From NCBI GenBank assembly GCA_963934925.1, contig CAWWAN010000001.1, positions 1-25,334 of the forward strand: a stretch of 25,334 nucleotides of DNA, in the 5' to 3' direction. A program made the position numbers and the translations under genes. The notes below the pieces were generated by a model. That model made no database searches. It was not told the origin of the DNA and saw only the letters and a list, made by a program, of their open reading frames with translations. Positions 1 through 25,334 of the stretch are shown here, one piece after another (the stretch's first letter is position 1; every line of letters begins with the position of its first letter). The stretch comes from an uncultured bacterium (GTDB lineage: Bacteria; Planctomycetota; UBA1135).

Positions 1-423
1 TCCGCTTGTGGATAGCGGCAAAAATCCTATTCTAAGTTGTACGTCTTTAGCCAAGAAAGAGGCTTGCTCTGATCTCAAAGAGGCAACAGCAGGAAGCCCA
101 CGCAGGGTAACTGTATAGTGTTGGCCTGGCAGAAAGGTGGAGTCCTCTAAAGTCGGGGTAGTAGGCAAGGAACCTAATATCTGAAGCGTGTTGCCAACTA
201 TCCCAACATCGTAGCCAATAACTATCTTGCCATTAGCATCGACTATTTGTACCGCGCTACTACGAACGGGGCGCTGCAACTTCTCATCAAAAACGACGAC
301 AATGGGCTGATTAATGGCCAACAGACTGCTTTTAGCTGTCGCCATCAAATCGACATTCAAGTATGTTTGCGACTGCTCTTCAGAGCAAGATACTAACAAT
401 AACAGCAAAAAGCCTCGGGTCAT
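1..423 (-). CDS. Predicted lipoprotein with an Ig-like (Big_5-like) domain; partial, runs off the left edge; not in the ORF track
   Basis: Manual translation is open from ATG at 423 to position 1 (141 codons): MTRGFLLLLLVSC-SEEQSQTYLNVDLMATAKSSLLAINQPIVVVFDEKLQRPVRSSAVQIVDANG...LPTTPTLEDSTFLPGQHYTVTLRGLP. Lipobox LVSC. The segment NQPIVVVFD...FLPGQHYTVTL resembles NRPIDIYFD...FVPGTVGYELLL in the upstream gene. An alternative TTG start lies at 465. Confidence 0.8.
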   Translation of the reverse strand, partial: MTRGFLLLLLVSCSEEQSQTYLNVDLMATAKSSLLAINQPIVVVFDEKLQRPVRSSAVQIVDANGKIVIGYDVGIVGNTLQILGSLPTTPTLEDSTFLPGQHYTVTLRGLPAVASLRSEQASFLAKDVQLRIGFLPLSTSG

Positions 424-441
424 AATGGACCCGAGGCTTTT
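407..441 (-). terminator. Intrinsic terminator-like hairpin, symmetric and possibly bidirectional
   Basis: Perfect 14-bp inverted repeat AAAAGCCTCGGGTC (408-421) / GACCCGAGGCTTTT (428-441) with a 6-nt loop. The minus strand ends in TTTTTG. It lies 17 nt after the stop of the 459..4001 gene. Confidence 0.7.
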
Positions 442-458
442 ATTAATAGCCGTCGTTA

Positions 459-3400
459 TTACCAAGCGTAAGGGATTTTAATGTATCCGAGTGCTGGACG
501 ACTTAAGCTATTAAAGCTGCCTTGGCTCAATGCGTCGATATCAAAGCTAACGCGATAACGAATAAAGCGTTTGCCATCGAGGTCGTCAAAGGTTGTACTG
601 TTTTCGCCAGTCCAGCTAGTAATTGTTGCTGCATCAGGCTCGAGGCTTTCTTGAGACACTCCATCAGCGCCCTGGAATTGAATGCGCACAGAAGACGATG
701 GTGGTAGCTTGTCCTTGATATCGCCAGAGGAAACACCGAAGAACTTGTTGTAGATGACAAAGGCACTACCGTCGATGATCGCTCCATCCGCAACCAGCGT
801 GGCAAGGACCAAATCACCATTACTGGTTAAATCGGCGCTAACGATTTCATGCGAAGTGAGTGCGGCAGTTGTAAAGTCACAACCTATTAATAACTTAGGA
901 TTGAACTTCCAGGTATCGGCAATGATTAAGTTAGTAAGGTCAATTGTCACACTAAATCCACTTGCATCAATAGTGAAGTCGCTAGCATCGCCATCAGTAA
1001 TCGGGGTAAGTTGAATTACCGTAGCAGTCGCGACATCGCTCTCGACATAACCTAAAGCATCTAGTCCTGCAAAGTTCAAATCGCCGGTAGCACCGTAGTC
1101 GGGGAATATCCCCACTCCGTTACTCGGCTGACGCAAGTTCGCCAGACCCGTATCAATCCACACCGATTGAACCTGTGATTGCGGTGAGAAGAATGGCATT
1201 AATGTAAATGGCACAGGCATAGCGTATAGCGCCAAAACCTGATCCTGGCGGTCAGAAACCACCGGGTTACCAAGATTTTCAAGAGTTACATACTGCTTGA
1301 ACGCCGCATCAACATCGCCATGGTATGCGATGTCGGCAATCGGGTCTGGGATATGTATTTGGATCACCCCGGAAGCGCCGGCACCACCACGCCCAGCCTG
1401 GAAACTTCCATTACCATCGTAATTATTCGGTGCATTCTCACTTGCAGGGAAGTTTGCCGCCAATTTGGAAGCAGACCAACCACGACGCCCACCAATAGCT
1501 TGCATAACGTAGTTAGGAATAGTGTTAGCAAAGAAAGTGTTAGGGTTGCTCGGAACACCGGGTACGCCGACGTTAATGGCACTTAAGTTAAGACCCGAAG
1601 CAGAGCTTAGAATCAAGTGTCCGCCTGAGCCACCGCCTGAGCCTGAGACCTGAGTTGTAGAACCATCTAGGCTACCACCTGAGGTAGAATCGCCACCAGC
1701 CCCGTTACCACCGTTCACCTTAAGCACTGCGGAGCTGCCGAGAATGATATGGCCAATCACGTGAATTTGTATTTGACCACCGCCGCCCCCACCTCCAGCA
1801 CCACGGAAGTAGCGCTGCGTATTGCCGTGAGGGAAAGCTGTGTCTGGGTAATGTAATGACAATGGCAAAGGTTGGTCGAGGCCGTCGTTAATGTAACGAA
1901 GGAGTGTTTGAAGGTCACCTGACCCACCGCCACCTGAACCTGCATACGGAGCCAGTAACTCGCCGGTAACAGTAGCAGGGCTCGCCCCAGTACCATCCCA
2001 GAAGAAACGTTCACCATAAAAATCGTTAGCTGTGCCGAACTCTGGATCGACTGAAGAAAAGACTGAGACACCACCACGCCCTCCATCTGGCCCGGAAACA
2101 GCTAAACCGTACCTTTCATCGTTGTTAATTGAACCACCGGTTTGAGCGGGGTCGAAGATTATGGTATCGAGAGCTCCGAGGTCTTGACCGTTATCAAGAT
2201 AGCCGCGAACAGCCTGTGGGAACGGCGCGGTGTCTATCTGGCTTGCACCAACAGACGATCCGCGCATTCCATCTTCGGCACCCATGAAATAAGTGTCGGG
2301 GTCTATTGTGTTATCGAAAATAGTGTGACGATCACCGCGCAGGTCAGGGCCGGAGTTGTCGTGGCTACTGGGCAAACTGCTTGATGGCCATTCGTCCCAG
2401 AAAACGGCGTCGGTTCGTGTTAGAGCAAAGCCACCCCCTCCACCACCACCGGCGACAAGGGATTCTGCGCCGATCAAGACTACACCGCCAGGGAAAATCG
2501 CCGCAGGCGATCGATCTTGTTGGTAACCACCTTCACCACCACTACCACCACCAAAGGCCGAGCCAAAAGGGCCGAAGCCATTTTCGCCCAACTGTGTACT
2601 GTAGTCGGTTGTAGTAGACGCATCGCCACCTTTCCCACCACCACAAGCACCTTCAGCGCCAAGAACCACTACATCGGGACGAGAGGTAAGGCCATCCGCG
2701 GCGTTGGCATCGTAACCACTCGCATCGACTTCTCCGTTAATTGTGGCGTCACCAGCGACATAAATGATTAGTGGATTATCGCCAAAAGCACGGATTGATG
2801 CTCCTGCATCAATAGTGAAATCATTGGTGTACATCACACCATCTACGACCGTGAACGTGTTCCCTAAGTCATCCGTTTGCTCGTCGGTTCCCGTTGTATT
2901 TATCTCAATATGTGAGTTTGTAAGGCGGAAATCTATTTTATCGCTACCATCGTTGTCTGGGAAGATGAACGCTGCCACGATCTCACCTTGATTAATTTCG
3001 GCGAGTGGCTGCGGCAAGCTAGCTAAGTAATCGAGTCCTGTTCCTACGGAGAAATCATCTATGAATTGGTCATAGGTAACATCATCTGGAACGACCGATG
3101 TGTCATTGTAAATATCAGCGAGGCTGCCTAACTCAACAATTGGTGAAACATCGCCACTGCTATTCTGATCACCGCCCAAATCTTCGAAGTCCGATGTCGT
3201 AACGACACGCACACTTCGCCCAGGAAGAAGCACACCACTTACCTGGAACAACAATTCTGCAGAATCGCCACAGTTATTGACCACGACCCATTCGCCTGGA
3301 ACTATTTGAGGAAGTGCAGGGAACTGGCCATCACTTAGAGAGTACTCAATGTATATCCGATCCGTTTGAAAATTTATAGGCGAGGGACCGACACCTTGAT

Positions 3401-4001
3401 CAAAGGTAACTTCAAAAGCAGCGCTCTCCATCGAGAGTAAACCCAATCCTGCAGGAACCTGAACATTCGTGATTTGCGGTGGAGTGAATAACGGGTCGTA
3501 AAAGTATGTCTCGCCCAACGCAGGCGTCACAAATCTACGAGTCAGTCCAGAAGAAAGGGGATGGCCTGCGACATCGCGAACCACGGTATATCCACCAGAA
3601 CTTTCTGTTGGAAGTAACAGTTCGTAGCCAACCGTGCCTGGCACAAAACCACCGTTGTCAAGCGCGAGGTTGTTTGGACACGCCGGAGTAAAGCGTATCG
3701 CGTGATCGGCACGTCCCTGAACATCAGAAATCAGCTCGTAAGTTCCTGTAACAGGAACTCCGAGATTAATAGTGTCAGTAGCCCGAAAGATAACCGAGCT
3801 AGTGCTTACCGAATTAAAATCAATAGCGCTATCAAAATAGATATCAATTGGGCGGTTAAGCAGCCATGTGTCACCATCGATGACAGTTGTATCCAACGCC
3901 ACAAAAGATGTTGACTCGGAAGAGGCCTCAGATTTGCATCCTGGGAGAAACGCCATCAAAGACGCCCCTAGGAGCACTGTTATTTGTAATTTGATTTTCA
4001 T
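459..4001 (-). CDS. 1180-aa predicted lipoprotein: N-terminal Ig-like domains, central glycine-rich domain, shared C-terminal beta-rich domain; function unknown
   Basis: Signal peptide with lipobox LPGC (Cys22). Big_5-like motif NRPIDIYFDSAIDFNSV and a second one, FEVTFDQGV...DFEDLGG. About ten polyGly tracts. C-terminus RFIRYRVSF...RPALGYIKIPYAW. Confidence 0.85.
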   Translation of the reverse strand: MKIKLQITVLLGASLMAFLPGCKSEASSESTSFVALDTTVIDGDTWLLNRPIDIYFDSAIDFNSVSTSSVIFRATDTINLGVPVTGTYELISDVQGRADHAIRFTPACPNNLALDNGGFVPGTVGYELLLPTESSGGYTVVRDVAGHPLSSGLTRRFVTPALGETYFYDPLFTPPQITNVQVPAGLGLLSMESAAFEVTFDQGVGPSPINFQTDRIYIEYSLSDGQFPALPQIVPGEWVVVNNCGDSAELLFQVSGVLLPGRSVRVVTTSDFEDLGGDQNSSGDVSPIVELGSLADIYNDTSVVPDDVTYDQFIDDFSVGTGLDYLASLPQPLAEINQGEIVAAFIFPDNDGSDKIDFRLTNSHIEINTTGTDEQTDDLGNTFTVVDGVMYTNDFTIDAGASIRAFGDNPLIIYVAGDATINGEVDASGYDANAADGLTSRPDVVVLGAEGACGGGKGGDASTTTDYSTQLGENGFGPFGSAFGGGSGGEGGYQQDRSPAAIFPGGVVLIGAESLVAGGGGGGGFALTRTDAVFWDEWPSSSLPSSHDNSGPDLRGDRHTIFDNTIDPDTYFMGAEDGMRGSSVGASQIDTAPFPQAVRGYLDNGQDLGALDTIIFDPAQTGGSINNDERYGLAVSGPDGGRGGVSVFSSVDPEFGTANDFYGERFFWDGTGASPATVTGELLAPYAGSGGGGSGDLQTLLRYINDGLDQPLPLSLHYPDTAFPHGNTQRYFRGAGGGGGGGQIQIHVIGHIILGSSAVLKVNGGNGAGGDSTSGGSLDGSTTQVSGSGGGSGGHLILSSASGLNLSAINVGVPGVPSNPNTFFANTIPNYVMQAIGGRRGWSASKLAANFPASENAPNNYDGNGSFQAGRGGAGASGVIQIHIPDPIADIAYHGDVDAAFKQYVTLENLGNPVVSDRQDQVLALYAMPVPFTLMPFFSPQSQVQSVWIDTGLANLRQPSNGVGIFPDYGATGDLNFAGLDALGYVESDVATATVIQLTPITDGDASDFTIDASGFSVTIDLTNLIIADTWKFNPKLLIGCDFTTAALTSHEIVSADLTSNGDLVLATLVADGAIIDGSAFVIYNKFFGVSSGDIKDKLPPSSSVRIQFQGADGVSQESLEPDAATITSWTGENSTTFDDLDGKRFIRYRVSFDIDALSQGSFNSLSRPALGYIKIPYAW

Positions 4002-4017
4002 CTTAATTAGTTACTAA

Positions 4018-7000
4018 TTAATTTGTGGTGTAAGCGAAACCGAAGGCATCCATCTCAGCCTCGAGATTGAGTTGAGTATTTGCGATGAATGTAAATCGCA
4101 GCTGGAAATACGGGTACTGCAGCGAGACTAAGCTGGCGGGGTCTGAAACCCAGTCAGAACCAGCTGTTACTGTGGCGCAACCAATGTCATCGTCATATTC
4201 CCCGTAGGCATCAAACGCATTAGATGCATCTTCAAGAGGCGTCGTTTCATCAATGCAGTTAACAACATTAATCGCCGGAGAGGTGCGAAATTCAACCTCG
4301 ACAGACGTTCCAGGGTTAGATTGCTGCGGTGTTGGCTCTAGAGTTAAGTTAGAGAACCAATCGAGAGCACCGCCGGCGTTGAACCAGTGAGTATAAACAT
4401 TGCTCACCTTCGTTACAAAATCAACTTGGCCCCAATGGAGTTCTGGACCATATGCCTTAATTGAACCACGTGGAGTTGGACCACTACCGGCACCATCCGC
4501 ATCGGGAACAACGAAGTCCCAGTTACTACCGGTTAAGCCGCCCCATGAGAACACACGGAAAGCTGGCAATGCAGAAGAGCCTACCATTATCTGCACCTGC
4601 GAACCGTTAAAGCCGAATTCGGCGCCTACCACATAACAACGATAGCGCATCAACAAAGGCAAACCAATTGTTGGGATCAAAGACTTCTCATAAGTACGGT
4701 CTTCGTTTACGACCCGAGGAGGACATCCCCAGCCACGATTATCGACTGACGTTCCGCTGGCGTTATTACCGCCCGCCAGAGTATTGCCATCCGGCAGCGG
4801 CAGTGAGGTGTCGCGGTAAGTGAAGGTTTGAGAAAAATCGGGCCATGGATACATGGCCACGCCACCATTGGCTAGATACACATTTGCCTGAGAAATTGAG
4901 TATTGAGGAACGTCAAAGACAATCGTTTCATCGAGCTCTGCATGAGCTACGGGGTCTTCGCCGAAGCCATAAATGTTTTGGTCGAACAAGTTGCTAGACA
5001 AGCGCTTTAAACCAGAGTTGTTGTAGGCTGGATATCCGGAAGCAGGGTCAATCCAGTCATCAGGAAGCCGGCCAGAGTGTGCCAGCGCGATGGAGTAACG
5101 ATCGAAGGTCGTATCGTAAACGATGCCCTGAAACGGCGACCAACTCATGCCCTCGACGTCGAGGTTATATTCTTGATTATTGCTTAACCCAAAACCTAAG
5201 TGGTGGTACCCATAGAGAGTGTGCAGTACGGCCCCCGCAGGCACAAGTGGCGTCATGATACCGGATGTGAACGATATTCTTTGCCCAACGTAAGTATTCG
5301 TTTTGTCTGCCTGACGCGAGAATCGGTTTACAGCACGGCCGCGGAGCACCCCGTCACCGTTGTACTGCCCCAACTGCCCACCGTATTCAGGACTTTGGTC
5401 GTTATCTTCGTCAACTCCATTACCACGCAGTGCAAAATATTTGATGTTAGCAGCAACGCCACCAACAGTAAGCTTGTCGGTCACCGCACTTTGCCCTGAG
5501 TGACCGGCGACAAAGCCAGAGAATCCAACTGGGTTACCAGCAAGATCAAGAACCCCTGTCGTGCCCGCCCGAATCGCCAATGAAATTTGCGCATCGACGC
5601 CTTCACCAAAAGCATCTGTAATGCCAGCCAGAGGGGCCAAAGTATAAGTGCGTGCATCGCCAGAAGACTGTACCGGCCCAAACATGATGCGTCCCGAACC
5701 GCCACCAACTCCAAAGCCTGGCAATCGGTCGAGATAGTCCGCAACCGTTTCCTCGCCAGGCACCCATTCAGCATCAGGTTCAATTGGATCTAAGGGATTT
5801 ACTGCCACCATATTTGATGTAGCTAAAACCATGGAGTCCAAAGAGCGCACGGTCTTACTGTCCATTGCTTCGCTGAACATAACGCTAATCGTTGCCGCTG
5901 GGTCAACACCCGTTGCCGGCAAAACTGCTGGTTCCGGTGTGAAGCTAAGAAAACACAATTGGTAATCTGAATCTTGGCTTGAGTATGCCGTAGTAAGAAC
6001 CGCCCCTAGATTGGAACTTGTTGCAGGTAAGTCACCCGAGATTAGAGTGCCACGAGCTATGTATGCTGTCGGGTCGCTGGAATCAACAATAGCTGTGATT
6101 TGCACGAAAGCATTTTGTAGCTGACCATCGACGCTTAGGTCAAAGACATCGCCCGCTTTAGGAAGAATACCTTGGCATCCCAATGCATTGTTCGAGTATG
6201 TCAGAATTCGCTGAGTTGCGCCTAATTCGACAACTGATGAAACGGTTACGCGCTGTTCGGAGATTAGTTTCGGCAAAACAACGTCTTTAAGAAAACCGTT
6301 ATAGTCGTCAGCACTGTTACCCGAGCGAATAACGCGAATAGATACAGGATCGATACCGATGAATTCGTGCGGCTCAATAATAGTGTCCCCTGATTCATTC
6401 AGAGAAAGACTAAAGTCTTGAGTCAGAGATTTGTTCCTCAACACCATGGTTTGGTTAGCAAAGACATTAACGACAGACGGAATATAGATTTTCAAATTAG
6501 GTGTTTCCGTATCAGTCGACTCTGGTAGCCCGATACCGTTTACCGTCAGCCCTGAAGCAGAGTTACTCGAATCGATTTCAGAGATAGTCGGGTCAATGAT
6601 AATGACTCCAACAGGGTTACCAGTAAGATCAAACTCGTCTTTCACAACGTACTTCACCTCGAGGTTATCGAAGCCCTCGATGCTAGAACCTGCCAAGACA
6701 CGAACGGTTTGACGGTTAACCGTCTCTGGGGCAACATGCTCAGTGAATTCTAGGCGAATGGCAGCGTTGCGCGGCACCTTAACGAATGGCCCCTGAGACT
6801 CAGTCCCCAGTTCTTTTAACGTCGGCAAATTACTTGTTGCCGCATCAAGAGCATTTTCGAAATCACCCGTGCCAGAATTCGGCACGTGCAAAATAGTCAG
6901 AATCTCTTTTTGAGATATAGGATTAATAAAGAAATCGTAATCTTCGCCATCAGCAGTGATATTTTCACGAATAACAATATCGACATCATACAAGAGGCCA

Positions 7001-7203
7001 TTGGCATCAAAGACATCGACCAAGCGCCCCCACTTCGCATCGGCTAACTTTAAGTCAGAGTTACCGAACCTAGGGCCACTAGAGCCCCCCGAATCGTCGT
7101 AGAAGTTTCCGTTTATCGTAGGCGGGCCACAAGCAGCGATCGCCATCGACATAGCCACTGTCAGGCAGAGTAGTGATGTTTTTTTCTGAGCTGATTTAAC
7201 CAT
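4018..7203 (-). CDS. 1061-aa predicted lipoprotein with Ig-like segments; paralogue of 7203..10439; function unknown
   Basis: ATG at 7203 overlaps the upstream stop (TAATG) and is preferred to the track's GTG at 7215. Lipobox IAAC (Cys25). Ig-like motifs RNAAIRLEFTEHVAPETV and ISVMFSEAMDSKTV...DLAGN. Confidence 0.85.
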   Translation of the reverse strand: MVKSAQKKTSLLCLTVAMSMAIAACGPPTINGNFYDDSGGSSGPRFGNSDLKLADAKWGRLVDVFDANGLLYDVDIVIRENITADGEDYDFFINPISQKEILTILHVPNSGTGDFENALDAATSNLPTLKELGTESQGPFVKVPRNAAIRLEFTEHVAPETVNRQTVRVLAGSSIEGFDNLEVKYVVKDEFDLTGNPVGVIIIDPTISEIDSSNSASGLTVNGIGLPESTDTETPNLKIYIPSVVNVFANQTMVLRNKSLTQDFSLSLNESGDTIIEPHEFIGIDPVSIRVIRSGNSADDYNGFLKDVVLPKLISEQRVTVSSVVELGATQRILTYSNNALGCQGILPKAGDVFDLSVDGQLQNAFVQITAIVDSSDPTAYIARGTLISGDLPATSSNLGAVLTTAYSSQDSDYQLCFLSFTPEPAVLPATGVDPAATISVMFSEAMDSKTVRSLDSMVLATSNMVAVNPLDPIEPDAEWVPGEETVADYLDRLPGFGVGGGSGRIMFGPVQSSGDARTYTLAPLAGITDAFGEGVDAQISLAIRAGTTGVLDLAGNPVGFSGFVAGHSGQSAVTDKLTVGGVAANIKYFALRGNGVDEDNDQSPEYGGQLGQYNGDGVLRGRAVNRFSRQADKTNTYVGQRISFTSGIMTPLVPAGAVLHTLYGYHHLGFGLSNNQEYNLDVEGMSWSPFQGIVYDTTFDRYSIALAHSGRLPDDWIDPASGYPAYNNSGLKRLSSNLFDQNIYGFGEDPVAHAELDETIVFDVPQYSISQANVYLANGGVAMYPWPDFSQTFTYRDTSLPLPDGNTLAGGNNASGTSVDNRGWGCPPRVVNEDRTYEKSLIPTIGLPLLMRYRCYVVGAEFGFNGSQVQIMVGSSALPAFRVFSWGGLTGSNWDFVVPDADGAGSGPTPRGSIKAYGPELHWGQVDFVTKVSNVYTHWFNAGGALDWFSNLTLEPTPQQSNPGTSVEVEFRTSPAINVVNCIDETTPLEDASNAFDAYGEYDDDIGCATVTAGSDWVSDPASLVSLQYPYFQLRFTFIANTQLNLEAEMDAFGFAYTTN

Positions 7204-10200
7204 TAATTTGTCCACGCAATTCCTAGGCCGTCAAGGGTTGGGCGCAAACCAGAATCTGGGTCTGCCATAAAGGAAACTCTAATCTGGACAAATCCGTAAC
7301 CACGGCCTTCCAGGTCGGTAATGTCTGTCGTCCAAGCAGATGGCGTTGCAACCGCGCCCGTACCGCCGACGAAATCGCCATAGTGGTCAAACGGGCTGTC
7401 ACCCTGATTAGTATCGCCTAGCTTGACGCTCGCGTCATTCAAAGGAGTGCTGTTCTCCAATGGGTTTGCATTCGCAGATACTGCCTGCGAGCCACGATAC
7501 TCGATGACCAACGAAGTGCCTAGTGGCTGCTTATCGGCTGCTGGCTCGACGACCACCCCGTCAATAGTGCCTATGTTCAAAGGGCCACTAATCGCAAACC
7601 AGTGACTATGCATACGCGACACCTCCAAAGAGAAATCCGCCGCTGCCCAGTACAACAAGTCATCACCCGCTGCTGCAGTCGCGCCACCTGGAAAGGGGAG
7701 CCACCCACCAACTGGGGCACTGCCAGACGTTCCAGCCTGGTCAGGCTGCACTCGCTGCCAATCACCAGATACGTTCTGGCCGCCAGAAGAATAAACCCGA
7801 AACATTGGAAGATTAAGCGGCGTAGTACCAGGCGTCATCATTAATGATGTCGTAAGCGAGTTAAGGCTTAGGGAATCCATTTGCGGATAAGTTCGAAAGC
7901 GCAACTGCAGCGGCAAAGCAACGGTTGGGATAAATCCTGGAAGATAGCGCTTGCCTAGCGGGTCCCATAGACCAAGAGTGTTCACGTAGTTATCAGTGGG
8001 CGCACCGCCGCCGTTGCCGTCTACCCCCCCAAGATAAGCCTGATCGAATGACGTATCGCGCCATACGAACTTCTCTGAAAAGCTAGTCCACGGCAGGTAC
8101 TCGATGCCATTCCACTGGTACTTATTGATGCCGCGAGCGAAATATGACGAGCTAAAGACCATCTTTTCGTCGATACCACTAGTACCGTCGGCCGTGAACC
8201 CCAGCACATTATCATTAAACGAAGAAGTTAGCATGCCCGATTGAGGGTAGGCTGGCGCATTTGTTCCCGGAGGTATATAGAGCTCATCCGGCATCGAAAA
8301 GGAGTGCGAAAGTGCTAACGAAATTTTATCGTAATTCTCATCAAAAACTACGCCGCCAAGCGGCGCCCAACTCATCCCCTCAACCGTGTAATTAAATTCG
8401 GAGGCCTCTTCATACCCAAAGCCGAAATCTTCAGGGCGATAAACATTCATCACCACCGCGCCCGCAAAGTTCAGTGGCTCGGAAGTCAGCCGGCCATTGG
8501 GGTGCCCCCCGACGGGATGCGCAGAAATCGCGAACTGTGTGTTGTCTGCTGACACCGTAAGCCTAGAAGGAACACGGCCCGTCAGCTGGCCAGAAAAGTC
8601 AAAGGAGTTGACCTGCCCCGCCCATTCAACATTACCATCACCATCTTCGTCAAGACCGACGCAAAGAAGTGAGAAATATTTTGTGTTTGTCGCCGCCTGG
8701 TGATCAATCTCAAGCTGAAAAGACTGATCGTTATTGCCCGCGACAAAAGACGAGAGCAGCACATTGTTACCCGACAGGTCCTTGATACCGTCTAGGCCAT
8801 CACGCAAGGCAACAACATAATTATCAAAAGTGTCGTTAGGATCTAAGTCTTGCCAACCTGCAACTGGCGTAATAGTAAAGGCGCGATTGCTCTCCGAGGC
8901 CACGACCTCTCCAAACAGGACGCGACCACCGTATTCTGCTTCTGCCGTTGCATTACCAGTGATATCGGCTCGGTAGTCATAACCACGTTGTCGCTCGATA
9001 AAACCTGAGACGGACTCGGAAGTGTCAATTTGGCGATACCACGCGGCTTGCGACTCTTTTACATCTTGCGGGTCAGGATTCAGATTGTCGTCTGGCTGAA
9101 TAATAACAAAGCTGCTCATCGAGCGCACAGTGGTATCATCGACTGCCTCGTCAAAGCGCACCGACACCGAAGCTGTATCGAGAATGCTGCCCTCGCCCGG
9201 GTCGGGAACTATGTCGAGGTAGCAGGCCTGGATATCACTATCAGCCGCTGAGTAGCGAGTTGACACCTGACCAGCCAAGGCCGTAGCGTCGAAAAGAGCA
9301 CCGTCATAATTGCTGTCAACACAATGCACAATGTATTCTGGAGGAGAGATGTCCTCGCGCGAGACCACTGTCCAGATGTTGTTCTTATTGTTACTATCCA
9401 CCACCTCTATGACATCCCCTACTTTGGGAGTCAAGGAAGCGCATCGCGCAGAGTCCACCGAGTAATTCACAACAATATCCGAGCCATCGCCCGAGTGACT
9501 ATCAATCGTAATCCCCTGAGTGCCTAGTAAACTTGGGCGAATGGCGTCACGCATAAACCCGCGGAAAGTGTCGAGAGCATTGCCTGTACGCATAGCCGCC
9601 AACAACTTGTAGCTATCGATACCAATGATTTGAACGGGCTCAGAGGCGTCCTTCCTACCCGGAGTATAGAATATTGATTGACCTTCATCGAGAGTGGACA
9701 GCACACTATACACTCCGTTAACTATGTCTATTTCAGTTGGAATGTAAACAACCAGATTGTAATCGTCGACATCTGTCGACTCACCGAAGCCAATCACGTT
9801 AGCCGGCAATTGTTCTTCGGCCGCTTCTATCTGAGATATTGTCGGGTCTATCAAGATACCGCCACGATGGCTAGTGTTCGTCGAGCTATCATTTTTCACG
9901 ACAAAACGTGAAGAAAACTGCAGCATGCCACTCGGGCTGGAAGGATTGCCTTGAAAAACCTGCACGGACGAAGAGTCAACCGAAGACGGGTTGATAGGCA
10001 AATTGAAATTCAATCGCACTGCTGCATTACGAGCCACCATATCGTAAGTTAATTCGCCGACAACATCGCGGCGAAGAACCGTTTGCAGATTATCTTTGTA
10101 GTCAAAAAGAAGTGCTTCGAATTCAGCAGATGCTTCTGGGAACTGAATAAGCAGTGACTCTTTCTGAGTGACTGCATTTGCTGTCAAAGAAACGATTGAC

Positions 10201-10439
10201 GATCCTGTAATCAAATGATCTACAAGCGCATCTTCTTCGACAAGAGTTCCGTCGACATCATAGACATCAACGATGCGCCCCCACTCGATGGATTCCAAGA
10301 AAAGCCCCTTTGCATCGGTAGCTGCTTGATCGGCAGAACTAGGGTCCGCAACCGAAATACATGAGGCCACGAGCAAAGTACACAGAATTGCTAGCTGTGA
10401 AAACGGGATGGAACTAAGTGATCTAGAGGTGTTTGCCAA
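7203..10439 (-). CDS. 1078-aa predicted lipoprotein with Ig-like segments; first gene of the putative sigma54 operon; function unknown
   Basis: TTG start with an in-frame TAA eight codons upstream. Lipobox VASC (Cys27). Motifs RNAAVRLNFNLPINPSSV and VSVRFDEAVDDTTV...DLSGN are colinear with the downstream paralogue. Confidence 0.85.
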   Translation of the reverse strand: MANTSRSLSSIPFSQLAILCTLLVASCISVADPSSADQAATDAKGLFLESIEWGRIVDVYDVDGTLVEEDALVDHLITGSSIVSLTANAVTQKESLLIQFPEASAEFEALLFDYKDNLQTVLRRDVVGELTYDMVARNAAVRLNFNLPINPSSVDSSSVQVFQGNPSSPSGMLQFSSRFVVKNDSSTNTSHRGGILIDPTISQIEAAEEQLPANVIGFGESTDVDDYNLVVYIPTEIDIVNGVYSVLSTLDEGQSIFYTPGRKDASEPVQIIGIDSYKLLAAMRTGNALDTFRGFMRDAIRPSLLGTQGITIDSHSGDGSDIVVNYSVDSARCASLTPKVGDVIEVVDSNNKNNIWTVVSREDISPPEYIVHCVDSNYDGALFDATALAGQVSTRYSAADSDIQACYLDIVPDPGEGSILDTASVSVRFDEAVDDTTVRSMSSFVIIQPDDNLNPDPQDVKESQAAWYRQIDTSESVSGFIERQRGYDYRADITGNATAEAEYGGRVLFGEVVASESNRAFTITPVAGWQDLDPNDTFDNYVVALRDGLDGIKDLSGNNVLLSSFVAGNNDQSFQLEIDHQAATNTKYFSLLCVGLDEDGDGNVEWAGQVNSFDFSGQLTGRVPSRLTVSADNTQFAISAHPVGGHPNGRLTSEPLNFAGAVVMNVYRPEDFGFGYEEASEFNYTVEGMSWAPLGGVVFDENYDKISLALSHSFSMPDELYIPPGTNAPAYPQSGMLTSSFNDNVLGFTADGTSGIDEKMVFSSSYFARGINKYQWNGIEYLPWTSFSEKFVWRDTSFDQAYLGGVDGNGGGAPTDNYVNTLGLWDPLGKRYLPGFIPTVALPLQLRFRTYPQMDSLSLNSLTTSLMMTPGTTPLNLPMFRVYSSGGQNVSGDWQRVQPDQAGTSGSAPVGGWLPFPGGATAAAGDDLLYWAAADFSLEVSRMHSHWFAISGPLNIGTIDGVVVEPAADKQPLGTSLVIEYRGSQAVSANANPLENSTPLNDASVKLGDTNQGDSPFDHYGDFVGGTGAVATPSAWTTDITDLEGRGYGFVQIRVSFMADPDSGLRPTLDGLGIAWTN

Positions 10440-10573
10440 GTGTTTATGCTGGTTTACAAGTTAAACTTGATTATCGAAAGACCTTTTGCCCACAAAGGGT
10501 TACGGGTCAATACAATCGGATGTGTATCCTAATATCGCGGAGCCTAAATTCGGGTCGAGAATTACCTTAAATA

Positions 10574-10590
10574 TGCAAATTTCATGCCAA
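10574..10590 (-). promoter_or_regulatory. Sigma54 (RpoN) -24/-12 promoter
   Basis: The minus strand reads TTGGCATG-AAAT-TTGCA, matching YTGGCACG-N4-TTGCW at 12 of 13 specified positions with exact GG-N10-GC spacing. It is intergenic and points at the lipoprotein genes. Predicted +1 near 10563. Confidence 0.8.
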
Positions 10591-10637
10591 CTTCCTATCG
10601 CGGAAGATCTTGTTTCCATGCAATCTCAGCGCATTAG

Positions 10638-10653
10638 TGTGCGATATCGCACA
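10638..10653. promoter_or_regulatory. Perfect 16-bp palindrome; candidate enhancer (UAS) for a sigma54 activator
   Basis: TGTGCGATATCGCACA = TGT-N10-ACA, about -75 to -90 from the predicted sigma54 start. No U-tract follows it. Confidence 0.55.
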
Positions 10654-10657
10654 GCCC

Positions 10658-11977
10658 TTAATTGCCCCAATTGAAACCGCACGCTTCGGCATCGGAGCGT
10701 TGGGCGAAGGGGTGCATGTTCTCAGGGCTAATGCGCTGCGCTGCCGGAGAATGCTGGGCGTGGAATTTTCGCGTCGAAGAGCAGCCAATATAATCAACAA
10801 CTAGCTGAGAATCGCACAAAGAACAGAGGAAAACCCTACGTGAACGGCCAAAAATGCGCCACGGGAAAGCCACGCCTTCGTGGCGACTCACACAGTTCTC
10901 GTTTGGGCATTCCTTTAAGCTATGCACCGTATTGCCCGCCGAAAGAGAGCGCAGCGGCAATAAGGAATAATCTTGCCCTGCCAAAGCCGCCAAAAACACT
11001 GCCTGACGAACAATCGGCCCATTTGCCGCCTGCTCAAAGTAAACAGCGCGCCGATCACCGTCTATTGAGGTCGGGAGCTCGTCACGCCGTGGCAGAGGAT
11101 GCAAAAACAAGCAGTTCTCGAGGAGTTTATTCTCAATAATCTCTGAATGAATACCTGGGAACACCCCACCAGCAGGCATTGCCCCGCGCTCGACCTGCAA
11201 TCGGGTCAGATACAGCGCATCTAAATCTTCGAGTTTCAAAACGTCGGTGCCAAACAAATCTTTTTGCACCAATCCGCGCGGCTCAATAATGCGCGCCTCG
11301 GAGTTACCCGTCCAGTCAGAAAATAGCGGATGCGAGACCCATCGCAATCGATAGTCAAAGTAGTCAACAATACGCTGCTCGAAGCTGGGAGCCCAGTCAA
11401 GACCGGGCCCAGGTAACAGCACAATTTTCACGCCGAGCATAGCCAGCGACCATGCTAAAGAACGCACGGTACGGCCATTGGTCAAATCGCCAAGCAAAGC
11501 CACCGTCTTGCCTTGAAACTTTCCATCCCATTTTTTGTGGAGGGTGTAGAGGTCGACCAACGTTTGGGTTGGATGCCCCAATCGCCCATCACCACCGTTT
11601 ATCAGTGGTATCTCAGAATAACGCGAGGCATAGCGTGATGCGCCGTCATACGGATGACGTAGCACCATCAAGTCGGCATAGCTGCTGACAACGCGTGTCA
11701 TGTCGGCTAAAGATTCGCCTTTAGCGCCCGATGTAGATTTCGAATCGCTAACGGAAATGACGCTCGCGCCCAAACGGTGCGCAGCAGATTCGAAGGAAAG
11801 CCTAGTGCGCGTTGACGGTTCGTTAAAAACAGTGGCGATCACCTTACCGTTTAATGCCTGCGAATACTTTGACGGCTGGGCCTCGATGTCTGCAGCGCAT
11901 GCAAACAGAGACTCTAGAAATGTCGGGCTTAGTGCTTCCGAAGAATGAAGCCCGTCGATGGTCGGCAAAATACTCAC
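10658..11977 (-). CDS. pyrB: Aspartate carbamoyltransferase catalytic chain with a fused PyrI-like zinc domain and a further small C-terminal domain
   Basis: ATCase motifs FNEPSTRTRLSFE, KGESL, HPTQTLVDL, GDLTNGRTVRSL, YLTRLQVER, HPLPR. C-terminal CPNENC...CSLC. GTG start. Confidence 0.93.
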   Translation of the reverse strand: MSILPTIDGLHSSEALSPTFLESLFACAADIEAQPSKYSQALNGKVIATVFNEPSTRTRLSFESAAHRLGASVISVSDSKSTSGAKGESLADMTRVVSSYADLMVLRHPYDGASRYASRYSEIPLINGGDGRLGHPTQTLVDLYTLHKKWDGKFQGKTVALLGDLTNGRTVRSLAWSLAMLGVKIVLLPGPGLDWAPSFEQRIVDYFDYRLRWVSHPLFSDWTGNSEARIIEPRGLVQKDLFGTDVLKLEDLDALYLTRLQVERGAMPAGGVFPGIHSEIIENKLLENCLFLHPLPRRDELPTSIDGDRRAVYFEQAANGPIVRQAVFLAALAGQDYSLLPLRSLSAGNTVHSLKECPNENCVSRHEGVAFPWRIFGRSRRVFLCSLCDSQLVVDYIGCSSTRKFHAQHSPAAQRISPENMHPFAQRSDAEACGFNWGN

Positions 11978-12007
11978 TGCGATTGGAGCTTAACGATTAA
12001 GCTAGCA

Positions 12008-12910
12008 TTAGGATAACTGTTCTGGCAATGGCGCGCCCCACTTTTCAAACAAAGCTTGCGTAATCGTTGCGCAGCGATGCTTGGGGTCTAATTCATTTAG
12101 CGGGATCGCCCGCCGCTGGTACTTCCCCATATGTTCGCGCGCAGGCAAATCGCAGCGATTGACAAACATTAAATCATCGTGGCCTTTGCGCGATTCAAGG
12201 ATATCTTCGATGTCAGAGCCCAATGCCGATGAGTTGTCAAAGAGCCAAACACACTCGTCGACATCGTCGAGTAACTGAAGGGTCATTGCAACAGCTGCTG
12301 CGTCATTAGCTTGCTCATCGTCAACGAAATGGCATAAGCCAGCGGTATCAACTAAGGTCGCAGCAAGCGCATCAGCTCCACTTCCGAGCATAATAGGAGC
12401 TTCTACGAAATCTCGCGTAGTGCCCCGATGTTCGCTTACTGTCACACGCTGCTCAGACAGCCATGCGTTAAACAATGTCGACTTACCAGCATTGGGCGGG
12501 CCTACCAGGGCAATGCGCGGTGGTAAAGACAAGCGTTGCCGCCAGCAGTCACTAAGCCGTGATGAGGAGTCACTGTTGTTCAACAATCGCAAAGCCAACG
12601 GTGAAGTCGCAGCAGAAATTAGAGAAAGCGGCTCGCGTAATTCTTGCCACTTATTGTCGGATAAAAATTGGTGAAGGGCACGACTTACGCCATAGCCTCC
12701 GTGAAAATGCCCCTCGTAAACGCCATCGGAAGTTTTCACCAACAAGAATTGATCGAAATCTAAGCGCCCCTGCTGTGGCTGCACCAATCGAAACTTATTG
12801 ACGGTTACCAAATCAATACCAAACAGCTCAGAGACTTCAGTCATCGTGCCCTTGAATTCAAATATTGCTAACGCACTCGCACCAGTCGATGACAACTGAC
12901 GGTATCTCAT
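12008..12910 (-). CDS. Reduced MnmE/TrmE-like GTPase (300 aa)
   Basis: G1 GPPNAGKS, G2 GTTRD, G3 DTAG, G4-like NRCD. The N-terminus resembles TrmE_N (GASALAIFEFKG; DQFL...EGHFHGG). It lacks most of the helical domain and the C-terminal FCxGK motif. Confidence 0.7.
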   Translation of the reverse strand: MRYRQLSSTGASALAIFEFKGTMTEVSELFGIDLVTVNKFRLVQPQQGRLDFDQFLLVKTSDGVYEGHFHGGYGVSRALHQFLSDNKWQELREPLSLISAATSPLALRLLNNSDSSSRLSDCWRQRLSLPPRIALVGPPNAGKSTLFNAWLSEQRVTVSEHRGTTRDFVEAPIMLGSGADALAATLVDTAGLCHFVDDEQANDAAAVAMTLQLLDDVDECVWLFDNSSALGSDIEDILESRKGHDDLMFVNRCDLPAREHMGKYQRRAIPLNELDPKHRCATITQALFEKWGAPLPEQLS

Positions 12911-13614
12911 AGCCAGTTATCTGCGGCGACACTTTCCATTCCGGCAAAAAGAAGTTGGTCTTCGAACCGGTAGTTCGGCAATAAGGAACGCATCCGATGA
13001 GCATCTCCTCCACAAACAAATACAGCAGCGTTTTCGGCGCCAGCAACTTGATAATGTTCAACCAAGCCGCGGACCGCAAAAGCTAAAGCGCGATAGGTGC
13101 CATCAAAGACTGCCGCTTCGGTTGATTCAGGGACCGTTCCATTGGACTCCGACGGGGGCTCAAGATGCGGCGCCGCCTGTGCCAAGGCCGAAAGCTGGGA
13201 GCCTAAGCCCAAACCGATTGCCCCTCCACGGAAATGATTTTGAGCATCAACAACATCCACCGTAAAAGCCGTACCAAAATCAATGACTATTACTGGAGTG
13301 GACGCCATTTTTGAAGCAGCAAATGCAGTGAGTAAACGATCTATACCGGTGTTGGTAGAAACTATTTCTAAAGCAATGTGCTGCGCTAATATTTTCTTTG
13401 ACGGATAGGTGTTAATGACATCAAGGACTTTCTCCTCGACTTGCGGTGCACTACACGCGTAAACCAACATGTCAAAATTAGATACACGCAAATATGCTTC
13501 GAAATCCTTCAGTGCGGCAGCCTCATGCCAATCAAAAGCATTACAGCCATCGCCAAGTTTAGTTTTTAATTGGCGATTACCAATATCTAGAAGCAACACC
13601 TTAGCCGTTGCCAT
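12907..13614 (-). CDS. coaX: Type III pantothenate kinase
   Basis: Motifs LLLDIGN, GIDR, VIDFGTAFTVD, GGAI. 4-nt ATGA overlap with the next gene. Confidence 0.9.
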   Translation of the reverse strand: MATAKVLLLDIGNRQLKTKLGDGCNAFDWHEAAALKDFEAYLRVSNFDMLVYACSAPQVEEKVLDVINTYPSKKILAQHIALEIVSTNTGIDRLLTAFAASKMASTPVIVIDFGTAFTVDVVDAQNHFRGGAIGLGLGSQLSALAQAAPHLEPPSESNGTVPESTEAAVFDGTYRALAFAVRGLVEHYQVAGAENAAVFVCGGDAHRMRSLLPNYRFEDQLLFAGMESVAADNWL

Positions 13615-13619
13615 TCGCT

Positions 13620-14570
13620 TTAAGGCAAAGTGAAGAACAATGTGCGTATGCCACCCATACGCTCAATTTTCACTTCGACGTTACCGCCGGGCATATTCTG
13701 CAAAGAAGTGAAAAGTTGCTGGCGGTCGGTAGCGGTTACGCCGTTTACTTCAAGAACGATGTCATCTGCCTGTACTCCCATACGTGCAAACACTGAGTTG
13801 GGCTGAACACTGCGAATGCGCAAACCTTTTACCTCGTTGGTAAAGGGGTCACGTTCCGTGCGAACGGGTACCGCCGCCAAAACCTGCTCTTGGGACATTT
13901 GCTCGATCTCAGAAGCATCGGCGGAGCCAACAGAGTAGTGGTCGGGCTCAGTCATGCGCGTGCGCTGCGGTACAACGACATCGCTGCCATTAACCAATTT
14001 ACCGTCAGGACCTCTAACAATAATCTGCGAACTGTCTACCTCATAAGTAGAAACGGGCACTGTGACACTCGCGTCACCCTCGACAAGATCAATTCTCACT
14101 GCCCCACTTTCCACAGCCATCAAACGTAATTTCACACCCGGTTTAGTGGACAACTCAAACTTTTCACCGACAGCATAAAAATCGCCGGGGAACTCGTCGC
14201 CGCTGACGACTTCTCCTGCTCCTTGAATCCATGCGCCACTTGGGTACTGAATAAACGGAACAACGAAATCATCGGCAGCGATGATCTGATCGACCTGCGG
14301 TTGATCTTCTATTTCGACCTCAGGTGGAGGCGGCACATAACCCGTAACATTAAGTTTTTGCAACACTTTATAGTTTTCAAAAGCCAGCAAATGACCACCA
14401 AGTTGCGAAGAGTCAAGGCGTCCGAAAGTGTTTTCTAAGCGGGTTATATCGACGGGACGCATTAAGGCATCGCGGTTAACCATAAAGTCTTTAATTTGCA
14501 TGCCGAATCCACCGAGGGCTAACAAACCCACGGACGACAACAACAATCTAAGCAGTTTTTCGTTCACCAT
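13620..14570 (-). CDS. Membrane-anchored PDZ protein with GspC-like architecture (type II secretion component C-like)
   Basis: N-terminal hydrophobic helix, Pro-rich linker, HR-like segment (GAWIQ...FYAVGE...LRLMAVESGAVRI), and C-terminal PDZ (GLRIRSVQPNSVFARMGVQADDIVLEVNG...VKIER). Confidence 0.6.
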   Translation of the reverse strand: MVNEKLLRLLLSSVGLLALGGFGMQIKDFMVNRDALMRPVDITRLENTFGRLDSSQLGGHLLAFENYKVLQKLNVTGYVPPPPEVEIEDQPQVDQIIAADDFVVPFIQYPSGAWIQGAGEVVSGDEFPGDFYAVGEKFELSTKPGVKLRLMAVESGAVRIDLVEGDASVTVPVSTYEVDSSQIIVRGPDGKLVNGSDVVVPQRTRMTEPDHYSVGSADASEIEQMSQEQVLAAVPVRTERDPFTNEVKGLRIRSVQPNSVFARMGVQADDIVLEVNGVTATDRQQLFTSLQNMPGGNVEVKIERMGGIRTLFFTLP

Positions 14571-14632
14571 ACTATCTTAACCTAACGGCTACCTTATTTC
14601 GACGCTTCAAAGCCACATAGTCTTGCAGCTAA

Positions 14633-15646
14633 TTAGCCGCGACTATCGTCAACTTCGTCGGCATTACGCATTTCTTGCAATTTCAACTTCAATTGCGGCA
14701 ATCCTTCGCCCTTCACCGCCGAAATGCAGAATTCTGGCTGACCAATCGTAGCAAAAAAGTCGGAGGCCAGCTGCGCTGCACCATCCTCTTCAACTTTTGA
14801 CGCGACTACCAGCGTAGGCCGTGATGCTAGTTCCGCGCTATGAGCCGCGATCTCGTTACGAATAGTGTGGTAAGCATCGACTGGTTCGTCGGTGCTATAT
14901 CCTGAGCAATCGACTATATGCAACAGAATTTTGGTGCGCTCGACATGCCGCAAGAATTGAATGCCTAAGCCCTTGCCGTCGGCAGCACCCTCGATAATTC
15001 CGGGGATATCGGCGATAACGATTGGTTGGCCAAAGTCTTGCATATCAATGATACCCAACGACGGATCAAGAGTCGTGAAGGGGTAGTCCGCAACACGCGC
15101 CTTGGAAGAAGTCACGCAGTTCATCAGGGTTGACTTCCCAGCATTTGGTAAGCCCAGCAAACCGACATCAGCAACTAGTTTTAATTCGAGTCGCAGCTTG
15201 CGCTCTTCACCGCGAGTGCCTTCCTCGAAATAAGTAGGTGATTGTCGAGTTGACGTAGCAAAGCGCGCATTACCGCGGCCACCTTTGCCTCCGGCTGCAA
15301 CGACTAAGCGCTGGCCCTCCTCGCTCAAATCTGCCAAACAGTTATTACGCTCGAAATCAAAAACCTGTGTTCCGACTGGAACCAACACTTCAATAGTTTC
15401 GCCACTCAAGCCACTGCAATTATTATTACCGCCGGGCTGACCGTTAGTCGCACGCGCATGGAAGTCACGGCTAATTTTATACAATGAATTCTCATTGCTG
15501 TCGGCAACCAAAATTACCGCACCGCCATCACCACCATCGCCGCCCGAAGGGCCGCCGCGAATGACATATTTTTCGCGATGCATTGCGCTACATCCGGGCC
15601 CGCCGTTGCCAGCTATGGCCACCATTACCGCTTCGTCGCGGAACAT
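14633..15646 (-). CDS. obgE: GTPase ObgE/CgtA
   Basis: Starts MFRDEA..AGNGG at the ATG at 15646 (the track starts 7 codons earlier). Gly-rich Obg domain, GLPNAGKST, YPFTTL, DIPG. Follows rplU-rpmA. Confidence 0.97.
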   Translation of the reverse strand: MFRDEAVMVAIAGNGGPGCSAMHREKYVIRGGPSGGDGGDGGAVILVADSNENSLYKISRDFHARATNGQPGGNNNCSGLSGETIEVLVPVGTQVFDFERNNCLADLSEEGQRLVVAAGGKGGRGNARFATSTRQSPTYFEEGTRGEERKLRLELKLVADVGLLGLPNAGKSTLMNCVTSSKARVADYPFTTLDPSLGIIDMQDFGQPIVIADIPGIIEGAADGKGLGIQFLRHVERTKILLHIVDCSGYSTDEPVDAYHTIRNEIAAHSAELASRPTLVVASKVEEDGAAQLASDFFATIGQPEFCISAVKGEGLPQLKLKLQEMRNADEVDDSRG

Positions 15647-15672
15647 GTTTTCTATGCGTGCTGACATCTTGT

Positions 15673-15711
15673 TAAAATCAAAAACCTAGATGCATAAAAA
15701 GCATCTAGGTT
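15673..15711 (-). terminator. Intrinsic terminator after rplU-rpmA
   Basis: 11-bp perfect stem AACCTAGATGC (15683-15693) / GCATCTAGGTT (15701-15711). The minus strand continues TTTGATTTT. A second hairpin, TAGCGCC/GGCGCTA (15719-15737), lies just upstream. Confidence 0.7.
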
Positions 15712-15741
15712 AAAATTGTAGCGCCGCGAAGGCGCTAAAAG

Positions 15742-15990
15742 TTATACGCTCACAGGGACTACTGAAACGCGCTTACGTGATTGGTACTCGACGGTGCCAT
15801 CCCATAGTGCGAAGAGTGTGTAATCATTGCCAACACCAACGCCACGACCTGCGTGATGCTTAGTGCCACATTGACGAACAAGAATGTTGCCAGCGCGAAC
15901 AGATTCGCCACCGTACTTCTTGATTCCGCGATTTTTCGCGTTAGAGTCACGACCATTAGTAGTCGAACCGCCACCTTTCTTATGTGCCAT
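15742..15990 (-). CDS. rpmA: 50S ribosomal protein L27
   Basis: [16 protein letters not shown]...GIKKYGGE...GNILVRQ; AGAGG upstream of the ATG. Confidence 0.98.
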
Positions 15991-16008
15991 CTTTTAAGCC
16001 TCTATGAT

Positions 16009-16329
16009 TTAGTTACCACCGACATTAATTTCTTTAATGCGGATCGAAGTGTATTGTTGACGGTGCCCCAGACGACGCTTGCTTGACTTGCGACGTTTAA
16101 ATGTGGCCACCAGGATCTTCTTGTCTTTGATATTACCGAGAACCTCGGCAACAACACTCGCGCCACTAACATGTGGTGCGCCGACGGTAACGTTTCCGTC
16201 GTTAGAAAGAAGTTGGACCTTATCAAAGACAATCTCGCTGCCGGCTTCGGCATCGAGCAAATCTACCCATAGCTCTTGGCCAGGGCTTAATGTAAGGCAT
16301 CGTGAACGGTCTTGGACTATTGCGTACAA
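16009..16329 (-). CDS. rplU: 50S ribosomal protein L21
   Basis: TTG start at 16329 (MYAIVQD) behind a GAGAGG Shine-Dalgarno. Motif FKRRKSSKRRLGHRQQYT. The track's longer N-terminus runs through the promoter. Confidence 0.95.
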   Translation of the reverse strand: MYAIVQDRSRCLTLSPGQELWVDLLDAEAGSEIVFDKVQLLSNDGNVTVGAPHVSGASVVAEVLGNIKDKKILVATFKRRKSSKRRLGHRQQYTSIRIKEINVGGN

Positions 16330-16357
16330 AGTATTTTCCTCTCGTAAGGGGTCACAC

Positions 16358-16386
16358 AGTTTAGCGACGAGCCGACGACTAGGCAA
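16358..16386 (-). promoter_or_regulatory. Sigma70-type promoter for rplU-rpmA
   Basis: TTGCCT (16386-16381), 17-nt spacer, TAAACT (16363-16358). The -35 overlaps the stop codon of the ribonuclease gene. Confidence 0.6.
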
Positions 16387-17935
16387 GGGGCTGCTGCGCC
16401 TGAATTATGGGCTCGCCAACAGGCACCTTGATGTCATCTTCCCACTCAATCGCGTGCCCCATTTGCATGAGCGTCGTGGTATCGCGCTTCATGGCAGCCG
16501 CAAGCGAAGTATGGGCGCGAATAAATACTTTATGCGCGCCTTCGAGAGAGCGTAACTTGCGTAGAACACGGAACTTACCGGCCTCAATCTGTGCCCAATG
16601 GCCTGCGCCGGCGCACGAGCGGCATGGCACCGACATCGGTCGCAAAGGCCCGTTCCCCGTGCGGCGTCGCGTAAACGACATCAAACCGAAAGAGCCTATA
16701 CGGCCGCACTTCATTCTAGCGCGGTCATTCATCAATTCGTCACGCAAGGTGACCTCCACTTCCCGGCGATGAGCAGAGCTGCGCATATCGATAAAATCAA
16801 CAACGATAATTCCGCCGAGGTCGCGCAAACGAGCTTGGCGGGAAATCTCTTTCGCAGCCAGCATATTCGTTTCAAAGGCAGTGTCTTCAAGGTTACTTGC
16901 ATCGAGACGCCCAGAGTTAACGTCGATAGCAACCAAAGCCTCGGTCTGCTGAATAACCAAAGACGCGCCTTTGCCTAAAGGCACCTTTTGGCGGAACAAA
17001 CGTTGATACTTATCTTCCAGTGCAAAACTTTCGAATAGCGGCATCGACTTAGAATGCAAACTAAGTTCGACTCGAGCGCCAGTTGCGCCCTTCTCTTTCA
17101 GAAACACCTCAACTAAATCAAAAATATCTTTGTCGTCAACAACAATTTCTTCAAGGCCGCCATGAAACAGTTCGCGCACCGCGCGAACTGCTGGAGGCTC
17201 TTCAGCAAGCACCAAAGCTGGACACTCGATCTTTTCAGCTTTTTCAAGTAAACCTTGCCAGCGCTGTTCGAGACGGCGGAAGTCGGCGCGAAGAACTTTT
17301 TTGGGCTCGTGCATTGCTGCGGTGCGCGCGATAACAGGCAGCGGTGAATCCGCAACAATGTCGGACAAATCATCGCGTAAACGTTGACGCTCTGTTTCGT
17401 CTTCGATACGACGACTCACCCCAATGCGGTCTAATGACGGCATCAACACCACAAAGGAACCGGCCAGCGAAACGTATGTCGACAGGGTCGCACCTTTAGT
17501 GCCTACTGGATCGCGCAACACTTGCACCAACAACTTACGCCCGACATAAACAAAATCATTTATTTTGTCTGGGTTGTCGGGCAGTTCTTGCTCGACATCT
17601 TCATCATCCGAAGTCAGCACGCCCGCATGATCCTCTTCTGGACGCACTTCAATCTGTCGCATCAAGTCAACGGCAGACAACTCGAAATTATTCGCAGCAG
17701 GATGAATGTTACCAAGGTGCAGAAAACCCACTTTACGGTCGTCAAAGCTTACGAAAGCAGCGTCAAGCCCTTCTTCGACACGCGTCACTTCAGCTAGGTA
17801 AATATTCCCGACAATAGACTGCTGGTCAGGACGCGATGTGCGCGCATCGATCAATTCCCCATCGCCAACACCTATCACCCGCACCTCTTCTGGATCGCGA
17901 GTGTTTACAAACAGCTTGTTGCCATTAATCGCCAT
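16379..17935 (-). CDS. rng: Ribonuclease, Rne/Rng family (RNase G-sized, no long C-terminal scaffold)
   Basis: S1 domain (GNIY..EVTRVEEGLDAAFV, GFLH), KGATLSTYVSLAG, AIDVNSG, RLRDLGGIIVVDFIDM, and CRSCAGAG Zn-link. Confidence 0.92.
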   Translation of the reverse strand: MAINGNKLFVNTRDPEEVRVIGVGDGELIDARTSRPDQQSIVGNIYLAEVTRVEEGLDAAFVSFDDRKVGFLHLGNIHPAANNFELSAVDLMRQIEVRPEEDHAGVLTSDDEDVEQELPDNPDKINDFVYVGRKLLVQVLRDPVGTKGATLSTYVSLAGSFVVLMPSLDRIGVSRRIEDETERQRLRDDLSDIVADSPLPVIARTAAMHEPKKVLRADFRRLEQRWQGLLEKAEKIECPALVLAEEPPAVRAVRELFHGGLEEIVVDDKDIFDLVEVFLKEKGATGARVELSLHSKSMPLFESFALEDKYQRLFRQKVPLGKGASLVIQQTEALVAIDVNSGRLDASNLEDTAFETNMLAAKEISRQARLRDLGGIIVVDFIDMRSSAHRREVEVTLRDELMNDRARMKCGRIGSFGLMSFTRRRTGNGPLRPMSVPCRSCAGAGHWAQIEAGKFRVLRKLRSLEGAHKVFIRAHTSLAAAMKRDTTTLMQMGHAIEWEDDIKVPVGEPIIQAQQPLA

Positions 17936-18209
17936 TAGGTTCTTTATTGCTAGTGTCTTCTATGAAATCCGCAATTGCGTCAACAGCCTCTTCAGCATCG
18001 ACACCCTCGCCACGTAATTCTATCATCGAACCAAACGGTGCGCCCAAAGTCATCACGGATAGAATGCTCTTAGAGTCAGCATTGCGCCCATCAAAATATA
18101 GACGGACACTGGCATTAAACTCGACTGCCAAACTCACGAGGGCATGACTAGGCCGAGCATGAATGCCGTCAGCTATTGCCACCGTCGCCTGGCGCACGAT
18201 GGTAGTCAT
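17925..18209 (-). CDS. ptsH: Phosphocarrier protein HPr/NPr
   Basis: GIHARP (active His) and ADSKSILSVMTLG (regulatory Ser). Confidence 0.93.
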   Translation of the reverse strand: MTTIVRQATVAIADGIHARPSHALVSLAVEFNASVRLYFDGRNADSKSILSVMTLGAPFGSMIELRGEGVDAEEAVDAIADFIEDTSNKEPNGD

Positions 18210-18213
18210 TCGA

Positions 18214-18675
18214 TTACGCTTCAGCTAATTCCGACAGCAAGTCAATAACTTGCGCAGAATCAGAAGCCTGACACGCGAAAGACACGAAATCTTCGTGCTT
18301 GGCAAGCGAAGCAACCCAGCGCAACAAATCGAGATGATCTTCAGCACCATCGGCAGGACGCAAAATTGAGAAGAACACATGGACGTCTTCGGCGTCTAGC
18401 GCATTAAAGTCGATGCCGTCTTGATGAATAGCAATTACGACGGAAACGTCGTCGAGGCCATCAAGCTTAACATGTGGGATACCAACGCCAGAAGCGCCTG
18501 TAGATCCTTCAGCTTCGCGTGACCGTAGAGTCTCGAGAATCTCGTCTTTGCGCTCAGCCAAAGAGGGAGTGCTAGCAATATGCGCATCAGTCAAACTGGC
18601 TAATGCTGAATCTGAATCAAATGCCTCTAAGTTGAGGACAATGCTTTCAGGCTTAAAGAGTTCTACGAAGTTCAT
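18214..18675 (-). CDS. ptsN: PTS EIIA component (Ntr/fructose-mannitol family)
   Basis: REAEGSTG...VGIPH motif; position between hpf and HPr. Confidence 0.8.
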   Translation of the reverse strand: MNFVELFKPESIVLNLEAFDSDSALASLTDAHIASTPSLAERKDEILETLRSREAEGSTGASGVGIPHVKLDGLDDVSVVIAIHQDGIDFNALDAEDVHVFFSILRPADGAEDHLDLLRWVASLAKHEDFVSFACQASDSAQVIDLLSELAEA

Positions 18676-19040
18676 GCTTGGTCGTTATTGGTATCAGAAG
18701 GCGCATTAGGGTCAATTGATGCGCGGTACAAAGTTTCTTCGTGGCGACGAGACTTTGCGGAATGCTTTTCTTTGTACTTGATGATCTGAACCTTCGCTTT
18801 GTCGACCACATTATCGATTGCCGTGCGGGCATCAGCACAAGAATCTTTTGCGACAAAAGGCTTGCCACTATGGCGATGCAGAATCAATTCACAAGTCGTC
18901 TCACCATGTTCGACATCAAAGACTATTTCGCCAGATTCGAAGTGCTCTCCAAAACGCTCAAGACTTAGCACATGCACAGCAGTATGGTCTTGGAGGCTTT
19001 TAGGGAAGTCGCTATGGCGACAGGTGATGGAGATTTTCAT
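18672..19040 (-). CDS. hpf: Ribosome hibernation factor HPF/RaiA family
   Basis: MKISITCRH...AID..VDK...QI.KYKEK pattern; position directly before EIIA. Confidence 0.85.
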   Translation of the reverse strand: MKISITCRHSDFPKSLQDHTAVHVLSLERFGEHFESGEIVFDVEHGETTCELILHRHSGKPFVAKDSCADARTAIDNVVDKAKVQIIKYKEKHSAKSRRHEETLYRASIDPNAPSDTNNDQA

Positions 19041-19046
19041 GCTGAC

Positions 19047-19862
19047 TTAGGCGTTCGGGGTTTGCCTAGGATACCTTAGCGGAGACGGCTTGTGAAGTTC
19101 CGAGAACGGTTCTTCTGAATAATGCACCCTGTATAAGGTCAAACCTTTAGCGGCCGCGGTCGCTCCAGCCAGATTCCTATCACAGGCCTGCAACAATTCT
19201 TTGATCCAGATGGGTTCTTGGCGACCGCGACCCACCTCAATCAAACTACCGACCATATTCCTGACCATTTTGTAGAGAAAGCCTGTCCCACGCACATGGA
19301 TAACAATTCGATTACGTTGGCATCGAATATGCACATTTGTCACAGTTCGGATTGTCGTCGAAGTCGTGCGCCTTGAAGCGGCAAATGATTCGTAATCGTG
19401 CGTACCGATGAAATACTCGCAAGCCTCACGCATGGCTGCAATATTTAACTGCTGAGGCACCCACTCACAAGTCAAGTTGTCCAAGACCGGTGGCGTTGAG
19501 CCCGTGGCGATGCGGTAAATATAATGCTTCAATTGCGCAGACTCGCTGGAATGAAACGCGCTATCCATCTCGACTGATTCACGAATGACTAAGTCTTCTC
19601 CAAATTTTGAATTTAAAGCGCTACCAATACGTTCGGCAGCAAAGCCCATCGTAGTGTGGAAATGCACTACCTGCCCATGAGCATGAACGCCCGCGTCCGT
19701 GCGCCCGCTGGCTAACATATTTACGCTTTCGCCACTTAGTTCAGACCATGCCGCCTCGAGTTCGCCCTGCACAGTACGGCACTGCGGCTGTTTAGCATAA
19801 CCCCTGAACGGCATTCCTAGATACGAAACCAACAAAGCAATAGTGCGGACGCTTTCGCTCAT
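19047..19862 (-). CDS. truA: tRNA pseudouridine(38-40) synthase
   Basis: SGRTDAGVHA, GTHDY.SF, GTGFLYKMVR..VG, A..GLTL. Confidence 0.96.
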   Translation of the reverse strand: MSESVRTIALLVSYLGMPFRGYAKQPQCRTVQGELEAAWSELSGESVNMLASGRTDAGVHAHGQVVHFHTTMGFAAERIGSALNSKFGEDLVIRESVEMDSAFHSSESAQLKHYIYRIATGSTPPVLDNLTCEWVPQQLNIAAMREACEYFIGTHDYESFAASRRTTSTTIRTVTNVHIRCQRNRIVIHVRGTGFLYKMVRNMVGSLIEVGRGRQEPIWIKELLQACDRNLAGATAAAKGLTLYRVHYSEEPFSELHKPSPLRYPRQTPNA

Positions 19863-20465
19863 TTAGCTGTCAAGTTTGCGGCGCCCACCATAAGCATCGG
19901 CAAGGATGTCGCCGTGCAAGTACTCGAGGCGCGCACCAACGGGTAGGCCGCGAGCAAGTCGCGTAATGATGACATCCGCGCCGTCTAAAGTTTCTATTAC
20001 TTTGAGTGCTGCCCCTTCACCTTCACGATCAGGTGCAGTCGCCAACACGACTTCTGTTATTTCTTGGTTGTCGACGCGGCGGCGCAATTCACGCAAGGCG
20101 AAATCGTCTGGAGTGGCGCCCTCCCGCGGTGCAAAGCCTTCGAGCAAGACGTGGTACAAACCTAAATGCGCGCCTGAGCTTTCAAGCTTCTCAACTTCGC
20201 GCGGACCTTCAACCACACAGACTATTCCTGTTGTGCGTGATGCGTCGCTGCAAATCGAGCATGGCGAGCGCAAAGTAATATTCAAACATTTTTCACAGCG
20301 CTGAGTTTCCATGCGTGCGTCACGCAATGCCATCGCTAAACTTGCCACATCATCAGGTGTTGAGCGCAAAACATGCAATGCCATACGCTCGGCTGACCGC
20401 GCACCCACGCCCGGAAATTTTTCAAGGGCGTTAATTAATCGCTCGAGTGGTTCGGGAAACGCCAC
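19863..20465 (-). CDS. recR: Recombination mediator RecR
   Basis: FPGVG.RSAERMA, C4 zinc finger CEKC...CSIC, Toprim region (VVE, LYHVL, RLARGLPVG..LEY). Confidence 0.95.
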   Translation of the reverse strand: MAFPEPLERLINALEKFPGVGARSAERMALHVLRSTPDDVASLAMALRDARMETQRCEKCLNITLRSPCSICSDASRTTGIVCVVEGPREVEKLESSGAHLGLYHVLLEGFAPREGATPDDFALRELRRRVDNQEITEVVLATAPDREGEGAALKVIETLDGADVIITRLARGLPVGARLEYLHGDILADAYGGRRKLDS

Positions 20466-20803
20466 TACATTCCTGGCATGCCTGGCATACCTGGCAGGCC
20501 CATGCCCCCAGTGACGCCTTTCATCGAGTCTGCAGAGTCGACAGTTATTTGTTGCAATACATCTTTAACAGCAACAGCCACCAGGTCTTCAAGCATTTCG
20601 ACATCGTCGGCGTCGACCACTTCAGGGTTGATAGTAATATTTTTGAATTCGTAAGCTCCGGTAATGGTAACCACGACGGCACCACCTCCGGCTTTACCCT
20701 CATAAATTTTGTCAGCAAGTTTGTTTTGCATCTCTGCAACTTCTTTTTGCATCTTCTTCGCTTGACGGAGTAAACCGCCCAAATCGCCTAAGCTTCCTGC
20801 CAT
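20465..20803 (-). CDS. ybaB: YbaB/EbfC family nucleoid-associated protein
   Basis: QAKKMQ, GKAGGG.V.V, D.EMLEDLV; position between dnaX and recR. Confidence 0.95.
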   Translation of the reverse strand: MAGSLGDLGGLLRQAKKMQKEVAEMQNKLADKIYEGKAGGGAVVVTITGAYEFKNITINPEVVDADDVEMLEDLVAVAVKDVLQQITVDSADSMKGVTGGMGLPGMPGMPGM

Positions 20804-20810
20804 GATTATT

Positions 20811-22376
20811 CTATTCGTGTTGCCCGTCGAATTCTTGCACTAGACTTTCAACGGTAGGGTTAACGGTGACTTTTGGTGGAACTTTAAATGCTAGGCGCCA
20901 TGGTAGTGGCGAGAATGAAAGTTCACGTAAAGCGTGCTGTTCGACGGGGTCTTCGAGCACGCTTAAATCGGCGCCATGCGCTTGCCGCAATGTCACAATG
21001 ACTTCAGACCCCGTGATATCGGAGCTCACCAAGTAATTTTTTATGATTGACGCCAAAGTCGGACGGACTTTGCCGAGTTGCTCAAGCATTTGATTGAAAT
21101 TCATCGCGGCTGTTTGCTCGGCGACTGGCTCCGGCTTCGCTTCTGCGACTGGCGCGACTACAGGCGTTACAACCGGTGCTGCGGGGGCAATTGCCTTACG
21201 TGCAGCAGGAGCGGCAGCGGGCGCGCTCGTGACTCCGCCGTTATTCAGCAGATTCGCCAAGTCAAAGAACTGATTAATACGCGCAGCACGCAACATGGTG
21301 TATTCAAGTAATGCACGCGCACCAAGTGGGCTGCGCTGAATCCGGCTCTCAAGGCTAAAAATCATACCCATGATGCCTTCCATGCGGTCGCGGCCAAGAG
21401 TTCGCGCTAACTCTATCATTTGCTGCTTACGCTCAGGAGAAGGCTCGACACCGAGGCTGTCTTCTCCGAGCAGAGCAACGTGCAATAAATCACGCAGCGC
21501 ATCAACCGATTGCTCGACGAAATCACGTTCGGTGCCACCCACTTCGAGGAAGCCAGCAATTTCGAGCAATATCACTCTGGCATCGTCATTAGCCACAGCT
21601 TCGAACAAGCGCAACCAACGCTCGGGACGCGCCAAGCCAGACAAACTTTCGAGGTCGTCCAAACTTAATTCGCCATCTGCGGTAGACAACAATTGATCAA
21701 GCATAGACTCGGCATCGCGCATGCCACCACGGCATCCGCGGGCGATTGCAGCCAACACTTCGGATGGCACCGTCACACCCTCTTGGTTACAAACGAATTG
21801 CAGTTTGGCCTGGACATCGACTTCGCGAATGCGACGAAACTCAAAAATCTGACAGCGCGAAACAATGGTGTCGGGGATTTTGTGCGGGTCGGTGGTGGCG
21901 AATAAAAACATCGCGTGCGCCGGCGGTTCTTCTAATGTTTTCAGCAAAGCGTCAAAAGCTTGTCCTGATAAACGCTGCACCTCGTCGATGATATAAATTT
22001 TACGACGATTGCGAATCGGGTGAGTTTGCACCGCATCGCGAATGCCACGGACATCATCCACGCCGTTGTTTGACGCCCCGTCAATCTCGATAACATCAAT
22101 GTCGCTACCGCGTTCAATGTCGACGCACGGGGCGCATTCGAGGCACGGCTCTACCGACGGTCCGTTAGCACAGTTCATCGACTTGGCGATGATACGTGCT
22201 GTGGTCGTTTTACCGACGCCACGCGGGCCCACGAGAATGTATGCCTGCCCTACCCGTTCCTTAGCAATTGCTGCACTCAATGCGCGCACGATGTGATCTT
22301 GGCCGATGACTTCGGCGAAGCTACGAGGGCGATATTTACGCGCGAATACGCGGTAGGACTGAGCGGGTGATGTCAC
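20811..22376 (-). CDS. dnaX: DNA polymerase III subunit gamma/tau
   Basis: ARKYRP, GPRGVGKTT, EIDGASNNGVDD, IIDEV, LLKTLEEPP, SRCQ. GTG start. Confidence 0.97.
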   Translation of the reverse strand: MTSPAQSYRVFARKYRPRSFAEVIGQDHIVRALSAAIAKERVGQAYILVGPRGVGKTTTARIIAKSMNCANGPSVEPCLECAPCVDIERGSDIDVIEIDGASNNGVDDVRGIRDAVQTHPIRNRRKIYIIDEVQRLSGQAFDALLKTLEEPPAHAMFLFATTDPHKIPDTIVSRCQIFEFRRIREVDVQAKLQFVCNQEGVTVPSEVLAAIARGCRGGMRDAESMLDQLLSTADGELSLDDLESLSGLARPERWLRLFEAVANDDARVILLEIAGFLEVGGTERDFVEQSVDALRDLLHVALLGEDSLGVEPSPERKQQMIELARTLGRDRMEGIMGMIFSLESRIQRSPLGARALLEYTMLRAARINQFFDLANLLNNGGVTSAPAAAPAARKAIAPAAPVVTPVVAPVAEAKPEPVAEQTAAMNFNQMLEQLGKVRPTLASIIKNYLVSSDITGSEVIVTLRQAHGADLSVLEDPVEQHALRELSFSPLPWRLAFKVPPKVTVNPTVESLVQEFDGQHE

Positions 22377-22420
22377 AAGAATATACTAACAGTTTGCGAC
22401 GCTCACCACAGGGCAAGAAA

Positions 22421-22541
22421 CTAGAAACCGGAGACCCGAACATTCGCGGCACCCGATGAATGATGCTTAGAGCTGCTCCATTCCTGGCCTGACCCGGTTC
22501 ACTTCAGCATCGCTGCGCGAGGCCGAGCCCCCGGCTTCTAG
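22421..22541 (-). ncRNA. ffs: Signal recognition particle RNA (small bacterial type)
   Basis: Conserved core GTGAACCGGGTCAGGCCAGGAATGGAGCAGC. The ends CTAGAAGCCGGGGGCTCG and CGGGTCTCCGGTTTCTAG can form an 18-bp closing stem including G-U pairs. Typical position upstream of dnaX. Mature ends are approximate. Confidence 0.88.
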
Positions 22542-22562
22542 AGTATTGTATTGTAAAGGAAT

Positions 22563-22650
<88 letters not shown>

Positions 22651-22663
22651 ATTATGGCGCAAA

Positions 22664-22692
22664 AGGATAGCGTTGCGCACGGTTTTAGTGAT
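22664..22692 (-). promoter_or_regulatory. Candidate sigma70-type promoter for tRNA-Ser/ffs
   Basis: ATCACT (weak -35), 17-nt spacer, TATCCT, then TTTGCGCC. It shares a 16/19-nt segment, in the same register, with the tRNA-Arg promoter. Confidence 0.5.
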
Positions 22693-23186
22693 TACTTTTT
22701 CCGTTTAGCTTGAAAAAACTCGCGCAACATTATGGCAGATTGCTCAGCCATCAATCCACCGTCATACTCTACGCTGTGGTTCAGCCCTGGCAAGTCGAAC
22801 AACTGCGCCAACGACTCTACACCACCGAACTTAGGGTCGCTCGCCGCATAAACCACCCGCCCAATACGAGCATGCATGATTGCCCCACAACACTGAATAC
22901 ATGGCTCTAGAGTGCAGTACAACTCGGCATCAACCAAGCGTTTATCACCCGTGGACGCCATCGCCTGAGTAATAGCAAGCATTTCGGCATGTGCAGTAGC
23001 ATCAGCCAGCGCTTCTACTTGATTTGCGCCGCGTCCGAGTATTCGGTTACCTCGCACAATGATGGCTCCAACAGGCACTTCGTCCTTGCGAGCGGCAGCC
23101 TCGGCTTGCTTGAAAGCGAGCTCCATTATCATGGAATCACGCTCTTGTGGTGATTCTGGCTGACGTAAAGGAAACAGCAGAGTCAT
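22692..23186 (-). CDS. tadA: tRNA adenosine(34) deaminase
   Basis: EVPVGAIIV, HAE, TLEPCIQCCGA, DPKFG. Start moved to the ATG at 23186 because the track ORF runs through the tRNA-Arg gene. Confidence 0.95.
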   Translation of the reverse strand: MTLLFPLRQPESPQERDSMIMELAFKQAEAAARKDEVPVGAIIVRGNRILGRGANQVEALADATAHAEMLAITQAMASTGDKRLVDAELYCTLEPCIQCCGAIMHARIGRVVYAASDPKFGGVESLAQLFDLPGLNHSVEYDGGLMAEQSAIMLREFFQAKRKK

Positions 23187-23208
23187 TGGCCATGTGACGA
23201 AAATAAAA

Positions 23209-23285
23209 TGGTGCGCCCGGGAGGATTCGAACCCCCAACCTCCTGATCCGTAGTCAGGTGCTCTATCCAGTTGAGCTACGGGCGC
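23209..23285 (-). tRNA. tRNA-Arg (ACG), CCA encoded
   Basis: GCGCCCGTAGCTCAACTGGATAGAGC; anticodon arm CCTGA-CTACGGA-TCAGG; GGTTCGAATCC; ends CGGGCGCACCA; 77 nt. Confidence 0.97.
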
Positions 23286-23295
23286 TTGGGCGGAA

Positions 23296-23324
23296 ATTAC
23301 AACGTTGCGCACTAATTTAGTCAA
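23296..23324 (-). promoter_or_regulatory. Sigma70-type promoter for tRNA-Arg/tadA
   Basis: TTGACT (23324-23319), 17-nt spacer, TGTAAT (23301-23296), then a GC-rich discriminator TTCCGCCC. An AT-rich tract lies upstream of the -35. Confidence 0.7.
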
Positions 23325-23407
23325 TGTTTGTTTACCTAAACTTATTTATCAACAATCCCCTTTTTCCCTAGTTAAATTTCTGAAGAAGCTATATTCTGAC
23401 TATCTAA

Positions 23408-25334
23408 ATGGAGCCATTCGTTCATCTTCACGTCCACACCGAATATAGCCTACTAGACGGGGCAAACAAGATTGAAAATCTGACAGATGCCGCCGTTAAA
23501 GATGGCCACGACTCTATCGCGATTACAGACCACGGTAATCTTTATGGTGCCATGGAGTTCTATAAAAGCTGTCGTGCCAAAGACCTCAAACCGATCCTGG
23601 GCTGCGAAATTTACATCGCTGAAAAGTCGATGTATGACAAACACAATCGCACCACGAATCCTTATTCGCATTTAACCTTATTGGCACGTAACGCCAAGGG
23701 CTGGGAGAACTTAATGAAGCTCAGTTCTGACTCGCATACCAAAGGCATGTCCGTACGACCACGCGTTGACATGGATTTGCTTGCGCAACATGCCGAGGGC
23801 TTGACGGTGCTATCGGGTTGCATGTCAGGGCCTGTTAACAAACTGCTGCGGCGAGAACAAGAAGCCGAAGCGCGCCAGATGGCGGGCACCCTAGCCGACA
23901 TGTTTGGGCGCGAACACTTCTTTCTTGAGATCATGCGCAATGGCATGAAAGAGCAAGATGACTTGACCACGGCGATGATGCGCATGAAAGACCAAGTGAA
24001 CTTACCGGTTGTTGCGACCAACGACGTTCATTACTCTCGGCATGAAGATTGCAGCCTGCAAGATGCGTTGCTGTGTCTCGGTACGGGCGGCAAATACGCC
24101 GACCCGAATCGTTGGTCTTTCGACACCGACACTTTGTTCTTCCGCACTCGCGAAGAGATGAACCGTGTGTTTCAAGATTTGCCAGAAGCGCTACGTAACA
24201 CCATCGATGTCGCGGACCAAATCAATGTCGAACTAGAAATTGGGCGCCTGCGTCTGCCTGCGTTTACCCCAGAAGACGGACGTACTTCTGAGGCAATGTT
24301 CCGTGATTTGTGCGAGCAAGGCGTGCAACGGCTATACCCGGAGGTGACCGCTGAGGTTCGCGAACGCCTTGAGTACGAGATTCGCGTCATTACTGAGATG
24401 GGTTTTATCTCATATTTCCTGATCGTTTGGGATTTAATCAAGTTCGCGCGTGACAGTGGCATACCAGTGGGCCCGGGTCGTGGCTCGGCTGCTGGCTCTA
24501 TTGTCGCTTACGCCCTTGAAATTACAAAAGTTGACCCTCTCAAGTATGATTTGATTTTTGAGCGCTTCCTTAACCCTGGAAGAATGTCGATGCCTGATAT
24601 TGATATCGATTTTTGCAAAGATCGCCGCGAAGAAATGATTATTTATACTCGCGAAAAGTATGGCGACGAAAACGTTTGTCAAATTATTACTTTCGGTCGC
24701 CTAAAAGCTAAAAACGCGATTCGCGACATGGGACGTATTCTGGAGATTCCTCTTCCACAGGTTGATAAAGTTGCAAAGCTGATACCCGATGATGCAAAAA
24801 ATCTGAAGCAGGCTATCGAAACGGTTACTGAGCTTCAAGAGTTCCGTGATTCGTGCGATGAATATTCTCAATGGTTCGAATTCGCTACTAATGTTGAAGG
24901 CTTTGCGCGTAATACTGGTATTCACGCTGCCGGTGTAATTATTGCCGATGAGCCTTTGCGCAACATTGTTCCATTGTCGCGCGTGTCTGAAAACATCACC
25001 ACTCAATGGGACATGAACTACGCCGAAGAATTCGGCCTACTGAAAATGGATTTCCTGGGTCTGCGCACCCTATCCATACTCCATGAAGCTACGCAACAAG
25101 TAAAGCTTAATAAAGGGATCGAAGTGGACCTCGACACCATATGCCTAGAGGACGAAAAGACCTATGAACTGTTCTGCAACGCCGATACTGAAGGCGTGTT
25201 CCAGCTCGAGTCCTCGGGGATGAAGACGCTCCTAAGTAATTTGAAGCCATCGGTTTACGAAGATATCATTGCTGTCCTCGCGCTTTATCGACCCGGTCCT
25301 TTGGGCTCTGGCCTGCATGAGATCTTTACCAAGC
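23408..25334 (+). CDS. dnaE: DNA polymerase III alpha subunit; partial, runs off the right edge; not in the ORF track
   Basis: Manual translation: MEPFVHLHVHTEYSLLDG, ITDHGNLYG, VATNDVHY, GPGRGSAAGS, MPDIDIDF, HAAGV, LKMDFLGL, GVFQLES. Confidence 0.97.
   Translation, partial: MEPFVHLHVHTEYSLLDGANKIENLTDAAVKDGHDSIAITDHGNLYGAMEFYKSCRAKDLKPILGCEIYIAEKSMYDKHNRTTNPYSHLTLLARNAKGWENLMKLSSDSHTKGMSVRPRVDMDLLAQHAEGLTVLSGCMSGPVNKLLRREQEAEARQMAGTLADMFGREHFFLEIMRNGMKEQDDLTTAMMRMKDQVNLPVVATNDVHYSRHEDCSLQDALLCLGTGGKYADPNRWSFDTDTLFFRTREEMNRVFQDLPEALRNTIDVADQINVELEIGRLRLPAFTPEDGRTSEAMFRDLCEQGVQRLYPEVTAEVRERLEYEIRVITEMGFISYFLIVWDLIKFARDSGIPVGPGRGSAAGSIVAYALEITKVDPLKYDLIFERFLNPGRMSMPDIDIDFCKDRREEMIIYTREKYGDENVCQIITFGRLKAKNAIRDMGRILEIPLPQVDKVAKLIPDDAKNLKQAIETVTELQEFRDSCDEYSQWFEFATNVEGFARNTGIHAAGVIIADEPLRNIVPLSRVSENITTQWDMNYAEEFGLLKMDFLGLRTLSILHEATQQVKLNKGIEVDLDTICLEDEKTYELFCNADTEGVFQLESSGMKTLLSNLKPSVYEDIIAVLALYRPGPLGSGLHEIFTK

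Follow-up and report, generated by a model that had tools for sequence, protein, structure and literature searches.

Organisation of the locus

The window, i.e. the whole stretch of 25,334 nt analysed here, derives from an uncultured planctomycete of marine water. Its first part (positions 1-10653) carries four co-oriented genes, A, B, C and D, which like the other elements located below by coordinates are read from the minus strand, and each of which encodes a protein with a lipobox signal peptide. Gene A (7203..10439) starts with TTG and encodes a 1078 amino acid lipoprotein with the lipobox LLVAS-C. Gene B (4018..7215, lipobox MAIAA-C) encodes 1065 amino acids if read from a GTG codon and 1061 if read from the ATG at 7203. 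Gene C (459..4001, FLPG-C) encodes a glycine-rich lipoprotein of 1180 amino acids, and of gene D (LLVS-C) the window contains the 5' part (1..423), 141 amino acids up to the window edge. The coordinates bear out the arrangement and the junctions given in the initial annotation: the stop codon of A and the ATG of B have one base in common (TAATG), and the gaps are 16 nt between B and C and 35 nt between C and D. Gene D runs on into contig C89 of the same genome (L004:6634-7050), which overlaps the start of the window by 69 nt with two mismatches. Joining the two yields a D protein of 256 amino acids, and the orthologues of D in relatives have 264 to 275. Downstream of D are found a prepilin peptidase and then an OmpA-like lipoprotein.

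The initial annotation had proposed to look for co-conservation of genes and promoter, and a survey of gene neighbourhoods found the genes together across the taxonomic order and the promoter in the relatives. The sequence pyrB, A/B-type, C-type, D-type, prepilin peptidase and OmpA gene is retained across the order, and the tandem A-B pair is present in most genomes of the family. In every relative examined, other families included, the cassette is followed by genes for the prepilin peptidase and for a lipoprotein of the OmpA family, which binds peptidoglycan, and by a pilin-like gene. As this synteny spans the entire region, housekeeping genes too, the adjacency of the genes is inherited and says little about whether they are functionally coupled. 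The occurrence of A/B-type next to C-type genes in other families was considered as a set of independent contexts; this view was dropped, since the Pfam assignments of the neighbours place them in a single ancestral locus that extends from pyrB to the genes for the prepilin peptidase and OmpA.

The encoded proteins

All 43 A/B homologues have the lipobox cysteine, as do 50 of the 52 C homologues, and the residue at -1 is always G, A or S. The four sites (VAS-C, IAA-C, LPG-C and LVS-C) are predicted Sec/SPII lipoboxes, and the genome encodes both processing enzymes, Lgt (LGT on contig C95, E 7.5e-54) and LspA (Peptidase_A8 on C66, E 6.4e-27). The lipoprotein signal peptides proposed earlier are supported. 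The same is true of the Ig-like content. Pfam Big_5 (PF13205) is matched by A (31.6 bits) and B (28.7 bits) above the cut-off of 23.6; C and D have no Pfam match, and in C structure comparison reveals two Ig-like domains at the N terminus (Z 10-11), to which an orthologue of D can be aligned (hhalign 83%). B is a full-length paralogue of A (32% identity, E 1e-137).

The AlphaFold2 model of A (pLDDT 84.9, pTM 0.78) predicts Ig-like domains with a beta-barrel inserted at ~307-394; its C-terminal half (~585-1078) is jelly-roll or lectin-like and bears a DxDxDG-type motif. That of C (pLDDT 86.2, pTM 0.75) predicts two Ig-like domains, a central beta-helix (~350-940), and a jelly-roll with small beta domains, the turns being rich in poly-glycine tracts. 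A polyglycine-II bundle was considered for C and is disfavoured, the glycine-rich region being modelled as a beta-helix with high confidence. The proteins are acidic (pI 4.1-4.5), rich in serine and threonine and poor in cysteine.

Structural matches were obtained at the level of single domains only, namely SbsC-type and CopC-like Ig domains, phage-tail or carbohydrate-binding-module-like jelly-rolls and, for the beta-helix of C, two-partner-secretion (TPS) domains and ice-binding proteins, all with Z-scores of 6 to 11, a range which often reflects mere common beta architectures. Foldseek searches with whole models against the PDB returned just matches that were Ig-like or of very low TM; no relative with a solved structure or a name was found, and profile searches matched no PDB sequence. 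No enzyme family or fold was detected for the four proteins in Pfam, NCBIfam, PDB sequence and fold searches, in line with the lack of catalytic motifs remarked on in the initial annotation, and no functional family emerged from Pfam, NCBIfam, PDB-sequence profile and ESM Atlas feature searches. Both models, that of A/B and that of C, match the same phage-tail jelly-roll chains, weakly. Profile comparison of A/B with C aligned the N-terminal Ig-like domain alone and did not confirm a shared C-terminal domain. An origin from phage or tailocin is rejected, since no phage genes are nearby and the matches reach just Z 6-8 at domain level. Among 1.84 billion representatives, 405 clusters belong to the A/B family at E <= 1e-30; the family has no characterised member, no solved relative and no Pfam domain beyond the generic Ig domain. 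No description of this system was found in the literature searched.

Sigma-54 promoter and enhancer-like palindrome

Upstream of gene A lies a sigma-54 -24/-12 element, TGGCATGAAATTTGCA (10574..10589; TGGCAT-N5-TTGCA), with GG at -24, GC at -12 and the canonical spacing between them; it is the sole exact match to TGGCAYN5TTGCW in the window. The element is found 5' of the A homologue in 27 of 29 related loci and in 29 of 34 loci against none of 34 reversed controls. The enhancer-like palindrome GTGCGATATCGCAC (10639..10652), a candidate upstream activator site, is located 63 nt upstream of the -24 TGG. Across relatives its spacing is fixed: in 21 of 34 loci, and in the majority of 27 others, GTGCG-N4-CG[CA]AC is placed 64-66 nt away from the -24 element. 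Adjoining it is a second, imperfect dyad, ATGCGCTGAGATTGCAT (10618..10634), which may serve as a second activator-dimer site; in relatives this position is occupied by GGGCG-N5-GCCC or CGCGC-N6-GCGCG, and in the promoters of the 1041 amino acid type described below by a repeated GTGCG half-site. The near-consensus promoter and the palindromic site recognised by the initial annotation are both upheld by these comparisons.

RpoN is encoded on contig C86 with its AID, CBD and DBD domains, and the genome has four Sigma54_activat proteins, three of them, on contigs C57, C86 and C104, with an HTH_8 domain. No copy of the palindrome is located beside any of the activator genes of the genome, and none of the activators could be matched to the enhancer. 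The arrangement resembles NtrC-type enhancer promoters, e.g. enteric glnAp2, in its GG/GC -24/-12 element, in the tandem upstream dyads and in the presence in the genome of RpoN and AAA+ activators with a Fis-type HTH. It differs from them in that the dyad is close to the promoter at a rigid spacing of 64-66 nt, and in that the regulon consists almost exclusively of genes for giant lipoproteins. The dyad GTGCG-N4-CGCAC is also distinct from the NtrC and NifA consensus.

A family-wide regulon

The composite site, i.e. palindrome plus -24/-12 element, is present in 38 of the 42 genomes of the family and in one of 109 other genomes of the order, and the reversed-pattern control gave one match. 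Composite sites are nearly always 5' of large lipoprotein genes, which are of three kinds: A/B, C-type and a 1041 amino acid type, the last having no detectable relation to A/B. In five relatives 13 of the 15 composite sites precede lipobox proteins orthologous to A/B, to a C paralogue or to the 1041 amino acid protein.

In the genome under study four of the five perfect copies of the palindrome are upstream of sigma-54-like sites preceding big lipoprotein genes, in agreement with a predicted upstream activator site which is conserved as a dyad and tied to sigma-54 sites genome wide. The same enhancer-promoter design is found 5' of lipoprotein genes on contigs C69 and C89, and on C13 a C paralogue is preceded by a sigma-54 site with the palindrome 421 nt upstream. 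Besides the genes in the window, two more C-type proteins and a 1041 amino acid lipoprotein belong to the regulon. In total this genome of about 2 Mb has at least six proteins of approximately 850-1200 amino acids with sigma-54-type promoters and an upstream GTGCG-N4-CGCAC palindrome, which take up about 1% of the coding capacity. The cluster has its own promoter, but it is not a stand-alone system, being one locus of a family-wide regulon with a shared enhancer-promoter design.

Transcription and extent of the operon

Marine metatranscriptome contigs with 95-97% identity cover A and B at a depth of 5-19, as compared to 0-2 over pyrB, the word depth of contigs being a poor measure of expression and the runs having been chosen for containing this stretch. 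RNA contigs bridge both the A/B and the B/C junction. Transcription from sigma-54 promoters begins about 12 nt downstream of the GC and depends on RpoN and the activator. The predicted transcription start is at about 10563, and the upstream ends of two contigs (X1 record 7 and X6 record 29) are at 10549 and 10544, i.e. 14-19 nt short of it and between promoter and start codon. No contig covers 10550-10680 and none crosses the promoter.

Conservation across relatives, the presence of rpoN and activators, and the RNA boundary together strongly support the view that the sigma-54 promoter, with an enhancer-like palindrome upstream of it, is real. A fortuitous -24/-12 match, with transcription coming instead from a sigma-70 promoter or out of pyrB, would be consistent with the number of one-mismatch motif matches in the window, which is not enriched (four against 2.5 expected from shuffles). 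This reading is already disfavoured, and to us hardly credible, since the exact element stays in place in homologues with as little as about 35% protein identity although the DNA around it has diverged, the palindrome is conserved along with it at a fixed spacing, and the site is family-specific genome wide and linked to lipoprotein genes. In addition, no sigma-70-like site was detected in the gap 10440-10657, and the RNA contigs stop between the promoter and the start codon.

The initial annotation had joined all four genes in one sigma-54 operon. As far as A, B and C are concerned this agrees with the bridging RNA contigs; the inclusion of D does not hold up as well. Between C and D there is a strong terminator-like hairpin (408..441), with a stem of 14 bp including eight GC pairs, followed by a T-run, and with the start codon of D in its loop. 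An equivalent hairpin of different sequence is present 3' of C at four related loci (L006, L049, L050 and L045). No metatranscriptome contig was found over D and coverage of C is patchy, both of which could be accounted for by sequence divergence. Given the conserved hairpin and the lack of RNA contigs over D, the sigma-54 unit most likely comprises A, B and C alone. D lies beyond the terminator, as do the genes for the prepilin peptidase and the OmpA-like lipoprotein; D is probably reached at most by read-through. We regard it as somewhat unlikely that all four genes, possibly with the prepilin peptidase and OmpA genes, form one operon in which the hairpin is an attenuator or an RNA-stability element. 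The 35-nt gap leaves no space for a separate promoter, the start codon of D is inside the hairpin loop and the position of D is conserved in relatives, all of which would fit such an arrangement, but a 14-pair hairpin with a T-run, having structural equivalents of different sequence in four relatives, is the signature of a working intrinsic terminator, and D is the gene without any RNA contig. We describe the locus as a conserved operon with its own switch, encoding three lipid-anchored proteins that are very large and non-enzymatic.

Comparison with known systems

The S-layer proteins SbsC and SbsA of Geobacillus (Big_5, PF13205) resemble the proteins described here in being large and acidic and in their Ig-like domains, those of A, B and C matching SbsC domains with Z-scores of 9-10. 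They differ in the anchor, which here is a lipobox and not a region binding a cell-wall polymer, and the jelly-roll and beta-helix of the C-terminal halves are without counterpart in SbsC. No SLH or other anchoring domain was detected in A to D by Pfam. A true two-dimensional S-layer-like lattice, i.e. a constitutive coat in place of the classical S-layer, fixed by lipid rather than by SLH domains, appears quite improbable. In its favour are SbsC as the best structural match of the Ig-like domains (Z 9.3-9.9), relatives in the AlphaFold database automatically named "SbsA Ig-like domain-containing protein", the acidic pI with few cysteines, and an RNA depth above that of neighbouring housekeeping genes. 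However, Ig domains of the Big_5/SbsA type are found in many proteins which are not S-layer proteins, an enhancer-dependent promoter implies conditional and not constitutive expression, and several different large proteins are encoded instead of one dominant subunit.

Surface glycan-binding proteins of Bacteroidota (SGBPs; SusE and SusF) have an N-terminal lipid anchor, Ig-like spacers and distal beta-sandwich binding modules, are non-enzymatic and are conditionally expressed. A, B and C may be likened to them in lipid anchor, Ig-like spacer, distal modules, lack of enzymatic activity and conditional expression. In contrast to the SGBPs they are three to four times larger, are under sigma-54 control and not under that of a hybrid two-component or ECF system, and have no SusC/SusD neighbours; no sequence or specific fold relation was found.

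The region ~350-940 of C aligns weakly (Z 6.3-7.5) with the beta-helix adhesins of two-partner secretion (FHA, HxuA, HpmA, EtpA) and with ice-binding/DUF3494 beta-solenoids, and its matches in the AlphaFold database are automatically named DUF3494 and "PE-PGRS". Unlike the TPS adhesins, C bears a lipobox and has no gene for a TpsB/Omp85 partner nearby, and no TPS, haemagglutination-activity or ShlB/POTRA family was detected by Pfam in C or its neighbours.

Proposed function

The reading towards which we lean is that A-B-C is an enhancer-dependent sigma-54 unit for three giant, acidic, non-enzymatic, all-beta lipoproteins, one locus of a family-specific regulon which would build an inducible lipid-anchored coat. 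An activator of the NtrC/bEBP class would be expected to bind the tandem dyad GTGCG-N4-CGCAC at its fixed distance of 64-66 nt from the -24 element, and to drive RpoN-dependent transcription from about 120 nt before gene A. The three genes are co-transcribed, and the conserved intrinsic terminator after C probably limits how far D and the two genes behind it, for the prepilin peptidase and the OmpA-like lipoprotein, are expressed. After Sec export and processing by Lgt and LspA, each protein would be anchored by its N-terminal cysteine, with the membrane-proximal Ig-like domains as putative spacers which hold the C-terminal modules (jelly-roll or lectin-like in A, beta-helix plus jelly-roll in C) off the membrane as possible binding or contact surfaces. 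Together with the other members of the regulon, A, B and C may form a coat with which the cell adheres to particles or polymers or captures them. The step from lipid anchor to exposure on the surface and co-assembly into a lattice, fibre or adhesin is one which we infer.

As a lipobox by itself does not specify surface exposure, the proteins might instead be periplasmic envelope lipoproteins, residing in the cytoplasmic membrane or in the inner leaflet of the outer membrane, with a structural or scaffold role perhaps tied to a type IV filament or secretion apparatus. The prepilin peptidase, the OmpA-family lipoprotein and the pilin-like gene downstream in the relatives would be in keeping with such a role. 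We consider it unlikely, since the conserved terminator parts C from these genes, the region is a frozen syntenic block whose neighbours may be unrelated, and huge, acidic, Ser/Thr-rich beta-helix and jelly-roll proteins are more like extracellular adhesins and coats than periplasmic scaffolds.

The inducible coat can be extended to a wider proposal, which as a whole is rather doubtful: that an abundant, uncultured and mostly marine family of Planctomycetota builds an inducible lipid-anchored coat from the A/B pair, the C-type beta-helix proteins and the 1041 amino acid type, all switched by one sigma-54 activator via the rigidly spaced GTGCG-N4-CGCAC enhancer. So far only metagenomes (ocean, polar, oxygen-minimum-zone and subsurface waters) have yielded this family. 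If true, the proposal would add a cell-surface organelle of a kind not described before, either a lattice of lipoproteins or a layer capturing particles and polymers, with its own regulon. The clean enhancer-promoter signature offers a handle for finding the signal and the activator, for predicting the regulon in related metagenome-assembled genomes and for choosing targets for structural and binding work. Transcripts of two of the regulon members, A and B, are evident in marine metatranscriptomes, and the regulon may bear on how these planctomycetes interact with particles and polymers.

Gene organisation and synteny

Four co-oriented minus-strand genes for predicted lipoproteins, here named A to D, lie near the start of the window, which is the entire contig C1 of a metagenome-assembled genome (1.49 Mb, 75% complete); its relatives are labelled as uncultured Planctomycetota sampled in the sea and in other aquatic settings. 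A (7203-10439) encodes 1078 aa, B (4018-7215) 1065 aa from a GTG or 1061 aa from an ATG sharing a base with the A stop, and C (459-4001) 1180 aa. D (1-423) continues past the window edge and reaches 256 aa after joining to contig C89: the assembly break lies inside the gene, where window 1-69 overlaps C89:6982-7050 (69 nt, two mismatches near the C89 end). The coordinates confirm the tight spacing of the initial annotation, with a TAATG overlap between A and B, 16 nt between B and C and 35 nt between C and D.

On C89, 3' of D and on the same strand, are found genes for a prepilin peptidase, an OmpA-family lipoprotein and a pilin-like protein (locus L004, 4263-6584, minus). The first two also trail the cassette in relatives, of this and of another family, whereas the OmpA gene is followed in one relative by an unnamed 166-aa gene instead of the pilin-like one. 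Upstream of A are pyrB and a long stretch of housekeeping genes. PyrB (10658-11977, minus) carries a fused PyrI-type zinc domain (PyrI_C), and the same fusion occupies the orthologous place in L045 and L047, loci from other families of the order. The SRP RNA (22430-22529, minus) and tRNA-Ser(GGA) (22563-22650, minus) genes have an ordinary arrangement upstream of dnaX. The 5' extension of a TadA-like tRNA adenosine deaminase ORF (22692-23324, minus) contains a tRNA-Arg(ACG) gene (23209-23285, minus). The likely substrate tRNA of the enzyme is thus encoded immediately 5' of the enzyme gene, whose true start probably lies downstream of the listed TTG.

Of 151 genomes examined in the order, 148 have a match to the A/B family, and A-B tandem pairs are found in most members of the same family. 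At E <= 1e-30, the A/B family forms 405 clusters in a set of 1.84 billion representatives, and almost all are 950-1150 aa long. Homologues of C number more than 250, with multiple paralogues in each genome. The order pyrB, A/B-type, C-type, D-type or second A/B-type, prepilin peptidase and OmpA is kept even in other families. The expected co-conservation of the genes is thus found, but the cassette is one inherited locus in a broadly syntenic region, and adjacency is therefore weak evidence for functional coupling.

Promoter, enhancer and activators

The sole exact match to TGGCAYN5TTGCW within the window, TGGCATGAAATTTGCA at 10574-10589, is weak evidence of a promoter if taken alone. In relatives, TGG[CT]A[CT]-N5-TTGC is present upstream of the A homologue in 27/29 loci, with protein identity down to approximately 35%. 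In an independent collection of 34 loci from species-representative genomes it was found in 29, and in none when the same regions were read backwards. The palindrome GTGCG-N4-CG[CA]AC lies 64-66 nt 5' of the -24 TGG in 21 of these 34 loci, where the flanking DNA diverges, and approximately 63 nt from the TGG in most of the 29-locus set, again amid diverging DNA; a second dyad comes after it. In many loci the right half-site reads CGAAC, and since the left half carries no compensating change, the palindrome looks more like a protein site than an RNA hairpin. A complete RpoN is encoded in the genome, together with four activators: two REC-AAA-HTH_8 proteins (one adjoining rpoN), one FHA-GAF-AAA-HTH_8 protein and one AAA-only protein. 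The candidate sigma-54 promoter and enhancer-like site, both proposed from the sequence, are strongly supported by this conservation at kept spacing and by the presence of rpoN and activators.

Contig C86 carries rpoN next to a divergently oriented gene for an NtrC-type activator. The usual neighbours of rpoN, hpf (sigma-54 modulation protein family) and ptsN (PTS EIIA-2), lie apart from it, at 18214-19040 (minus) in the window. L045 (near 7915) and L047 have CGGCACGGCGTTTG in common, downstream of the conserved palindrome. This sequence lies 125-165 nt from the dyad and combines a sigma-54-like -24 element with an off-consensus -12 (TTTG[TA] vs TTGC); it may represent a diverged version of the same promoter.

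Transcription and the probable end of the operon

Four marine metatranscriptomes contain contigs with 95-97% identity to the window; these are assembler contigs from runs selected for containing this stretch. Word depth is 5-19 for A and B, patchy (0-5) for C, zero for D and 0-2 for pyrB and the genes upstream. The upstream ends of two RNA contigs, 10549 and 10544, lie 14-19 nt downstream of the start (approximately 10563) that the -12 GC predicts, and no RNA contig of the four metatranscriptomes covers 10550-10680. The A/B junction is bridged by RNA contigs 6950-7496 and 7064-7340, and the B/C junction by 3925-4661.

The initial annotation had proposed a single operon of at least four genes. 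The bridging contigs bear this out for A-B-C; for D, the zero depth speaks against it, although the RNA strain differs by 3-5% and the gaps in C and D may stem from this divergence. Between C and D there is also a GC-rich hairpin of 14 bp (441-408), followed by a T-run and with the D ATG in its loop, and four relatives, one from another family, have equally strong hairpins of different sequence at the same position. This conserved, terminator-like hairpin makes A-B-C the most likely sigma-54 unit, and expression of D and later genes most likely rests on read-through or an unseen promoter.

Protein architecture

Proteins A to D each begin with a short, charged segment, which leads into a hydrophobic stretch and then a Cys preceded by a small residue. 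The lipobox Cys is invariant in A/B homologues (43/43) and present in 50/52 C homologues, the remaining two being truncated; residue -1 is G, A or S in every homologue with the Cys. The genome also encodes lgt and lspA, and the predicted lipoprotein signal peptides are supported. All are acidic (pI 4.1-4.5), rich in Ser/Thr and poor in Cys.

B is a full-length paralogue of A (32% identity, E 1e-137). The AF2 model of A (pLDDT 84.9, pTM 0.78) falls into three parts, namely Ig-like domains, a small beta-barrel inserted at residues 307-394 and a C-terminal half of jelly-roll or lectin-like sandwiches. The Ig-like part matches domains of SbsC, CopC and macroglobulin (MG) at Z 8-9; matches of the C-terminal half, to phage tail and baseplate proteins, CBMs and esterase N-domains, are weak (Z 6-8). 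Residue 597 of A, inside a conserved block, marks a DEDGDG motif that may bind Ca2+. The model of C (pLDDT 86.2, pTM 0.75) has two Ig-like domains (Z 10-11), with which a D orthologue aligns, a central Gly-rich beta-helix (approximately 350-940; matched by TPS domains, ice-binding proteins and tapirin at Z 6-7.5), and then jelly-roll and small beta domains. Family, fold and PDB-sequence searches returned neither an enzyme fold or family nor a PDB sequence relative for A to D, in agreement with the Ig-like, non-catalytic character first noticed.

A family-specific regulon

Four of the five perfect GTGCG-N4-CGCAC palindromes in the genome lie upstream of sigma-54-like sites preceding large lipoprotein genes: A on C1, a 1041-aa lipoprotein on C69, a Gly-rich protein of at least 844 aa on C89 (distant C-type, hhalign 96%) and a C paralogue on C13 (36% identity). 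The composite pattern, in which 40-70 nt separate the dyad from a -24/-12 element, occurs in 38/42 sampled genomes of the same family and in 1/109 in the order's other families; its reversed control was found once. Among 15 composite sites from five relatives of five genera, 13 are directly 5' of genes for lipobox proteins orthologous to A/B, the C paralogue or the 1041-aa protein. In one relative, B is equipped with a separate copy of the module.

The gene for the 1041-aa lipoprotein (C69:1186-4311, locus L055) sits between ruvB and menaquinone genes, and the ATGGCATGATTGTTGC core of its module is very conserved among relatives; the protein has no Pfam match, and no relation to A/B was detected. 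Two other sigma-54-like sites are TGGCACAACTCTTGCG, 47 nt 5' of dnaK (C57, near 2405, minus) and directly 3' of a REC-AAA-HTH_8 activator gene, and TGGCATTAGTTTTGCT, 56 nt 5' of groEL (C81, near 2993, plus); both chaperone genes may be under sigma-54 control.

An enhancer-dependent A-B-C operon inside a family-specific regulon of giant lipoproteins is well supported, and the module shared by dispersed genes is a stronger argument than adjacency for a common role. No comparable system was found in the literature searched. Less favoured readings are that the proteins form a periplasmic scaffold or a true S-layer lattice and, for the transcription unit, that all four genes make up one operon. Their layout, which would put the lipid anchor first, Ig-like spacers next and jelly-roll or beta-helix modules distal, resembles that of surface-displayed binding or coat proteins; on this architecture, the putative function that we favour is an inducible layer, anchored by lipid, for adhesion or capture.

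Follow-up and report, generated by a model that had tools for sequence, protein, structure and literature searches.

A conserved hairpin on the signal-peptide codons of a lipoprotein gene is a likely internal terminator in uncultured Planctomycetota

We report a terminator-like hairpin (408..441, minus strand) that likely acts as an internal terminator gating the fourth gene of a lipoprotein gene cluster in an uncultured planctomycete (genome G000). The hairpin lies on contig C1, in the stretch of 25,334 nucleotides that was analysed as a whole (the window). The explanation that we favour, and consider probable, is that gene 4 is made only from read-through transcripts and that the hairpin has been compacted onto the 5' end of this gene. 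The hairpin would then be a conserved Rho-independent terminator on the sense (minus-strand) RNA, at which the majority of transcripts from the three large lipoprotein genes presumably stop, 17 nt past gene 3. In the small-genome genus of G000 (genus g1), the terminator appears to have been squeezed onto the 5' coding end of gene 4, such that the n-region of the signal peptide would take its Thr/Ala-Arg-Gly codons from the G/C-rich 3' arm, and the hydrophobic core would begin with Phe/Leu codons from the U-tract. Read-through transcripts would carry the hairpin inside the translation initiation region, where either the ATG in the loop would be used very inefficiently, or ribosomes finishing gene 3 would restart at an upstream TTG and unwind the stem. 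The terminator likely marks the boundary between abundant and scarce components of the cluster. An earlier sequence-only reading had proposed a hidden lipoprotein gene that depends on terminator read-through, with its start codon concealed in the stem; the real gene, the conserved sense-strand hairpin and the lack of a detectable promoter stood up to analysis, but the hidden nature of the gene did not.

The first 141 codons of gene 4 occupy positions 1..423 (minus strand). The open reading frame had been thought to be confined to positions 1-465, but the window opens at a contig end and the frame runs on into contig C89 (L004:6634-7050, minus strand), which joins C1 through a 69-nt overlap (67/69 identical) to give a protein of about 256 aa. 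Its conservation extends over an order of marine Planctomycetota (28 of 41 related genomes have a homologue), and in 27/27 junctions examined the gene directly follows a gene-3 homologue; its orthologues have been deposited publicly as hypothetical proteins, and it can therefore not be called hidden. The signal peptide, MTRGFLLLLLVSC, contains Arg3, the core GFLLLLLV and the lipobox LVSC (385..396, minus strand), of which the cysteine (Cys13, codon 387-385) is invariant across nine orthologues. The lipoprotein pathway is encoded, with Lgt (PF01790, 181.9 bits) on contig C95 and LspA (PF01252, 94.4 bits) on contig C66, both profile matches exceeding the curated cut-off. An AF2 model (pLDDT 87.5) contained two beta-sandwich domains, and the product models as a lipoprotein with two tandem Ig-like domains. 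Gene 4 is under clear purifying selection; with a predicted terminator no weaker than those at operon ends, read-through might be too low for such a gene unless termination is suppressed.

Gene 3 (459..4001, minus strand; stop codon TAA at 461-459) encodes an 1180-aa lipoprotein with a signal peptide ending in LPGC, a Gly-rich middle part and a C-terminus, P(Y/F)xW followed by the stop, that is kept in relatives. Searches of Pfam and NCBIfam gave no match for gene 3 or gene 4, and Big_5 alone for genes 1 and 2. The cluster as a whole comprises three Gly-rich Ig-like lipoproteins of about 1100 aa, the two-Ig lipoprotein, a prepilin peptidase, an OmpA-like lipoprotein and a pilin-like protein, and may represent an uncharacterised assembly of the envelope or surface. 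Upstream of gene 1 lies a sigma54-type -24/-12 element, TGGCATGAAATTTGCA (10574..10589, minus strand), the sole perfect match within the window and likely the promoter for transcripts reaching the hairpin. The genes for the prepilin peptidase and the OmpA-like protein come after gene 4 with no terminator between them in G000, G004 and G006, and both are probably also made only by read-through. A role of the gene 4 product as a sub-stoichiometric subunit is a conjecture; the terminator would equally gate these two downstream genes.

The hairpin string quoted in the sequence-only reading was found as such on the minus strand. A perfect stem of 14 bp (-24.5 kcal/mol), made up of 10 G/C-rich pairs and four A-U pairs, is formed by the 5' arm AAAAGCCTCGGGTC (441-428) and the 3' arm GACCCGAGGCTTTT (421-408, followed by T407 and G406), which enclose the 6-nt loop CATTAT (427-422). 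The stem stands directly 5' of a U-rich tract, TTTTTGCTGTTATTG, with a TransTerm-type tail score of -4.93. This U-rich tail (TTTTTGCTGTT, 401..411, minus strand), with a T-run at 411-407, also encodes, as codons Phe5-Leu8, the first residues of the signal peptide's hydrophobic core. A 17-nt spacer (442..458, minus strand) separates the hairpin from the stop codon of gene 3; it is A/T-rich and highly variable within the genus. The 101 nt around the hairpin folded at -37.6 kcal/mol (z = -6.4), which was equalled by 0/200 shuffles, and the hairpin was the best-scoring terminator-like match within 12 kb. It matched no known RNA family: a search of Rfam with positions 1-1200 in E-value mode returned sub-threshold noise only.

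By position and strength the hairpin resembles the ordinary terminators of its own genome. In G000, 38/69 hairpins with a stem of at least 11 sit just past co-directional stops, typically at 15-22 nt, and among 48 stop-proximal sites the hairpin ranked 7 by folding energy and 19 by U-tail score. It thus combines the traits of an intrinsic terminator, namely a G/C-rich stem with a short loop, an adjacent U-rich tract and a stop-proximal position on the transcribed strand. A second conserved case of a start codon within a terminator was found in the same genome, on contig C30 (C30:871-904), with a stem of -23 kcal/mol and without an alternative start; the arrangement is therefore not special to gene 4.

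Conservation of the hairpin in relatives with compensatory changes had been put forward as a check, and such changes were indeed found within the genus. The covariation set consisted of eight junction sequences from five lineages of the genus only; a search with a 4-sequence alignment returned the four genus genomes already included and six near-identical metagenome contigs, with few fresh hairpin variants. Across the eight sequences, 96.4% of the stem cells were paired, against 30-63% in slid controls. Three stem pairs were altered on both sides, giving a covariation score that was reached by 0/500 shuffles, while the 17-nt spacer adjoining the conserved hairpin varies freely. All wobble cells (4/4) were G.U on the gene strand and C.A on the opposite strand. 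This argues against the possibility, raised earlier, that the hairpin serves only as the terminator of a plus-strand transcript. Neither C1 nor the end of C89 that joins it has a converging plus-strand gene; on this ground, and on that of the strand-specific wobble pairs, a plus-strand terminator role was rejected. These comparisons lead us to conclude that selection acts on the hairpin as RNA of the sense strand. Because the Phe/Leu codons also constrain the T-run, its conservation in the genus cannot count as separate evidence. No conserved antiterminator was detected among the genus members compared: an alternative outer helix was predicted in G000 and G005 and was absent in G004, G001 and G002.

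The same kind of element recurs at this junction across the order. We surveyed 27 junctions from at least 20 genera, anchored on the lipobox, and counted hairpins with a folding energy of -20 kcal/mol or lower and a T-rich tail. Of the 27, 18 had a strong T-tailed hairpin in the interval from the stop of gene 3 to the lipobox of gene 4, against a background of one such hairpin per 51,311 nt in the same loci. These hairpins are unrelated in sequence and mostly start 14-21 nt past the stop. They overlap signal-peptide codons in genus g1, G020, G015, G010, G027 and G012, and precede the start codon in G006, G009, G016, G026, G035, G030 and G034. In the remaining nine junctions gene 4 starts 0-8 nt past the stop and a strong T-tailed hairpin is absent; attenuation is hence not obligatory for the cluster.

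Gene 4 has two main candidate start codons. One is the ATG (423-421, minus strand): its A and T end the loop, its G begins the 3' arm, and the codons that follow (ACC CGA GGC TTT TTG, TRGFL, codons 2-6) derive from the 3' arm and the T-run. Stable structure over an initiation site blocks de novo initiation, and a stem of -24.5 kcal/mol would nearly abolish it at ATG 423. The competing explanation accepts the same terminator but places the real start upstream, at an in-frame TTG (463..465, minus strand) that shares bases with the TGG-TAA terminus of gene 3 (TTGGTAA), with reinitiation following termination. ATG 423 would then be an internal Met, the start would not be hidden, and the hairpin would lie within the open reading frame as codons 9-20 of a 26-residue signal peptide. 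We rate this explanation as somewhat short of an even chance.

All five genus lineages keep the reading frame open from TTG 465 onward; the stop codons in the spacer (about 6-7 independent ones) are confined to the two remaining frames, which has a chance of about 0.06-0.09. At the position of an ACG in the spacer of G000 (453-451, minus strand), four other genus lineages have an in-frame ATG, GTG or TTG, 10 codons upstream of the loop ATG, and the public gene calls disagree accordingly, between 256 aa (ATG 423) and 266 aa (NCBI, from this upstream NTG). An upstream start is the only feasible option, ahead of their own hairpins, in G020, G015, G027 and G012, and a CTG at the exact position of TTG 465 is the sole possible start in G012 and G022 (CTGGTAA). 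The stem itself should block ATG 423, and a ribosome halted 17 nt upstream would be unable to open it. Against an upstream start, the TTG, although its TTGGTAA context is present in every genus member, is no evidence of initiation, because the conserved Ala-Trp-stop of gene 3 imposes it, and the intermediate NTG reads ACG in G000 and in four metagenome contigs. Every genus member has retained an ATG in or next to the loop, even G002 with its rewritten inner stem, and the case on C30 indicates that the genus does use starts within hairpins of this kind. From ATG 423, 12 residues precede the Cys, which is short against the usual 15-25 or so, and from TTG 465 there are 26, with a range of 14 to 24 in relatives. 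A short signal peptide is nothing unusual in the family, as in G007 (locus L016: VRIRWGFLLLASLAC). As no stop-to-start indels occur in any genus member, spacer length gives no information on conservation of the frame. Taken together, very inefficient use of ATG 423 and reinitiation at TTG 465 appear about equally probable. Both starts would yield an identical mature lipoprotein, since signal peptidase II cleaves before Cys13; for that reason N-terminal proteomics cannot tell the start codon, and the signal-peptide region can accommodate an RNA signal.

Other explanations concern the function of the hairpin itself. Stem-loops after major pilin or puf genes act as 3' stabilisers or processing barriers, and decay of the gene 1-3 mRNA, rather than termination, could likewise set the ratio here. 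Exonuclease barriers also appear as a stable stem just past the last highly expressed gene. The folding energy of internal terminators is moreover reported to affect the stability of the upstream transcript (PMC9045158). However, the adjacent U-run, its A-tract partner and the spacing of 14-21 nt from the stop are hallmarks of terminators, which recur in the unrelated junction hairpins, including the non-coding ones of G026, G034 and G006, and in the operon-end terminators of G000, so that a mainly stabilising role seems unlikely. Alternatively, a complete terminator could end the operon of genes 1-3, with gene 4 onward forming a separate unit that has its own promoter or a leaderless transcript starting in the loop or past it. 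The uninterrupted run from gene 4 through the prepilin peptidase to the OmpA-like gene agrees with such a unit, and the 100-200 nt that separate hairpin and start in G030, G037, G034 and G026 could hold a promoter. Genus g1, however, has no room for one, and a promoter farther upstream would feed the same terminator. Scanning between the hairpin and gene 4 found no sigma70- or sigma54-like site, with models that do not extend to planctomycete promoter types. The bases CTCGGG at about -12 to -7 of A423 are not -10-like and the spacer is unconserved, on which grounds a leaderless start at A423 and a spacer promoter were both rejected. In relatives that lack the hairpin, genes 3 and 4 abut or overlap, which indicates co-transcription, and we regard a separate unit as quite improbable.

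That the hairpin is a chance palindrome or a selfish REP-like insertion without function is highly improbable. The junction hairpin of G027 does belong to a palindromic repeat family of at least 15 copies, but that of G000 is present as a single copy in its genome, for which reason a repeat-element origin was rejected there, and the compensatory and strand-specific wobble changes, as well as the enrichment at the junction (18/27 versus one in 51 kb), also speak against it.

An internal terminator gating gene 4 thus remains our preferred explanation. It could be extended to a more general, and in our judgement doubtful, proposal: in compact-genome marine Planctomycetota, terminators may have been recurrently overprinted on signal-peptide codons, with the G/C arm as n-region Arg/Gly/Pro/Ala codons and the U-tract as h-region Phe/Leu codons, to form an attenuator gated by translation, with no sensor, through which expression of gene 4, the prepilin peptidase and OmpA would depend on the translation of gene 3. 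Because the hairpin lies within the ribosome initiation footprint, termination and translation initiation would compete. A ribosome reinitiating at TTG 465 would keep the stem from forming, or else a 30S subunit could load onto the loop ATG while the polymerase is still on the U-tract and so block the stem; the transcripts escaping termination would be exactly those that carry a ribosome.

Unequal expression within operons through internal terminators is already known. New here is comparative evidence from an uncultured, poorly studied phylum, namely hairpins of unrelated sequence at 18/27 junctions together with strand-specific compensatory changes within the genus. A terminator can share sequence with the 5' codons of the gene that follows it, apparently with a preference for a cleavable signal peptide, which suits overprinting because its sequence is loosely constrained, Arg/Gly codons fit a G/C stem and Phe/Leu codons fit a U-tract. 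Start-codon calls are unreliable for genes with overprinted terminators, and terminator predictors that mask coding sequence will overlook such sites.

In the pap operon a stem-loop follows papA, and phage f1 has a terminator after gene VIII, before gene III. As in these systems, the hairpin described here stands between presumed abundant structural genes and low-copy secreted components, which would be made through read-through or less stable RNA. In pap and f1, however, the hairpin is intergenic, and we know of no description of its overlap with a downstream signal peptide. Sequestration of start sites in RNA hairpins, by occlusion of the Shine-Dalgarno sequence or the start codon and with relief by translational coupling, is known from MS2-type systems. 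Our candidate start similarly lies within a very stable helix directly after another open reading frame, but the stop is located 17 nt before the stem, so that a terminating ribosome should not melt it. In the ABC importer operons of Ruminiclostridium cellulolyticum, subunit ratios are set by internal terminators after the substrate-binding-protein genes (PMC9045158). Both there and here a conserved U-tailed stem-loop is found between co-directional cluster genes, after the presumed abundant ones. Unlike in that organism, the 3' arm and U-tract coincide here with signal-peptide codons of the next gene, and a candidate start lies in the loop. Those of the clostridium are described as U-poor, whereas the hairpin at 408-441, as judged from stem energy and U-tail, is no weaker than operon-end terminators. 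Premature terminators of 5' leaders and riboswitches also share sequence with the translation start region, with 90.6% of their 3' ends between -128 and +16 of start codons (PMC13613805); they differ in that no sensor or conserved antiterminator was found at 408-441. Among these known systems, we conclude that the hairpin is probably a compact variant of the internal operon terminator.

Gene 3, the last of three large lipoprotein genes on the minus strand (a 1180-aa ORF at 459-4001), ends in ...PYAW-TAA with its stop codon at 461-459, and is followed, after an A/T-rich spacer of 17 nt, by a terminator-like stem-loop at 408-441 (-). The 5' arm AAAAGCCTCGGGTC (441-428), the loop CATTAT (427-422) and the 3' arm GACCCGAGGCTTTT (421-408) lead directly into the tail TGCTGTTATT, and an in-frame ATG at 423-421 takes its A and T from the final two loop bases and its G from the first base of the 3' arm. 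The codons after this ATG (ACC CGA GGC TTT TTG ... TCT TGC) encode MTRGFLLLLLVSC, with the lipobox LVSC of a further lipoprotein gene, gene 4. Re-reading arms, loop, ATG and codons on the minus strand reproduced the description in the sequence-only reading exactly. With its context (101 nt), the hairpin folds at -37.6 kcal/mol (z = -6.4 versus dinucleotide shuffles), and it was the top terminator-like match within the first 12 kb of the window.

The fourth lipoprotein gene claimed by that reading is real. The window covers the opening 25 kb of contig C1 in a MAG (G000) of 1.49 Mb and 75% completeness, and the final 69 nt of contig C89 (L004 6982-7050) are identical to window positions 1-69 at 67 of 69 positions, with two mismatches. 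C1 and C89 are neighbours in the genome and the contig break splits gene 4, where strain heterogeneity probably interrupted the assembly. The frame runs on to a stop codon in C89, giving a protein of about 256 aa whose C-terminus (...HYPLVSNN) agrees with complete orthologues. Of 41 related genomes, 28 have a homologue, out to order level, mostly as an open frame of about 260-330 aa; those relatives that carry a name are marine 'Planctomycetota bacterium' MAGs. Contrary to what had been supposed, the gene is not hidden, since orthologues are already in public records as hypothetical proteins. The lipobox Cys is invariant in an alignment of nine orthologues, and both Lgt and signal peptidase II are encoded in G000. 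An AlphaFold model (pLDDT 87.5) has two beta-sandwich domains, with generic tandem Ig-like domains as the closest structural matches (BIg domains of L,D-transpeptidases, filamin and the Sap S-layer protein); the N-terminal domain is weakly similar to that of gene 3 (E = 0.003).

The hairpin is conserved at the same place in four other genomes of the genus (52-91% protein identity) and in five metagenome contigs, and no indels were found between the gene 3 stop and the gene 4 start in these sequences. In an eight-sequence alignment, 96.4% of cells pair, compared with 30-63% in slid-register controls. The compensatory changes that had been proposed as a check on the hairpin-over-start arrangement were seen within the genus as both-side changes at three pairs: GGGTC/GACCC became GAACC/GGCTC in G001, and the inner stem became TCATCA/TGATGC in G002. 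The covariation score, drawn from only five independent lineages and from a stem whose 3' arm and T-run double as codons, was reached by none of 500 column shuffles. The spacer upstream varies almost freely, and the non-coding 5' arm hardly at all. Each of the four wobble cells is G.U when read on the gene strand and would be C.A on the other, and therefore the hairpin is selected in the sense RNA. Selection as DNA, as a protein-binding palindrome or as a plus-strand transcript structure was rejected on the same grounds, and with it the alternative that the hairpin serves only as a plus-strand terminator.

Beyond the genus, we surveyed 27 junctions from at least 20 genera, anchored on the lipobox Cys and the gene 3 stop. 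A T-tailed hairpin of dG <= -20 kcal/mol lies between these anchors in 18 of them; in 51,311 nt of same-strand sequence from other parts of these loci, the same criteria gave one match. Different genera have unrelated hairpin sequences, and most hairpins start 14-21 nt past the stop. Some junctions have an intergenic layout, with the start codon after the hairpin (G006, G009, G016, G026, G035, G030 and G034), and two are intermediate (G011 and G014). In the genus of G000 and in G020, G015, G010, G027 and G012, no more than 1-27 nt separate the end of the hairpin from the Cys codon, so that the hairpin must overlap signal-peptide codons. G/C arms encode Arg, Gly, Pro and Ala, and T-tails encode Phe and Leu, as in GFL (G000, G010), FFS (G014) and VFLF (G027). 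The 3-nt loop is itself an in-frame GTG in G014 (L030) and an in-frame TTG in G010 (L032); these would give good signal peptides, and would thus be independent loop-start layouts resembling that of G000. The G027 hairpin is a 26-bp perfect palindrome with a T-tail within gene 4 signal-peptide codons (L036:518-578), and is one member of a REP-like palindrome family that G027 carries in at least 15 copies. Membership of a repeat family was rejected for the G000 hairpin, as this genome has no such family, and no Rfam family matched it. A strong T-tailed hairpin is absent from nine of the 27 junctions, so attenuation appears common, not obligatory. In several of these (G022, G023, G029 and G007), gene 4 starts 0-8 nt past the stop, which implies that genes 3 and 4 are co-transcribed when no hairpin intervenes.

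A genome-wide scan of G000 for stems of 7 bp or more followed by a T-rich tail, placed on a crude longest-ORF gene map, gave 69 sites whose stems were 11 bp or longer, 38 of them just past a co-directional stop codon, typically 15-22 nt off. Many sites with such stems have a 5' A-tract and a 3' T-tract. Canonical intrinsic terminators are therefore in use in this organism. At 17 nt past the gene 3 stop, the hairpin at 408-441 resembles these bona fide terminators, ranking 7th in stem energy and 19th in TransTerm-type U-tail score among 48 stop-proximal sites; judged by sequence, it is a putative ordinary, fairly strong terminator. At a second locus, C30:871-904 (+) (L042:372-405), a stop codon is followed after 29 nt by a terminator-like hairpin (-22.8 kcal/mol, tail TTCTTTTTT). 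A 721-aa secreted protein, M(C/R)KRTTILSFLAA..., can start only at the ATG at C30:882 in the 5' arm of this hairpin: its frame has a TAG 12 nt before that ATG, and later in-frame TTGs would lose the signal peptide. This arrangement is kept in all six genus genomes, with both arms changed in G002. Two further stop-proximal hairpins on minus strands overlap the 5' end of the gene that comes next, at C32 556-590 (lipoprotein-like, MLTLFFYSLHLGLVAGC; start candidates are a loop TTG and a GTG that overlaps the preceding gene) and at C9 7559-7588 (GT2-like, MGTMISIVVPVLNE; ATG at the hairpin 5' edge).

Genes 1 (1078 aa) and 2 (about 1061 aa), like gene 3, each have a lipobox. Genes 1 and 2 overlap at a TAATG, genes 2 and 3 are separated by 16 nt, and no Shine-Dalgarno sequence is evident at either junction. 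In scans confined to sigma70- and sigma54-type consensus, the window's only zero-mismatch match to the sigma54-type -24/-12 element (TGGCAY-N5-TTGCW) was TGGCATGAAATTTGCA at 10574-10589 (-), in the 218-nt gap upstream of gene 1. Nearby, at 10658-11977 (-), a single 439-aa ORF has both PyrB domains and a weak match to the PyrI C-terminal zinc domain (20.5 bits; cut-off 23.4 bits). Gene 4 is followed by a hairpin-free spacer of 49 nt and then by genes for an A24 prepilin peptidase, an OmpA-domain lipoprotein and a pilin-like protein. In G004, too, gene 4 precedes the peptidase and OmpA genes, and in G006, of another genus, it precedes the peptidase gene. Any effect of the hairpin on transcription therefore reaches these genes too, not gene 4 alone. 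A few genes further on (L004:3-2534 (-), C89) is a large Gly-rich lipoprotein (>844 aa, lipobox LGC, weak Big_5 match) with a composition like that of gene 3, a likely paralogue of the cluster proteins.

Transcripts over genes 1-3 would probably start at the sigma54-type promoter, and most would terminate at the U-tract (411-401), leaving a read-through minority to carry gene 4, the prepilin peptidase gene and the OmpA-like gene; termination, its efficiency and the protein ratio we infer from sequence. On read-through RNA, gene 4 translation would be either very inefficient, from the loop ATG, or coupled to gene 3, from a TTG at 465-463, the stem then being unwound by the ribosome. As the terminator shows no visible weakening, we also considered a competition between stem formation and the loading of ribosomes in the initiation region, which would tie read-through to translation; we regard this as unlikely.

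The choice of start codon is the weak point of the sequence-only reading. In-frame candidates lie at 465-463, 453-451 and 423-421, the middle one being ATG in G004 and G001, GTG in G005, TTG in G002, and ACG in G000 and its closest metagenome contigs. An ATG is kept at or beside the loop in every member of the genus, even where the stem is rewritten (in G002, TTG aligns with ATG 423 and ATG lies one codon further on); the family includes short signal peptides, and the C30 locus, with its start inside a hairpin, argues the same way. On established principles of initiation, however, the -24.5 kcal/mol helix over ATG 423 should nearly abolish de novo initiation there, and a ribosome terminating at 461-459 halts 17 nt before the stem and would not be expected to melt it. 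An upstream start is roughly as likely as ATG 423. The frame is open back to TTG 465 in all lineages, NCBI gene calls give the 266-aa form wherever an NTG is present, and only upstream starts are possible in G020, G015, G027 and G012. The six to seven independent spacer stop codons all fall in the other two frames, which is weak evidence (chance about 0.06-0.09). TTG 465 overlaps the gene 3 stop, but the conserved Ala-Trp-stop codons make its presence unavoidable. In G012 (L028) and G022 (L015), no ATG, GTG or TTG precedes the gene 4 lipobox, and the sole candidate is a CTG exactly at the TTG 465 position. This CTG overlaps the TGG-TAA of the gene before it (CTGGTAA), suggesting that a non-canonical codon serves for reinitiation. 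Both ATG 423 and TTG 465 may be used. The mature protein is the same for either start because cleavage precedes Cys13, which is probably why the stretch can host an RNA signal and starts drift between genera.

Stem-loops that follow major pilin genes are comparable, as is the terminator that separates genes VIII and III in filamentous phage. Among documented concepts, the nearest is that of the internal intrinsic terminators that set subunit ratios in ABC importer operons (PMC9045158). In 5' leaders, terminators with 3' ends extending beyond the start codon have been reported (PMC13613805); a limited literature search found no published description of terminators systematically overprinted on signal-peptide codons. 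Such systematic overprinting, which affects two conserved loci in the genus and, in several other genera, this junction, distinguishes the arrangement described here from known terminators.

What the first reader, a model, noticed from the sequence alone, without database searches (positions are those of the whole stretch)
10658..10910. Chimeric ATCase: PyrB fused to only the zinc domain of PyrI plus a degenerate Ada-like domain
Seen after the catalytic chain: CPNENCVSRHE...FLCSLC, then YIGCSSTRKFHAQHSPAAQRISPENMHPFAQRSDAEACGF. Established: CPNxNC...CxxC is the C-terminal Zn domain of PyrI that docks on catalytic trimers. PyrB-PyrI fusions are known in Thermotoga and Treponema. Inference: the PyrI nucleotide-binding allosteric domain is absent here. 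The tail resembles the small Ada metal-binding-like domain (pattern S..YH...C..A.RI..EN...F....EAEA.GY) with its Cys ligands lost. This suggests a new oligomerisation or regulatory arrangement.
Basis: partly seen in the sequence, partly recalled or inferred. Interest (0 to 1): 0.65.

Follow-up and report, generated by a model that had tools for sequence, protein, structure and literature searches.

The report
ATCase fused to zinc and Ada-like domains
This marine planctomycete makes its only detectable aspartate carbamoyltransferase as one chain that carries the zinc docking half of the classical regulatory subunit and a small cysteine-less Ada/"sunset"-type end domain but no nucleotide-sensing half, a design that is conserved in several phyla and that I found described in no paper.

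Summary
The ORF at 10658-11977 (minus strand, 439 aa) has three parts.

- **Catalytic chain:** an intact ATCase with all catalytic motifs.
- **Zinc domain:** after a 17-residue linker, a PyrI-type zinc domain. Its four Cys are invariant in 105 homologues. The profile matches solved PyrI chains at E 2.5e-10.
- **Tail:** 47 residues homologous to the Ada N-terminal / "sunset" metal-binding domain. Profile-profile probability is 97.9% (E 3.7e-13), while reversed and shuffled controls give E >= 0.067. In a search of 48,161 solved chains, N-Ada and PyrI were the only four hits with Z >= 2.

The tail has lost the metal site: H406 and S410 replace the first two ligands and the distal CxxC is missing in all 118 tails examined.

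No PyrI allosteric domain is present in the protein. None was found in the genome either, which is 75% complete. The tail is about as conserved as the catalytic domain.

All forms that carry zinc domain plus tail, including those with a further PyrR domain, group together in the catalytic-domain tree. The design occurs in Planctomycetota, Chloroflexota, Alphaproteobacteria and others.

How the protein assembles and how it is regulated is inferred, not shown. This scan had already found the same design on other DNA, and those agents also found no paper on it.

The parts
10658..11977 (-). Whole ORF, 439 codons plus stop, GTG start: the fused ATCase (P0001)
   Evidence: it is the only OTCace_N match in the genome
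10967..11977 (-). ATCase catalytic chain, residues 1-337. OTCace_N covers residues 12-147. The Asp-binding domain runs to about residue 329 and the last helix is 320-337. Motifs present: STRTR 55-59, R107-H108, HPTQ 135-138, R169-T170, TRLQxER 258-264, HPLPR 293-297.
   Evidence: Pfam E 6.9e-41 and 6.6e-12; motif residues invariant in 105 sequences; Foldseek E 1.3e-25 to E. coli and P. abyssi catalytic chains
10916..10966 (-). Linker, residues 338-354. Too short to hold a PyrI allosteric domain, whose Pfam model has 93 positions.
   Evidence: It is the least conserved segment: 8% identity to the other clade against 31-40% for the domains.
10802..10915 (-). PyrI-type zinc domain, residues 355-392. 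Ligands are C357 (10907-10909), C362 (10892-10894), C385 (10823-10825) and C388 (10814-10816).
   Evidence: N359 (equivalent to E. coli r-chain N111) is kept in 102 of 105 and E367 in 103 of 105.
10661..10801 (-). Ada-N / sunset-like end domain without a metal site, residues 393-439. Predicted beta-beta-alpha-beta-alpha. H406 (10760-10762) and S410 (10748-10750) sit at the former ligand positions, and the chain ends where the distal CxxC would begin.
   Evidence: pLDDT 89-95

Best explanation
**Shown.** The gene encodes the genome's only detectable ATCase as a single three-module chain:
- an active-looking class-B-type catalytic domain;
- the zinc domain of the regulatory chain PyrI with all four Cys;
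- a well-folded Ada-N/sunset-type domain that has lost three of its four metal ligands.

There is no PyrI nucleotide-binding domain.

**Inferred.**
- The zinc domain docks on the catalytic trimer as it does in class B holoenzymes. There it stabilises the trimer and tunes its kinetics.
- The zinc-free tail is a structural cap or adaptor packed onto the zinc domain. Other lineages attach a PyrR-type nucleotide sensor at this same point.
- In this organism the enzyme therefore lacks PyrI-type CTP/UTP/ATP feedback. Any regulation must arise within the trimer or through the tail.
For: **Domain assignments.** Searches support PyrB plus the PyrI zinc domain. Searches support the Ada-like tail.

**Loss of ligands.** None of 118 tails keeps the distal CxxC.

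**No allosteric domain.** PF01948 is not found in the protein or the genome. It is also not found in any of the five same-order genomes, all of which carry the fused form.

**Docking residues.** N359 (equivalent to E. coli N111r) and E367 are kept in at least 102 of 105 sequences. Substituting N111r abolishes nucleotide feedback in E. coli (Eisenstein et al. 1989, as quoted in bioRxiv 10.1101/662718).

**Rigid packing.** The full-length AlphaFold model has pLDDT 92 and pTM 0.92, with C-terminal blocks at 89-95.

**Tail under selection.** Identity to the window's protein within its own clade is 54% for the tail, 61% for the catalytic domain and 57% for the zinc domain.

**Adaptor role.** Forms of about 650 aa place a PyrR equivalog domain directly after the same tail (NF003549 170.6 bits, cut-off 138). 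In these forms H406 and S410 are not kept.

**Always fused.** Every short hit begins inside the last PyrB helix, lies on a contig of about 1 kb, or looks like a frameshifted piece, so all are fragments.

**In vitro precedent (from memory, not retrieved here).** Markby, Zhou and Schachman (PNAS 1991) showed that an isolated 70-residue zinc fragment of E. coli PyrI binds c3 and alters its kinetics. Peterson et al. (1994) showed that it raises thermal stability.
Against: - No oligomer model, metal analysis or kinetics is available.
- I could not inspect the model's coordinates, so where the zinc domain sits on the catalytic domain is not verified.
- H406 (105 of 118), S410 (98 of 118) and C399 (102 of 118) are conserved more strongly than a purely structural cap needs. 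That leaves room for a ligand site.
- The genome is only 75% complete, so a separate regulator encoded elsewhere is not excluded.
- TIGR00670 scores 235.3 bits, just under its cut-off of 236.95.
Confidence: 0.55

Rival explanations
1. The tail is an oligomerisation element. Tails from two trimers pair across the equator and replace the r-r dimer of class B enzymes. The result is a hexamer of fused chains with homotropic cooperativity but no nucleotide control.
For: The tail is as conserved as the enzyme. It is kept even in catalytically dead paralogues. It follows the C-terminus of the zinc domain; in E. coli that region faces the 240s loop of the opposite trimer (K143r, cited). Bridging trimers is the one function of PyrI that a bare zinc domain cannot provide.
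Against: No multimer prediction or contact evidence exists. Forms with only the zinc domain and no tail exist in Clostridia, Armatimonadota and two Planctomycetota. N-Ada and sunset domains are not known to me as dimerisation modules.
Confidence: 0.2
2. The tail is a new effector-binding or nucleic-acid-binding regulatory domain. The former metal pocket (H406, S410 and nearby R403 and R415) binds a phosphate-bearing ligand, or RNA or DNA, and signals through the zinc domain.
For: H406, S410 and R/K415 are conserved at and around the old ligand positions. In N-Ada that pocket contacts a DNA backbone phosphate (structures 1u8b and 1zgw). NCBIfam names sunset-domain variants of ribosomal proteins.
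Against: The PyrR-fused forms replace H406 and S410 with other residues (Y and E in the three forms; C and T in L009) yet keep the domain. No ligand-binding family matches. A 47-residue domain without its metal is a small platform for a specific site.
Confidence: 0.15
3. The extension is a decaying remnant, or an assembly or frameshift artefact, with no function.
For: Three of the four metal ligands are lost. Pfam's Ada model does not reach the window's own sequence.
Against: The frame is open. The architecture recurs at the same length in more than 100 proteins from many samples. Conservation equals that of the enzyme. The model is confident.
Confidence: 0.03

Closest known systems
Class B ATCase holoenzyme, (PyrB3)2(PyrI2)3, of E. 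coli, Moritella, M. jannaschii, P. abyssi and S. acidocaldarius (e.g. PDB 1d09, 2be7, 2yww, 1ml4, 1pg5)
   Same: The catalytic chain is structurally closest to these enzymes (34-36% identity, E about 1e-25). The zinc domain is the same family with the same four Cys.
   Different: Here the zinc domain is fused to PyrB's C-terminus. The nucleotide-binding, dimer-forming allosteric domain is missing. An extra Ada-like domain follows.
Fused PyrB-PyrI of Thermotoga maritima (Chen et al. 1998, cited in PMC4581275) and NCBIfam NF009916 'bifunctional catalytic/regulatory subunit'
   Same: Catalytic and regulatory parts lie in one polypeptide.
   Different: Those fusions carry the complete regulatory chain and are allosteric. 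The window's protein scores 82.7 bits against a cut-off of 800 and matches the 525-position NF009916 model only over positions 52-335.
In vitro complex of the E. coli catalytic trimer with the isolated 70-residue zinc fragment of PyrI (Markby, Zhou and Schachman 1991; Peterson et al. 1994). Recalled from memory, not retrieved here.
   Same: A catalytic trimer carrying zinc domains only, with no allosteric domains. This is the nearest functional analogue.
   Different: That complex is an engineered, non-covalent laboratory construct without any Ada-like tail.
N-terminal metal-binding domain of Ada (Pfam PF02805; PDB 1u8b, 1eyf, 1zgw) and the 'sunset' domain (NCBIfam NF051437)
   Same: Same fold and the same sequence signature ([YF][IV]G..[ST]T..[FY]H, then I.PEN...F, then A...G[FY]), shown. 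Sunset-type repeat proteins are retrieved by the module's own profile.
   Different: Ligand positions are H406 and S410, and the distal CxxC is absent, so an Ada-type zinc site and methyl acceptor cannot exist. The context is an enzyme tail, not a DNA repair regulator.
PyrB + zinc domain + Ada-like + PyrR four-module ATCases (Binatia and 'delta proteobacterium' MAGs; L009, P0074, P0114; earlier notes e1-5222569, e1-2800851, e1-2884349)
   Same: The first three modules are the same, and their catalytic domains nest inside the zinc-plus-tail group.
   Different: They add a C-terminal PyrR domain. The window's protein ends after the tail, and no PyrR was found in its genome.

Membership tests
ATCase catalytic chain (PyrB; PF02729 + PF00185; TIGR00670) | Carbamoyl-phosphate and aspartate binding motifs: STRTR, R-H, HPTQ, R167 equivalent, TRxQxER, HPLP | tested here: met
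   All are present and invariant in 105 homologues.
ATCase catalytic chain (PyrB; PF02729 + PF00185; TIGR00670) | Curated model score above the cut-off | tested here: inconclusive
   Both Pfam domains are well above their cut-offs. TIGR00670 scores 235.3 against 236.95 and NF002032 scores 224.8 against 263.
ATCase catalytic chain (PyrB; PF02729 + PF00185; TIGR00670) | Enzyme activity | not testable with these tools
   Needs an assay or complementation of a pyrB mutant.
PyrI zinc domain (PF02748) | Cx4C...Cx2C ligand set and a model score above the cut-off | tested here: met
   The four Cys are invariant. The score is 24.3-24.9 bits against 23.4 on the domain alone, but 20.5 bits when the whole protein is scored. 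The profile hits solved PyrI chains at E 2.5e-10.
PyrI zinc domain (PF02748) | Fold | tested here: met
   Foldseek ranks 1-20 are PyrI chains (probability 0.80-0.99, rmsd about 2 A over 38 columns). VIA-align gives Z 3.8 and 3.5.
PyrI zinc domain (PF02748) | Binds zinc and docks on the catalytic chain | not testable with these tools
   N111r and E119r equivalents are conserved. No coordinates or multimer model were available.
Complete regulatory chain PyrI (TIGR00240; PF01948 + PF02748) | N-terminal nucleotide-binding allosteric domain | tested here: not met
   PF01948 gives no match in the protein or the genome. The linker has 17 residues. TIGR00240 scores 16.2 against 148.55 and covers model positions 96-142 only.
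Fused bifunctional PyrB/PyrI (NF009916) | Full-length match including the regulatory chain | tested here: not met
   82.7 bits against a cut-off of 800, covering only positions 52-335 of the 525-position model.
Ada_Zn_binding (PF02805) / sunset (NF051437) | Sequence homology to the domain | tested here: met
   hhalign gives 97.9%, E 3.7e-13. Against classical Ada alone it gives 95.8%, E 6.8e-9, and against short sunset-like domains 98.5%, E 2.1e-15. Controls give E >= 0.067. BLASTP gives E 7e-8. The curated models themselves stay below their cut-offs: sunset scores 13.7 against 27, and PF02805 gives no hit on this sequence.
Ada_Zn_binding (PF02805) / sunset (NF051437) | Fold | tested here: met
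   1u8b (Z 4.8) and 1eyf (Z 4.2) rank first and second, among only four chains with Z >= 2 out of 48,161. Foldseek aligns 1u8b at rmsd 1.4 A over 44 columns. The Z values are modest because the domain is small.
Ada_Zn_binding (PF02805) / sunset (NF051437) | Four metal ligands: Cys38, Cys42, Cys69 and Cys72 in Ada, or His-Cys3 in sunset-type domains | tested here: not met
   H406 and S410 occupy the first two positions and the chain ends at the third. None of 118 tails has the distal CxxC. The tail is homologous to the family but is not a functional member.

The most novel reading that the evidence does not exclude
Zinc-domain-only fused ATCases are an unrecognised, widespread structural class of this textbook allosteric enzyme. 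In them a metal-free sunset/Ada-type domain has been recruited as a new oligomerisation or effector module. Some lineages plug a PyrR sensor into it. Others keep it on catalytically dead paralogues that may act as regulatory subunits.
Probability: 0.3. Interest if true: 0.7.

Novelty: new variant of a known kind. Interest (0 to 1): 0.55.

Why it matters
ATCase is the classic model of allosteric regulation. Its accepted bacterial classes are the catalytic trimer alone, the complex with dihydroorotase, and the complex with complete PyrI.

This natural family keeps only PyrI's docking half and adds an unrelated small domain. It therefore asks what the zinc domain does by itself in vivo, and how pyrimidine synthesis is controlled without the nucleotide site.

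The family also offers ready-made material for dissecting the c-r interface. The related PyrR-fused and catalytically dead forms suggest that regulatory hardware has been exchanged in modules.

The family is found in uncultured marine and soil lineages. My paper searches returned nothing on it.

Tried and rejected
- **Direct Pfam and NCBIfam scans of the 44-residue tail.** Pfam gives no hit. NCBIfam gives only a sub-threshold sunset hit, E 0.047.
- **Pfam Ada model against the whole genome at E <= 10.** It does not touch the tail.
- **hmmsearch of the module profile against PDB sequences.** It finds PyrI only, not Ada. The Ada link needed profile-profile and fold comparison.
- **Search for a stand-alone zinc-plus-tail protein.** A word-based search for short proteins found nothing. 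The 19 short hits and the short hits are fragments or frameshifted pieces: they begin inside the last PyrB helix or lie on contigs of about 1 kb.
- **Idea that other Planctomycetota have full PyrB-PyrI fusions, suggested by long open frames.** Rejected: pyrB and pyrI lie in different overlapping frames, which is an ordinary operon.
- **Weak Pfam hits.** DUF7830, YmcF-like, Rng_hyd_C and HTH_20 appear in 3-4 of 105 members at E >= 0.014. I treat them as chance.
- **PyrR in the window's genome.** Only a weak match to another phosphoribosyltransferase, E 3.1e-4.
- **Promoter and terminator scan around the gene.** No more sites than in shuffled sequence.
- **Papers not held.** The Markby 1991 and Chen 1998 papers are not held under the ids tried.

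Full report
**What is there**

The finding lies in the 3' part of one ORF, 10658-11977 on the minus strand. The ORF has 439 codons and a GTG start. Homologues begin at the same position, which supports the start codon.

Pfam finds three domains:
- OTCace_N at residues 12-147, E 6.9e-41;
- OTCace, reaching residue 329;
- PyrI_C at residues 352-392.

PyrI_C scores 20.5 bits in the whole protein. Scored on the C-terminal part alone it gives 24.3-24.9 bits, above the cut-off of 23.4.

The catalytic motifs STRTR, R-H, HPTQ, TRLQxER and HPLPR are all present and invariant in 105 homologues. By fold, the catalytic part is closest to class B ATCases of E. coli, P. abyssi and M. jannaschii (E about 1e-25, 34-36% identity).

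This is the only transcarbamoylase detected in the genome, which is 1.49 Mb in 167 contigs and 75% complete.

**The zinc domain**

C357, C362, C385 and C388 are invariant in 105 sequences, and all 105 match PyrI_C. A profile of the C-terminal module (alignment A3) hits solved regulatory chains at E 2.5e-10 (M. jannaschii) to 2.5e-7 (E. coli). The alignment covers the CPNxNC...CxxC core.

N359, the equivalent of E. coli N111r, is kept in 102 of 105 sequences. E367 is kept in 103 of 105. Substitutions of N111r, N113r and E142r abolish nucleotide feedback in E. coli (Eisenstein et al. 1989, as quoted in bioRxiv 10.1101/662718).

**No allosteric domain**

Only 17 residues separate the last PyrB helix (320-337) from the zinc domain. 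PF01948 finds nothing in the protein or in the genome, while it is detected in 7 of the 14 well-known control genomes searched alongside.

In a sample of 121 Planctomycetota genomes:
- 33 have a canonical PyrI;
- at least 12, counting the window's own genome, carry PyrI_C in a long PyrB-like frame without PF01948;
- all five genomes of the window's order belong to this second group.

**The tail**

Direct model scans fail or stay below threshold on the window's own tail. Four independent lines nevertheless tie it to the Ada-N / sunset fold.

1. Twenty-four of 105 homologues give weak Pfam Ada_Zn_binding hits. It is the fourth most frequent family, after the three expected ones.
2. An alignment of 118 tails was compared by hhalign with 27 Ada_Zn_binding domains. 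I had taken these from Planctomycetota genomes by their Pfam matches.
   - All 27 domains: 97.9% probability, E 3.7e-13 over 42 columns.
   - Classical Ada domains only: 95.8%, E 6.8e-9.
   - Short sunset-like domains only: 98.5%, E 2.1e-15.
   - Reversed and column-shuffled tails: E 0.067-0.49.
3. BLASTP aligns the tail with a small secreted Planctomycetota protein (L106). That protein's domain passes Pfam's cut-off. The alignment has 16 of 40 identical residues with no gap, E 7e-8, and shares YIGCSST..FH and I.PEN.
4. An AlphaFold model of residues 345-439 (pLDDT 88.5) was searched against 48,161 representative solved chains. Only four reached Z >= 2: N-Ada 1u8b (4.8), N-Ada 1eyf (4.2), PyrI 2yww (3.8) and PyrI 2be7 (3.5). 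Foldseek lists PyrI chains first. Apart from one low-probability row, N-Ada comes next: 1u8b aligns at rmsd 1.4 A over 44 columns.

**State of the metal site**

In the alignments, H406 takes the place of Ada Cys38 and S410 that of Cys42. The chain ends (G-F-N-W-G-N) where Cys69 would follow. None of 118 tails keeps the distal CxxC. H406 is kept in 105, S410 in 98 and C399 in 102 of the 118.

The tail is therefore homologous to the family but cannot be a functional Ada-type or sunset-type zinc site.

A profile search of 1.84 billion representative proteins retrieved two kinds of hit. One kind is fused ATCases. The other is proteins made of two to six tandem copies of the same signature with a complete His-Cys3 site. 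NCBIfam calls two of the three I scanned sunset-domain proteins. These are the nearest intact relatives. I found no paper on this domain.

**Is the tail functional?**

Within the window's clade, identity to the window's protein is 54% for the tail, 61% for the catalytic part and 57% for the zinc domain. Against the other clade the figures are 35%, 40% and 31%, while the linker drops to 8%.

The full-length model is confident throughout (pLDDT 92, pTM 0.92). That suggests the C-terminal modules pack in a defined way, but I could not inspect the coordinates.

**Distribution and history**

Four architectures exist.

| Architecture | Where found |
|---|---|
| PyrB + zinc domain only | Clostridia, Armatimonadota, two Planctomycetota |
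| PyrB + zinc domain + tail | Planctomycetota, a Verrucomicrobiia MAG, Dehalococcoidia, Alphaproteobacteria |
| The same + a PyrR equivalog domain | Binatia-type and 'delta proteobacterium' MAGs |
| Canonical separate pyrB-pyrI | Other Planctomycetota and many other phyla |

I built a quick maximum-likelihood tree of 115 catalytic domains.
- All 39 forms with zinc domain plus tail, including the PyrR-fused ones, fall on one side of a single branch. That branch is weakly supported (SH-aLRT 66).
- Zinc-only forms arise several times, and those of Clostridia nest among unfused Clostridia.
- The window's clade of 8 rows sits on a very long, fully supported branch of 1.7 changes per site.

No stand-alone zinc-plus-tail protein was found. 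All short hits are fragments or frameshifted pieces.

**How it most likely works**

Shown: this is a catalytically competent-looking ATCase with a cis-fused PyrI docking domain, a metal-free Ada/sunset-like end domain, and no PyrI nucleotide site.

Inferred:
- The zinc domain binds the catalytic trimer as in class B enzymes. The in vitro c3-zinc-fragment complex of Schachman's laboratory (recalled from memory) shows that such a complex is stable, has altered kinetics and is more heat-stable.
- The tail is a structural cap or adaptor. The PyrR-fused relatives attach their sensor exactly there and do not keep H406 and S410.

Two rivals remain open and cannot be separated with these tools:
- the tail pairs two trimers into a cooperative hexamer;
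- the old metal pocket has become a ligand site.

**Novelty**

Searches of the paper library returned nothing on this architecture. A 2015 review of transcarbamylases lists only separate or fully fused regulatory chains (PMC4581275).

Earlier agents of this scan described the same design on other DNA (Chloroflexota, an alphaproteobacterium, Binatia) and also found no paper. This window adds:
- the Planctomycetota case;
- the link to intact sunset repeat proteins;
- the grouping of all tail-bearing forms in the catalytic-domain tree;
- two catalytically dead paralogues.

I rate it a new variant of a known kind.

Noticed in passing
L155:1662-3032:+ (genome G034) and L157:about 1365-3167:+ (genome G113): Two Planctomycetota genomes that already have a canonical pyrB-pyrI operon also carry a second PyrB-like gene with zinc domain and Ada-like tail. 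Its catalytic motifs are destroyed (STRTR, HPTQ and HPLPR are all lost). The four Cys and tail residues H406, S410, I416, N420, F424, A430 and G434 stay identical to the window's protein. It looks like a pseudo-ATCase, possibly a regulatory or scaffold subunit.
   Followed up: partly
L009:3827-5818:+; P0074, P0087, P0092, P0114: ATCases of about 650 aa with four modules: PyrB, zinc domain, Ada-like domain and a PyrR equivalog domain (NF003549 170.6 bits against a cut-off of 138). Their catalytic domains nest inside the zinc-plus-tail group.
   Followed up: partly
L014, L016-L018, L025, L027, L028, L034, L067, L154, L156: PyrB fused to the zinc domain only, ending a few residues after the CxxC (about 360-380 aa for most). 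On the catalytic-domain tree these arose several times. The Clostridia group nests among unfused Clostridia PyrB.
   Followed up: partly
P0146, P0147, P0150; L106:1492-1833:- and L109: Secreted or membrane proteins built from one to six copies of an intact His-Cys3 sunset/Ada-like domain with the same [FY][IV]G..[ST][RK]K.H signature as the ATCase tail. Their function is unknown and no paper on the domain was found.
   Followed up: partly
window 12008-12910 (-): A 300-aa protein with only a central MMR_HSR1 GTPase domain (residues 132-240) ends 30 nt upstream of the ATCase start, which suggests co-transcription. Upstream of it, on the same strand, lie type III pantothenate kinase, a PDZ protein, Obg and RNase E/G.
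   Followed up: no
window 10440-10657: The 218-nt gap directly downstream of the ATCase stop precedes the operon of very large lipoprotein-like proteins. Earlier notes on this window place a sigma-54 promoter and a TGT-N10-ACA palindrome there; the palindrome ends 5 nt from the pyrB stop codon. I did not test this.
   Followed up: no
Tree, clade of P0001, P0007, P0010, P0027, P0049, P0062, P0069 and L002: The window's ATCase clade sits on a branch of 1.7 changes per site. Six of its eight rows have an amino-acid composition unlike the rest of the alignment. Same-order genomes carry the slower-evolving type. This may reflect fast evolution or composition bias in a small-genome marine lineage.
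   Followed up: no
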